A stretch of 64,000 nt of DNA from Hydractinia symbiolongicarpus (lineage: Eukaryota). The stretch covers positions 16,096,214 through 16,160,213 of the forward strand of contig NC_079887.1 of the NCBI RefSeq assembly GCF_029227915.1, read 5' to 3'. Below the pieces are notes generated by a model that was not told where the DNA came from, did no database searches, and saw only the letters and a list, made by a program, of their open reading frames with translations. A program made the position numbers and the translations under genes. Below are positions 1 to 64,000 of the stretch, piece by piece (the first letter of the stretch is position 1; each line of letters begins with the position of its first letter).

Positions 1-1486
1 CAACCTGGTTTTAATGCAGTTTATGGTAAAATTGTATTCTTGTTTCTTATTTTTAAAACGTACTTTTTTAGATCAGCTGTTATCAGACCATGTACCATCA
101 TCATTTTCAAAACATTTTCAACAAGAGAGTAAATTTTAAAGGCCTAAATACTGAATTGCTAATATGTATTTATTACTGAATTAATCAACAATGAACTACT
201 TCATCATTCAAATTGAGCTCGTTCAGAAGTTATCATATTCAAATCGTCAAGTTTCTACATAGCAAGATTTGTATTCTGGAATTTCCAGAATTTTCTTGAT
301 CACTTTTAAAAATATCCAGTTAAAGTTTTAACTGTTATTTTAAAATACTTTATATAGCTATGTAAAATTTTTATTTTTTATTTATTGAGTTGTATTTTAA
401 CATTGTAGGTTAGTTATAAAAATAGTTGAGAATTGTGACACTCGTAATTTGTTTACCCCATAATTCTCCGTTTTCAAGGTCTACTTTAAATTTCAAAATC
501 CTTTAGGCTAAGGACGGAAATCTTAAAGCTGCAGGGCTTCTTGTTACTTTTCAAATCAATTTCAAGTCTGAGGCATGGGTCAAATGTTAGTGAGTATATG
601 TGTACGTAAGCAAGGGAGGGGGGCAGGGCAAAAACGTACAGGTGTGAGGAGGTTGAAAAAGAAAGAATTTGGTGCGTGCGTAATTTATAGGGATTCAGTA
701 TGTTCTACGATACTGCTGGAAATATAATGTTGTATTGTGAAAGGGCCTTATTTTCAAAGATTTGATGTGCCGCATGATTTTTCTTTCATTTTTACATAGG
801 ATGAGTAACATGGTTAAAATTCTCATGGAAAAGTTGACAAATGTTGAAATTTTAAATTACACAGCAATTACACAATCTGCTGCATCCATTTGTTTACTTC
901 ATCTTTCCCAACCTCCTTTTTAAAAATGAGGCATAGAATGATAACCGGCAAATAGAAAGTTATTGACTACGATAAACACGTCCCTCTGGTCTTCCTGATT
1001 GCACGAATAACAAACTCATCTTCCTGAACACGACTACAACAATCCCGTTACTTATTTTTAATAGTCATGAAAAAGTAAAATAAGAGAAACGTTTAAATTC
1101 TGAAGTTTTTTTGCAAATAATAAACCATTGCCTACTATTGTAAAACTTATTTTAGGGAAGTGCAATTTTAAAAAACATATTGGATATAAACATCTATCTG
1201 TAAAAATTCTATTCTAAAATTAAACGATCTAAAAATTAAAATTCCAATTACGCGTATATACCTGAGAAAAAATAATATCATTTACATATGATGTTAAAGC
1301 CCCGGGTTACTTTCACAGCACACAGGTTAAACTTGAGGTGTTTTCTCCAACTTGGAAACACAACAGCAAAATATTTATCAAATATTACGCCGTCGAAAAT
1401 CTTCAAATCAGGTGAAAACAGAAAACGGCTACTTGTGTTTAAATTAAAAGTGTAACATAAAATATTAAAAACAGTTATAATACAAG

Positions 1487-1922
1487 TACAGTCGACTCTC
1501 TAAAACTCGAGCATGCACGGGGGTTAACTTTTTCATATATAGTCAGTTCAGCGTGATTCTATGTTGTTATAATTTATTTTGTATCATTTGTTTTCAGTAG
1601 CAACGGATGGCATGATTGCTAAGTTTCAAAACGTAGATTATCAATATATTCGATAAACGAAATGTAACGCAATTGAGTCGTTCGACTTGACATTCGAATC
1701 ATGTAAGGCTTCCGATACAAATAATGTTAGAGTTATGGAGAGAAAATATTTCATGGTACAAAATTAATTGTTCTAATTAAGAAAGTGTTCGAGTTATAGG
1801 GGTTCGAGTAATCGAGAATTACAAGAATTTATTTGGAAATAAAAACCGTGCCAGAAGAACCGTTCGAGTTAATTCAAGTACCAGAAAGTCGAGTTATAGA
1901 GGTTTTACTGTATATTCGAACA
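1487..1922. mobile_element. MITE-like non-autonomous DNA element (~435 bp) with ~25-bp terminal inverted repeats
   Basis: The left end is tacagtcgactctctaaaactcgag. The right end is gtcgagttatagaggttttactgta, which is its reverse complement with a few mismatches. The interior has short direct repeats (gttcgagttatagg / ggttcgagtaatcgag) and no ORF. Related termini (tacagtTgactctcgataactcgaac) recur at 54192-54290 and partially at 46268-46330. Confidence 0.5.
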
Positions 1923-3787
1923 GTTTCTTAGTATCACACCGAAATATAAGTTTTATTCGTTTAAGTTTCTAGTTCATCTACTGGACTTTCTGACCCTGAC
2001 GGGCTTACGTTTAGTAGCAATTTCTTCGTTCAAATCTTCTATATTGTTCTTAAATAGTTTTCAAGCTAGTTTACACAATGAGGGTTAGAAGGTGATGCCA
2101 CTGTGTCGTGAGTTTGATGCAATCTCTACCATAAATAAATCTATATTTCACTACCCGTCCTACTAAAAGTTTCAGTTCAAACTAGAAACAAACGGCACTG
2201 TTTATGGCGTAAACTCTCTTCCTGACTGTGGTGATTCCACCAGCGGACTACCTTGAGCCAGCTTAAATTTCTGAATGAGTTCTTGGTTGAACATAGTGCA
2301 GGTCTCGTTATCCCTTTCTGCTGCCTTTCGCTTCTTATGAACTTGCGCGGGAGTTATAAAAGGATCGCTAAAACAAAGATAAAAAAACAAATGAAAACAT
2401 ATTTACATTAAACCTTGTTTTCTGAACACACGGACGGCACACTATTACAATTTACTGATCCCGAAGATAATACGAGCCTCCAATACAACTGCGGCTGTGG
2501 TGGGGAGGGTGGTCATTTTAAATTTGCCCTTATTAGAAAGGGGCTGTAACTCAAGATATTATTGAGGTAACCACTTATTATGGGAAGGGGATAGACTGCA
2601 TGATAAGTTTTATTTTTAAGAAATTAAGTAAAGATTTTAATTTCTTATTAAATTATTGTATAAGTTTCGCTCAGACATTTATTTTCTTTGCTTTTTAATA
2701 AAAATCATTTTTCTCAATTCTACCTTGTGTGTTTGTGATTTTGTTACTATGCAGTCTTTTTCATTGCATATTAAAATTTTTGCGGTGCTGCAAATAAAAA
2801 AATGGGTGCAAGTGGGAGGAAGGATGGTCCTGAAAACTTAATAGTGGGGATACCTGGGTAAAAAAAAGGGGTAAAAAAAAAGGTAAAAAATAAATGGGAG
2901 GGGATGGAAGTAAATTCACACCATAAAAGTACCTTCTTAATCCTTTCGTGCCTGGTGTCTACATATGAGACCAAACAGGAGTCGAAGGGGGTGTCAAGCC
3001 CCTGTCGTGTTCAACGTGGGAGAAGGGTACTGTTATGTGCTCGAAATTAAAAGAAAGAGGAATAGCTTATCAACAGTAGTTAAATAGCTCAGTGCAAGGC
3101 AGCCGTTACCGAGGAGATTAACGGCAAAGTTTGTCACTTTTGTAAAATCTTCCTTGACTTCCTTGAGAAAGCACACAGGCAGTTTTCACACACAAAAAAA
3201 AGAGAAAAAAAAATATTCGAATACCTGTTCTGTGAGATTGGTTTTAAAACTTTCCTGGTGTTTGGATTTTTTAAAAATTCCATCATTTTAGTAAAATCAC
3301 ATCCATCCTTGTTTGTTTTTTCTTTATTAGAAACAGTTGTTGATTTTAAGTGCTTCCGTTGTTCAAATATCTAAATAAAGCATCATAGCAAAAACTAATC
3401 ACCTGAACTCAGAAAATACAGGTTACCCGTTAAACGTCCTATACATTTATCAAATCTTCAGATTTTTTACCAGCATAAGTAAAATTTTGTTGGTTATAGA
3501 TTATTTTCATTTCTAAAATTATCTAGGCGTTTACTCTACTTAGGGTGTTTGTTTACTCGAACATTTACGTTAGCATAGCATAAAACTGGTGAGAACAACA
3601 CCGGCTTTCGATTTTGTCTTTAAACAAACAAAAAAAACCAGTTGTTTTGAGATTTTCTGTGGGTGGAACAATTAATGAAACTTCGCCCCTTGATACTTCA
3701 AAAATCATCTTTTTTTTTTTTCGAACACTGCATTTTTTAAAGGACCTTCAAAAGTACCACAAGCTAAAAAGGTAAAACTAAATATAC

Positions 3788-5197
3788 CTGATTTGTGTTC
3801 AATTGTGTTACATTTTCTTTCTCGTTATCAAGTTGATTCTTATTTATTTTAAACTTTGTGTCATGTAACATAGTGCTTGAAGGTAATGGGGGTGGAGGCG
3901 GTGGTGGCGCGGTGGGTGGTATCGATAGTGAATTGCCACCGTGATTAAGCGAAGGCGGAATAGGAAACATTGTTTCATGTTGCTCAACACACGACTGTCT
4001 TTTCTTGACATAATGTTGGTTTTGATCAGCTGCCACTTGTCTCCATTTTCTTTCGGCAACCCTTCGTGAAAATCTTCGCACAGATCCTTTGGCCTCTAAA
4101 AAGTAACGTAAAACAAAACACAAGAAGAAGAAGAAGAAGAAGAAGAAGAAGAAGAAGAAGAAGAAGAAGAAGAAGAAGAAGAAGAAGAAGAAGAAGAAGA
4201 AGAAGAAGAAGAAGAAGAAGAAGAAGAAGAAGAAGAAGAAGAAGAAGAAGAAGAAGAAGAAGAAGAAGAAGAAGAAGAAGAAGAAGAAGAAGAAGAAGAA
4301 GAAGAAGAAGAAGAAGAAGAAGAAGAAGAAGAAGAAGAAGAAGAAGAAGAAGAAGAAGAAGAAGAAGAAGAAGAAGAAGAAGAAGAAGAAGAAGAAGAAG
4401 AAGAAGAAGAAGAAGAAGAAGAAGAAGAAGAAGAAGAAGAAGAAGAAGAAGAAGAAGAAGAAGAAGAAGAAGAAGAAGAAGAAGAAGAAGAAGAAGAAGA
4501 AGAAGAAGAAGAAGAAGAAGAAGAAGAAGAAGAAGAAAAATAGCTGGAGTTGATAAACCTGTACTAGGTTAAATGTATTGTTCAAGAAAATAGTTTTTAA
4601 GATTAATTTTAAATACGTTAAAAGATTGCAAGTTTCGAATTTGAACAGGAAGACTGTTCCAGAGAACTGAACCAGAAACCCAAAAATTACGAAAAAGGGT
4701 GGGCGCTTAATAAAGAACTGGATCAAAAACAAAAATTACGAAAAAGGGTTAGCGCCTAATCCAGAATTTAAGGTAGTGTCATCCGATGAACTAACAACAC
4801 AGCAAATTTATAAACAATGATTTATTTATATATAAAAATATATATTACCTTGACCATAATCATATGACTTAATAACATTTTCTTTAAATTCTAAAAACTT
4901 TTCCTTAGCCTCCCTAGATGTTAAGGCACCCAGCTTTTCTTGACTATACAACCATGACATCATTTGAAACTTAAGAAATCCAAAAAAACCATTATTATTT
5001 TCAACCTCATCCTTTTTTCGTTTCGCAACAACGTCGTAAAATGCGGTCGGATTATCCTCCAAGTAATCCAACAATTCTTTTAATGCATTTTCTGTTTGAA
5101 CGCTACTTTGTCTCTCAAACTCCAGCGTGGAAATACGAGAACAATATGACTTGGGAGCAGGGGAAGGTGCATCAAATTCTCCATACACACCAGCCAT
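3788..5197 (-). CDS. Uncharacterised spliced protein-coding gene: exon 1 4849-5197 (ATG at 5197-5195) and exon 2 3788-4095; further 3' exon(s) not located
   Basis: The exon-1 ORF is MAGVYGEFDAPSPAPKSYCSRISTLEFERQ...KENVIKSYDYGQ and ends at a good donor (CAAG|gtaatat). Exon 2 starts at a strong acceptor (tttacgttactttttag|AGGCC) and continues in the same reading frame (phase 1, G|AG = Glu). It encodes EAKGSVRRFSRRVAERKWRQVAADQNQHYVKKRQ...PPTAPPPPPPPLPSS...NTNQ and ends at donor AATCAG|gtatat. The phase agreement across the intron supports a real gene. I recognise no family for it. Confidence 0.5.
4122..4537. repeat. (AAG)n / (CTT)n microsatellite, ~139 uninterrupted units (416 bp)
   Basis: This is a perfect AAG trinucleotide run. 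It produces the poly-R, poly-K, poly-E and poly-F artefact ORFs in the six-frame track. It lies inside the 4096-4848 intron of the minus-strand gene and ends 26 nt from the 3' splice site. Confidence 0.98.
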
Positions 5198-6775
5198 TTT
5201 GATATTTGCTTAAAAATTAAGTTAAGTAAAAATAAAAAACAAAAAATCAATTTTGGAAAAGCAGTTTAAGTTTTAAAGAATGATGTGTTTTGATTTTGTG
5301 AGAATAAAGCACCAGGGAAGGTAATCAGGTAGTTAGGTATGTACTTTACAAATCAAAAATAGATGCTTAGCTTTCCTTAAAACTTCCCTTCAAAATCGTG
5401 AACACAAAGAGCCTAACCTGTCCACAAACATGGCTTCCAGAATAGAAATTTTAAAAGTTTCTTGCTTTGTGACAGTTTTGATAATTTCAAAATTGCCTCA
5501 CTTGTAAGTGAGCATGTAACATAACAACGTGCTGCCACAAGAATGACTACCCTAAAAACATTTCAAGTTTTCTTGGTATCTTGTAAATATTTTATTCTGC
5601 ACACAACATGCAGTTCTTTAACAACCATTAAACACCACTTAAACAAACCATTGACATAGGTGATCTGAGATAATAATACAATAATAATAATATAAAAAAA
5701 GATATGTCTTCAAAATTTAGTCAGGTCATTTTATAAGATTTTAGGTAGGCGCATGGCAGATGGCACATTTTAATTACTAAGTTTATGGAACATGTGCACC
5801 ATGTCTGAATTTTACAGACGTAAATATATATTGGGTAAGAATAAAAAAAAAAAAAGAAAATAATCAAAAGTTTTAGTAAATATACCATCGTTAGTGCATT
5901 GTAAAATAATATGTAAGATTGTTTAAAAAATGTTCATTTTTATAAGTTTGTAATTTTATACAGATGTGTTAAAAGCGTAATTTAGGTTGGTCATTACGAA
6001 AGATGGAGGGTGTTGGATTTCACCTTAGTGCTCAGTTGTGGTTTCTTTAAGACATTCCATGATGCTTCTAAATTCTTTCTTATTCAATAACTTTTTGAGG
6101 GTGGCATCAGTAGTTTTTCTACTCTATTCTATTTCTATTTTTCTATTGTGGTTTTGGTTCTCATTGATGTGTTTATCAGGTTCAGATTTTTTTCTTTGGT
6201 CATTATGCTCTGCCTATCTCATTTCAACGTTTTTATTTATCTCTCCAATATACGATGCTCCACATTATTTACACACCCCTTCATATCGAGAATTTATTAG
6301 GTGAAAATTTGTGTAATTTATGCAAAAAATACTTTGATGTTTCTTCATTAGCAGGACAATACGGAATTTCAAATAATGTTGGTGGTATTATAAAACCTTT
6401 TTGTTTTTGTTTTCGTTGTTCAAAAATTGGTTAATTAAACTTTCAATAAAACGACACAGATCATTATCAGTTTTTTAAATCTACTAAAATTAAATAAAAA
6501 TAAACCGGATTTTTGGATGATATGAGTTCAACTATTCCAACTTCTTGAATGTACTTTGATTGCATATTTTGGGTAATTTATTGTTAATATAAATTTGATC
6601 TAAAATGTATATACTTAATAGATTCATTAATTGGAACAAAATTTCTTGATCCTAATCCGATATTTTTTTATATCATAAAACACAAAACACAAAACTCTTG
6701 AAAATGAATTCTGCCACCTTAGATCAAACCTAGCAAAATAAGTTTTAGATAAAAACTGATGAAATGGCTAATCTA

Positions 6776-6910
6776 TATTATAATACCTGTATTTGTGTGT
6801 CTTTCACGCAAAACCGCAGTAGCAAGACACGCAAAATGCGGTTAATGAAGGACGGGCGAAGCCGTGGATTTATCCACAGGTTACCTACTAGTGCATCTAA
6901 TTACAGACCA
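6776..6910 (+). repeat. Short dispersed element of unknown class ('family X'), copy A
   Basis: This is a ~135-bp unit reading ctatattataatacc(t/c)gtat ... cacgcaaaa ... aaggacgggcgaa(g/c)ccgtggattt(a/t)tccac(a/g)gg(t/c)ta(c/a)c(t/g)actag. It recurs at 53856-53990 (+) and 47340-47470 (-). It contains a conserved hairpin, cccgtgga-ttttt-tccacggg. Confidence 0.5.
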
Positions 6911-8100
6911 GCCTTAGTTATTCCATGTTTCTCAAAAATACTTGAATGTACAATGTACTTTTTGAATGCAAATGATATTCTTTATAAAAATCAATAGGGT
7001 TTTCAAGCTGGCCATTCTACTGATCATGCAATTCTTTTGAACTGTTGATAGAGGAAAAACAAATTACTAAACAATTATCTGTGGAGTTCCCACAAGGTTC
7101 AATATTAGGACCACTTTTATTCCTTATATATTTATATGATATTAACAAAGCTTCATTATCTTACATTCAATTCTATTTGCAGATAATACTAATCTCTTTT
7201 ATGCACATATATAAAAAGATATTAAAACACTATATTTCACACAGTGAATATTGAACCCTCCCATGTGTCAGAGTGGTTTAAAGCAAACAAACTTAAATAT
7301 TTCAAAAACAAGGTATTTACATTTTTCCATAGACTAAATAAAAAGATGAAGTAACATTAAATTTGCAATGTTGCAATGAGAATAACTACAAAAAATAGAC
7401 TATCAAGTCCATGCAATTACGTTATGAATGGTTCCGCCCTTAGAAATACAAGTTGCGAAGAAGATCTTGGTGTATTAATAGATAACCATCTAACATTTTC
7501 AGACCACATTTCATCAAAGGTTAAAAAAGCAAATCAGATTATGGGCTTGATTCGAAGGACATTTGACTATATGGATAATGAAAACTTTGTCTTGTTGTTC
7601 ACATCCCTTGTCAGACCACATATTGAGTATGCTAACACAGTATGGTGTACATTCTTGAAAAAGGACATGTTGATTGTGGAAAACGTACAACGTAGAGCTA
7701 CGAAAATGCTCCCAGGTATGAAGGATTTAACATATGATGAAAGGCTCAGGTTACTGAAACTTCCCTCATTATTTTACAGAAGAAATTGAGCAGATATGAT
7801 TGAGACATTCAAGATAACTAATAATGTTTATGACGAAGCTGTTACTGAGAACTTGTTATTGCCAAAATTGTCTAACACCAGAGGACACAATAAAGCACTT
7901 TTTAAAAGAAGCTGTAACTTGGATTTGCGAAAGTTCTCATTCACGAATCGTGTAGTGACTTTATGGAATTCTTTACCTGAGGACACAGTGTCATGTAACA
8001 CAGTGAATCAATTTAAAATGAAGCTAGACAAATTATGGTCTGATAAAGACCAATTATATTATTATGATCTGGATATTACTAATTTCATATATTAGATAGG
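6911..8100 (+). mobile_element. Decayed non-LTR retrotransposon (LINE) fragment: RT domain plus C-terminal region, frameshifted
   Basis: RT motifs are read across frameshifts: SNYRPALVIPCFSKILE, FPQGSILGPLLFLIYLYDINK, and the C-terminal signatures LRLLKLPSLFYRR / MIETFKIT ... RVVTLWNSLPEDTV ... FKMKLDKLW. A 20-nt poly-T at 8137-8156 follows. Confidence 0.8.
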
Positions 8101-9639
8101 GAGGAGTGTCTTTGTGAATGGGGTGTTTGAACAATTTTTTTTTTTTTTTTTTTTTTGAGATTAACCTTACTAATTTCGTTATTATCATACTCTTTTCTTG
8201 TTTGTTTGTGTTTGTTTGATTTTTTTGCGATCATTATTTTTTTTTAATTGCCTTTTTTTCAAATTTTATTTACAATCTAAAGCAAAGTTAAATATTTTAC
8301 CAATTACATTTTAAAAAGTATTAAAAATTTAAAATCATAGTATTTCATGCCTGGTACACAGATGTATTCGAAATCGCAGTGTAAATGTATTTACTCAAAT
8401 TGACTGAGAAGCCTCCTTGTTCAATTGCTTTTAGGTAGCTGCTATTAAATTTATTCAAATCTTATCCATGTTCTTTACCAAGCTTCCATTCTTGTCCAAG
8501 GAGTTTATTATTTAATTATTTTTATTTTCTGTTTTTTTTTGTCTTTTTATTTTTTTTTATCTATTTATTATGAGCTGACCCTAGAGGTTGTTGTAACCTG
8601 AAATTATTGTCAGAATACACTATACTATACTATACTATTAAAACTGCCTAATTTGTCTGTTAATAATAATTAAATATCAGTCATTTAACATTGTATTATG
8701 ATTTAATTTTTATATTAGTTTGTTCCCTGTCAATTAGGGGCCAGAAGTTTTTTTCATGCAGCGTTATATCACTATTAATAAGGAGGTGGTTATAATTATT
8801 TTTTATTATTATTGTTATTTCGCTGTTAAAGAATATACATTTTTTGTAAAAATAAATACAAAACTATAACTATTATAATGTAGAATCTAGAAATATGTGA
8901 TTGTATATGTATCCTTAGGTGCAACTAGAGTAGGTAAAAATGGCAGGAGCAAGAAGAAGACTTTAGTAGTCTTATCACTAAGCCCCTAAACCTTCTATAA
9001 AGATTAGCACAGAAGATACGGATGTTGTGCAATTAAACTGTTTTGCGATCTAAAACAGATGTAGTTAATAGTTTGCCTTTGGTTTCTGTTTAAATTTGTG
9101 AAGTGGTGAAAGAGTTTTCATGTCTTTGTCAAGGAATTTGTTCCATAGTATAGGGTTCTAATTAGCAGTTCGCAATTTGCAATTTGTGAATCAAAATGCC
9201 ATTTGCCATCGAATCACTTTGCGAAGAAAATGATAAAATTGCGAATCGAATATTTTAAGTGGCGACTGAAATGCTGTTTTAGATCGCATTTTAAGAACTT
9301 AAGAACGAAGAACTTAGTGATATTGTATAATTACTTCTGGGTTGACAGAAGCTGTTACACGAGAATCGGGAAGGATACTTATTTTGTATCTTCCAAAACA
9401 TTGTTTAAAATACTCGGATTGTTCTCAAGTTTGAACATAAAAATAAGAGTCTGATAAATGGATAAATAGTTGGTATACATTTCATACATTTAGTTTTTGC
9501 AGTAAAACTATGGAGTGAGTGTATTTGTCAACATTTAAAGTAAGTTTGATTGCATGTTTTAGTTTATTTTGCAACACTGGTGCTGCACCAATGTTGGCAA
9601 ATATAATTTAAATATAGCAGTGTATACAAGAAAAATATA

Positions 9640-11370
9640 TGTTTTTTAAACAAGTTTTATATTTATCTGCAAAAAAGGAAAAACAAGTAGTCAAGGAACT
9701 CCTTGAAATTGAAAAAAATCTTATTTAAATGGAAATCTACAAAAAAGAAAAACAGTTTTAGAAGCTATCAAAAAAAATCCTAAATACTTTTATTCATATG
9801 CAAAAAAGTTTTCAAAAATAAAAACAAAAATTGGACCGCTTATGGATCACAACAACAAATTAACACATCAGAGCAGAGACATAGCTGAAATTCTTTCCTG
9901 TCAATACCAAAGAGTATTCAGTGAGCCAAAACATGTAGAAGACATAACAATCAACCTACTCTAACACACATCAGAAATTCCAAAATTCCACTTCTCTCAA
10001 AAAGACATCATCAATGCAATCGATGAACTCTCTGACAACTCTGCACCAGGCCCAGATGGCTTCCCGGGAATTTTTCTGAAGAAGTGTAAAACATCGCTAT
10101 CTGTACCAGTTCTTCTGTTATGACAAAAATGTATAGACTGTGGTGAAATTCTCCAAATTCTAAAGCACTCACTAATCACCCCTCATTTGAAAGGGGGAAA
10201 GAAATCTGATGCATCCAATTACCGCCCAATTACCCCAAGGTAGTGTGATTGGACCACTTATCTTCATCAACTCCTTGGAGATATAGACTCAAATGTCACT
10301 GACAGTATGTACGGTCATTTGCTGATGATACAAGGTTTACCAAGAGCATCAACACTCTCAAGGACATGGGCAAGTTGCAACGTGACCTACAGAAAATTTA
10401 TTAATGGGCAGATGATGCAAACATGTAATTTAATGATCTAAACTTTGAGGTCATGCATTATGGCAAATTGTGTTATGGCAAATTGCACATCGTATCTTTC
10501 CCCCTCTGGATCCATCATTACCGAGCGTGAGGAATTGAAAGATCTTAATGTCATATTATCCACCAACTGCTCCATGTGGGAATGCCACATATTAAAAGTA
10601 TTAAATGACAGTAAAAACATGACGTCTTGGATTTTAAGAACTTTTTACACCAGAACAAAGTATCACCTTGTGACCATGTGAAAATCTCTGGTTCTTCCTC
10701 TATTAGAGTATTGTTCAGTCCTATGGAGTCCACATAAAGTTGGACAGATACAGATAATGGAGGCATTGCAATGGTACTATATACGAAGAATCTGAAACTT
10801 GACCAATCACAACTATTGGAAATCATTGAAGGAACTGAAATTGTATTCATTGGAGCGTAGAAGGGAAAGGTACTAAATAATTTATATTTGGAAAATCATG
10901 GAACAGTTGGTACCAAATGTCAATCTGAAAATCCAAAGTTATCATCATCCTTGGCATGGGCGGAAAGCAAAACTTGCATGTGGTCAATACAGTAGGGTGG
11001 CAGAATTCAGGTTATTAATCCATTAATATTCTCTCCAAATCCATCCGCAATATGTCTGGTTGCACACTGGACCTCTTTAAGAACAGCCTTGATAAATATC
11101 TATTCCAGATACCAGATGAACCACAAATGGTAGGATACACCACGTTAAGACGGGTTGATTCAAACTCGATTTATGCACACATTGGTGTAAACTGGATGTT
11201 CAATCCAGTGGAGGACTGGCACATAACTGCTAATCCTGAAGACTTTCTTCGAAAGCCTACAACAAGGTACAACAAGGTAAGGTTATCTAATACAAATTTT
11301 AATGGCAATATTATTTGTTACTTTTGCTCTCCAAGTAAGATTTTCATAAAGAATATAGCTAAATCCTAAG
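9640..11370 (+). mobile_element. Decayed LINE fragment (RT domain through 3' end), multiple stops and frameshifts
   Basis: Motifs present are NYRPITPR, GSVIGPLIFINSL, a FADDT-like segment (FADDTRFTKSINTLKDMGKLQRDLQKI) and the 3'-terminal LDLFKNSLDKYLFQIPDEPQ motif of ORF 11052-11369. Confidence 0.75.
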
Positions 11371-13074
11371 AATTTTATGGATTGTGCTATTTTTTTATTT
11401 TAACAACGTTAATGATCATTACCTAAAAGAATATTCTGTCACTGTCAAAACAATTATGATGCTTTTACCACAAAATTGGAAAGCTCAGAAACTGTTGTCA
11501 TACATTTGACACTTTTCTGACTTTAAAAGGGTTTCAACATAATGGAAATTATTCTTAGCTATAAATAAACAGTCGAGGAATAAATAAATAACAGAGAAAA
11601 CATAATTCGAAATAAACAGAATGGATTTTTATAAAAGGGTTAATACAAAGATTTTCAGTAAAACATCTGAGGAAAAGCAAAAAAGAAAAAAAGTTGCTGC
11701 ACTGCACACCACGTACGAAGTAATGAGATGTTTTGAAAAACTGCGCCGTCTGGAATTAACCGTAGTTTTATTTAGAGCAAAGTTGACTTTACAAAAACCT
11801 TTTTTGTAGAATATGAATGTAATTTGCAAAAAAAAAAGTTTATACACTTAACATAACGCTTAGCTAATGTTCTCAGATTTTTATATCTTTTTTGAATAAA
11901 AGCAGTAGATGTGTGCAGCCAATATACTAACAGTTACAACTTTGTTATCACTTAAAAGCACGTGACGAACGTAGTGTTGGCTAAGACTACATGTACGGCT
12001 ACATCGACTTACAATCTGCAAGGATAAATAATATGTAGGCAAACTTTAGCAAAATTCGCTAAGTTTAAACCTAGCGAAATACATTTAGGAGACTCTAATT
12101 TTTCCTTTTTGCATTATTAGAAAACTCCGCCTAGATCAATTATTATATTTATTCTAGTTAGAATTCTAGTGTAGGGGATATTATTTAACATAAAAAAGAT
12201 TCTCTCTCTCTTAAAAAAAAATAAATGTGAATCTCACACAAAATTCCAAAGATCGCGTACCTGAAAGTTTCGCGTGCCAACGCGGGCAATAACTTCATTT
12301 AGCACCGGGCTAAGTCGTACCGACATACAACGTACAACATAATTGCACCCTTCATACTTTATCGACATAAAAAGTCCAACAGACGTTCATTCACAGTACT
12401 CCAACCAAATGGACCCGACAGATAAACCCTCATTGTCCGACATCCTCTCTATCGTTCCATAGCAAATTCATATTTTTTTGTCAATAATCCATAACCAACG
12501 TAATATCGCATAATACTGCATAATATCTTTATAATAGTCTCTATCGTTACATAAAGTACATATTTTTTCTGTCAATCGGCCATAATCAACGTAATATGCC
12601 ACAATATTTCGCATGACTGCCATTTACGGAAAGCTGTTTTTATAAAGTAGACAAAGTTTGAGGTTGGATACACATCCATACACAAACAGAAACGATATTT
12701 CGCTCAACTAGCTTTTTGCAAAAAGACATATTAACGGCCCTATTGCAGGCTAAACAAAGAGACGTTTTTGTACAATATATTGAACGGGCGGTAGTGTTCT
12801 ATGCCCTTCGATAACCAATAGAAAAGATATTTTGGATAATACGCCCCTCCCTCCCCCCCCCGCGAAATTACATATCACAAGTCCTAAAAAATGTCAATCT
12901 GAGGCAAGGCATTATACTATACATTTACCAGGCTTTACTGTTATGTACTTATCCGTACAGCAGTAGAAACAAGTATCCTCCCTGAAAATGACGTATCAAA
13001 AGTCCTAAAGCAGGCCAATCAATCCAAAGACAAGTGTTTTTTTTTCAGACTGTGCAAAAGTGTAAATTCTATCT

Positions 13075-14075
13075 CTTTTTTTTATGGAGTTATATGTGGG
13101 ACAATATTCGTGTATAGTTTTCGTCGCGTCGTAATGTTTTTCGTCGCGTCGTATCTTTCTTCGTGGCGTGGTTTTCTTCGCAGCGTAATGCTTTTCGTCG
13201 TGGCGTATTACTCATGTTAGTGTGATCTCATGTTTCGTCGTGTCGTATGTCACGTCGTGGGGTATTTCACTTTGAGGCGAAATAGTTATGCTTTTTTTAC
13301 ACGGAATTACTAATTTCGTGAAGCTTTTACACAATATATTTCACTTTCTTTCTAGTGGCTTTGGGTAAAGCTAGCTATTATTTTTGTCATTTTCTTTTAA
13401 TAAACGATACATTCTTAGCTATATTACTTAGCTACCTAGCTAGCTATACATTTTAAGCATGCAACACTGTATAATCTATTATCTATTTTGCAGTTTAAAT
13501 GGATTCTAATAAAAATATCAAAAATCAAGTAAACTAATTACATAAACATAAATTATTACATAAAACTTACACAACACATAATATTTCTTCATAATCACAA
13601 ATGTAAACTAACTTAAAAATAGAATATAATTTTTAGCACTAAACTAAAGGTTTTGTTTATTTTACTGCACTTTATTCATGTGACTTGGATTTCTTGTAAG
13701 CGCTGCACGAATTTAGTAATTTCGTGTTAAAAAAGCATGAAAATTTTCGCTACAAAGTAAAATACGCCACAAAGTAAAATACGCTACAAAGTAAAATACG
13801 CCACAAAGTAAAATACGCCGCGAAGTGAAGTACGCTACGAAGTGAAATACGCCGTGAAGTAAAATACACCACGAAGTGAAATACGCCGCAAAGTGAAATA
13901 CGCCGCGACGAACACAAATACGACTCGACGAAAGGTTAACCACCCCACAAAGAAAGATACGACGCGACAAAAACCACACCACGAAGAAAGATACGACACG
14001 ACGAAAAGCATTTACGACGCGACGAAAACCGTACACGAATATTGTCCCATATATAACTCCATATTTTTTCGGGGC
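13075..14075. mobile_element. Nested foldback / MITE-like element (~1 kb) with terminal inverted repeats and subterminal 17-20-bp tandem repeats
   Basis: The termini 13085 ggagttatatgtgggacaatattcgtgta and 14035 tacacgaatattgtcccatatataactcc are perfect inverted repeats. The left arm carries tandem ttcgtcgcgtcgtaatgttt units (13100-13270). The right arm carries the complementary acaaagtaaaatacgcc units (13740-13990). Confidence 0.6.
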
Positions 14076-15949
14076 AGTATTTCAATAGTATAGCTTGATT
14101 AGTTCTTAAACCAAATAAATCTCTTAGATGCATAAAAATTCAAATATTCCAATGATATTTGTCCGACTCAAGAAGCTGCTGCCGTAGAGAAGCTATAGCA
14201 CATTAAGGATTAGAGCCGTTTACGATGAAATTATTCCATTGTTGTTTGAAGTAAAAACAGGTCATAACTTTTTATCCGCAAAGGCTCTTAGGCTGAAATT
14301 CTGTAGAAGGCAAGTCAGTAATATAGCGTATCATTAGGAAAAAGAAAAAATACTGTTTTAACAGATATGGAAGAATTCCAAATTAAAAGTCAAAACTTAG
14401 GTGAAAAGAAAAATGACAATATTTTCGAGCAAGATGTAAAATTTTGCAAATTCTTATATTTACATGGAACAAGGATGTTCCAAAAAGGCATAAGTATAAA
14501 ATTTATCTCATTTAAAGAGTCTCCGTGGATTTGATATTCCATTGAAGTTAGGATCAGAGTAGAAAAGTTGAAAATAGTTCTAAATAATGTAATCATTATT
14601 GGCTCCATCCTCGTGAGAAACTGAAACTCCTATTTTGTGTATTGCTTCCAAAGTCACAAAATATCCTTTCAAACAAGAAATTTTGGGAAAAAGAGCGTTC
14701 TGGGAGGAACTATTCCAGTTTTTTGCTAAGAACTACGTCTTTGAAAATGGAATGCGACATGATTATAAGCTTATTATATTATATAATGATGATAAGGTAT
14801 TGATGGGAAAGGCTTGAATAAGTTTTTCAGTGATTTAGATTGATAATGAGCTGTTCGGTAAGACGATATTCCACCGATTTTCTTGATTTTTAAATTCTGA
14901 TAACCTCTTCCATTTTAGAGCATATGGATAGAAAAATCACTATCCATCAACGTGTATCGGACTTCCAACTAAAACACTGAAGGGGAGTAACATCAATTAA
15001 AGAAGCCTTCTAGAACGAATTATTCTTCTCTTAAAGAGGAGAATAATTTTTTAAACCATCGATCAGAAAACATCTATTGAAATTAGATACCGTTGTAAGA
15101 TTACAACTGAGGTTGCTAATTTTTTATTGGAATTCTTTCAATCCTTGAACCCTCTTAGTTATGGAATTCATTTCTTGGTGGCGTTTTTAAAGTGTCTCAA
15201 AGACGTAATTTGGCCAAAAATGACATACTGAGACATCTTCATACAGCAAAATAAAAACTCAGGACAGAAGTTGTCAATATAACGAAGTTGTGGAATTAGT
15301 GTTAATGGAATTAGTCTTTTCACAGTGCTCCTTAAACTGCTTTAGTTTATTTTGTTCCTATTATAAAGTTTCATAAATATGTTGTATTTAGTTTGACTTA
15401 GTTTAAAAAGGAACTGATCATGTTACGAAAAATCTGTCTCCTATTCTGGGTGTAATTTGGACAACACCGTGCGGAATATCTAATCCATGCTTGCTCTTTA
15501 AATTATTTTTTCAGTAATCCATTTTAAATTCATGATTATTCTACAAATAATTACAGCTTCCGAGGGTTGTTGCGCAGTTTAAAGTTGTCTTCGTAGAGGC
15601 TTTTTGTTTAAAATAAAACGTCATATTTCAATGGAATAATCCATTAAAAAGAACACCTTGAATACAAACTTGCAGTAGATAAAATTGCAATTATCGCGAT
15701 ATTGGAATATCTAATCCAAGGAAGCTCTTGAAAATTTGGAGTACATATTCCCCATTTTTTTAAACATCAAGTGGGAAAATTTCAATTAGAAATTTTAAAA
15801 ACTAAGTTTTAACATCAATCTCTGTAAATCATTAAAGGCTTGCTTCCCACAACTTGTCTCAAAATACTTGTATATAGAATTAGTATTTAAGAAACCTTTT
15901 TTGCCGGATTAGAGAGTACTAAGGTAAAACAAACAAGAGCAACTAAGCT

Positions 15950-17700
15950 AATTAGTGTAAAGACTTTTTACTAATTAGCTTTCGCGGAGGGTATTTTGTC
16001 AAAATATATTTTCTATTAGTGGATGGATTTGTATCCTACCTCAATGCTTGTCTATTCTATAGTGCAACGTGTTCCCTCAGATTGGTTTCTAGTGTAAAGC
16101 CTTCGCATTGATTGGTCTGCTTAAGGACTGTTGATGCGTCATTTTCAAGGAGGGTATTTCTCCATAAAATTGTCTCTATTTGTGTATGGATGTGTTTCCA
16201 GCATAAGTGTTTGTGCAGGGTACAGTATAAAATTTTCTCTTTGATTGGTCTTTTAAAATATCTCAGATTTTATTTTGCGCATCCCTCAACTTCTAAAAGT
16301 GTTACCTCAAATGACGTATGGATGTGTCTCACATTTACAGACTTCCTTTTAATTTTTCTGCTAAGATTTCGACCTTTACTTTCATCCAGGTTGTTTTTAG
16401 CCATGTATTGTGGAATATCCCATACTGGTTTAGTGAGGCTTTATTTGAATAGATCTATTAGGTCATTTTTTAAATAGTGTTATCCAAGCTATCACTCCAA
16501 AATGTCGTCTCTATTGCATGTGCATAGGTATAAAACAATACCGCCTTTTTAGTACATACTATACATCTTTCCTCAAATCTAACAGCTTTAAGACTTTTAC
16601 TGTGTCATTTGCGAGGGGGTATTTGTCCAGAATATGGTTTCTGTTGGTGCATAGATGTGCACCCAACCTCACTGAATGTTTAATTTAAGGTGTAAGTCTT
16701 CTCTTGATTGGCGTGCTTTAGGACTTTTATATATCTTTTCGCGGAAGGGTATTCGTCCAAAGTTTAGTGTCTATTTGTGAATGGATTGTTATCCAACATA
16801 ACTGATGTTGGATAACATTGGTTTGTTTTATAGTGAAAAGTCTTTCCTTCGATTGGTCTGCTTTGGGACTTTTGATGTGTCATTTTCTTGGAGGGTATTT
16901 AGCCCAATTATCATTTCTATTGGTGTATGGATGTGTATCCAATCCCAATATTTGTTCATTACAGTGTAAAGTCTACATATTGATTAGTCTGCTTTAGAAC
17001 TTTCATTTTTTCATATCGCGGTAAGGTATTTGTCAAAAATATAGTGTCTCTTTGTGTATTGACGTGTATCCAACATCAGTGTTTGTTTAGTTTAAAGTAT
17101 AAAGTCTTCTCTTGATTGGCGTGCCTCCTGCGAAAGGACATATTAAAAGTCCAAGTCCAATTTGTCCAAGACATAGTGTCTATTTGTGTATGGATTGTTA
17201 TCCAACATCAGTGTTGGTTTGTTTTATAGTGAAAAGTCTTTCCTTCGATTGGTCTGCTTTGGGACTTTTGATGTGTCATTTTCTTGGAGGGTATTAAGCC
17301 CAATTATCATTTCTATTGGTGTATGTATGTGTATCCAATCTCAATATTTGTTCATTACAGTGTAAAGTCTACATATTGATTAGTCTGTTTTAGAACTTTC
17401 ATTTTTTTATATCGCGGTAAGGTACTTGTCCATAATATAGTGTCTCGTTGTGTACTGACATGTATCCAACATCAGTGTTTGTTTAGTTTAAAGTATAAAG
17501 TCTTCTCTTGATTGGCGTGCTTGAGGACTTTTAATGTAGGACTTTTGATGTATCATTTCGCAGAAGAGAATTTTGCCATAATATCATTTCTATTGGTAAA
17601 TGGATGTATACACAACCTCAATTGTTGTTTTTTTCAATATGTGATCACTTTGCATTAATTGGTCTACTTTAGAAATTTTGATACGTCATTTCCAGGGAGA
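15950..17700. repeat. Tandem satellite with ~140-bp unit (~12 units), including a young ~410-bp higher-order repeat (16690-17100 versus 17100-17520)
   Basis: The unit is gattggtctgctttaggacttttgatgtgtcattttc.ggagggtatt...tctattggtgtatggatgtgtatccaa...tagtgtaaagtct. 16862-17100 and 17271-17520 are near-identical. Confidence 0.85.
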
Positions 17701-18451
17701 ACACTTGTTTCTACTGCGGAATAATGTGGCATATTACGTTGGTTATAGCCTATCTACAAAAAAATGCATTTGTTATGTAGCGATAGAGAGTATTATAAGG
17801 GTAACATGCAGTATTATGCGATATTACGTTGTTATGGCCATCGACAGAAAATTTATGTACTTTTTTTGAATTATAAAGGTATTATGCAGTATTATGCAGT
17901 ATTATGCGATATTACGTTGGTTATGGATTATTGACAGAAAAAATATGTATTTGTTATGTAGCGACAGAGAGTATTATGAAGGTATTATGCAGTATTATGC
18001 GATATTACGTTGGTATGACCATCGACAGAAAAAATATGTATTTGTTATATAGAGAGGATGTCGGATAATGCGGTTTCATTTGTCGGGTCCATTTGGTTGG
18101 AGAAGTATGACTGAACGTCTGTCGGCTTTTTATGTCGATAAAGTATGAAGGTTGTTAGTTATGTTGTACGTCGTGTGTCGGGACCACTTAGCCCGGTGCT
18201 AAATGAAGTCGTTGCCCTAAACGGAGTCGTAGCCCTAACGCGGCCACTGGTTATCTCATGCGACCTAATATGTAGTAACAACCAAGCTTTTATAAACAAA
18301 ATAAGGAAAAGGCAGCTTTGGGTTGATGGACAGAAAATTTTAAAGTGACTCGCTACAAAATGGAAAGATCACAAGACAAATCAGGATTCTTGGATGCAAA
18401 TTCCAGTAAGGCTTTTTTTGGTTTATTAGTTTAAATTAATCAATGAACTTC

Positions 18452-18454
<3 letters not shown>

Positions 18455-18486
<32 letters not shown>

Positions 18487-18487
18487 T
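18455..18487. repeat. (GA)n microsatellite
   Basis: The sequence is gagagagaaagagagagagagagagagagag. Confidence 0.9.
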
Positions 18488-18689
18488 CACATTTAAGGGA
18501 AATGCATATAGTTAGCTAGCTAGCTAAACACCAATTTGAATTTATTATGTGACCTATTCACCTAAACATTTTTTGTGGATTGCTTGACCACAGTATTTAA
18601 TTTTAAAATGCACTAATCTTGGAAAGGTAGCCAAATGGTTGGGGGTTGATTGCAACTAAAACAGTCAGAAAAACTGACTAAGGGATTGT

Positions 18690-19420
18690 CTCACGATCGT
18701 TTCAAAAATAATTGTTTCAATTTGTATAATATTTTATTTGAAACGATCTCTATACGATTTTGAAACGAATTTAAAAAAAAATTGCAAAAAAATTGTTTTA
18801 AATTTGTTTCAATTTGTTACAAAATTGTTTCAAATCGCTTTGTTGAATTGAAGATTGTTTCGTAATTGATTCGTAATCGTTTCCTAATAGTTTCGCATTC
18901 GTTTCTCAATCATTTCAAAAAAATTAAAGTTAATTCGTTTCAACACTTCGTTAAATTGGTTTAAAATCGCTTCAAAATCACTTCAAAATCGCTTCTAATT
19001 TAACACATGTTTATCACACATCGCCGATTTCTAAATAAATTTACTATCAAATTTATATAAATGTGTGCATTTTTATTCAAAAAAATACCAAATTGAATCA
19101 TAGAAAGCGAAAAAGATCACCGTAGATTGTTTAAGAATCATGACAACGGGATTGTAGAAAGCGAAAAGATCACCATAGATCATATAGTTTCACGTAATAA
19201 ATTTGTCACGTTTTAATTGTTATTTAATTAATTTGGGGAAACAATTCGTTTCAGAACTTGTTTGGTAATTCTTTTCAAATTTTGTTTCTAGATTCGCTTT
19301 TAGTTTCGAAATCATTTCCAATCGTTTCCCATTCGCTTCCACTTTGTATCATTTTGTAGCTTAACAGATATAATAAACACAATCGTTTCTAAATCATTTC
19401 AAATTGCTTCATGATAGGTT
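18690..19420. repeat. Cryptic low-complexity repeat built from degenerate gtttcaaa(a/t)cg(c/a)tt units
   Basis: There are dozens of degenerate copies of units such as cgtttcaaaat, cgcttcaaaatc and gtttcaatttgtt, in two blocks: 18690-19000 and 19230-19420. Confidence 0.5.
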
Positions 19421-19479
19421 GAACAATAGGCTAATGGTGCTGAAAATACTAGTTAAAAAAAACTATGGTAAACGTTTTT

Positions 19480-19760
19480 AGCACATATGCACTACAAGCT
19501 GGTCTCCCAGAATAACAAAATGATTCCTTTTTCAAGGACCTTTTCAACAACATTATGGCATGTAAAGATGACGAATTGGTTATTGTAGGGGGCGACCTAA
19601 ACGGTCATGTGGGTGAAGACTTGTCTGGTTTTAAGGGTTACCATGGCGGTTTTGGATATGGATTTATGTGTAACCACTGATTTTCCGATCACTAACACAT
19701 TTTACCAAAGGCAGAAGCAAGATTTAAAAGACAATTTTTTTCTTTGACATTTAACAAATT
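19480..19760 (+). mobile_element. LINE apurinic-endonuclease-domain fragment
   Basis: The translation reads GGDLNGHVGEDLSGFKGYHGGFGYGFMCNH, which is the GDxNxxVG...G.HG motif block of non-LTR retrotransposon endonucleases. It is truncated on both sides. Confidence 0.6.
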
Positions 19761-20001
19761 TTGGCCGCACCTTTGTGCTAAGATGCCTCTTAGTTCCACG
19801 TCAATAGTTCACAGCTGGTGAATTTGGCTCAATTAAAGAAAATACTGTATTAAATGGAGCTACACTGCACAATCCTGTATAAAATAGCATTTTTTGTCCG
19901 TTTTTATTTGCATCCATGTAAAGCTGTGACTTCTGTTATTAAAGATTTCTCGCCTTGTATAGATATTCTCAGTTTAAGAGACACAGCTGAAAGTTCTTTA
20001 C

Positions 20002-20526
20002 TCAAAGAATTATTACTTCCTGCTTGTCAGTACAAGAAAGACATGGCTTTGTATTTTCTTGTCTGCAGTACTGGTGGTCTCCCTGACTTAACTGATCAGA
20101 TGTGCCGGGTGACAAGGTACCCTTTTTGGCCTTTTTAGGACGTGGCTGATACCGCTGTCGAATGGGTTTTCTTCGAGGAACAGGCTCTTTAAAATCATAC
20201 ACAAGTTTTAATGATGGATACAGATTACTGCAGGTTGGTTCTGCATCCTCAAAGTGCTCACTACAAACCCTGTCACTTGGATGTGGACTCCACAAAGATT
20301 TATCATCTTTTTCTCTCTTAACTCTCCGTACCCATTCCAAATGATTAGCTAAATAACGATTGGTACTGGGAAAACAAAACAGGCGATATGCTGGTGGTTG
20401 ACAGGAGGCACAAGTTTCTTTAGTTTGAGGCTGACTATTATGCTCTGTGCAAATACTTTTCCTCCACTTTTCCAATTTCCTTGTGTTATTCATACACCCA
20501 ACAACAGCACAATTAGCAGGACCCAT
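20002..20526 (-). CDS. THAP-domain protein ORF (C2CH zinc finger), probably transposon-derived
   Basis: Within ORF 20002-20619, starting from the internal Met, the protein is MGPANCAVVGCMNNTRKL...RLFCFPS...ANHLEWVRRVKREKDD...WSPHPSDRVCSEHFE. This matches the THAP signature C-x2-C ... FP ... W ... C-x2-H-F. The C-terminal part is basic and low-complexity. Confidence 0.5.
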   Translation of the reverse strand: MGPANCAVVGCMNNTRKLEKWRKSICTEHNSQPQTKETCASCQPPAYRLFCFPSTNRYLANHLEWVRRVKREKDDKSLWSPHPSDRVCSEHFEDAEPTCSNLYPSLKLVYDFKEPVPRRKPIRQRYQPRPKKAKKGTLSPGTSDQLSQGDHQYCRQENTKPCLSCTDKQEVIIL

Positions 20527-20912
20527 CTCGATAAGACTAGAAAGCCAAACAAATTCTCTCACTACTTTACTCACAACACTGCCAGAAACTGTAACTGCCA
20601 GAGCGGTTTGTTTACCCAAAACTCTGCCCAGCTCTCCAAATAAAAATGGTAGCCATTAGGTTGAATTGGTGTATAAATATAGATGAAGCTGTGCGCATTA
20701 AGGCAAAGAAGGGTCGTTGTCTTCCCACATTCCACCTGCCCAATGTTCTGTAACTTCACTCCCTGCAGATAATATTAAGCGTTCAGAGTATGTGAATTTG
20801 GAACTAATACTCCCACCATCATTAAATTCGTTGTATGTCCCAGATGACGAGGGTGAGTATGATCTCAATATAAGAACAGCAGACTGCAACCCACAACTCT
20901 CACTTAGTAGTA

Positions 20913-22714
20913 ATGTTTTGGGTAGGCCTAAGATTAAGGACTTCGTCTCTTGGTGCAAGTGAGAAAGCTGGTCACCCATCAAATTCTTTTGTCACCCAGT
21001 TTGCCAACCAATACGTCTTCTCCGCTGTGTGTGCCTTTGACAAACCGCATAGGCTGCAGTTAGCTAATGATCCTTTGCGACGATGGGACCAGATTGACGA
21101 CTTGCTCGTTACTTATAATTTGGGAGAGGCTTTCTTGCTAACTAAATCGTATGCCTCTTCCACCTCTGCCTTGACATTAACTGCTTACGGCAGCAGGAAC
21201 ATTTTGCAACAAATTTTACTAGGTTCCCCCAAAGGTTCAGAATGCTTTCCAGTACTTTCCCGGCAGCGGCTTCTATCAGGTAAAATTTTCATCAAATCCC
21301 AGAGTGTGCTGGCAGTTTAATAAAGGCCTGTATTGTTCCAACAGATGTCCCTTTCCACACAAGTGCACCTATTGTTCCAGAAATCATCCAGCACACCGTT
21401 GCTTATTTAGGCCCTTTTTTCCAATTAAGTCCTCTGATTGCACTTCTGTAATTGTTTTATTGTTGTGCAAATTATTACTTTTGCATCCCAATCGGATCTT
21501 AGTTAATTTTATCCTTATGGGTTCAAACTAGGGTGTCAAACTGGATAACTTTTGACATCTACAACTAATAACAAATCCTCTATGAAATATTCGAGAAAAG
21601 TTGATAAGACTATTTTAAAAGAGTTGCCCCTCCTCTGATTACCCTCCTCTTCCAAATTTTTATTGCTCCCCATTGGGTGCAGCTCCTAAAAAGATGATAC
21701 AATTCAGGTAATTTTAGACCTTTCATCAACACAGTGATTTTTAGTTAACGATGACATCTCTAAGGAATCTTATTCGGTTACATACTCATCATTTGAGAAT
21801 GCCATTGACATGGTACGTGAACTTGGCTGGCACTGCTTTTAAGCAAAACAGATGTCAAACATGCTTTCCAGTTGTGTCTGGTTCACCCAGATGACTGGCA
21901 TCTACTTGGCTTCAAATGACAGGAAAGATAATTTTTCGATGTTATTCCTTTCAGTGGGAGGTCATCACCATTTAATCACTTGCCAGACTTAGTTGACTGG
22001 GTTCTTTATTACCTGGCTGCCATCTGGCAGCTGTTTCATTATCTAGATGACTATATTACAGGTGATCCGCTAAAAGCAGCATGCCAGGATATTGTTTATT
22101 TAATTCAAAAGGTCCTTTAGCCCTAGAGAAAGATTAATGCTCCATCCTGCGTCCTTACTTATATAGGTATTGAAATTAATACCACTCAATTTATTATCCA
22201 TCTATCTAAGAAAAATTTTTATGCTGTTTTGTCCCTGTTGAGAGTGTGAAAAGGAAAACTGCAGGAAAAAGGAGCAACTGTCACTCATAGGATTGTTGTC
22301 TTTTGCATGCAAAGTCCTAAATGTGATTGTATTTTCTGCATATAGGTTAATTTACCTTTCTACCACAGTAAGTAGACTTCACCATCACATTACCATTATA
22401 TCAGAATCCAGCAAGGACATTGAGTTGTGGTTGATTTTCTACTAAGTTGGAACAGGATGGCAGTCATCCAAATAAAAATTACGTCAGAAACTATAAATAT
22501 ATTTACGGACGCTTCCATGAGTGGTTTAGGCAGTTTTTATGATGGAAAATGGTTTTCCATTTCTTTTCACAACACCAATAATTACAGCATTGCCTTGCTC
22601 GAATTACTTGCTGTTGTTTTAGCAGTACATATGTGGGGTGAGAAGTGGTCTAATACCATTTATACAGAACAGGTCATCATTTATACAGACAACAAGCTCA
22701 TAGTTCACATATGA
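20913..22714 (+). mobile_element. Decayed retroelement remnant: Cys-rich knuckle, RT-like block and RNase H
   Basis: A zinc-knuckle-like segment is CSNRCPFPHKCTYCSRNHPAHRC (21304-21531). An RT-like block LPNFYCSPLGAAPKKDDTIQVILDLS...AKQMSNMLSSCVWFTQMTGIYLASNDRK is consistent with an RT domain; the class is not assigned. An RNase H block with TDAS reads IFTDASMSGLGSFYDGKWFSISF...ELLAVVLAVHMWGEKW. There are multiple stops. Confidence 0.6.
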
Positions 22715-23089
22715 AGTACAGGTTCTTGCAAATGTGAGCGCATCAAGAAACTTGTTTGATTGTTGTTCTTTTTTACTGCAAACCACAACATTAATGTTTT
22801 GATGCACCATATTAGAACATGTTCTAATTTTTATGCAGACTTATATGCCCTGCCTACTTCGATTATTTTTCTTACCCAACATCCAGATCCATTCCTCAAA
22901 TTTATGAATTGTGTTCCATGCACATGTAGTTGCCTTTTTTTTTCTACTTCAGTGCCATTACTTTTTTCATGCTGGAGGTAAGTGGGGGACGTTTTGAAAA
23001 AAAAAATAACTTTTATATATTTATCTTTTTTTAAATGATCTTTTGAAACACAAGCTGTACTGAAGAAAAAATTTAGAAAGCACGCTGTA

Positions 23090-23930
23090 TGTCCTAAGAA
23101 GCACAGATGCATGAGACAATTGAGATGCCTTGAGCTTCAGACGCATCAAAATTTCCTAAGTGTTAGATAAACGCTAATTACTGTTGGTATTCAAAACCCT
23201 AAACAGCAGGTGCATGAAACAATTAAGATGCCTGAGTGTCAGGTAAGTCAACATGTCTCGAGTGTCAGGTGCATTTTTTTATTTAAGTGACGAACACAGT
23301 TATGTGTTATGACTGAACTGATGAGCAAGACAAATTCTCTGAGTTTTAATTTACTATTTATACTTATTATTGCGTTACATATTCTGCTACAACAGACACC
23401 ACAGCAAGTAAGATACAATAAAATGCCCTGAGGGTCAAGCACATGCTAATTACTGGTGGTCTTTATACTCTAAGCGTCTGGTACATTAGACAGTTGCATT
23501 TTGCCTACATAATTTCTGCACTTAACAAATACGTCAGTAAACTCACTTTTTAATTTTTTTTGTCATTTGATAACATATTAGTTAGCATTCTTGCTTTACA
23601 TGATGCCTTGTGCCAAAGGTTAAAAAGTGGTTAAAAAATGTTTTTCATGATTTAGTTGAAGTACAAAATATATGTTACTTGATTTTTTGCTAAGAACTTT
23701 TGTTTGTGCATTGCCATAGGGGGCAGCTAAACTATGCTAAAAAAACAATTTCTTTTTATCTTCTTATATTTTCCACTTCTTTTTCACGCATGCGTCTGCC
23801 GCAAATAATTCCCAATGCAAGGTTATATATTTCAGTGATTACATTGGCAAATACGAAGTGCAGTCGCAAATTACAAAGGCTGCAGTTAAGATGCCCTGAA
23901 TATCAGACAATAGCAGTTAATTATGCACCC
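23090..23930. repeat. Degenerate tandem repeat (~110-220-bp periodicity, 3-4 diverged units)
   Basis: Motifs caggtgcatgaaacaattaagatgcctgagtgtcaggt, gctaattactg(t/g)tggt and aagatgccctga recur at 23100, 23205, 23420 and 23880. Confidence 0.4.
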
Positions 23931-23979
23931 CCAATTTGGATGTTTTAAAAATTAATTTTTACTTTTTTTTAAATTTTAG

Positions 23980-26900
23980 CGTATTATCGTTTCGTGGTGT
24001 TGCTGTTTAACTGCATGCTAACATTTGGTTCATATTTCTGTTTTGACATGCCCAGGTAATGTGTTTGACTACCATCAATAAGTAATACTGATGATGGCTA
24101 AACACTTCATATTTTTCTTTTTAGTGTATTGCAAGATACCTTCACAGGAGTAAGTTCTAATTTTCTTCCCTTTTTTTAAATTCTTCTATTATTGTTTCCA
24201 GAAAATAGTTACATCTGATTACCATATTTACTGGTAATCCTGCCTTGAGGAATTACTATACATATATCTTCATTGAGTTTATACATTACCTAATTTCTCT
24301 AATATTCCGACGACAAAGCTGTGTGAGTAGGGTATCAAGGATATAACAAATATATATAAAAGTTGTGGAAATTGCATTTTTTATTGTATAATAGAACGGA
24401 TTTTTGCTTCACTTTTGTTTTTATGGTTTTTACAGTTTTTTAAAACTTGCAGAGTTCTTTGAATTGAAAATAATACTAATCTGGCATTCATGTCTTGGAA
24501 AAATAAGCCTCTCTTCTATTCAGGCCTCTTTAGTAAACCAGCCTTTATTTCTAAGGTTGAAACACTAATCCTGCAGCAGGGATAAGTAATACAGTAATTT
24601 AAAACCTGAAAATTCAGTACAACACATGTAGGAGTATGCTTACACTAAGGAAAAGTTTCTGGTTTCTCTTCTAAATATAAGATATCTGCTAAAATTATCC
24701 TCATTTTATATATTTATTTATAAAATCACTTAACCTTCAAAATAATCCCTAGTTTTTAGAAATACCCTATTTTAGATCAAAAAAAAAATTTTCTCTCCAA
24801 AATATAAGCTGCAATTGATGACTAGAGAAAACACCTAGATGGTTTAGTACTTTACTTTATGCTGAGAAACTTTCGTGAGAGAAACTTTGGCGAATTTTGC
24901 GTTTTTTGGCCTTTTTCACAAAACTTTGTCTCACAAAACTGTCAAAAATGGCCATTCGCGAAAGTTTATTTAGTACAAACTTTCTAAATTGTTGATTCGC
25001 GAAAATTTATCCACTAAAATTTAAAAGAAATTTGCTGGTTTTAAAAGTTATACTTCTTGACTCGCCATTTGGAACGGATTTTGGGACCTAGCTTTGGGAA
25101 AATTTCCCAAATTTGTCCTAGGTGATCCCTAGTTACCCATGCGGTGAAAAATCATTGATGCCATAACATCAGAAAATTTAACATATCAGACATACCTTTT
25201 TCGGCAACATTAAAGGAAAATTAAGATATCAACTTTGCCTGTTAAAGAAACACAGACACACTCTCTGTATTATTATATAGATAATATCTTTGTTTATTCT
25301 ACATTAACAGAAGAAATTGAAAATATAGAGAAGCCAAATTTATATATGTATGTTATATATCTCCTTAATTATATGCACGCTAACCTAAGTTTGAATTCTT
25401 TTTAGACATTTGGTTACAATTGCACTACTGATAACTCTACAAATGTAAGAACTTGTGAGGAACATCTTGGTTTAAGTGAAACCCAATATGGACTGCTTTA
25501 CAGTGTTTATGCATGGATGTAAGTACCAAAGTAACAACAGCAGTAAATGTTAGATGTAAATCTATGACACTACTTCTCTGTCAGTCTGTCATTGTAGCAT
25601 GTGTGGTTACACTTATGCGTCCACACACGCAATCACACAACCAATATCACACATGCAAAAGTTTATTTTTTGAAGACAGACTAATTGGAGAATTTAAATC
25701 GCACACCTGGACACTATAAAAACAATTTGAGTGTGCAATTTGCTACACACCAAGACTTTTTTCATTGACAAGATGATTGTGTGTCTGTTTGTAACAGCAA
25801 AGTAGATTTTATTTTTTACAGTTTTCTTTAACAGCACCTCTAAACTATCCCCTGTAAAACTATTCTGTCATTTATAAAACCTTTGTTTGCATTTTTGATG
25901 GGCTTAACACAAGTTATGATTTTATCAGCTGAAAATGTGTTTACTATACCTTATGTAATATTTAGGGGTAGATTTAGAGGTGGTGTACTGGTGCATTTGT
26001 ATTGGTAAAAGTTTTGTTAGCAAGCCAGATCTCTCCAACCAATTCCCAACAAGTGTGGTCATGCATGCAGTTCAATGTTTTAATTAATAGGACTGGAGGG
26101 GGGAGATATGACGAATACTGTACTGTAAAAATGAAGTTTTGGTTGTCTTGAGCTAAATCTTCATGGTTGTAAGAGGTGGAAAGTTAAGTTATAACAAGTT
26201 GGCTTCATATGAAAGAGCTTGAAAAGTTGTCTATGAATCTTTTTATTTTTTTTAAAAATGGCTTTTAATAATTATGTTAATTAATGCATGACATCGTGTA
26301 TTATGAAAACTAACTGAGTTTTTTTCACCATATATTGTTTATTTGATGATGCTGAAATATAGTATAGTAACATTGAAATATAGTAATTAAAGAAATAGTC
26401 TAGGATGAAACAAAATTCATTTCCCTAAAATGCAAAACTCCTTTTTATTATAAATTTATTATAAATTGGTTTGTCAAGCAATAGGTGGAATTAAATTAAA
26501 ATTAAAATAGATGACAAAGAAGCAATAAACCTTATTTAAAGGTACTTTTGCCTATTGTTGACAATAATATTCTCAAAAGTAAAAACATGATGCACCGAAT
26601 ACTTAATATAGTTAATGAATTAGGTTATTCCATAAAGCCACTAGAATAGATGCCAATTTATGTACTTTATTTATTTTTAGGAATGCACTTGTTGTTATTG
26701 GTTCTGGTCTCCTAATTGATAAATTTGGACAGAGAGGTAGTTTTCATTTATAAATTTCACCTTAACCATTTAGCGGATTTTATTATTTTTTTTGCTATGC
26801 TGTATGGTTATGACACTTACTGAGCTTTTATATTTATCTATTAGGTAACTGTATGCCAAATATTTAGGTCCCATACCTCACAGAGCTTCAGATATTGGCT

Positions 26901-29900
26901 ATAACTCGAAACTACCCCTGAAAATCTCTATATCACCCACTGGTAGCCTTGTGGTAGAGCATTCGCTTCCTATGTGGGAGTTCTTGGGTTCAAACCCCGG
27001 CCAAGTCATGCCAGAGTTAGCGCTCAGCATAAGAATAGGATTGATCTTAAGCTAAGAAGATTCACTAATTATGCATGATGTCATGAGTATGCTCTGCAAG
27101 GGTGTTATATTTAACATTTTTTGACAAGCCATATAGAGTTAAAAAGGCTTTCTGGCCGGTCACTTTGACGTGTCACTTTGACATTTTACATAAATTTCAA
27201 TATTTAGTTACCATAATTATGCTCAATGCTAACTCATGACGTCATAATTTCGCATATTTAGCGCAACTTTTAAGAGAAGTATCTCGAAAAAGGATTTTTA
27301 GAGAACTTTCAAAGATCTTTCATATTTGCTCAACTTGATTTTTCGCAGGAGGTAACCTTTAAGTTAAAATTTTGCAAATGTGAACGTAAGATTTAAAAAA
27401 TATATTGTTGTTTGTGATTTTCTCATGCTTATTGTAAAATTTGTAATATATGCTAAATTATTAACATGTCACATCCCCCATATTATATCCCAGAGAATCA
27501 TAAACTACATTTGAAGTGAAAGTCAATGATGTAGTATTTGTGCACTTTGTAGCATGATTTAAGATTTTGCGTCAGGAATTCCTTATTTTATTTTTTTCAA
27601 ATTTTATTTTCTTCTATGTCTGCCCTTGCACTTTGCGTTTATTAATTTTTGTTTTTAGTTAGGCAATGAAATCTTGACAGAATTTTTATTTAGTTGGTGC
27701 ACTGCTTTTCTCGGCACTGTGCGTTATTGGCTCATCAATTTTTGCTGCTGGTTACTTTTTCAAGAATGGAAATGCTATGTTTCCTGTGTTCCTTTTTGGA
27801 CGTTTACTTTTCGGGTATGAGTCTGTTTCTTAATTTTATGTTCTTCATACCTTTCAAAGATAACTATTATAATTTCAATCTATTTTCTTCTTTAGTGCTG
27901 GCAACGGATCACTTACTAGTACGTTTACTTTATTTTTAAGTTTAGCTCTGTTTACACTTCGTGTTGAATTTCCGAAAGCAACGAAGTTTTATTTTTTACT
28001 AAAATTACGGTTTTTTTTTACCAACTTGGTAAAGCTTCTTTAAAATTTTAGAAACTTATTGTATGTCTGAAGGTAAGAATTCAAAAATAATCAGGAAAAA
28101 TATTCAACCAGAAAATAATTAACAGCCAATGTTTTTGTTAATGTTTACCGCCTACACTATGTGAACCTTTATGTGTGTTTTTTTTGTGTTCGCTAAATAA
28201 TTTTGTATTCTAGTTGCACAAAATAGAATATCGGCATTTTGGTTTGATGGCAAGGAACTAGCATTTGCATTTGGTTTAACACTAGCATTTTCTCGCTTAG
28301 TAAGTCATTATATATACCCCCTACATTGTTTTAATGGTAACATTTTACTGATAAATACTTAATTGTAAAATATGAGTTCCAGTAATTTAATAATAACACT
28401 TGTTTTTTTTTTTACCGTAAAAGTATTTATGTTCGTGAATTTGCAAAAGTTTGCTATTTTTTGATGTGATTCACAAAAATTTGACAAATGTATCATGGTC
28501 AGCCATTCACGACAATTGTGAAAATTTAATATTGTCTGTATACAGTGGTTATGTATTGGAGTATAAAAAAGGGGGGTTATAGTTAGGTTGATTTTTTTTT
28601 CAAAGAGATGGGATGAAAAGAGATCACAGAGAAATAACAGTGAGAGGTCTGTTCTTTTTAATGATTTGCAAACATAAAAATAATTTCTGCAAAAAAAAAA
28701 AATTGTAAACACCTGATTTGCAATAATTTCTTTTCGGGAAACAGAGAATAAAATCTAAAACAAAAAGATTTCAAAAAATGTCTTCTTACAAAATTACTTT
28801 TCTTCAAGTAACAAGTAATGATTTTATAAATATAATGACTTTTTTCATTTACAATTCTTTTATTAAATTATTGTTTTAGGGTAGCATATTAAACTTCTTG
28901 CTTACTGAAAATTTTGTAGCCAAATATGGTTTAAAATGGACATTATGGGGAGGTAAGAGTCATAGGATAGTTAGTCTAATATTTTTTTTACCAATGCTTT
29001 AGTATTTTTGTCCATAATATACTAAATAACACGAGTGTTTTAATTATTTGTGATTTCTTGTTAGGTGCTTTGTTGTGTGCCCTTGGATTCCTATCCGCTA
29101 TTTTGCTGTATTACTTGGATAAAAATGGAACCAAACAGTTAAACAAGGTATATAAGAGATAGTTGTGTGTACTAAAGATCTAAATATTAGTGTGAATAAA
29201 ATATGCATTTTGGATATGCTTGCAAAACTTACGCATTTTCTTACATTTCTTACATGATTTCTTATGAATGGTAGAGAAAATAAACAAATTTTATAAACAA
29301 CTTATTTCATTAAGTTCTTTACTTGCAACAATGTCTGAGATCAGAATTTTTGCACAATGTAGTGATATACAGTTTTTTAGACATCTAAGTTTTTAGCATC
29401 CATTTCAGTTTTTTAGCATCTAAGAAACTGTTTACATTAGACCAATGTGAAATTCAGGCGCTATGAAATTCCACACCATGGTGAAATAGCAACTGTCTGC
29501 ATGATATTTTACTTTGGGTTAATTTTAATTTCAAGGGTGGCATGTAAATGACCACATCTTTTGTGTCTGTGACCTTAAAACATGTACGCTGATTGAAAGC
29601 CGCATTTCACTCTGGGGTATTTACATAGAAAATTTGCACTGTTTTTTTTAATTTTACTCCTTCCAATTTGACTGAAGTAAATACTACCCATAGAGAGTTT
29701 CACTTTGCCGAAAGTAATAAAAACACATGTATACTTCTGAACCCATGTGCTATAAATACAACAACTTTTTGAAGCTAAATAATCTGCAACTTGTACTTAT
29801 TGTGTTGCTGTAGGAAGAAGACATGAAGCAAGCTTCTAAAAAAATGGTTAGTGCTTTTAGTATCGTTGTATCACCTCATTTTTTTATCGCCTTAGTTTTT

Positions 29901-32900
29901 TATCACCTTGGCAACACATACAATTTAAGCGTATTTTTTGTCTTTTTTTTTAGAGGTTGGGTGATATCAAATACTTGAAGTTGCAATTTTGGTTACTAGT
30001 TATCATCACCATGTTTTTCTACAACACCGTTTTCACGTTCATGGCCAACGCAAAGTAAGATGTCTGAAAAGTTATTTTGGTTTGCTAAAAAGTCTCTTTA
30101 CTGATCTTTTCAGATTTTTAGAAATTTGAGTAAAAAAATAAAAAGTTCTGGCCTGCATTACGTACACTGATTGGTGTCTGGGAATTACTTTACAAACCAA
30201 CGAGAAGCAGTTTGTCCTAAACTATGTGTAATACAACCGCACATTTGAAATGTTTTTAATATTTGGATTAAGTAAAAGACACTGCGTGACAAAGATGTAC
30301 TCCTGGATAAAAACTGTGTGATAGTTGTACTCCTGAATAAACACTGTGGGGGGAAGATGTACTCCCGGATCTGTGTAATAAGATGTGCTCCTGGTAAACA
30401 CTATGTGATAAGTTGTACTTGTGGATAAACACTGTGTGATCAAATGTGCTCCTGGATAAACACTGTGATCAGATGTACTCCGGGGCAGTCCCTGCGTGAA
30501 AAAATGCATTTCTGGATATATGTTACGAAGTTTTATTATTTCTTTTTTGATCCTCTTTTTAGGAAGTTTATTGAGCAAAATTATGGTTACGATCAAGACA
30601 GCAAAACACCGGCGTACATAGCCGGTAGCGTATACGACGTCTCTCTTTTTTTCACGCCTATCTTTGGAATACTAGTGGTAAGTTTGCTTTTTAGTGTAAA
30701 TTATTTGACTGAAATAACTAGAGTGAAAAATGATTGATGTTAAGCTCAAATGATATTTTTAACGTTTGAATCAAGTTTAAGCTTTCACAATCTATTTTTT
30801 AAACATTTTAAGGGTTTTAATAGCAAAAGTATGTTTCCATGCTGAATGTTGTACACATTGTATTCCCAAATTTCAAAAGATGAAAGAATCATCCTAATAA
30901 AAATGAAAATTTGAATTTAAAAACAGAAGTTGTTGTATGTGATCATCTTAGTAGCTATGGCAATAAAATTATTTTTACCTAAGAATTACTTTTAAAGCTA
31001 TTGCATATTTCTGATAACAGGGAAGGACATTTACTGTCTAAGGCCCTGTCATGTCATATAAATAATCTAAATGATTTTGCACAAAGCTTTAACGAGCAAA
31101 GAGGGAGATCAAATAGCAACCAAGTTTCTTATGAGAGCAAACATTGCAAACCAAAAGTTTTCAATTAACCTCAAATGATTGATAACACTTAAAAAACATA
31201 AAAATTAGAAGCTGAAGATAATATTTAATAAATGGATTCCTCTTCTATGTCTGTAGGATTACATGGGATACAGAGGTGTTGTGGCTACAATATGCGCATC
31301 TTTGAGTATCCCCGTGTTCGCCTTTCTCGCCTTCACACATTACACGCCGCTGATTGGTACAATACTGCTTGGTGCGACCTATTCAGCTGCAGCTGTAAGT
31401 AAATATTGTCTCCGACATGTTGGTATTGATTTGCTTACTTTGTGTGTTATCGAGTCAGGACAGATTATTCTGAGGGAACGTTTTTTTATGCCAGAATAAC
31501 GAAATAATTTCGCGTGTAGGTGATTATAAGTGTAGTCGTATAAAAATGGTCGTATGGAAATGCGAGACAAACATAATTATTGATACTTTGAAATAAATGA
31601 CTTGGCAATGCTTCCCAATCAATTTCGCAAGTAATAATCTTCGCAAATTTAACAAAAACTCGCGAAATTCGGGAAAATTAATTCCAACGACTCACGAAGT
31701 TGCTTCTTTGTCGTCATCGTTATGTATTTTTTTTTTTTTTTGGTGGGGGGGGTGGACGAGCAATATAAATTTTATATATGCCCCTCCGGGATATCGCTCT
31801 ATCAATATTTTAAATATACGCTGAACGAATTTCTAATTTAAAAAAACACTAAATGGAACACTACGTACGGTCTTCACTGTAGTCGTTTCTCCTGAGCAGT
31901 ATTAGTACATGTATATGTTTTTTAATCCAAATTTTAGAACATGCTCAGGTTTGGGTAACAAACTTTCATATTTAGGCTTGCAATATGTTTAGTGGTTACT
32001 TAACAAATATACTTTTCAGAATGTATTTTTATCCAAGAAAATTGTTTTGCTTATCTAGCCGTCAATTTTTTGTTAACTTTCACAGTAACGTTACTCTCGC
32101 CTTTTTTCGTCGCCAATGTTGATAGTTTGCCGAACAAGATTTCCCAGTCCAACGGTCTTGACGATGCAGCGATCGTAGAGTCACTTTGACTATAACAATG
32201 TCGATAACTATCTTTTTAAAAAAATGAAAAAAATTATGTAGTTTATGTTCACGCTGTTTTTTGTCACCATCTTTCCTTAGCATTACTGTTGAGCCTAGGT
32301 AAAGTTTTCAAAACTAACTCTTAATTTTGTTATAACGCAATTTAAATAATGTCGGCGTGAATTATGATAGGAAGATACAGACCAAATGCAAATCAACCAA
32401 AACCTTAAAGACTTCACTCTTTTTTCGTTTTTTACAGTGCAGTTTATGGCCTTCTGCTCCGCTAGTGGTCAATCCTGGCGTTTTGGGGACAGCTTTGGGA
32501 TTGATGACGTCCGTACAAATGATAGGCATCGGATGTTGTACACTTATTGTTGGGGCTATACTGGATCATACAAAGTAAGTTTGCTATTGTTTTCTTGAAG
32601 TAGGAAAATGTTAAATGTAAATATGAAAGAGAAGAATGCAAGAGTGTCAGTCTGTAAGAAAATCAACTCCATACATCAAGTGAATGTTTTAATTAAAAAA
32701 AAAACAGTTATTTTCTTGAGGAATTAATCGCATCAAATTTTTTGCCAGAAATAATTTTGTAAGTAATAAAGTGACCCACTTGCTAAAATTAATTGTTTTA
32801 CATGGTATTGGTGGTAAATATCGAGTTTGCGAAAAATAAGAATTTTTCTCTCATTTTCGCACCCACTCAAACAGTAAGTCGTGTGGAATCAAGGGTTTGA

Positions 32901-33816
32901 TCCTTCTTAACATTAAAAGATACGATGTTTTGTTCTTAAAAAAACTGAGTTTATTTTAAACTTGCATGTAGGTCTCTGTCTTTGTTTGTTTGTATTTCTT
33001 TACTATTTTAAGTGCTTTGACTAAAAGGTCTCAGTAATATGTTAATGGTGAATAAAAAGGATGGGGTGGTAACTGACAGGTTTGTGGGTGTTAGGTGATT
33101 GGTAGGTAGAAGTGTGGGTGATTGGTAGGTAGAAGGGCGGGTGATTGGTAGGTAGAAGGGTGGGTGATTGGTAGGTAGAAGGGTGGGTGATTGGTAGGTA
33201 GAAGGGTGGGTGATTGGTAGGTAGAAGGGTGGGTGATTGGTATAATTGGTGAACCTACTGATAGCGTTTGTTCTTTTCCAATTGGGAAGTGAAAAGTAGT
33301 ATAACATATGTTGTTGTGATGTTGTTTTTATTTTTTTATTATTCTCTTTTTTAGTGACAATTGGAAATATGTGATGTTGTTTTTATTTGCTAATGCTGTA
33401 GCATGCGTATTATTTTCGATTTTGTTGAACATTGTTGATTGGAAAAGGGTATGTTTCATTATCTGATTACTATTTTTATGATCAGCACATGGGCTACAGT
33501 GTGGGGCTATTGCCTAACTTCACGCCTTCGAGCGGAGATGTGTCTTTCAAGTATAAATGAGGCATGACAGGTGGAGATGGCGCTGTCTGTTGGACGGTTG
33601 GTCCAATCGGTCGGTCTGTTTGCTTGTTTCTTCGTTTTTTCGTTTGTTTGTATGCTCGTTCGTCCTTCCGAACATCGGTTCATTTGTTTGATCATTCTGT
33701 TGTAGGGTGGTGTGTTGAACAAAACACGTAAAAGGGCGAAAAAACATCGACCAGTAACAGAAGAAATTCCAGATACAGACGCGTTGATTAGTGACGAAAA
33801 TAGCGTTAACACTTAA
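23980..33816 (+). CDS. MFSD1: MFSD1-like major facilitator superfamily transporter, 16 coding exons resolved
   Basis: Exons, all with GT-AG boundaries and consistent phase: 23980-24055, 24125-24149, 25406-25518, 26681-26736, 27694-27814, 27896-27918, 28214-28299, 28880-28952, 29065-29147, 29814-29846, 29954-30054, 30563-30677, 31257-31394, 32438-32574, 33355-33448 and 33706-33816 (stop TAA at 33814-33816). The conceptual protein is ...YYRFVVLLFNCMLTFGSYFCFDMPSVLQDTFTGTFGYNCTTDNSTNVRTCEEHLGLSETQYGLLYSVYAWMNALVVIGSGLLIDKFGQRVGALLFSALCVIGSSIFAAGYFFKNGNAMFPVFLFGRLLFGAGNGSLTIAQNRISAFWFDGKELAFAFGLTLAFSRLGSILNFLLTENFVAKYGLKWTLWGGALLCALGFLSAILLYYLDKNGTKQLNKEEDMKQASKKMRLGDIKYLKLQFWLLVIITMFFYNTVFTFMANAKKFIEQNYGYDQDSKTPAYIAGSVYDVSLFFTPIFGILVDYMGYRGVVATICASLSIPVFAFLAFTHYTPLIGTILLGATYSAAACSLWPSAPLVVNPGVLGTALGLMTSVQMIGIGCCTLIVGAILDHTKNDNWKYVMLFLFANAVACVLFSILLNIVDWKRGGVLNKTRKRAKKHRPVTEEIPDTDALISDENSVNT. 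It is collinear with vertebrate MFSD1 at blocks such as GSYFCYD, LYAWYSWPNVVL, VAQN...WFKGKEL, ALWP and NRAQGGNLN. The first coding exon, which contributes 1 nt of the first codon, was not found. A speculative candidate is 23600-23618 (ATGATGCCTTGTGCCAAAG|gttaaa). Confidence 0.85.
26930..27060 (+). other. tRNA-derived SINE-like sequence (copy 1), in an MFSD1-like intron
   Basis: The sequence is agccttgtggtagagcattcgcttcctatgtgggagttcttgggttcaaaccccggccaagtcatgccagagttagcgctcagcataag. It has a D-arm/A-box-like GTGGTAGAGCA and a B-box-like GGTTCAAACCCC, but it does not fold as a canonical tRNA. Its tail resembles the copy at 36960-37060. Confidence 0.4.
33095..33245. repeat. 24-bp minisatellite, ~6 units (tgattggtaggtagaagggtgggt)
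   Basis: These are near-perfect tandem copies inside an MFSD1-like intron. They create the artefact minus-strand ORF 33008-33307. Confidence 0.9.
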
Positions 33817-35293
33817 AATTTTTGGGATTTTAGTGTTTTGTAAATAATTTTAGGAGAGCAACTTTTTATAGTGTGATAGACAATTTTTGTGCAGTGTTCA
33901 CAAATTTCAATTAAAAACAGGTGTTCGTATGCTAAAAGAACACACCACTTGGGTACAATTATTTTCGACACTTTTCGTTACTGATAGCACACAAAAATTG
34001 GTACGTTCGAGCTAAGAGGATATGTTTGAGGTATGCTATATGGATAGGAATCCTTTTTTCTGTCCTTATGTATGTATCTAAATAGCATCCTCTCACCAGG
34101 GTTTAATACCTGATGCCAAAGCCGCCAGCCTTTGATGACAGAAAGCATAAAACCCTGGGGAAGAGGTTGTGTTAAGATAAAATTTGCTACTACGACGCTT
34201 ACCACCCAAGAGCTCTGGGGACGAGAATGACTTCTTACCAATGGTTTTATTAATATTTTTTTACACAAAATTGTAGTTTTAATATAATGTAAACAAATAT
34301 AACTGACAGAGTTTTTTAATCTGCTTTTTTTTATATACTCCCTGCCTCAAACCCAGGCTTCAATGCGATTTTTAAAAATACCGTGTATTTTAAGTAATCC
34401 AGAAATTTAATTCGGTTTGGTTGCATTAAATTCGATGCATCGTACTCGCTCTCCACCGTAAATTGGCTCCTCTTCCATGAAAGCGATCTCGAATGATGCA
34501 ATCCAAATTCGTCTTTAATGATAATTACACAAAATTCGCTACAATGAATTATTATTGTTTTTCTTCACATCTACCTATTCGTAACATTCATGGAAAGTCC
34601 TAGATAGATGTCAACTTATATCTTGTCTTAAAATTAGTCAACTTCTCATTGATCTAAACGAATTTTTTTTTATCAATTCAAAACAATTCTCATTTTATAT
34701 TCGGATTTCGCCATTCACAACCTCGTCGCCGGAGCTCTTGCCGTCCGAGAGTCTGAGAAAGAGCTCTGGAAATGAGATTGCGCCGTTTAGTTATGTTTAG
34801 GTTTCAGTGTCGTCCGTCTTTTTTTAATCTGTTGATGGTACTTTAAGAAATCGCTTATCCCTCCAAAAATTCCCGTCACCTCTCAAAATTTTTGTCTATT
34901 ATTGCCGTTTTATTATTATTCAATTAAGAAAAAAATCACTTTTTAAAGAAATTTCGTCAGGCTTAATTTTTTGTTAGTACAAATTTTTGTCACTGGAGGC
35001 CCAACATCGTTTGCGCTTATAAAGTACTTTTCTCATACACATCTTCTAACCGTCTAATGTTTGAATGATTGATTTGCAGTCAAACATTAATAATAGCTTT
35101 TATACGATAGCTCTGAAGGATCAGATGCTACGTGCATTTATTTTTTTGCAACGCGCATTTATTTTTTGCAACGCGCATTATTTTTTTGCTACCCGCATTT
35201 TACACGTAAAATATTTTTTGTTATAAAAATACAAAATAACTTATCAACATACAACGTTTTCTATCTTGGGAGAAACAATATATTTATGTCATT

Positions 35294-36070
35294 TTGCCAT
35301 GCTGCAATGTTAAGATGACGGATATACACGAAGCAGTTCATAGATATTTTGAAGATGGTCTGACATACACTGAAATCTTGGAGTTCCTTCAAGTTCGTCA
35401 CAATTGTGACATAAGCGCTTCCACCTTAAAAAGATGGTTCCGCAAGAAAGGTATGAGAAGACGTCCTTTGCATGATATGAAGTGCTAGGAAGGATGTAGT
35501 GAAAGCTGTTGCAGATGAATTGAGTGGTTGTGGATCGAGCATAGGTTATAGAAGGATTCATAAATCATTACCATCGAAGGGATGCTTTTGTAGGCGAGAA
35601 GACGTAAGACAAATTATAAAACATTTAGATCCAGATGGAGTTGGACTAAGAAGAAGGCGTAGATTACACCGTCGAAAATATATGTTGCAAATAGCCCGAA
35701 CTTGTATGGCACATAGATCGACGACAAACCGAAGCCGTTTGGTTTCAGCATCATGGGTGTATTGATGGCTTTTCCAGAAAGTTGATATGGTAGCAACAAG
35801 AAACAAAGTGCCAGAAGTGGTTTCTAAGTTCTCTCTTGATGCTATTCGTGTATGCTGAGAAACACCGCTGCAAATCAAGGCTGGCGATGACACAGAGCAC
35901 GCTCAAACCTATCCACTTGTATTTGTCCTCATTAAACGGAGATTCAGACGATAATAATTTCAGTACAATAACATCTACACGAGTCATTTTGACCGACACT
36001 CCAAAGGGATCGTATAGGTTGGTGACATCCTCCCTGATTACTCAGTTGAATTTTCGCAGTTCGCCCTGAC
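35294..36070 (+). pseudogene. Frameshifted transposon-derived gene fragment: N-terminal HTH region plus the start of an rve-like integrase core
   Basis: ORF 35294-35488 reads MTDIHEAVHRYFEDGLTYTEILEFLQVRHNCDISASTLKRWFRKKGMRRRP. ORF 35499-35765 reads ...SIGYRRIHKSL...REDVRQIIKHLDPDGVGLRRRRRLHRRKY. In a shifted frame the sequence continues PELVWHIDRRQTEAVWFQHHGCIDGFSRKLIW. This is the N-terminal region of a widespread eukaryotic DDE/rve-type integrase family. The core is decayed and then interrupted by the (GTAGTG)n microsatellite. Imperfect inverted repeats (gcaacgcgcatt at 35110-35200; a(a/t)gcgcattgca at 36580-36700) flank it. Confidence 0.55.
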
Positions 36071-36227
36071 ACTGGCAAGAGATAGCAACAGGAATACAGC
36101 AAGCAATGTGTGGGAGGCTTTACACCTGTACTTATTTCTCGTGGAAAAGATCGAAGAATATAAATAAAATAAATATATATAAAGTTTTATATTTTAAAAA
36201 AATACATAATAAAATCATAACATGTAT

Positions 36228-36355
36228 CTAGTAGTAGTAGTGGTAGTGGTAGTGGTAGTGGTAGTGGTAGTGGTAGTGGTAGTGGTAGTGGTAGTGGTAG
36301 TGGTAGTGGTAGTGGTAGTGGTAGTAGTAGTAGTAGTAGTACAGCACCGCTACTT
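36228..36355. repeat. (GTAGTG)n / (GTA)n compound microsatellite
   Basis: It begins tagtagtagtagtggtagtggtagtgg and continues for ~20 hexamer units followed by a (gta)n run. It creates the poly-V ORF 36222-36470. Confidence 0.95.
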
Positions 36356-36959
36356 GGGTTGGAATTACCTTCGACACATGTATCTCTATCTCTGTTATAT
36401 CGCTCTATTTCTTCTCGAATGGTTTTTTATCCATCTTGCCTTGTCAAGCAAGAACAAAGAGAGAGCCTAACACACACTACTGCCTCGCTTTCTCTGTTCG
36501 TTAGTTTTGTTTTGATTAACTTAAAAATAGTGGCTATGTGGCGGGCTTATAAAAGATATTTTTTTTTTAAAAAAAAGGGCGTTGCATTTTTTTAAAAAGA
36601 GTGCCTCACATTAATACAAGCGCGCAACATTTAAATAAAAAAGCGCATTGCATTTTTAAGCCGTGAAACATTTTAAAAAACCTCGTAACGTTTTTAAAAA
36701 AGCGCGTAGCAGATAAATAAGCGCAATACAGTGACCCTTGGGGTCCATCACACTTCTAAAAGTTCAAAATGTTTTTTTTCATTTTTTATTCATACAGGAG
36801 CATATCTTTTCCCTCCAAAATAAAATACGTGTCAAAGTGACAGTGTATGTATATAGTGATAACTGAAGAAAAAAATGTTTTCTTCGTAAACAATAGTTAT
36901 CCTTGCATAGATGAATGTTTATCATGACACTTCCGTGTTTTTCGCAACTATTTGAGTTT

Positions 36960-37060
36960 ATTACTGACATATTGCCGCACGTAGTGTAGTGGGTTCGTCT
37001 GCGGCTCCAAGTTCTGGGGACCGCAAATCGAATCCCGCTCGCTGCCAGATAGTATGTTAG
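36960..37060 (+). other. tRNA-derived SINE-like sequence (copy 2)
   Basis: The sequence is cgtagtgtagtgggttcgtctgcggctccaagttctggggaccgcaaatcgaatcccgctcgctgccagatagtatgttagtgataagcatag. It has an A-box-like GTAGTGTAGTGG and a T-loop-like AATCGAATCCC and ends in CTGCCA. The tail gccaga.agt.tgttagtg.taagcata is shared with the copy at 26930-27060. Confidence 0.35.
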
Positions 37061-37458
37061 TGATAAGCATAGTAGTTCTTCTTCCATATGAATATTTATT
37101 CTCTGTCTCACGTTTTCAAACCAATTGAGAGGGGTCTTAAAAAAAGGCACGCCTTTGATTACGACCATTTGCACACAAACTTTCAGAATAACTTAAGTTG
37201 ATTAATTTTCGCGAAAATAATTTTATGGGGAAAAATAACGCAAATTCTAATAATGTACTGCGCCTTTACTTTAGGTGAAGAGTTTCTCATAACGATTATG
37301 CCGTCATAATCTTCCTGGCTAGTGTACATTATTTTTTCTGATGAGGTTGATTTCGAATACAATTAAGCTGCCATCTTGCTAGTCTGTATTCGCGACAGTG
37401 TCGAAACATTCTATTGCTTTCTTATAGATCGTGTTCAACAAACCAAGTCTGATCTTTT

Positions 37459-38016
37459 TTGTTAATTTTCAACTTTTTAAAAAGCTGTAAAAGACTTGAC
37501 ACCATCTATTTTAACAACGTATTGAGTATCTCCAATTCAAATATGTTCATGATATCATTTTGCTTATTTCTTTTTCTTTTCACTTTAATTTTAAATCCAA
37601 TTCAGGATACGTTCTTCAACAAACTGAAACGTCGACTGCAGAATAAGCGCCCTGTAAAGAAAAAACAAGGATCAACACCTAAAAGATCTCGGTTTTATGG
37701 ACAACAGATTTTGAAGAAATTTCCAGATTACGAAACTCCTGATCTAACTTCTGTAGATGAAGAAATAAGCACCCCACTGAATGATGACCATCTATACGAT
37801 GACTGTAAAACAGGTGCTGATGATTCACCCAATCCAATTTCAAGGGTAAACAGTATATGTTCACAGAGCGAAAAAATGGTCCATAATGTTAGACATATGA
37901 TGAATATGAATAGCGAAATGGAAAAAGCTAAACCCAATTTCTCTAACATGATGGTATACATAGACTTGCTGTTAGTGCGGATGTGGACAAATATAGTGTT
38001 ATCTGTTATGAAGTAA
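37459..38016 (+). CDS. Unassigned 185-aa ORF; it may be an exon or a degenerate part of the adjacent Polinton-like element
   Basis: The ORF has a hydrophobic N-terminus, a basic stretch KRRLQNKRPVKKKQGSTPKRSRF and an acidic, serine-rich middle. I recognise no domain. Confidence 0.2.
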   Translation: MLIFNFLKSCKRLDTIYFNNVLSISNSNMFMISFCLFLFLFTLILNPIQDTFFNKLKRRLQNKRPVKKKQGSTPKRSRFYGQQILKKFPDYETPDLTSVDEEISTPLNDDHLYDDCKTGADDSPNPISRVNSICSQSEKMVHNVRHMMNMNSEMEKAKPNFSNMMVYIDLLLVRMWTNIVLSVMK

Positions 38017-38699
38017 TCAAAAATAAAGAAACAAAGCTATCAGATTTAGCTGATTTGAAAAAATAAGCGGAATGCTAGACAGAAATCAACCTTGATAACA
38101 AGCCAAATGTTATTAAAGGCATCGTGGTATGGATACCCTTTTTACACTTTACATCCTTATGCTTATCTACGAGATCCAGCTGAAGATGATCCAGATGACG
38201 ATGATCCAGATGAAGATGATTGGGATAACGATGATCAATGAGGACTAAATATTTTTTGTAACTTGTCAAAGCCACACAAAAAAAACATCCGATCTACCAC
38301 TTCATCACATGCTCTGGAGGTATTTCTACATCTTCGGGAATCACCATTAATTCTTCCGCAACAAAACTACGCCCTGGTCCGTCTTTTAAATAATACATGA
38401 CACGACTGTTTGGTTCTGCCACAATGCAAACCAGTCTATACATCTTTTTGCTCCAAAAGGCATCGGTTGCACGTCTTTTTTGGTCTCCATGCTATTCTTC
38501 AGGTTTTAACTAATATAAATACAACCCATCTTCACGCAAAGGTTTTTCATCGGGATACTCTACTTTTCACAAGTGGTACAACCTCCATCTTGATGGCTTT
38601 TGATGGTTTCATACCGATCATTGCGGTCTTGGTGTTGTTGAGGCCTTTCACTATAGTGTACAGGTTTTTTTACCCATATGCTACTTTGATCATCACTAA

Positions 38700-39035
38700 C
38701 TAACATTTTTGTGCGTTTTGGGGCTTAAAAAGTCTCTCCGCAAGCACTTTGTTGTATGACTCGACAAAAGCTGTAAATGTATGATGATACTTGGTTTTAA
38801 CTTGTTTAATCTCCACCCCTTTACCTTCCAAAAGTTTTGCGACGTCTGATTTAAAATCTAAACCATTATCACACTGGAAGGTTTTGGGATAGTGTAAAGG
38901 TCCCTTTTTGTAAATATCCTGGATTCTCTCTGCAACCTCAGCTGCTTTTTTTGTACGTATAGGTCTCGCTACTTTATATCTTGAGGCGACATCGATGCCT
39001 GTCAGGATATATTTGTACGTGTTTCCATAAACTTT
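38700..39035 (-). pseudogene. Retroviral-type (rve) integrase catalytic core fragment
   Basis: The minus-strand translation is VYGNTYKYILTGIDVASRYKVARPIRTKKAAEVAERIQDIYKKGPLHYPKTFQCDNGLDFKSDVAKLLEGKGVEIKQVKTKYHHTFTAFVESYNKVLAERLFK, ending in a stop, with frameshifted continuation to ~38300. This matches the rve core pattern (D...TGIDV.SRY...P...K...QCDNG.EF......T..Y......E..N..L). No N-terminal zinc-binding domain was found. Confidence 0.7.
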
Positions 39036-39123
39036 TTATTTGGTTTTGTAATTGTAAAATGGGGATAATCAATCTTTTTGGGGCCTCGAAGAAAATCCAA
39101 ACACGGCTTCCAGCACTTTGAAT

Positions 39124-39500
39124 ACATGTATATGGATACGGACAGTGTATATTTTGTGATCTCTAGTGAAAATCTTCGTGATATTGTTGGACCTAAGCTG
39201 CTCTAGAAGTACGAAAAAGATGTAAAAAACTGGCTCGTGACTCATAAATACTCAGAGCGAACGCCAGCATTTTTTAAGCTTAAGTTTATTGGTATAAAAT
39301 GCTTGCGTTGACTGCAAAATGTTACTTTTGCAGTGGAAAAAAAGGGTGCAAAGTATAGCTGTAAAGGGATGTAAAAAATACAATATGATCTTAATTGGGG
39401 CCGTTATATGAATGCATTGCAAAATGGCCTTGATAAGGCGCGAAATACTGGCTTTAGAATACATGACCAAGGTACAAAACGTACGAGCAGCAGAAGTTAG
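39124..39500 (+). pseudogene. Family-B DNA polymerase C-terminal fragment (motif C and the K.Y region), on the opposite strand to the rest of the polymerase
   Basis: The plus-strand translation is YMYMDTDSVYFVISSENLRDIVGPKLL...FKLKFIGIKCLR*LQNVTFAVEKKGAKYSCKG. YMDTDS is the Y-x-DTDS motif C. KGAKY matches the K.Y motif. Confidence 0.65.
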
Positions 39501-39948
39501 GATTATCCGCATACTATGACAAGTGCATAGTTTTAGATGATGGTATACACACCTCTCCGCTTGTGTTTTAAAGTTTTTGTAGAGTGTAGTCTGTGTTTGA
39601 TCAAGCACACTAGACAATAAATGGAAGTTTGTTTATATTTTATTAATTCTATCTCATATAATTTTACTACTCTTTTTTCTAAATTATAGACGTATAATAA
39701 ATAAAATGACTGAACTTGCTAACATATGTGATATTGTTGATACCCCCGCAGAAGCCTTACAACCGCCGGAAAAAGTAGTAGAAAAACGTCAAGCTTTGAA
39801 AACTGATCTACGTAAAGGCAAAGGGCATCTTTTACCAAAAAAGTGTACTAAAGGAAAATTGTTTAGAAAGCGCCGTCGCAAAAGTCTTGGACCACGATTT
39901 CTAGAAATGGTGGTCGCACAATAAATTGAAACGAAATTGGACTACGCA

Positions 39949-41142
39949 TTATTGACCCGCCTCCCGCTTCATAGGAAAGTCATATACCAGGGTAGAAGGG
40001 TACAGCATATTGGCATCGTAACCTAGTAAGGTCTTCATCATTTTAGCTTTTTTACCATAAATATGTGATCTGATTCGCGTCTTTCCACGTTTGTGGTATC
40101 TACAAAATACAGTCGCTTGATCACCTACCATACTTGTCTTTAACAGATCGTAAGCTTGATTTTTGCAACATTTTACGCATTCATTTTTTATTGTCTTACA
40201 TTGTTTGCATGCCTTGCCCTTTTACTTTTTTCACATGTGTGTATACAGGGCTCACCAGGTCCATACAATTCGCACTCAGGGTTCTTCTCTAATGCTTTGT
40301 TCAACACGTATCGCATCGAAACTTCAGGGATATTTACCGCATCTTTTAAAATATCAATTTCATCATTGTAGTATTTTTCTCTCGTTTTGTCAACTGCTTC
40401 GATAAAGGGCTCAACGTCGGCAAGATTGTACTCGCGCAACCAATCCATCATCGTGACGCAGCCACGTCTATAAAACTCTTTTCTAAATTTTGTTATTCGG
40501 TGCGTGAGATGGATTTCTTTTTAAGACTGCTGTAAAAGTCACAGTGCTTCACAGGTCTTGCGTGGTTTAACTTATCATAGCTCGTTAACCACTCGTAAGG
40601 AAATACTAATTTCTCCAGTCTGCAATCAAGTGATTTACACCACCTATCATAACTCAAGTCTAGTGATGGAAAATTTTTAATATCAAGAAATTTAAACCTT
40701 GATATTGTCAAAAACATATAATTATTCGCCTTTCGTGCAACAAAAATAATATTGCTCACTTGCTCATCTTCTTCGTTTTTTCAGAGATTTTCTCCACAAA
40801 TTTTTTTTTAATCAGGTTAAGGTCATATTTTCAAGAATTAAATCAAAATACAGGCACCTGATTTAACCATTCGTCCCATGCTTTTTTAAACTTCATTTGG
40901 TAACATGTCAAAATCATCAGTTTTTGGATACATTTTTCCACTACAATCAATTGTTGCCTGCGTTTAAGATCGTCGACAAATTGACCAATCAAGATATTTG
41001 GATCTTTGTGCTCGATAAACGTTGGTTTACCATTAAAATTATCATGAACCGCAACACTGACCGCCTTTTGCTTTGATATATAAGTTAGGTCCTTTGTGCA
41101 CTGTTCGTTCACAATTTCTGCAGCAGCCTCAAAATCAAACAC
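39949..41142 (-). pseudogene. Family-B DNA polymerase N-terminal part: 3'-5' exonuclease motifs and polymerase motif A, frameshifted
   Basis: ORF 40843-41142 begins MFDFEAAAEIV, which is Exo I (FDFET-type), and contains VHDNFNGKPTF, which is Exo II-like. ORF 40188-40451 contains EKYYNDEIDIL, which is Exo III (Y-x3-D)-like. ORF 39949-40131 contains LLGYDANMLYPS, which is motif A (D-x2-SLYPS). Motif B was not found. Confidence 0.65.
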
Positions 41143-41500
41143 GATGTAGCCTGGGTATGGTGTAATTTTTTTTTTAAAAGATATTTTTTTTGTGGTGGTT
41201 TCTCACATTCCCAAACAGATACCACGTTGTACCCAAGCTCTTTGTTGATTCGTTCGTTCCACTTTGTAGCTATGTAACGACCTTCATCGGTATTTGTTAT
41301 TTCTTTATGCAGGTGCAACCGTGCCATTTACAACCATGATATTGATAGATTGTTTTAGTTGAGGGTTCATATCCATCTACTTTCCAGAGCTCTTTTCCAT
41401 CTTCGTTTCTGGTCACACGTTCACCACCATGACGACACAATGCATGATGTATATGTAAACCAGTTTCTTCGCTCATATATTCAATCCACCGGCAAGCCAC
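41109..41500 (-). pseudogene. Vsr-like (very-short-patch-repair / DUF559, PD-(D/E)XK fold) endonuclease domain directly upstream of, and overlapping, the PolB Exo I ORF; contains one frameshift
   Basis: ORF 41297-41500 reads ...GKELWKVDGYEPSTKTIYQYHGCKWHGCTCIKK. ORF 41109-41327 reads ...DEGRYIATKWNERINKELGYNVVSVWECEKPPQK. Both align to the E. coli Vsr core (VDEYRCVIFTHGCFWHHHHC ... ELGWRVLIVWECA). The two ORFs overlap in different frames. Confidence 0.65.
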
Positions 41501-44500
41501 GTAACTTAATGCTGACTTTTCACCATAAAAAAATGTTTATGTGTTGAGTTGATGTATAAATTTCTTTTCGTTACAAAACGATCTTCGTTTTTCCTCCAGT
41601 GCATGTATCATCGACCGTATTTCTGATGAGATTTTTGTGCTGTGTAAATACCTGCTTACACGCCACACATTCCCAACCCTTGCATGAAACATCAATATTT
41701 TTGATGCAAAAACAGTGGCCTGTATGCATTCCAAGGTTGATCTAATCCTTGTTGGTGTTGGTTTTGCCCATATATCAGCATCCATGATGCTTTTTCTGAG
41801 CATGTTTTGGGCTCGTAAATCCTAATGTTTATCTTGAATTTTAGCGATATTCCTTCAATATCCACTAACCTCGTTGCACGCACGTCTTTTTGTTTAAGCT
41901 TGTCATTTTGATAGTATTTCCTAGCCAGTTTCAATGCATCTTTTATAAGTCGCTTCTTGTAACCTAGGTAGTGTAGTGCTAGACATCTCCGCATGCATAG
42001 GTTGTCGGTGCGTTCGTCTTCTCCATCGATCGCGTAAATACATCGCTTTTTTCTTAACCAATCTGGTTAAGGACTGCATCCTAGCAGGGGGCCGTTTGTT
42101 GAAATAATCTTAATCTGAGCGTGTATTAAAACAACCTTTCCGCAGTAGGAGCCTGGTGTGTGGATGGTTTTTTCTGCTGGAAGGTAGGCATTTCCCCAAA
42201 ACTCATAGTCATCCAAGTCTAGCCGCTGCGTCTCGCATCCGTCAATAATGGTTATAATGGGTCCACGTTTCACCTCCTCCTTTGTGTACAACGCATTCAA
42301 AACTATAAACTACATTGGTTCTCATGTTAATGTTAGTGTGTAATTTTTCCCATAATTGGCTCTGTCAGCTGTCCGTTCAAATTACTGTTGATTCTCCATG
42401 TTTTGACTAGCGTTCCATCTTCCAACATCTTCATGTCAAGCTCATCAAATATGTGTTGGATATCTTCAATACATGTGGCTTCCTTCTTTTTTCGTGGGAA
42501 TATGTGTTTGATATCTTCGATTCCATGATATTCGTCTTGTATGTAGTCTTCCTCAGCTTCGATATCATCGTGCAGCTTCGTCCCTCTCGAAAGTTGCTCC
42601 TTTGCTTTTTAATAATCGGTAATAGTATCCCGCACACTCTGCAATCGAGCGGTAAGAGAATCACGAGTTGATGCTACTGGAGCTGATACAGCGTTGTATA
42701 ATTGTGTCATTGCATTTCTGAACCAACTCATTTTATTATATGAAAAAATTTTATCAATATTTTTTTACATGGACAGTTTGTTGAATTAGGGGAGTTCCCT
42801 AACTCCACTTGCACATTGTGATGACGGCAACCGACATAATTTCTGTCGGATGACGTCGATTGTTGTTGAAGTTTTATGCCAACCTCGTCCCCAGGGCATC
42901 TTGTATCTTTTCTGACCCCGGGACGGCGATACGAACATGGCCCCGGAGGAGGCTGGCCCGATATGAAACCTGATTGGCGCGGATATGTCAAATAATTAAT
43001 GCGTCATACAAAACATTTTGGCGAGGCGGCGAGTCTGTGACCAACAGGAGGAAGCTGTTCGTATTAAAATGGCGGAGGAGGTGTATCAGCAGTATCAAGT
43101 TTTTTTCAAAGTGAAAAATTTAATAAAAAGCATTACTAAGAATGAGATTATAAAATAAGACATCATAAAGTAATACTGCTTACATGACAATATTTCAATA
43201 GCTGGGAATGTTTAATAAAGAACTATCAAGATAAGAACAAAAGAAAGAAACTCAACTTGTTTCCAAGTGGCCAGGTTTAATTTGCACCTTTTTGCAAAGA
43301 ATGATGTTGCATAAGATTGCTGCCCATGTCCTTTATAGACAAAATAATTTTGCACAAAATATCGAAAATGTTGTTTTTACAAAATATATATCTTTATGTT
43401 TTAAATTATATCAGGTTGTTATTAGTGGGCATGTTTTATTACCTTATATGCTTTGGTTCTATAAAAGATATAAAAAGCCAGTAGGTTAACCGTTGGAGCC
43501 ATTTTATCATTGAATGCACATTTACCCGGCCTAATTCAAGAAAATTCAAAGTGCAATAGCTTCAGTAAAAAAATAAAGTTATTGACTTGAAACTTGTTAA
43601 GGAGTACTTTTAAACCAATCTGATAAAGTATAATTTTTCACGAGGCATAAAAAATGTACAAAGCCATTTTAAGGAAGAGAAAAAGGTAGGAAGATTTTCT
43701 CAAACTGATTCTTGCTATGCCTTTTTTAACACGCTATGAAGAAATTTCAGAAAATCGAACTCAATCAAATTTGATTGAGCCCTCAATCAGGCATATGGTT
43801 AAATCCAGGATGTACTGAAGATGGTAGTAGATATTTAACAGCTCACCACTGTGATATATTATCTCAAGAGTTTTGATACAAATTACAAAGCAGTGAACAT
43901 AAAAAATAACAAAAAAAGTCTAAACCGAGTATATAGTTTATATAGCGTCCCATAACTTCAGTAGAAATTAAAATATTGACTTGAGATTTGGTATGATATG
44001 GTTTTAGATTGGTTTGATGAAATTGAGCCAAAAAATAGTTCTATTATCATCACACTTTTTGAGTTTTAGAATTTAGCCCTTTTCAGAGACTCTGATAAGC
44101 TGTTTCGACAGCATATCAATTTTGACCAAGATACAGATTCAGAAAATTTTAAAATCTATTCTAACCTCAGAAATAGGTCAGATAAGATTCAACCTAAAAT
44201 TATGCCAGTAAACAAAATATTTAGTTGCAAGGAATATCTCTTTGCTGATATCTTTTTGTGATAGGATGCTCTTATGAGAATACTGAATTAATCTTCACGG
44301 TTAGCTAGTTTGGCATTTTAAATATTTTCCAAGCAGAATGATAACAATAAATAGATGTATATATCAATAAAAAATCGATATTTGAACAGCAGCAGAATTT
44401 TGATGAGCTCTAAAAAGTGCGAATTTATGAAACTAATTTTGGTCCAAAATCCCCAAAATAATTTCCTCAAAAAATTATTCTAGAGACATTTTTTTCTCAA

Positions 44501-45851
44501 GGTAGCAATACTTTGCTGTTGGTAAAGTTTTCTCTTAAATGGAACACAATGATAATGGGTGGAATAAACTGCTTTCGATCCAGATAAGTCTGATTGCATA
44601 TTTTAGTATATTTTGTCAACGTTGATGTTGCACCAAGCAATGTTTGCATAATTTAAATAGCAATGTATAAAAGAGAAAATATTTGTTTTTTAACAAGTTC
44701 TATCAAATTATAAAAAAGATGCCATTATTCTTTGCGATTTTTTCTTCTACAACATTTATGTGTTCTCTCCAAGATTTAAGATGAAAATCTTACTTGGAGA
44801 GAACACATACTTTCTTGAAAGCTTGGATGACTAATTTTGTCAGTTTGATTCTTTAATGTTTGTATTACACAAATATACTAAAGAAACAAACATTTAATGC
44901 TGATTTTTAAAGAGCAGATCAAAAACCCTAGACGATATTAAAAAAAAATAAAAAACAGTGCAGAGCTTAACATTTCTGATGTGATGTTCCAGTTGTATTA
45001 AATATATTGCTGGCATTTTTTAGCAATATTTGGAAAATGTCTGATCTGCACCGCGGTTAAGACGGATCGGATGATGAGTGGTGACTTAAGGTATTGAGCC
45101 CCTTCCTGGTAGACGATCAACTGTCTCCCAGGTAGAAATTGAAGTTGACACTAATCTTGATATATTACACCTTAAGCAGGAACGAAGTTAGGTTATTTTG
45201 AAAAAGAAAATACACTAAATTGAAATAAATACATAAATATATTGACTGATTCGTTAGAAAATGGTTAGCATATACAATTCAAAACACTACTTAAAAATAC
45301 AAACAGTCCCAAAAGCTAACATTTTATGTCAATCAAGGCTGAATAATATATTGACTTTAAGTACAAAGACTAGATTTCCTTAACAAACGTGATGTGTTGG
45401 GGGATTTCACAGATTTCATGTACACAGTAATTTACATCATCAGCCAATGTATCAAGTTGAGGTGAATGAAATGTAATTTTGTCAGTAGCTCTTAAACTAT
45501 AAAATTTGAGTTTACATTTTTTTTCTTATTTGAAACTTTGATAGCCATCGCGAGTACGCATCTCCAAGCCATTACTTGAATGTGTCGAATCCTGAAAAAA
45601 AAGTTTTCGTTTCTAATAAAACTGGTATTGCTGTTGAAAACCCTCTATTTTTTATACAACGCGCGATCATGAATCTGAACCAAGAAAAAGAAGGCAAGGA
45701 GTAATAAAAATAACGTGCTCGGAAGTAAATATTAAACACAAACCAAGCGAAGGTTTTTCCTCCCTCCTCCCTCGAAAACTAATGAACCTTTGTTACATTA
45801 GATATTTGAAAATATTGGGAAAAATCACGAAAATTGCCAACATGAACCTAC

Positions 45852-48800
45852 CGAGAGAGTTTTGCCTTTCGTTTCAATTGGCAGCAAGAGAGAAGCGATG
45901 ACACAAGCAACCAGAAGTGCGGCGTAAACACCCACCACCAAATAAAACGAGTGATGAATTAAAACCTAGTGACGAAGTTTATAACCTTGATTGTCAACTT
46001 GAGATTGATGCAAAGAATTCATTTGCAACTTTCTTGATTTTATTCTTAGTTTTGTCAAAAAGCAATATTTATAACAAAACTCAGAATTAAAACAAAAAAA
46101 ATAAACCGAAAGCAATGCTTCAGAATTAATACACAGCAAAATATGAAATAAAACCGCACCTGTGCAACAAAGGGGGTTGCCATTGCACCCACCCTGGCAA
46201 ACATACTACAAGCACCCAAACCAACAGCACGTACGTTCGTTGGTAACACCTAAGAAAGAAAACAAGTAATTTAACTGCCGATAACTCGAACCTCTTTCGA
46301 TTACTCGAATTTCCAGCAACTCAGTCCGACTATTTAAGCGGTCTCCTGGGCTAAAATACTTGTGATAACTTGATCTCCAAAGATAAAATGCAGAAAAATC
46401 CTGTGCAAGTTATTGTTTTTTAAAAAAATAAATTACTTAATTAATAGAGATGTAATCTTTCCTGCCCTAATAGACTTCGAAGACATAAGAGCTTATTTGT
46501 AATGATTGTACACAAGGTATTGTTTCTGTTTCACAGTCAACGTAAAAAAGAAGAAAAAGGAAATAAAGTCAAGTAAAAGAATTCAAATTCCATAAAACAA
46601 AGCATATTGGTGTCCTTTTGGAGTGCGTAGGGTTTAAAGTAGCGAATTTTGAAAAAATTTGTTTTTTTACATGGGGGTCTTTTTAACACCGGTCTTTAAT
46701 GGCGGAAGGGCGATTTTTGAAATCGGCGCAATAAGGGCAAGCGTAAGTGGGCCCGGTGGTAAATTTGGACCGGCGTTATAAGGGTCGATAAGGTGGCATA
46801 CTGTAATTAAACACTAGCCGAATATTTCAGGTTTTCAGCTAGTGTTTTACGACAGCGCATTTTATGCTGACCTTTGATGGGACACAAAAAAATACAAGAA
46901 AAAATGAAGCTCTTACTTCAGGTGTATATACATATGCAGCTTGAAAACTACCAGTAACAAAGCCGCGAACAGCAAATATGAAAATCACCGACATTGTTCT
47001 AAAGCAAAAATAAAAACAAATATAATTACTAGTACAATCATAATACAATCCTCGAAATTCGTTTGGTGTTGTTAAGTTTCGTACAGATTCATTAAAAATA
47101 TTCAACAAATTCACAATTTTCGAAATAATTAAAGCTAGCCGCTAGTCTGTGAAAAATTCCACGTGAGATCTGCCGTGTCTATATCTCCCACATCGCTATT
47201 TCGCGCATCCTTGCCCTTTGTTAAGATAAGTAATGAAGTTTACTTGGAAGGGGATTAATTACTATGAATATTGATGCGATTATAATGGCGTTTTCGATTA
47301 CAAAACCCCTGTTTTTAATTGGCTCACAGACAAACAAAAAGACAGCGAATATTATAATATAGTCGTTAACTCGTGGAAAAGTCAACGGGTTCGCCCGTCA
47401 GCACGTTATTTACTCTGCATGGTACCGAGAATGAAGTTTCGGCGCAGCCATTTTGAACAGAATAGGTCTATTATTATAGAGATTCAGGACCAAATTTGCA
47501 TGAAACTTTCTTCTATTAAAGAAGATTAAGTTTTGGGGTTTGCACGTGACTGATTGCAAATATGACTTCTTGGGTCTGCACGTGACTGATTGCAAATATA
47601 ACTGCTTACCGTCCCGTGCATATAGCTAGTAACATGAAAGAGATGGAAGCTAATCCAAACAACACAGCAAGCGTTTTCTTCCTGCCGATCCATTCGATTA
47701 AAATGATGGCGAGCAATAAACCTGGAAACAAACATAAAATTTTCTACCAATGTGCTACTGTATTTACTTTCTGAGAAAAATTTTATTGAACGTCCGCCTT
47801 ATTTTGAAAATAGAGGGGGTGGCGCTCACTTAAAGAGAGAGAAGACGTTCAAAGGGAGGGGGCGGTTGGGGTGCTTATTTTGCTTATGTAAAAAAAATAG
47901 TATACCTGGAAACTCTGCGATACTGGTCAACATAAAATCGACGTAATCTTTATTTGATAATTCTTTGCACGTTGTTATTGTATTTGTGTCATCTAAAAAT
48001 ATGGATGGATGAATAAATGTACGAAATAAAAATGAAATAAATGAATAAAATAATTGGTGAATAAATGGAATGAATGAATAAATGAAACAATAATCTAAAA
48101 TATGTGTGGGGATGGATGAATGAAAGAATGAATGAATAAAGGAATGAAAGAATGAATGAAAGAATGAATGAATAAAGGAATAAATAAAAGAATGAATAAA
48201 AGAATAAATAAAAGAATGAATAAAAGAATGAATAAAGAATAAATAAAAGAATGAATAAAAGAATGAATAAAAGAATAAATAAAAGAATGAATAAAAGAAT
48301 AAATAAAAGAATGAATAAAAAAATAAATAAAAGAATGAATAAAAGAATGAATAAAAGAATGAATAAAAGAATGAAAAAAAGAATAAATAAAAGAATGAAT
48401 AAAAGAATGAATGAAAGAATAAATAAAAGAATGAATAAAAGAATAAATAAAAGAATGAATAAAAAAATAAATAAAAGAATGAATAAAAGAATAAATAAAA
48501 GAATGAATAAAAAAATAAATAAAAGAATGAATAAAAGAATGAATAAAAGAATGAATAAAAGAATGAATAAAAGAATAAATAAAAGAATGAATAAAAGAAT
48601 GAATAAAAGAATAAATAAAAGAATGAATAAAAGAATAAATAAAAGAATGAATAAAAGAATAAATAAAAGAATGAATAAAGAATGAATAAAGAATGAATAA
48701 AAGAATGAATAAAAGAATAAATAAAAGAATGAATAAAAGAATAAATAAAAGAATGAATAAAAGAATAAATAAAAGAATGAATAAAAAAATGAATAAAAGA

Positions 48801-51800
48801 ATAAATAAAAGAATGAATAAAAGAATAAATAAAAGAATGAATAAAAGAATAAATAAAAGAATGAATAAAGAATGAATAAAAGAATGAATAAAAGAATGAA
48901 TTAAAGAATAAATAAAAGAATGAATAAAAGAATAAATAAAAGAATGAATAAAAGAATAAATAAAAGAATGAATAAAAAAATGAATAAAAGAATAAATAAA
49001 AGAATGAATAAAAGAATGAATAAAAGAATAAATAAAAGAATGAATAAAAGAATAAATAAAAGAATGAATAAAAGAATAAATAAAAGAATGAATAAAGAAC
49101 GAATAAAAGAATGAATAAAAGAATGAATTAAAGAATGAATAAAAGAATGAATAAAGGAATGAATAAAAGAATGAATAAAAGAATGAATAAAAGAATAAAT
49201 AAAAGAATAAATAAAAGAATAAATAAAAGAATGAATAAAAGAATGAATTAAAGAATAAATAAAAGAATGAATAAAAGAATGAATAAAAGAATGAATAAAA
49301 GAATGAATAAAAGAATAAATAAAAGAATGGATAAAAGAATAAATAAAAGAATGAATAAAAGAATGAATAAAAGAATGAATAAAAGAATGAATAAAAGAAT
49401 TAATAAAAGAATAAATAAAAGAATGAATAAAAGAATGAATAAAGAATGAATAAAAGAATGAATAAAAGAATGAATAAAAGAATAAATAAAAGAATGAATA
49501 AAAGAATAAATAAAAGAATGAATAAAAGAATGAATAAAAGAATGAATAAAAGAATGAATAAAAGAATAAATAAAAGAATGGATAAAAGAATAAATAAAAG
49601 AATGAATAAAAGAATGAATAAAAGAATAAATAAAAGAATGAATAAAAGAATGAATAAAAGAATAAATAAAAGAATGAATAAAAGAATAAATAAAAGAATG
49701 AATAAAAGAATAAATAAAAGAATGAATAAAGAATGAATAAAAGAATGAATAAAAGAATGAATTAAAGAATGAATAAAAGAATGAATAAAGGAATGAATAA
49801 AAGAATGAATAAAAGAATGAATAAAAGAATAAATAAAAGAATAAATAAAAGAATAAATAAAAGAATGAATAAAAGAATGAATTAAAGAATAAATAAAAGA
49901 ATGAATAAAAGAATGAATAAAAGAATGAATAAAAGAATGAATAAAAGAATAAATAAAAGAATGGATAAAAGAATAAATAAAAGAATGAATAAAAGAATGA
50001 ATAAAAGAATGAATAAAGGAATGAATAAAAGAATGAATAAAAGAATGAATAAAAGAATAAATAAAAGAATAAATAAAAGAATAAATAAAAGAATGAATAA
50101 AAGAATGAATAAAAGAATAAATAAAAGAATAAATAAAAGAATGAATAAAAGAATAAATAAAAGAATGAATAAAAGAATAAATAAAGGAATGAATAAAAGA
50201 ATAAATAAAAAAATGAATAAAAAAATAAATAAAAGAATGAATAAAGAATAAATAAAAGAATGAATAAAAGAATGAATAAAGGAATGAATAAAAGAATGAA
50301 TAAAAGAATGAATAAAAGAATAAATAAAAGAATAAATAAAAGAATAAATAAAAGAATGAATAAAAGAATGAATAAAAGAATAAATAAAAGAATGAATAAA
50401 AGAATGAATAAAAGAATGAATAAAAGAATGAATAAAAGAATGAATAAAAGAATGAATAAAAGAATAAATAAAAGAATGAATAAAAGAATGAATTAAAGAA
50501 TAAATAAAAGAATGAATAAAAGAATGAATAAAAGAATGAATAAAAGAATGAATAAAAGAATAAATAAAAGAATGAATAAAAAAATAAATAAAAGAATGAA
50601 TAAAAGAATAAATAAAAGAATGAATAAAAGAATAAATAAAAGAATGAATAAAAGAATGAATAAAAGAATGAATAAAAGAATGAATAAAAGAATGAATGAA
50701 TAATAAACGAATAAACAAACACGACGAACTCACTTTTATTGGGATGACATCCGTTTAAACCGGTTTGAAATATTTCAGTAGTCAGTAACACAATACCATA
50801 ATACGCAAACGCCGAAGTAAACCTGAGAAAATGAATTGAAGAACATCTGTAGGAAATTATATAACGTGATGTAGTCAAAGGTTGTTAAAAAACATGTTAA
50901 AAAATAATCAGACATTACATTGTAATTAAGCTGCTGATAAAAATTATTTTAATAACTTTAATGTGACTCTTCTCAGTCGACAGGAGCGATCTTACTCATT
51001 TCCTGAATGTAGCAAATTTGTTTGCGTCCGAATCCTGGTATATTACATTTAAAGTCACGTAGTTAGGCGGTGGTGCCGTAATTAGGAACATAAAGCGTGC
51101 CAAAGTGTCATTTTAAGAAAAATATTTAAGGTGTTCATTACCAGTTCCCTTGTACCTTACGAAGTAGAAAATTGATGATCGCGGAATTAACACGAATGAC
51201 TAAAACTACTTATAAAAAAGAAATTGATAAACGTGATTCAGCTGAAGTACTTACTATAAACATTAAAATATATTTATCTTTATTCTGAGAAAGGGTTCAT
51301 TAACAACCAGTTTCTCTTGCTTTCTTCAAGACGTTTACAATATCAGCTGCCCTGCAGCCTACCCTAATCACATTAAGTGAGTGAACCGTGTCAGGACGAT
51401 ACTAATTTTTTTTTCGTTAATCAAAGAAGAGCGAAATACGCGTATTTGAGCTTTGTATTATGACTGCTAGAAAAAAATATTTTTTTAAACTTTAATTACA
51501 GGTTTTAAATTAACTAGTAACTTTTTATATTTAAGGACCTGATACACTTGTATAATATTACTGAAATATACTTTATACTAGTATATAGTTGCAACTACTT
51601 GTCGCCCTTGTTTACCGTGATATGACAGTTGTTCTTTCAAATCTGATACATATGCACCCCTTATTTTCCAAAGCCATGATTAGCCCCAACACCAACCTTG
51701 ACCCCAGGACTGGTTCTCTTTTTATAAACCCTGGGCTCGAGGTTGCACCAACACGCGAAGTGCACAATGAAAGGATACTCAGTGCGTTTTATCTGATCAC

Positions 51801-54800
51801 GTGTGCACATTCTACCTCCGCATGCTAGGTTTAAATCTGGAAGTTACATCAACATTCGATTTTATTTCTAGTGGACTTTTTCAAGAGCAGCAAACAGTTT
51901 ATAACTATTAGAATCCGGAAAGAATAGCAAAATATTTCAGTTAAATTTTTTAAAGAATTATTTTGCACAGTATTATATACAGTGATATACGGCTGAATTT
52001 CATGCTACATTCTACCTCACTATAAATAGGACTATATTTATACTGTTTTACGTGCACAATTGATACTTTCGTTTAAAATGCAGTCTGTGAAGCATTTAAA
52101 ATAAAACTTTATAAATATTTATTTAAAAAAGGAATTAAAAAATCCCAATCAAAAAATAAGATTTTAGGACAAATAACACTTTTTTCAGACACACGCATAA
52201 AAAATGTAAAAGTATATATCATACAGCATAAAAATATAGAAAAAAATCCAACGATTACTTTAAAAATATAAAAGCTGCAGGTCTACTATAGACCTGCAGC
52301 TTTTATATTTTTAAATCAAATTTATAGCTTAAAAAATTTAAAGGCATAATCTATAAAATCTGCAAAAACAAAATCTATAGATATATGCATCAGTTCATGT
52401 TAATGGTGGCAAGTTTTGCTGCAAGTTTAAGCCAAAAACCTTGTGGTTTACTGGTTGTAACGTATCAGAAGGACTTTACCTTTAATCATTTACAAGTACG
52501 TCTTTTATATTTCCAGTTAGGATCTCCATTAAATTTGTCCTTCTTTTCAGTCACATGCGGGTAAAACAGACAAAAATCATTTGTCAACAACTATATAATG
52601 GGTCTATTCAAAAATGCGTACATACTATTAATAGTCAATCTTATACTCCATTGTATGCTTTGCTTTCGACTTACCCCTTTTCCGAGTTACAGATCACCCC
52701 TCCCCGAAAAATCAACTTAATGACTATTAATTATAACACGTTACTTGAAAAAAGGACAATTGGTAACTATGGCAGGTTTAAGGTGTTAAAGTTGAAATAA
52801 CCACGCACTTTTTGCAGAAAAGATACCTAAAAAACCGCACTAATTTTTTAAAGCGTATATAGATTTGTAGGGCCTTTGAAGACCCCCTTCCCCTTGTACA
52901 CTTTGATACGCTACATGGACGTTTGTCATGGTGGGTGGGTGGCTTCGTGAGAACGCCAGGAGCAACTGTAGGATTTGTGCAGAAAAATCTTGGTTATCAT
53001 ATCAAAGCTGCAAACACAAATACGCACTTCTAGCTACACACAAAGAATGAGAATTTCCAAGTGGACTCAGTGAGTAAGTGTGTAACTGTGTTGCAGTTTA
53101 TATTTTATTAAATTTTTTTGTGTACATTTTCTGAAGTTTAGCCGAACGTCAATTGGACGTTTGGAAAAATGCGAGTGCTCTCTCTTTCCCAAATCCAAAC
53201 TTACAGATTCTTTTTGCAGGACTTTACAGAACTTTACATAAAGAAAAAAAAATTAAAATGCTGCAGCTACTTACATTACATAGACATATAGCTAGCTACC
53301 TCCAGGGTGTAGGCTTTTTAAGCAGTGTGCAAATGATGAGTCCAGCATGGAAATTGATCTAGCTAGCTATCAACATTATCAACAAAGTGTTTTTCACAGC
53401 TATGTAATGCAAGAATGTATAAAGTTGTCATCATTAAAAGATTCTTCCAGATTACTGTCATCTTGGCATCAGTGTCAGTTACAATACTCACTCAAACCTT
53501 TCTATGTTTGCCGCCATGACAGTTTGATGTCACAAACCTGGCTTTTAAGTACAGCTTCACAATTAATTTTTCTTAACTTTTCTTAGGTTCTATTCCTTTA
53601 TTTTAAAGTTTGTGCTACTTCGAAGCTGTACTACGTAAGTAGTTTGTTTACACGAAATCAAGTAGCACAGCACGAAACGCAAGATTTCGCTCAGCAAAAA
53701 AACTTTTTATTCACGCCTGGCGGACTAAGAGCCGCCCCTTATGGGGCTGCAAATATTAATATAATTTCTTAAAATCTCTTACAATATAGCTATATGTTTA
53801 ATTTCAACACCTGGCATGTGCGTCATAACCTCATAATTTGCTGCATGGCTATAATCTATATTATAATACCCGTATACGGCTGTCTGTCTGTCTGTCACGC
53901 AAAATGGTAGCTTAGCTGCGCAAGTAGCGAGACGCACGTGATGTGGTATTAAAAGGACGGGCGAACCCGTGGATTTTTCCACGGGCTAACGACTAGAATT
54001 TGAATAAAATCAAGCAAGTTTGATTTTAATAATATTGTTGGTGATCTGGTTTCGAATGCCTTTGGTTCGTGTGACAATAGATCTATTATCTGCTAGCGTT
54101 GTTGTGGCAACGATGTTATGAAATTAAATGAAATTAGAACGATATTATAATATTTTGGAATAAGGTATTGCAAGTTATTAAAATGTGCTTTGTATATATA
54201 CAGTTGACTCTCGATAACTCGAACTTTCACGCGAGACCTTAAAAAAAGTTCAACCTAGTTATCGAGAGTCAACTGTGTCGATATTTTGAATGAACTTACC
54301 AAATGATCCAAAGTAACGCAGTTGTCTTTCTCCATTCTTTTGTAAACAAATCGAAAATCCTTCCACGCTTAGTCTGAAAAGAACATAAGACAAAATCTAA
54401 ACACTTTTCCGACATAGTCTAGAACGAAGCGAAATCACCCACTCTTCCCCACGTCAGCTCAGTCGATAAAGGAAAGCGCTCGATTTGTGTCCAAAAGGTA
54501 GTCTGTTCGATCTTCACATAAGGCTGTTGTCCAGATGGGAAAAAATTTAAGATTTCTATGGATCATTTGTGGTCCCTCCTGAAAAATTTAATAGGGTACA
54601 TAGCACGAAATAAGTGAGGCTAACCACGTCAAATATAAATCACCACCACTACTACAATGCTGATAAGAAGCTTGGGTATGCAAATCAACTTCAACCATCA
54701 ACATTGTTTAAAAAAATAAAAATAACATACATTAATTTCGCCGGTCACCAATACGCCTTTTGGCATGGGCACTTTATTACTCTTCGAAATTCTCTCCAGC

Positions 54801-57642
54801 AGGTCCAAAACCTTTCTATTTTTGCCAGTAGTCATCAAGAATCGAGGTGATTCAGGAAGCCACTAGAACATAAACAAAATTTATTATTTTTTGGAAATGC
54901 ATAAAGAGGCCTTGTTTTGATGTGAAATTACAGCGTCTAAGTTTTCGATACTTGGATATAAATTTTTAAAAATGTTAAAGAATGTTGTGCAATTGCGCAC
55001 TAATAAGATAATCGGTAATCGTGTTCTTCCGGGCACACAATGAAAAGCTGAAAACTGGTATATGATTTCAAAGAAACGCTGCAACCTATCCAGTTTAGCG
55101 CAGCTTAGAATTCAATCACTAGAGTACACCTTTAATTTCGTGAAAAACAGTTTCCCTTTGATTATAGTATACTGCGCAAAAAATAAAAGTTAGAAAGAAG
55201 AAAAAACTTTGATAATGGTATACTGCGCAGAAAGCTTAATATAAAAGTTAGCAAGAGCAAAAAATCTGTCATAACAAGTAGCAGTTCAAGAAAAAAAAAT
55301 ACAGTTAAACCATACGCAGACCAAATTTTTTATTTCCCCAATTTTGAGATTGTTTTAATAATTTATTTTAACATTTGCTGCAACTTATGAAACCAAAATC
55401 ATTTCCCTCATATAAAGTGAAAATACAAAGAAACATCTTACAATCCCAGTCACCATAAACAACAGCATTGGTAGAGTGATGAGGATGAGATACCATCTCC
55501 AGTTCAAACTCGACATAGCACTAATGGCTATAGCAGCAGCGAAAACTGACCCAATGGCCCAAAAGAACTAAAAGAATGAAATGATGCAATTATTGTGGCT
55601 GTGAGTTGCGTATCTGGATGTGGACGGATTTTTATTCTGAAATTGGACTTCTTTTTAACGGTGCACATTGAAACTGTCTAGTTTCTTCACAGGCAGGACG
55701 GTCAATAAAAATTCTTTATCAACAATATTATACGCAATCCGAACCAACATCCAAGCCACGTTACATAATTACCACACAGTTTGGCACTTAGTTTGACTTG
55801 AAAACATCTGTGACTTGAAAACATCTGTGTTTGAGTAATCGCTAAAACCCCCTTCAGCATAAAGCAGAAATCTTCAAAACTTCAGAAAGCAACAAATAAA
55901 ACAAAATTTCATACCTCTAGGAAGACAATAGACCGTCCCCTTGATGATGAAGGTAGTAACTCAGTTACTATGGTAACACTAAATAAATTAAATACAGACA
56001 TGTCAAACATGTTTTTTTATTAACGTGTAATTTAGTGTAATAAAACCTTTCCCAATAGCTTGATAGCAGAACAATTCGCTGGAAATATCCAAAAAAATTC
56101 ACACCAGACCTGAATCTTATTAGACAATATTAGGATCTAAAAGGTGATTTTAACATTTACAAACCTATTTCAAAGATGGCAAAGTAATCTCATTCTTTTG
56201 TCAACACAAAAGGTAAAAATTAAAATGATGAACCTAATTTTAGCCATATAATAGTTTGTTACATAAAAGATATTTTTGAAGTAATAATACAAATAAACAA
56301 AAAAAAACACATACGCTTGGGGTACACCGCCAATCCCAAATCCAACGAGCAGTCGAAGTAGAAGAATCCAAACATATGAAGGTGCTTGTGAACTGAGAAT
56401 GCCAAAAAATAAAACCAATGATACACTCAAATATAGAGCCTAAAAAGCGTATTATCGTTTATAAGCAATAAACTAAGGTCAGGTCAGTGAAAAACATCCT
56501 ACTCTGCTATCACTGTAATTCTGCTTACTATTCACGTGGGTATTTGCTTATTCCAGTCACTATCATGTTTTCCCTTATCCCAACAACTTAAAAATTCAGG
56601 ACTTGAAACTCAATTTAACGCATTTCACCATATATACTTGTAGCGTGACATAGTGTTTATTTTACGTATGTTCTTTGGCTGTCATATATCCTTACACAAA
56701 AAAAAACTTTTAAAAAAAAGGTTTATGTAAACAAATTTTACCAAAAATACACTTGAAATTGGGTATTATAAACACAAAAGATATATCATTGGTATACCTA
56801 CCTTTTTTCGCCCAAACTTGTCACTGGCAAATCCCCATGAATAAGAACCAATACCTTGACCCAAAAAGACCATCTGCAGGAAAAAATTTTTAGTAATGAC
56901 TAGATCATTTTTACTATGACATGACATAAAACACGGCGTTTTTATATAGAATATCTGGACCATAATATGAAGGAGGGGTGGGTTATATAACAAAGCAACC
57001 AAAACAGACATACTGTTGTAATTAAAGCCTCTTTGAAAGTTGTCAAATTCCATTCGCACATCAAAACAGGAGATAAGATGGATAGTACCATCATCTCCAT
57101 TGCATCTGCCATCTATGAAAAACAAAAAATGGTAACAATACTAGTTTTGCACCTTGTATTTTCATATAGGGGAACAAGAAAACTTAAAATCATAATTGCT
57201 AGCTCAATAAGCTGAATATGTTCTGGCTTCTGCTGAATAAAAGGTAAGGTCTTGGTTCAAACCCAGACCCTTTCAACTTATTTGCATACTTGTTATGGTA
57301 CAGAAGGCTCATGATAGAAGTAGCACCACAAAAATTTATCACCCTGGTCGAGAGAACTTCCTTCAAGTTTGAATGACAATAGGATTTTCCAACCAAATAT
57401 GCAACTTTTTACAACTTAATGCATTTCATAGGCTAACACTCATACCGCACAAAACGCAGCAAGAATCTTCCTTTGTTAGGTTTATACATTATGCATATGC
57501 ACATACGCATTTTTAAAGCATAAAAGTTTATTACCCATGATAAGCCAGCTATCAGGATAACTTTGATTTGAAAAGAACCGAATCCAAAGTGTTCTATAGC
57601 ATCGTCAAGTGTGTAACTTTCTTCACCTAAATAAAATGAAGC
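45852..57642 (-). CDS. SVOP: SVOP-like (synaptic vesicle 2-related protein) MFS transporter, 13 coding exons resolved; terminal exon(s) not located
   Basis: Exons on the minus strand, listed 5' to 3': 57535-57642 (the ATG at 57642 is a candidate start), 57014-57112, 56802-56873, 56315-56439, 55915-55978, 55442-55567, 54731-54862, 54300-54373, about 50733-50822, 47610-47721, 46917-46998, 46160-46249 and 45852-45965. The protein blocks are [39 protein letters not shown] | [33 protein letters not shown] | [24 protein letters not shown] | [41 protein letters not shown] | [22 protein letters not shown] | [42 protein letters not shown] | [44 protein letters not shown] | [25 protein letters not shown] | [29 protein letters not shown] | [37 protein letters not shown] | [28 protein letters not shown] | [30 protein letters not shown] | [38 protein letters not shown]. 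They are collinear with vertebrate SVOP at [85 protein letters not shown]...[43 protein letters not shown] and FLPIETKGR. The splice junctions are GT-AG with matching phases. The coordinate near 50733-50822 is uncertain by 1-2 nt. Confidence 0.85.
47340..47470 (-). repeat. Short dispersed element 'family X', copy C (reverse orientation), in an SVOP-like intron
   Basis: The reverse complement of 47352-47400 is cgtgctgacgggcgaacccgttgacttttccacgagttaacgactat, which matches aaggacgggcgaacccgtggatttttccacgggctaacgactag of copies A and B. The upstream part also matches (ctataataata... caaaatggctgcgc). Confidence 0.4.
48000..50720. repeat. Satellite with 12-bp unit (AATGAATAAAAG)n, ~2.7 kb and ~220 units, with variant units AATAAATAAAAG, AATGAATAAAGG and AATGAATTAAAG
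   Basis: It is directly visible in the sequence and regular from ~48180 to 50700. Because the unit length is a multiple of 3, all frames stay open. This explains the MNKRMNKR ORFs and the 492-aa minus-strand ORF 49400-50878. It lies in the intron between the SVOP-like exons at ~50733 and 47721. Confidence 0.98.
52260..52314. repeat. Perfect palindrome: 25-bp arms around a 5-nt loop
   Basis: The sequence is ttaaaaatataaaagctgcaggtct-actat-agacctgcagcttttatatttttaa. Confidence 0.8.
53856..53990 (+). repeat. Short dispersed element 'family X', copy B
   Basis: The sequence is taatctatattataatacccgtatacggctgtctgtctgtctgtcacgcaaaatggtagcttagctgcgcaagtagcgagacgcacgtgatgtggtattaaaaggacgggcgaacccgtggatttttccacgggctaacgactag. 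Confidence 0.5.
54192..54290. mobile_element. Miniature MITE / hairpin element, same terminal-repeat family as 1487-1922
   Basis: tacagttgactctcgataactcgaac ... gttcaacctagttatcgagagtcaactgtg: these are 20-bp perfect inverted repeats separated by ~45 bp. Confidence 0.5.
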
Positions 57643-58450
57643 AGAAATCATTAATACAAAATATTTTATGGTAACTAACAAACAGAGTTCTATGCAATTT
57701 TTCTTGTTTTGGCAGAATTAATTACTCAGCAAAAGCTCTTACACATGCTTACAAAGTCTAAGAAAAAACTTTTACCAAGCACAACAAGGTTAAACTATGG
57801 AATTTGCTCCTTAAAACAATTCTTTTTTTTAAACACTTTTTAAAGCAAAGATCATCTCCAACACAACGAAAAACAGAAAATTATCCTTATCCTAAATAAA
57901 CTCGCAATTTTTATCACATATATACAGTTATGTTTAATAAAGCACAATAATCTGTTTGTTAATGCATGTCTGTCAATGTTGTGGTTCACCACAATTTTTC
58001 TCTATTTAATTGATTGATTGATGAAATGAATTGTAGTTTGTCATGAAATTTCAAACAAACTTTTAAGAAAAATTAAGCCCAAATGTTTCAATATAATTAA
58101 TAAAATTCCTCTTGTAATTATATACCTACTGTATATATACCTACTATCTACTGTAAGTGGAAGTAAGAAAAATTGTTTGCGAAATAATGTTAAGTGGTAA
58201 GTGAGTTTAGGTGTGCAAAAAGAAACAAGAGCAAAGACAGAAACTATCACGCATTCACGTACAAGAACAAAAAATTATAAATTTTCAAAAACTACAAAAA
58301 AGAACATAGGAATTAAAGCTTTTTAAATATAACTATATAAATATATAGATAAAGCCCCATTTCTGTAACAAAAAAATCTGAATATTGAATTTAATTATAA
58401 AAAAAAAAGTTGTTAACATAAAGTTGTCTAAACAAAAAATTATAAGCAAG

Positions 58451-59556
58451 AAGTGTAAATGTTGGTGTACATCAGGGTTCTGTACTTAGTCCTTTGTTGT
58501 TTGTTCTAGTCTTAGAAGCGCTGTCGATGGAGTTCAGAACAGATTGTCCATAGGAGTTATTGTATGCAGATGATTTGGTTCTCATAGCAGAGTCGATGGA
58601 AGAATTAGTTGAAAAGTTTGAGAAGTGGAAGAAAGGACTAGAAGAGAAAGGGCTAAAGGTAAACACAGCAAAGTCTAAAGTCATGATTAGTAGCATTGCA
58701 GCCAAGTGTGACCTTGTAGTTGGAAAGTGGCCTTGTGGAGTTTGCAGGAAAGGGGTTGGTAGTAACTCAATTTTTTGTCAGACTTGCAAGCATTGGATAC
58801 ATAAGAAGTGCAGTAGTATTAGTGGAAGGTTAAGAGCTGACATTCAGTTTGTATGCAAGCGTTGCAAAGGTGAGATTATAGAGAATGAAGTATTTCCAGC
58901 TGTAATGATGTACAACAGTGGCTCCTTAGAGATAGTTGAGAACTTCTGTTACTTAGGTGATATGTTGGGCAGTGAAGGGGGTGTTGGAAGAAGTGTTACT
59001 TGCAGGATAGGTTCTGCTTGGAGAAAGTTCAGAGAGTTACTTCCTTTGATGACTAGCAGAGTCCTGTCAATTGAGGTAAAAGGTAGGTTGTATGAGGCCT
59101 GTGTAAGAAGTGTTACGTTGTACGGTAGTGAGACATGGGCAGTGAAGCAGGAAGATCTTGGCCGTTTAGAAAGGAATGATATGAGAATGGTTATAGGTGG
59201 ATGTGTAATGCCAGTCTGAGAGACAGAAAGAGTTCAGATGAGCTAAGAAGCAGGCTAAGTCTCCGTAGAATTAAAGATGTTATCCAGATAAGAAGATTGA
59301 ATTGGCTGGGGCACTTGAAAAGAATGGAGGAGGATAATCAGGTAAGGAAGTGTAGAGACTTGATAGTTCCTGGGGCAAAGCCCAGAGGCAGACCGAGAAA
59401 GAATTGGCAGGAGGTTATAAGGACAGACTTGATACAGAGGAAGTTGAGTTTAGATCTAACATAGATCAGATTGAAAGAGGGTCATTAATATACCCCGTCC
59501 AACCCATGCTAGCATGGAAAACCGACGTTAAGCCGAGAATGATGATGATGAGAATT
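58451..59556 (+). mobile_element. 5'-truncated LINE copy 1: RT C-terminal motifs, PHD-type zinc finger and basic tail, with an (ATG)n 3' end
   Basis: Motifs present are VHQGSVLSPLLFVLVLEALSMEFRTDCPWELLYADDLVLIAES, the PHD-like CGVCRKGVGSNSIFCQTCKHWIHKKCSSISG...CKRC, then ...RLNWLGHLKRMEEDNQVRKCRDLIVPGAKPRGRPRKNWQEVIRTD. There is a frameshift near 59200. The 3' end is atgatgatgatgatg at 59541-59556. Confidence 0.85.
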
Positions 59557-62500
59557 GATACCTTAAAGGAATTAAGGGTTTTTCCAAATTAAACAATTTT
59601 TTGTCAATTTTGCGAAAAATTAGTTCTTGCAAAAACTTGCCATTATTGCTATTATAAACTCTTGAAAATTAACTCGAAATTTGGATTTCTTTCCTGTTTG
59701 AAACACACTTTTCTACTGATTTACATAGAACTATATAAGATATCGCCATAATACAAGTGTGCTGATACAAGGAGAATTGGTTTAGGTAAAAAAACAGCCT
59801 AATAATTTTTACTTTATTTAAAAACAAAAGATAATATAAATTTATTGTAAAGTAAGACTGAGAAGTGTGAAAAAAAAGTAATTGCAAAGGAAGTTTGCTA
59901 AACAAGAAATTTTTTACTTAGTTCGATGTATATTTAAATTAGTAACGCTGAAAGAAAACATAATTGACAAAGGAAGTATTTTAAACAAGGAATAACTAAC
60001 GTCTTTGAATAAGTTAATTTTTTTTATTTATTAATATCTTAGGTCTGTAATACTTAAAAATTAGATACAGTAAATTAGACATCAATAAGATCAAAGGAAT
60101 TGACGTCAATTGCATTTTAAAAATGAGCTAAACCATAGCAGTGCACTTGAAACTTAAGGCTAAATAACTTGAAATCGGATGGAAAAACCTGTCAGGTCAC
60201 TGAACACCCTAATCGTTCACTGAAAAAAACACATATATAATCTTTATTAATTTGACCAGTGTTTTAAGCTCTGCACAGTAAGACAAATTTCTAAAGAAAT
60301 ATTTTTTCTCTATGAAAGAGTCATTCTTTAAAAATTCAAATTGTTTATCTTTTCTATTGTTCTTCTGTAAGATTTTTTCACAGGTCTAATAACTAGTATA
60401 ATATTTAAATAGGTAAAAAAAAAATATTGAGAATAGGTTGTTAATAAAACTAAAAGCAAAAATACACATAAGAAAAATATTAATGGATTTGCTTGGACTT
60501 GCAGGGTAACAGAGTCTCTTGACTCTGATATCGGCTCAGCACCAATATAAATTAACTACTCAGTAACCTGTGGAAAAGTCTACTGGGTCGCCTGCCCTTT
60601 TTATGTTTTCGTAGCACTTATTGTTTTTTTGCAGACAGGCAGGCACAGAATACGGCTATTATTAAAGAGATTATTGTGAGTTTTTTTCTGAAAACTTATC
60701 CTATTTTTATTTTTGTTATAATTTTTTTGATGTTTAATTTGCATAATATTTTCACACATCTTTTTAAAAAAACTATATCTTTATTCCCATTAACATCACA
60801 TTAAATTTGAGTTAACGTTAAAAATCATATACATAAAACGAGAATACACATCTTTTTTAACTAATCCACACATAAACAAAATTTAACAAACAAACTTTTT
60901 TCTTTTCTTAACCAATTAACACATTTTACATTCATCCCAGTGAAAAACATGCACTACTTGTAAAATTACAAACAAATCCTACAGGAGATGATGGCATGCC
61001 GTGAATGCACATCAACACACCCTTGCCCACACAAATATTTTGTTTTTATGATACACAAATATTTTGTTTTTATGACACACAAATATTTTGTCAAGACACC
61101 AACTTAACAAAATTTATTGTGACATAAATGCTCACACAATAATTCAGAGTGCAATCTAGCATTGTCAGTAGCAGTTGAACAGCTTTTTCTAATTTATCTG
61201 AAATTTCCCAATTTATAAGAGAAGCTAACTATATTTACTCCACAATTTAGGACTTATAACCCATTTCATACAAGTTGTGAAACAATAAAATTTCATTAAT
61301 ATCCCTCAAAATATGTTAATGGAATTTCCATTTTGGATTTAACAGCCCTATTTTAGATTTCTGGATTACATCCTTTTATTTCATTAAACTGTATAATCAA
61401 GTAACTTCTTCCGAAATTCCCCAAATATATACAGCATAAAACATTCAGCTAAATGTGGATTCAGCTAAATGTGGGACCAAACTAGTATCAAGTGATTTAT
61501 TCAAGCATGGTCAATCAATCACTACATGAAAAATCCGTCTGATAGAGAAACACATTTTCTCAACATTTATTTCTTAAAAAAGTGGTATAAATGAAAACCT
61601 TATCAACTGCACATGTGAATTTAAAATATACGTTTAAAAAAAAATCTGCATTACAATTATATTATATACATTAAGGACAGTCAAAGTTTTAAACAAAATC
61701 CTTATATAAAAATCAAAATATTTAACAGGCTAAAAGAAGTCTCACCTTCTGATTTTGTTTTTTCTGCATGATACATTTTACTTTATTTATGTTCCCATAT
61801 ATATCTTTATTGTTCTTAAAATTTGAAATAATATAAAATGTAAAAAAACATCAAGGAAGGTCAATAATACACAAACCCTTGTTGTGTTTGCAAACAGATA
61901 TAAACACAGATTAAAATATAACTGAAAAATGTTTTCTTTATAACTTCTTGACAACAGTACAATAACGCTAGAAACATACATATGAGTTAGATTCAACAAG
62001 CTGCAGCACATAATTAAAGACCAACTATTAAGGAAAATATAATCACCATAGCATTTTTAGAAATTAAAATGAAGCAACAATATAACCACAGGTATGCTAA
62101 CAATTAGGTGTTGCATTTTATAAGTTTGTCTACTAAAACATGTAATTTGAGAAGTTTGTTTACTAAAACATGTAAGTAGAAAAAGATGTTAAAAACATTT
62201 CATGAAATTTAACTACAGCCCAAATCATCACCATTCCCAATAAAAAAAGTTTAAACCATAGAATTTGTTTTGTTTTTAAATATATTAACCGTAGAAAGTC
62301 GAAAATAAACTAATTGTATCATAACATTACCATTAATTGTTTAGATCTTTTGAGCATTCATCAATTGAGCAATTCCACAATTATATACAATCTAATTCTT
62401 GTGTCTAGCTCTCTCCTGCATATATAATTAAAATCTTTAGGTATAAACTTAAATGCTATAAATACATGATTGATGAATCCAACACGCTTGGAATTATAAA

Positions 62501-62696
62501 TTTGCACAATTGAAAATTGTGAAAAAAATTCTGTTTGTCGGTGAAAATAATGTGGTATTGATTCTTGAAATGTTACTAAATTTTTAATGCATTGAACATG
62601 AAAAAAATATCAGAGGACAGCGAAAAACGTAATCAAAATTACGTAAACCAACCAACCAACCAAAATTAAAACTTTGAGGTGAAAGACATTTATATC

Positions 62697-64000
62697 ATCA
62701 TCATCATCATTCTCGGCTAAACGTCCGTTTTCCATGCTAGCATGGGTTGGACGGGGTATATTAATGACCCTCTTCCAATCTGATCTAGACTGTGTTAGAT
62801 CTAAACTCAACTTCCTCTGTATCAAGTCTGTCCTTATAACCTCCTGCCAATTCTTTCTCGGTCTGTCTCTGGGCTTTGCCCCAGGAACTATCAAGTCTCT
62901 ACACTTCCTTACCTGATTATCCTCCTCCATTCTTTTTAAGTGCCCCAGCCAATTCAATCTTCTTATCTGGATAACATCTTTAATTCTACGGAGACTTAGC
63001 CTGCTTCTTAGCTCATCTGAACTCTTTCTGTCTCTCAGACTGGCGTTACACATCCACCTAACCATTCTCATATCATTCCTTTCTAAACGGTCAAGATCTT
63101 CCTGCTTCACTGCCCATGTCTCACTACTGTACAACATAACACTTCTTACACAGGCCTCATACAACCTACCTTTTACCTCAATTGACAGGACTCTGCTAGT
63201 CAAGAAAGGAAGTAACTCTCTGAACTTTTTCCAAGCAGAACCTATCCTGCAAGTAACACTTCTTCCAACACCCCCTTCACTGCCCAACATATCACCTAAG
63301 TAACAGAAGTTCTCAACTATCTCTAACGAGCCACTGTTGTACATCATTAAAGCTGGAAATACTTCATTCTCTATAATCTCACCTTTGCACCACTTGCATA
63401 CAAACTGAATGTCAGCTCTTAACCTTCCACTAATATTACTGCACTTCTTATGTACCTAATGCTTGCAAGTCTGACAAAAAATTGAGTTACTACCACCCCT
63501 TTCCTGCAAACTCCACAAGGCCACTTTCCAACTACAAGGTCACACTTGGCTGCAATGCTACTAATCATGACTTAAAACTTTGCTGTGTTTACCTTTAGCC
63601 CTTTCTCTTCTAGTCCTTTCTTTCCACTTCTCAAACTTTTCAACTAATTCTTCCATCGACTCTGCTATGAGAACCAAATCATCTGCATACAATAACTCCC
63701 ATGGACAACCTGTTCTGAACTCCATCGACAGCGCTTCTAAGACTAGAACAAACTACAAAGGACTAAGTACAGAACCCTGATGTACACCAACATTTACACT
63801 AAATTCATCACTAAGTGAATCGTTAATCTGACACAACTTCTAGCATTGCTGTACATAGACTGTACCATCGTAACTAGCTATCATCCACACCTAATTTTCT
63901 CATAACCCACCAAATAACTTTACGTGGCACTCTATCAAAAGCTTTCTCTAAATCTACAAAGGCAAAATAGAGATTCTTTCTCTTTCCTAAATACTTTTCC
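62697..64000 (-). mobile_element. LINE copy 2, inverted relative to copy 1; it reaches further 5' into the RT domain and runs off the window end
   Basis: Across 62610-63780 it is ~95% identical to copy 1 and carries the same PHD finger and GRPRKNW tail. Its ORF 62610-63347 is intact through the region where copy 1 is frameshifted. Upstream on the minus strand it reads ...DEFSVNVGVHQGSVLSPLLF. The (CAT)n 3' end is at 62697-62712. Confidence 0.85.

Follow-up and report, generated by a model that had tools for sequence, protein, structure and literature searches.

A 6-kb structure with satellite-bearing inverted arms in Hydractinia symbiolongicarpus, most likely the relic of an old foldback-type transposon

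The structure found at positions 12284-18217 of the 64-kb stretch of Hydractinia symbiolongicarpus DNA analysed here (the window) is a real feature of this genome and, judged from its sequence, is most likely the relic of an old foldback-type transposon without coding capacity. We give a probability of about one half to the more specific proposal of one old element, structurally of the foldback type, that moved as a non-autonomous cut-and-paste DNA transposon. The locus today is a single decayed copy without coding capacity, set in an intergenic region rich in TEs, with ordinary repeat biology and no signs of present activity. A first-pass annotation of this DNA had proposed a foldback-like element or a non-autonomous transposon with long TIRs. 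All of the components that it listed are present in the sequence, although several of its figures had to be corrected; the arms, the tandem domains and the non-coding middle fit such an element, and from this layout we infer that it was a transposon. The positions of the domains are given in Table 1.

Table 1. Domains and associated features of the 6-kb structure (positions are those of the window)
Feature	Position	Strand	Description
Candidate left target-site duplication	12278..12285		CAACGCGG; its last 2 nt are also the first 2 of the inverted repeat
Left terminal (flanking) domain	12284..12452	+	Non-repeated, starts GGGCAATAACTTCATTTAGCACCGGGCTAAGT; 87.6% identity with 18049-18217 in reverse complement
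Left 91-bp subrepeat domain	12436..12620	-	Two units, variants a and b
Left satellite domain	12641..13037	-	About 3.3 diverged ~131-bp monomers, in the orientation opposite to that of the right array
Nested foldback MITE	13083..14063		981 bp; inverted arms of 17-21-bp tandem repeats
Middle domain	14064..15961		Unique, non-coding, 1.9 kb
Right satellite domain	15962..17720	+	1.76 kb; 11 recognisable ~131-bp monomers
Right 91-bp subrepeat domain	17715..18052	+	3.6 units, a and b alternating
Right terminal (flanking) domain	18049..18217	-	Inverted counterpart of the left terminal domain
Tandem copy (18 bp) of the outermost right terminus	18218..18235		TAAACGGAGTCGTAGCCC; from TRF and reading of the sequence; left end without it
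Candidate right target-site duplication	18236..18243		TAACGCGG; valid only when 18235 is the true right end

The outer parts of the two arms aligned colinearly and in inverted orientation in BLASTN (12284-12606 against 18217-17900, 84.7% identity over 327 columns, E 5e-97; E 3e-95 in the self-comparison of the whole window), and it is in this 327-column alignment that the long terminal inverted repeats expected of a foldback element are seen. Arms had earlier been placed at 12260-12720 and 17640-18240 with an identity of about 85-90%; the inverted similarity is indeed extended, but it starts sharply at 12284 and 18217, and past the arm ends inverted symmetry is confined to chance matches at the level of microsatellites. 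Self-alignment, the check suggested beforehand, was passed: the similarity also takes in the outermost 169 bp of each arm, which are non-repeated and 87.6% identical, and is not limited to the subrepeats. Both the order of the domains and the junctions between them are identical in the two arms, which measure about 750 bp on the left and 2260 bp on the right when their satellite domains are included. An assembly hairpin artefact is ruled out by the 12-15% difference between the arms and by their different repeat copy numbers.

The tandem repeats within the arms are unequal in number, as is expected of foldback elements, with 2 copies of a 91-bp subrepeat on the left against 3.6 on the right, and 3.3 monomers of a ~131-bp satellite against about 11. 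The subrepeats had been described as units of about 100 bp and do occur in both arms, but their period is 91 bp. Two variants of the unit alternate to give a dimer of 181-182 bp, 3.6 copies are found at 17731-18052 in the right arm, and the junction between the subrepeats and the terminal domain is common to both arms. A 140-bp satellite of 1.7 kb had likewise been reported; the array is present, at 1.76 kb, but its period is about 131 bp, with a range of 129-146, and it includes a degenerate stretch of 340 bp (16252-16591). What had been taken for a reversed fragment of this satellite in the left arm is reversed, but it is more than a fragment, as about 3.3 monomers could be recognised with an nhmmer monomer profile (E 3.9e-15, 8.8e-10, 4.8e-6 and 0.05). 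The third of the left monomers is 86% identical to the outermost partial unit on the right, and a deletion of 12 nt is common to both. The earlier view that the satellite is part of the inverted structure and larger on one side is thereby upheld. Expansion has been one-sided and recent: a higher-order repeat of 396 bp, made up of three monomers, exists in two copies that are 96% identical (97, 92 and 88% for the monomer pairs), and this duplication is young.

The nested foldback MITE of about 1 kb that had been noted inside the structure was confirmed, and is a separate, later insertion. It has TA..TA termini with TTTTTT on both flanks, which is low-complexity sequence, and its single-stranded DNA folds at -200 kcal/mol (z = -23). 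The middle domain is non-coding, as foldback elements would lead one to expect, since no Pfam match was obtained with its four longest ORFs and no protein homolog with 1024 aa of concatenated stop-to-stop translations; it also has no similarity to the rest of the window. A protein search for spurious ORFs with 1224 aa of stop-to-stop translations from the arms and satellite gave 0 matches, and neither a transposase remnant nor an autonomous partner was found in the analysis of the window. The interior had been called AT-rich, and at 31-33% GC it is, but this is the same as the window average and is not distinguishing. An Rfam scan of 11-20 kb at E <= 0.1 gave no structured RNA matches, and an origin from a structured RNA, a tRNA or a SINE was rejected.

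The outer termini of the structure are GGGCAA...TTGCCC. A 23-mer is present in exact form at both ends and is absent from the rest of the window, and a mini-palindrome with a 5-bp stem, TTAGC..GCTAA, is found in both termini. At the right end TRF identified a tandem repeat of period 18 (18199-18238, 2.2 copies), of which the left end has 1 copy. The motif CGACA occurs four times on the plus strand within the terminal 177 bp on the left and five times, mirrored on the minus strand, in the right terminal domain, against a background of 0.41 per kb per strand; the motif was selected after the fact, and the arms do not count as two independent samples. These CGACA/CCGACA repeats are candidate transposase binding sites.

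The termini fit none of the superfamily signatures against which they were compared. For Helitrons and Helentrons the criteria were 5'-TC and 3'-CTRR ends, a subterminal hairpin on the 3' side, an insertion site of A/T or T/T and the absence of long TIRs; this class, including HSymSHlR, is ruled out by long inverted arms that end in GGGC/GCCC and by flanking bases that are C on the left and T on the right, and the mini-palindrome of the two termini is all that there is of a hairpin. IS3EU and GingerRoot elements have TA..TA termini (PMC10045372), and the group, including HSymIS3EUlR, is ruled out for the outer element with its GGGCAA...TTGCCC ends, whereas the nested MITE does have TA..TA; when the 6-bp TSD of IS3EU/GingerRoot is considered, the outer element offers CAACGC against TAACGC (5/6). 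PIF/Harbinger, for which a 3-bp TWA TSD flanking termini of the GGG/CCC type was the criterion, is ruled out by a left flank of CGC, the right flank being TAA. A DIRS-like ITR origin is ruled out by the position of the RNase H fragment, outside the structure at 22.4 kb, and by the absence of a third arm copy, and a tie to the THAP ORF (20005-20655) by its distance of 1.8 kb beyond the right end.

A target-site duplication is suggested by an exact 7-mer, AACGCGG, that is common to the left candidate and to 18237-18243. As a direct repeat YAACGCGG (7/8), present if the right end is placed at 18235, this is suggestive and not significant, the probability that two windows of this size have 7 nt or more in exact agreement by chance being P = 0.059. 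In FB, Tetris and Mutator-like elements the TSD has a constant length of 8-10 bp. BLASTN of 12240-18260 against the whole 64-kb window returned no match outside the locus. The terminal 23-mer had 0 exact matches in JGI metagenome contigs, and the 30 matches to a degenerate satellite core in a metagenome scan were single and due to chance, with similarity that did not extend further in any of them. LINE matches assign the window to Hydractinia. In ENA contig ERZ25068966, which comes from a related animal, a LINE corresponds to that of the window (81%) and no sequence of the element is present.

Two independent or rearranged copies of a satellite-carrying repeat could also lie head to head at this locus, one running inward from 12284 on the plus strand and the other inward from 18217 on the minus strand, in which case their orientation would be due to chance and the middle would be host DNA. 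The window contains a LINE-RT inverted pair (58452-59551 against 63800-62698, 97% over 1.1 kb), and therefore inverted TE pairs occur here. The insignificance of the TSD around the whole structure is in keeping with two copies, as is the reported dominance of TE-derived tandem-repeat families in Hydractinia (PMC11934779). However, there is no solo copy of an arm in the 64 kb and the arms do not have Helitron-type ends. Because the two arms have no sequence in common at their inner edges, at least one copy would need to be truncated inside its satellite, and a single element is favoured over two complete copies; we regard the head-to-head arrangement as rather unlikely.

It is also unlikely, in our estimation, that the structure is a non-mobile local inverted duplication of a segment with unique DNA, the 91-bp repeats and the border of a satellite array that diverged later, having arisen for example via template switching or fold-back repair. 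Such an event would agree with a structure that is single-copy within the 64-kb window and has no significant TSD, with arms that have diverged by 12-15% and not been homogenised, and with the LINE-RT pair as a second inverted duplication-like pair in the window. It agrees less well with the strand-mirrored CGACA arrays and the terminal 18-bp duplication, which are typical of transposon ends, or with a whole domain plan that is found in described foldback elements.

A single foldback-type transposon is the reading that we prefer. Each of its arms consists, from the outside in, of a 169-bp unique terminal domain, 91-bp subrepeats in a 182-bp dimer and ~131-bp satellite monomers. The arms flank the 1.9-kb non-coding middle, and a transposase supplied in trans may have mobilised the element by binding the CGACA/CCGACA sites. 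After insertion the tandem domains could have varied in copy number independently of each other, through unequal exchange or replication slippage, with the right arm becoming enlarged and the 396-bp three-monomer duplication perhaps being the latest step. The identity of the arms would have fallen to about 85-88%, and a foldback MITE unrelated to the element would have landed beside the left arm. The first-pass annotation added that the structure belongs to a type that generates rearrangements, which is an extrapolation to this locus from other foldback families. At long imperfect palindromes replication may stall and ectopic recombination may take place.

The literature searched contained no cnidarian foldback-type element described as having satellite-bearing arms. 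Should the structure be confirmed as one of a multi-copy family, it would supply such a case, as well as a concrete locus for studying how the arm repeats of a transposon become satellites. Tandem repeats make up a quarter of Hydractinia DNA (PMC11934779). The families HSymIS3EUlR, HSymSR and HSymSHlR of Hydractinia symbiolongicarpus are derived from TEs and have units of 182, about 150 and 372 bp, respectively (Kon et al. 2025, PMC11934779); they occur at centromeres and subtelomeres, at a distance from genes, in arrays of megabase size, and HSymIS3EUlR and HSymSR together account for about 20% of the genome (PMC11934779). At our locus the periods are 181-182, about 131 and 396 bp, of which only the 182-bp period is a close match in a comparison made by period alone. 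Moreover, in contrast to megabase arrays, the locus is a dispersed structure of 6 kb, and its outer ends do not have the TA..TA of IS3EU. It seems very doubtful that the locus is a dispersed, TE-borne progenitor or sibling of the centromeric and subtelomeric repeats (the 182-bp HSymIS3EUlR and the ~150-bp HSymSR); if it were, it would be a cnidarian counterpart of Tetris, with arm repeats that had seeded chromosome-scale satellites.

Helentron-derived elements of oyster, 'pearl' and the MITEs of clams consist of a mobile framework with a short array of monomers of ~130-170 bp. These elements have one central direct array and ends that are non-inverted or have short TIRs, whereas the satellite of the locus lies in both of its inverted arms, in opposite orientations. 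The FB arms of Drosophila melanogaster are made of short tandem repeats, and they are closer to the nested MITE at 13083-14063 than to the outer element. Galileo TSDs are of 7 bp. Galileo, a member of the P superfamily in Drosophila, and FB share a foldback structure, and their long TIRs are internally repetitive, vary in length and are unequal (PMC3573991). Galileo is associated with a P-type transposase, however, whereas the locus has no transposase and its termini do not fit.

The Drosophila virilis foldback element Tetris has TIRs that are composed of unique flanking, tandem-repeat and inner domains (Dias et al. 2014, PMC4079207). It is non-autonomous with a non-coding middle, the copy number of its TIR-220 repeats varies between arms and alleles, and the TIR repeats expand into satellite-like arrays (PMC4079207). 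Tetris has verified TSDs of 8-10 bp and is present in several copies (PMC4079207), whereas that of the locus is a candidate known from one copy in the window. There is no sequence relation between the two, which come from different phyla, and the periods at the locus are 91 and 131 bp, but the domain plan is the same. In its terminal domain, tandem-repeat domains, non-coding middle and unequal arms the layout of the Hydractinia locus matches that of Tetris, Galileo and FB.

Sensitive self-comparison of 11.5-19 kb bore out the long inverted arms that the first-pass annotation had proposed for the foldback-like element (12284-18217, or to 18235 with a terminal duplicate): 12284-12606 matches 18217-17900 in inverted, colinear order at 84.7% over 327 columns (E 5e-97). 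Local alignment with 85 bp of outside flank per side starts exactly at GGGCAA in both arms, and a relaxed search with 1.3 kb of flank per side gave chance or microsatellite matches only, so that the arm ends are sharp and equivalent. It had been cautioned that the inverted similarity might be limited to the subrepeats. The outer 169 bp (12284-12452 against 18049-18217) are without internal repeats and 87.6% identical, so that the subrepeats do not account for the similarity. The terminal 23-mer, CTTCATTTAGCACCGGGCTAAGT, is exact in both arms, is absent elsewhere in the window even at three mismatches, and was obtained in 0 of 100 shuffles.

Inwards from its end, each arm comprises a terminal domain, subrepeats and a satellite. 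The first-pass observation is confirmed with corrected values, namely arm ends at 12284 and 18217, a subrepeat of 91 bp and a satellite of ~131 bp. In the 169-bp terminal domain the pentamer CGACA (mostly CCGACA), a motif picked after inspection, is found four times on the plus strand at the left and five times on the minus strand at the right, when the window background of 0.41 per kb per strand predicts ~0.07. Such strand-mirrored arrays have the expected look of subterminal transposase-binding sites, and may putatively be regarded as such. An 18-bp tandem duplicate (18218-18235) is present at the extreme right end and not at the left. An invariant core, TATTACGTTG, is common to all six 91-bp units; two unit variants alternate, giving a dimer periodicity of 181-182 bp, and in both arms the last unit runs into the terminal domain at the identical point (…AGAGAGGATGTCGGA).

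A satellite profile built from five ~131-bp monomers had no significant match in the window outside the two arrays, and 340 bp (16252-16591) are degenerate satellite. The right array holds a recently duplicated 396-bp unit of three monomers (300 nt at 96%): monomer pairs 5/8, 6/9 and 4/7 are 97, 92 and 88% identical, neighbours only ~65%. Left and right monomers share 55-70% identity, with the exception of the third left monomer, which is 86% identical to the outermost right partial unit and has a 12-nt deletion in common with it. The larger satellite on one side would be most easily accounted for by unequal exchange or slippage once the arms had formed, and the 396-bp duplication shows that the right side was still undergoing such expansion in the recent past. 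A 37-nt palindrome (15945-15981, 86%) sits at the inner border of the right array, where the first ~18 nt of the first monomer follow their own reverse complement.

Coordinates of features within and around the element
Feature	Position	Strand	Remarks
LINE debris (ORFs)	9.7-11.4 kb		left of element
Left 91-bp subrepeats			2 units
Left satellite array	12641-13037	minus	3.3 monomers (profile)
Nested MITE	13083-14063		separate element; inverted arms of 17-21-bp tandem repeats
Right satellite array	15983-17669	plus	11 monomers (profile)
Right 91-bp subrepeats	17731-18052		3.6 units
THAP-domain ORF	20005-20655	minus	isolated; 1.8 kb right of element; Pfam 23.5 bits, slightly lower than the cut-off of 23.9
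RNase H fragment, RT-type	22424-22711	plus	right of THAP ORF
LINE-type RT ORF, second inverted repeat	58560-59219	plus	
LINE-type RT ORF, second inverted repeat	62610-63347	minus	

The element is most likely a foldback-type non-autonomous DNA transposon (probability about 0.5). Such transposons share its layout, in which the arms are unequal, the flanking domain is unique, the copy number of the tandem-repeat domains varies and the middle is non-coding; three of five features of the foldback structural class were found. The middle domain (14064-15961) is unique, gave no matches in a Pfam search, and its translations (1024 aa) found no homolog. No part of the element recurs elsewhere in the window, exact-pattern scans of metagenome contigs returned nothing or chance matches, and a protein-level search aimed at spurious ORFs on other copies was negative. 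In an ENA contig (ERZ25068966, ctg476234_2x_l, 36.6% GC; positions 3836-4671) the LINE family of the window is found at 80-81% nucleotide identity, so that a related animal genome is present in that assembly; similarity was confined to the LINE and did not include the element. Immediately outside the aligned arms, the flanks differ (…CAACGC at the left, TAAACG… at the right). When the 18-bp terminal duplicate is counted in the element they become CAACGCGG and TAACGCGG, a 7/8 match and candidate TSD that is suggestive rather than evidence; an exact 7-mer is shared by 5.9% of random pairs of windows of that size. The foldback interpretation is supported in part: the architecture fits it, mobility is putative, and on present evidence the element belongs, as a decayed and non-coding example, to a structural type of transposon that is already known.

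Such arms might also be produced by two copies of a satellite-carrying element that arose independently and lie in inverted orientation, and the situation is realistic since the window has another inverted TE pair (58452-59551 against 63800-62698; 1.1 kb, 97% identity, ~3.1 kb apart). That pair represents a head-to-head arrangement of two young LINE copies or else an inverted duplication. Its minus-strand RT ORF (245 aa) is 92-96% identical to H. symbiolongicarpus 'uncharacterized protein' entries, which places the DNA in Hydractinia, a colonial hydrozoan, as H. symbiolongicarpus or a near relative. However, the inner arm edges of the element share nothing and a solo arm was not seen in the window; a two-copy origin is unlikely. 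A non-mobile inverted duplication, though compatible with single-copy status and an absent TSD, accounts more poorly for the transposon-like terminal features and is likewise improbable. The arms diverge by 12-15% and differ in repeat number, which excludes an assembly hairpin artefact.

The outer element fits none of IS3EU, Harbinger and Helitron/Helentron. Its ends are GG…CC and not TA…TA as in IS3EU, its left flank is CGC and not the TWA of Harbinger, and for Helitron/Helentron long TIRs are present, TC/CTRR ends are absent and the flanking bases are wrong. The 981-bp foldback MITE nested within it has arms that are 94% complementary over the first 52 nt and 78% over 194 columns, with a single-stranded DNA fold of -200 kcal/mol against -102 +/- 4 in shuffles. 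It has TA…TA termini and TTTTTT flanks on both sides and, with the T-run as a weak TSD, would fit the IS3EU/GingerRoot hallmarks of TA..TA termini and 6-bp TSDs (PMC10045372). IS3EU-like repeats have been reported to make up ~4% of the H. symbiolongicarpus genome. In having arms of short tandem repeats, the MITE resembles classical FB elements.

The window is eukaryotic in character, has ~33% GC and contains microsatellites as well as fragments of retroelements, and the neighbourhood of the element is TE-rich and intergenic; no repeat connects the THAP ORF or the RNase H fragment to it. Blocks of an 11-bp tandem repeat (AAATTGTTTCA-like, 18780-18996) lie 0.5 kb to its right, as does an imperfect 100-nt palindrome (18736-18835), both unrelated in sequence to the arms. 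Further away are a perfect (AAG)n microsatellite (4122-4537; 139 units, 100% matches) and a 2.6-kb array (48118-50697) of the 12-bp unit GAATGAATAAAA, with 216 copies, 92% matches, 15% GC and an extreme skew of both GC and AT; read by eye, the N-terminus of an adjoining ORF suggests a transporter exon.

According to Kon et al. 2025 (PMC11934779), the H. symbiolongicarpus genome is dominated by three families, whose internal tandem units measure 182 bp (IS3EU-like, centromeric), ~150 bp (HSymSR, subtelomeric) and 372 bp (Helitron-like). Compared by period only, the element's 181-182 bp (91-bp dimer), ~131 bp and 396 bp agree closely for the first alone, and a relationship of the arm repeats to these families is very unlikely; if it did exist, the element would be informative about how their arrays arose. 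The closest description found is that of Tetris from Drosophila virilis, which has a flanking domain, a ~220-bp tandem-repeat domain, an inner domain and a non-coding middle, and whose repeats expand into satellite arrays (PMC4079207). Galileo and FB share with the element long, internally repetitive TIRs (PMC3573991).

Follow-up and report, generated by a model that had tools for sequence, protein, structure and literature searches.

The stretch of Hydractinia symbiolongicarpus DNA analysed here (64,000 nucleotides, hereafter the window) contains, between positions 42704 and 38231, what its sequence identifies as a dead and rearranged piece of a cnidarian Polinton/Maverick element, and the segment of it that resembles the endonuclease Vsr derives from the DNA polymerase of that element. 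The explanation that best accounts for the observations jointly, to which a probability of about 0.88 is given, is that the relic is dead, that the segment descends from a true Vsr-family domain that is integral to the polymerase of its relatives, that this domain is a predicted nickase and that its origin is of the homing-endonuclease type. The presence of a Vsr domain in a Polinton polymerase has been known since 2006, and the finding is correct yet ordinary.

The relic keeps most of the gene of a protein-primed family-B DNA polymerase (pPolB) and part of an rve integrase gene (Table 1). When the polymerase of an intact relative (P0121) was compared with the window by tblastn, it was collinear with positions 42704–40000 of the minus strand, with at least nine frame changes and at least seven stop codons in the pseudogene, with residues 960–1214 (about 255 amino acids) deleted from the window copy, and with the remaining C-terminal residues inverted, the inverted fragment containing motif C (YMDTDS, 39129–39155 on the plus strand). 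The same layout was obtained by tblastx against a second relative, the locus L001. Exo I, Exo II, motif A and the inverted motif C are the polymerase motifs that are left. The N-terminal region is spread over three frames with stop codons present, and Exo II (NQVPVF*FNS*KYD, 40863–40822) includes two in-frame stops, while the integrase remnant retains its DDE core at 39011–38757. The first-pass annotation had envisaged a local polyprotein with overlapping ORFs; judged from these disruptions, the window copy is instead a decayed pseudogene, and its Vsr domain is non-functional. Between 30 and 50 kb of the window no inverted repeats, terminal ones included, were found beyond one 25-nt pair with 80% complementarity, which is expected of an internal fragment and is uninformative on the intact family.

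Table 1. Features of the Polinton relic in the window (positions in the window; aa, amino acids).
Feature	Position	Strand	Evidence or remarks
pPolB N-terminal region, upstream of Vsr domain	41516–42704	-	tblastn, P0121 aa 29–445; tblastx, L001
DNLCxxRC motif, present as CIYAIDG	42042–42022	-	Within the pPolB N-terminal region
C2H2-like zinc finger	41720–41694 and 41675–41646	-	GHCFCIKNI and WECVACKQVF, respectively
Vsr-family endonuclease domain, disrupted	41199–41515	-	Motifs HIHHALCRHGGE, VDGY, YHGCKWHGCTC, VWECE
Frameshift 1, inside Vsr domain	41297–41309	-	1-nt loss; TAA stop after ...HGCTCIKK
Frameshift 2, Vsr–Exo I linker	41184–41191	-	A8 homopolymer (T8 on plus strand)
3'-5' exonuclease remnants	40233–41190	-	Exo I FDFEA 41139–41125; further frame changes
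Polymerase (palm) domain start	39994–40191	-	Ends at motif A GYDANMLYPS 40023–39994, where homology stops
Inverted polymerase C-terminal fragment	39117–39562	+	P0121 aa 1215–1366; 3 stops, 1 frame change
Polinton rve-family integrase remnant	38231–39082	-	Pfam rve E 1.9e-5; tblastx to rve gene of L001

Both of the motif strings that had been quoted as the Vsr signature of the minus-strand translation were found, and the domain lies where it had been placed (41100–41500), its actual extent of 41515–41199 reaching slightly beyond that span. The first minus-strand frame holds HIHHALCRHGGE (41455–41420), VDGYEPS (41380–41360) and YHGCKWHGCTC (41341–41309), the second holds TNTDEGRY (41297–41274) and VWECEK (41216–41199), and the third holds ISFKKKITPYPGY (41184–41146) and FDFEAAAE (41139–41116). 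In full, the frames read ...SALSYVACRWIEYMSEETGLHIHHALCRHGGERVTRNEDGKELWKVDGYEPSTKTIYQYHGCKWHGCTCIKK followed by a stop, ...TNTDEGRYIATKWNERINKELGYNVVSVWECEKPPQKK, and ISFKKKITPYPGYIVFDFEAAAEIV..., the last being Exo I, and they are separated by two single-base frameshifts. The first of these was placed by comparison with CTCLKSRTNTDENRY of L001 and with P0121, and the second by matching ..KK-ISFKKKITPYP to KKKQSFKVQFRPYP of L001, by which the register of the linker is restored. FDFE follows 21 codons downstream of WECE, the end of which is at 41202, rather than after the 30 nt or so that had been estimated between the domain and Exo I. The overlap with the Exo I ORF that had been noted does exist, in that the tail of the second ORF extends into it (stop at 41109), but this tail is out of frame.

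The assignment of the domain to the Vsr family rests on profile comparisons and on a structural model. A frameshift-corrected query of 253 amino acids retrieved 133 proteins (best E 6.6e-86), and when a profile of 17 domain sequences (alignment A1) was compared with the PDB, the sole matches below E 0.01 were the Vsr structures 1cw0, 1odg and 1vsr (E 1.4e-3 to 2.1e-3). Alignment of A1 with E. coli Vsr by hhalign gave a probability of 94.7% and an E-value of 6.4e-8; the central part of the E. coli sequence used for this agrees with the PDB alignment. Vsr (PF03852) was also the only Pfam family matched by more than one member of A1 (6 of the 17, best E 1.1e-3). All of the Pfam Vsr matches of the relatives fell under the gathering score (17.5 bits for the polymerase P0238, against a cutoff of 27), and the domain therefore represents a divergent Vsr branch that escapes automatic Pfam annotation. 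The use of a profile was needed because the single corrected window sequence reached Vsr in the PDB at just E 2.2, behind two chance matches, and in Pfam the frameshift-corrected window fragments gave neither a Vsr nor a PolB match, only a weak one to rve. An AF2 model of the domain of a relative (pLDDT 83.6) had 1vsr and 1cw0_A as its top Foldseek matches (probability 1.0), with an E-value (2e-3) and a TM score (about 0.5) that are both moderate, and its best viral structural matches were giant-virus and phage endonuclease-like proteins (TM 0.7–0.8). These comparisons bear out the earlier proposal of a Vsr-like PD-(D/E)XK domain: positions 41515–41199 encode a true Vsr-family nuclease domain of the PD-(D/E)XK type, and by the homology statistics a chance resemblance is excluded.

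D52, C67, W69, H70 and C74 are invariant in A1. Among the invariant columns are the Asp of VDGY, the string G-C-x-W-H-G, a Cys further downstream and the first two residues of WECE, and MAFFT places these on Asp51, Cys66, Trp68, His69, Cys73 and the WEC117 motif of Vsr, which indicates that both the catalytic core and the zinc site have been retained. The D of VDGY is thereby the counterpart of Asp51 and the His of WH that of His69. In the HMMER and hhalign alignments VDGY falls opposite VD55EY of Vsr instead, and the Asp51 assignment relies on the equal spacing of 13 residues to the HGC motif together with the MAFFT alignment. The counterparts of the zinc ligands Cys66, His71, Cys73 and Cys117 are, in this order, an invariant Cys, Cys or His (Arg in one sequence), an invariant Cys, and Cys (His in two sequences), and the window copy has Cys at each of these four positions. 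Trp68, the residue of Vsr that intercalates into DNA, likewise has an invariant counterpart in A1. Three other residues of E. coli Vsr, Asp97, His64 and Phe67, have counterparts in the Polinton domain without clear conservation: the position of Asp97 by equal spacing (18 residues before the Trp of WEC) is an invariant Thr in A1 while hhalign sets a variable residue opposite it, that of His64 is H, Y or N, and that of Phe67 is K, Y, E, P or H. The domain further differs from E. coli Vsr, with which it shares some 20% identity, in an extra conserved H-I-H-H-A-x-C-G-H-G-G-E segment and in being part of a polymerase of 1200–1400 amino acids rather than a stand-alone enzyme of 156.

In intact relatives the Vsr domain is an in-frame and integral part of the protein-primed polymerase. 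Dozens of single ORFs combine a zinc-finger-like segment, VDGY...HGCxWHGC...WECE and Exo I at constant spacing, and an exhaustive profile search returned 6179 clusters at E ≤ 1e-3, including P0121 and P0155. An uninterrupted frame from Vsr through PolB, which the first-pass annotation had proposed to look for in paralogous copies, is present in both of these proteins, which are intact (P0121, 1366 amino acids with Vsr at 451–560; P0155, 1230 amino acids with Vsr at 328–451 and a Pfam DNA_pol_B_2 match at E 9e-14), are 39% identical end to end and have the same architecture. The complete Vsr motif and Exo I occur in one ORF in 98 of the 120 closest relatives of P0155 (96–99% identical), and 70 of these 120 are full length; a phmmer search of the PDB with P0155 matched no polymerase structure. 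Members of the P0155 family are very abundant: more than 1000 near-identical copies exist, in which the catalytic and zinc residues are kept. L001 has 67% DNA identity to window positions 42206–40014, and its polymerase keeps a single frame all the way from the N-terminal region to YMDTDS, broken by nonsense codons only. The order in intact relatives is N-terminal region, C2H2-like finger (a weak zf-C2H2 match, Pfam E 0.03), Vsr, a linker of 21–22 residues, Exo I–III and palm motifs. As single ORFs span both, the Vsr domain belongs to the polymerase, and the single polypeptide proposed earlier is thus found in relatives; the Vsr domain is not its N-terminal domain, because about 330–450 residues of the same ORF precede it. 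An OTU-like protease, which was suspected in the N-terminal region from the DNLCxxRC motif, was not adopted, as Pfam gave only otubain at E 0.037 in one protein of class B (the polymerases with Vsr at the exonuclease/palm boundary, below).

The same comparisons bear on whether the Vsr-like ORF might be a gene of its own or an unrelated insertion beside the polymerase, or a resemblance due to chance. The two Vsr halves and Exo I do occupy three frames of the window, and the window fragment taken alone is without a Pfam match. The breaks between the frames, however, are two 1-nt indels, the relatives encode all parts in one ORF at constant spacing, the homology statistics rule out chance, and no repeats flank the segment, such repeats having been named earlier as the mark of an unrelated insertion; the probability of this alternative is accordingly negligible.

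The attribution to a protein-primed Polinton polymerase, made earlier from the motifs, holds. Remnants of an rve integrase adjoin the polymerase in the window, L001 carries an rve integrase gene (7394–8287), the locus L002 encodes an A32/Zot-like ATPase at 20786–21244 (Zot E 1.9e-5, Pox_A32 E 3e-4), and L003 is a compact element that combines the intact PolB P0121 with a Pox_A32 ATPase (21178–21810) and an rve integrase. It is this occurrence of an A32-type ATPase and an rve integrase across the three loci that makes the Vsr-pPolB family a Polinton family. An A32-type packaging ATPase is absent from the relic in the window, and candidate ORFs for the major and minor jelly-roll capsid proteins and the adenain-like protease, among them one of 546 amino acids in L003 (15070–16710), had no Pfam match.

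The earlier supposition that no Vsr-like domain had been described in a Polinton polymerase is wrong, since such insertions were published in 2006 and in 2023. According to Barreat and Katzourakis (2023; PMC10328495), group I Mavericks are marked by an insertion of about 140 amino acids that is similar to bacterial Vsr, for which Kapitonov and Jurka (2006) are cited. A VSR domain was also reported in the pPolB2 of Polintons from the marine nematode Trissonchulus latispiculum and the molluscs Batillaria and Elysia, where it was found by HHpred and AlphaFold and superposed on 1VSR with a TM score of 0.63 (Jeong et al., 2023; PMC10748475). In these two accounts, polymerases with Vsr are reported for vertebrates and molluscs, and insert-less ones for insects and terrestrial nematodes (PMC10748475; PMC10328495). 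Other pPolB2s, of terrestrial-nematode and oomycete Polintons, have an HNH insertion for which a group I intron was proposed as the source (Jeong et al., 2023; PMC10748475).

The window family resembles group I in having an in-frame Vsr-family domain of about 110–140 amino acids in the PolB of an rve-bearing Polinton. The motifs H-I-x-H-A..GGE, VDG[YF], HGCxWHGC and WEC are common to the window family and to a set of polymerases with the sequence NPRDAFFGGRT (P0244, P0248, P0239 and P0279), and the two differ in the position of the domain, which is between exonuclease and palm in the latter and before Exo I in the former. We infer that it is the NPRDAFFGGRT polymerases that correspond to group I of Kapitonov and Jurka. 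The window family may belong to the same group as the pPolB2-VSR of Jeong et al. (2023), with which it shares a VSR domain in a Polinton pPolB and a comparable match to the Vsr structure; the window copy differs in being a pseudogene and in its cnidarian host, a phylum not listed there for pPolB2. The HNH insert of pPolB2 (Jeong et al., 2023) is similarly a small in-frame nuclease in a Polinton pPolB and a lineage marker, but its fold is unrelated (beta-beta-alpha-Me as opposed to PD-(D/E)XK-like). By analogy, the HNH and Vsr inserts together suggest a recurrent acquisition of polymerase-tethered nucleases.

For living elements, the domain is predicted to be a zinc-stabilised, Mg2+-dependent DNA-nicking endonuclease that is tethered to the polymerase, a prediction based on the conservation of the Asp51 and His69 counterparts and of the four zinc ligands. 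It would nick one specific strand at the ends or junctions of the element, or close to them, and this nick would either expose an end from which an integrated or concatenated template can be copied with a protein primer or serve to process ends before integration. That the present role of the domain is to provide a nick or free end for protein-primed replication, or to process ends for integration, is offered tentatively. Biochemical activity has, to our knowledge, not been reported for the Vsr domain of any Polinton, and we purely infer both the nicking role and its target.

A different role would be the canonical one of Vsr, which cuts one strand 5' of the T where deamination of 5-methylcytosine has left a T:G mismatch, so that in CpG-methylating hosts the polymerase could repair the DNA of the Polinton. 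This would fit the membership of the domain in the Vsr family and the invariant counterpart of Trp68, and the split between hosts with Vsr-bearing and insert-less polymerases loosely tracks CpG methylation, a correlation that is anecdotal. It is nevertheless rated as improbable, given that the counterpart of Phe67 is variable, that no counterpart of Trp86 was identified, that the identity to E. coli Vsr is just 18–22%, and that no partner cytosine methyltransferase is present.

A single Vsr clade was seen at three different positions of pPolBs, and its members also occur on proteins with zinc ribbons that are similar to homing endonucleases. Site A, before Exo I, is that of the window copy, P0121 and P0155. 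Site B, at the exonuclease/palm boundary and followed by NPRDAFFGGRT, is that of the class-B polymerases P0244, P0248, P0239 and P0279 (Tubulanus), in which the Pfam DNA_pol_B_2 match is split at profile positions ~206/210; one class-B protein is from Tubulanus polymorphus. Site C, after motif A, is that of P0238. The C-terminal domain of the zinc-ribbon repeat proteins P0230, P0241 and P0249 belongs to the same clade. Identity between the Vsr domains is 35% for site A versus site B and 35–40% for polymerases versus zinc-ribbon proteins, so that the zinc-ribbon domains are no more distant from those of the polymerases than the domains of the two main polymerase classes are from one another. 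The three sites, the zinc-ribbon kinship and the matches to viral endonuclease-like proteins suggest repeated capture of a module of the homing-endonuclease type, and the most likely origin of the domain is a mobile nuclease module of this kind that pPolB genes acquired on more than one occasion.

A more specific version, in which a mobile Vsr cassette, shared with zinc-ribbon proteins like the homing endonucleases of giant viruses, entered pPolBs independently at three or more positions, is conceivable and falls somewhat short of even odds. If it is true, the gain of a tethered nickase would be either an innovation in Polinton replication that arose repeatedly under selection or a gene drive that is still running between alleles of the polymerase, and the cnidarian relic would also widen the host range of the form with Vsr before Exo I.

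Such an origin raises the alternative that the Vsr module has remained a selfish homing endonuclease, which would cut pPolB alleles that lack the insert and spread by gene conversion with no benefit to the Polinton. This alternative draws on the occurrence of one clade at three pPolB positions, on its fusion to DNA-binding repeats of the zinc-ribbon type, an arrangement shared with free-standing homing endonucleases, and on the precedent of the pPolB2 HNH insert with its proposed group I intron source (Jeong et al., PMC10748475). On the other side, the domain is translated in frame as a segment of the polymerase, and the insert, at about 110–140 amino acids, is too short for the Hint domain of an intein. 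It also differs from the EDxHD homing endonucleases (I-Bth0305I, PDB 3R3P) in that it is made within its host protein and is not coded in an intron or intein, and the sequence profiles match Vsr proper and not the EDxHD family. Homing endonucleases typically decay after fixation. The catalytic and zinc residues are in contrast invariant across lineages that are only 39% identical and are kept in a family of more than 1000 copies, and their long retention fits usefulness to the element better than it fits a homing endonuclease. Ongoing homing is hence considered unlikely, and a nuclease that serves the element is preferred.

The three insertion sites and the occurrence on zinc-ribbon proteins could help to tell whether the module has been domesticated as a nickase for replication or homes selfishly, and the abundant intact families of P0155 and P0121 offer proteins with which the function of a polymerase-tethered nuclease can be probed. 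For the annotation of the window, the segment is a Polinton polymerase pseudogene with a known Vsr domain, not a new fusion. Adjoining the relic is a retrotransposon ORF that is 88–96% identical to Hydractinia symbiolongicarpus proteins.

The Polinton relic in the window, a dead fragment carrying a Vsr-bearing protein-primed polymerase (pPolB) pseudogene and an integrase (INT) remnant, has undergone a complex rearrangement, in which the C-terminal piece of the polymerase, with motif C, is inverted relative to the remaining gene and directly adjoins the integrase remnant, and in which, by comparison with the related locus L001, the palm/fingers region has lost ∼255 codons and the interval from PolB to INT ∼3 kb. 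At L001 itself, a small cysteine-rich ORF lies immediately 3′ of the polymerase stop. The second related locus, L002, lies on a 703-kb contig and has two decayed polymerase copies ∼2 kb apart, and this pair could represent either two Polintons, one nested in the other or lying side by side, or a palindromic duplication.

Coordinates of features in the window, related loci and polymerase proteins
Feature	Location	Strand	Details
D-(D/N)-x-C-x-x-R-(C/A/S) motif	window 42042-42000	-	
Same motif	P0121 ∼aa 255-275; P0155 ∼aa 165-180		also class B proteins
Polymerase C-terminal piece	window 39117-39562	+	150 codons; motif C YMDTDS
Integrase remnant	window 39082-38231	-	
Vsr-bearing polymerase copies	L002 3238-7040; 9190-12874	-; +	head to head
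Cysteine-rich ORF	L001 4346-4612		several CxxC pairs; same frame as polymerase
Retrotransposon ORF, two copies	window 58560-59219; 62610-63347	+; -	RT C-terminus and PHD finger; opposite orientation
THAP zinc-finger ORF	window 20002-20619	-	205 aa; Pfam E 7.7e-5
Minisatellite, 2.6-kb	window 48118-50697		12-mer GAATGAATAAAA, ∼216 copies, 92% matches
(AAG)n microsatellite, perfect	window 4122-4537		139 copies, 100% matches

The Vsr-like clade is found at other sites as well, being inserted between the exonuclease and palm domains in the class B pPolBs P0244, P0248, P0239, and P0279, and after motif A in the class C pPolB P0238. The same clade forms the C-terminal domain of three non-polymerase proteins built on zinc-ribbon repeats (P0230, P0241, and P0249), which show a likeness to giant-virus homing endonucleases. 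The N-terminal regions of the window's polymerase class (P0121 and P0155) and of class B share a further conserved motif that looks like a putative OTU-type cysteine-protease signature, the sole Pfam match to an OTU-type protease being otubain in one protein (E 0.037).

P0155, an intact relative of the window polymerase, belongs to an extremely abundant Polinton family, with relatives (P0400-P0518) from ENA eukaryotic assemblies and 1124 member sequences in one 90% cluster. The majority of copies encode an intact protein of 1230 or 1261 aa, and the family has apparently been active recently. It would suit experiments as a source of intact Vsr-pPolB.

Elsewhere in the window, the two retrotransposon ORF copies are 88-96% identical to H. 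symbiolongicarpus proteins, a match that places the host in this lineage, and the THAP ORF is contained in the sole stretch with GC > 0.40. The minisatellite has a GC content of 15% and extreme strand skew, and gives rise to spurious long ORFs in several frames.
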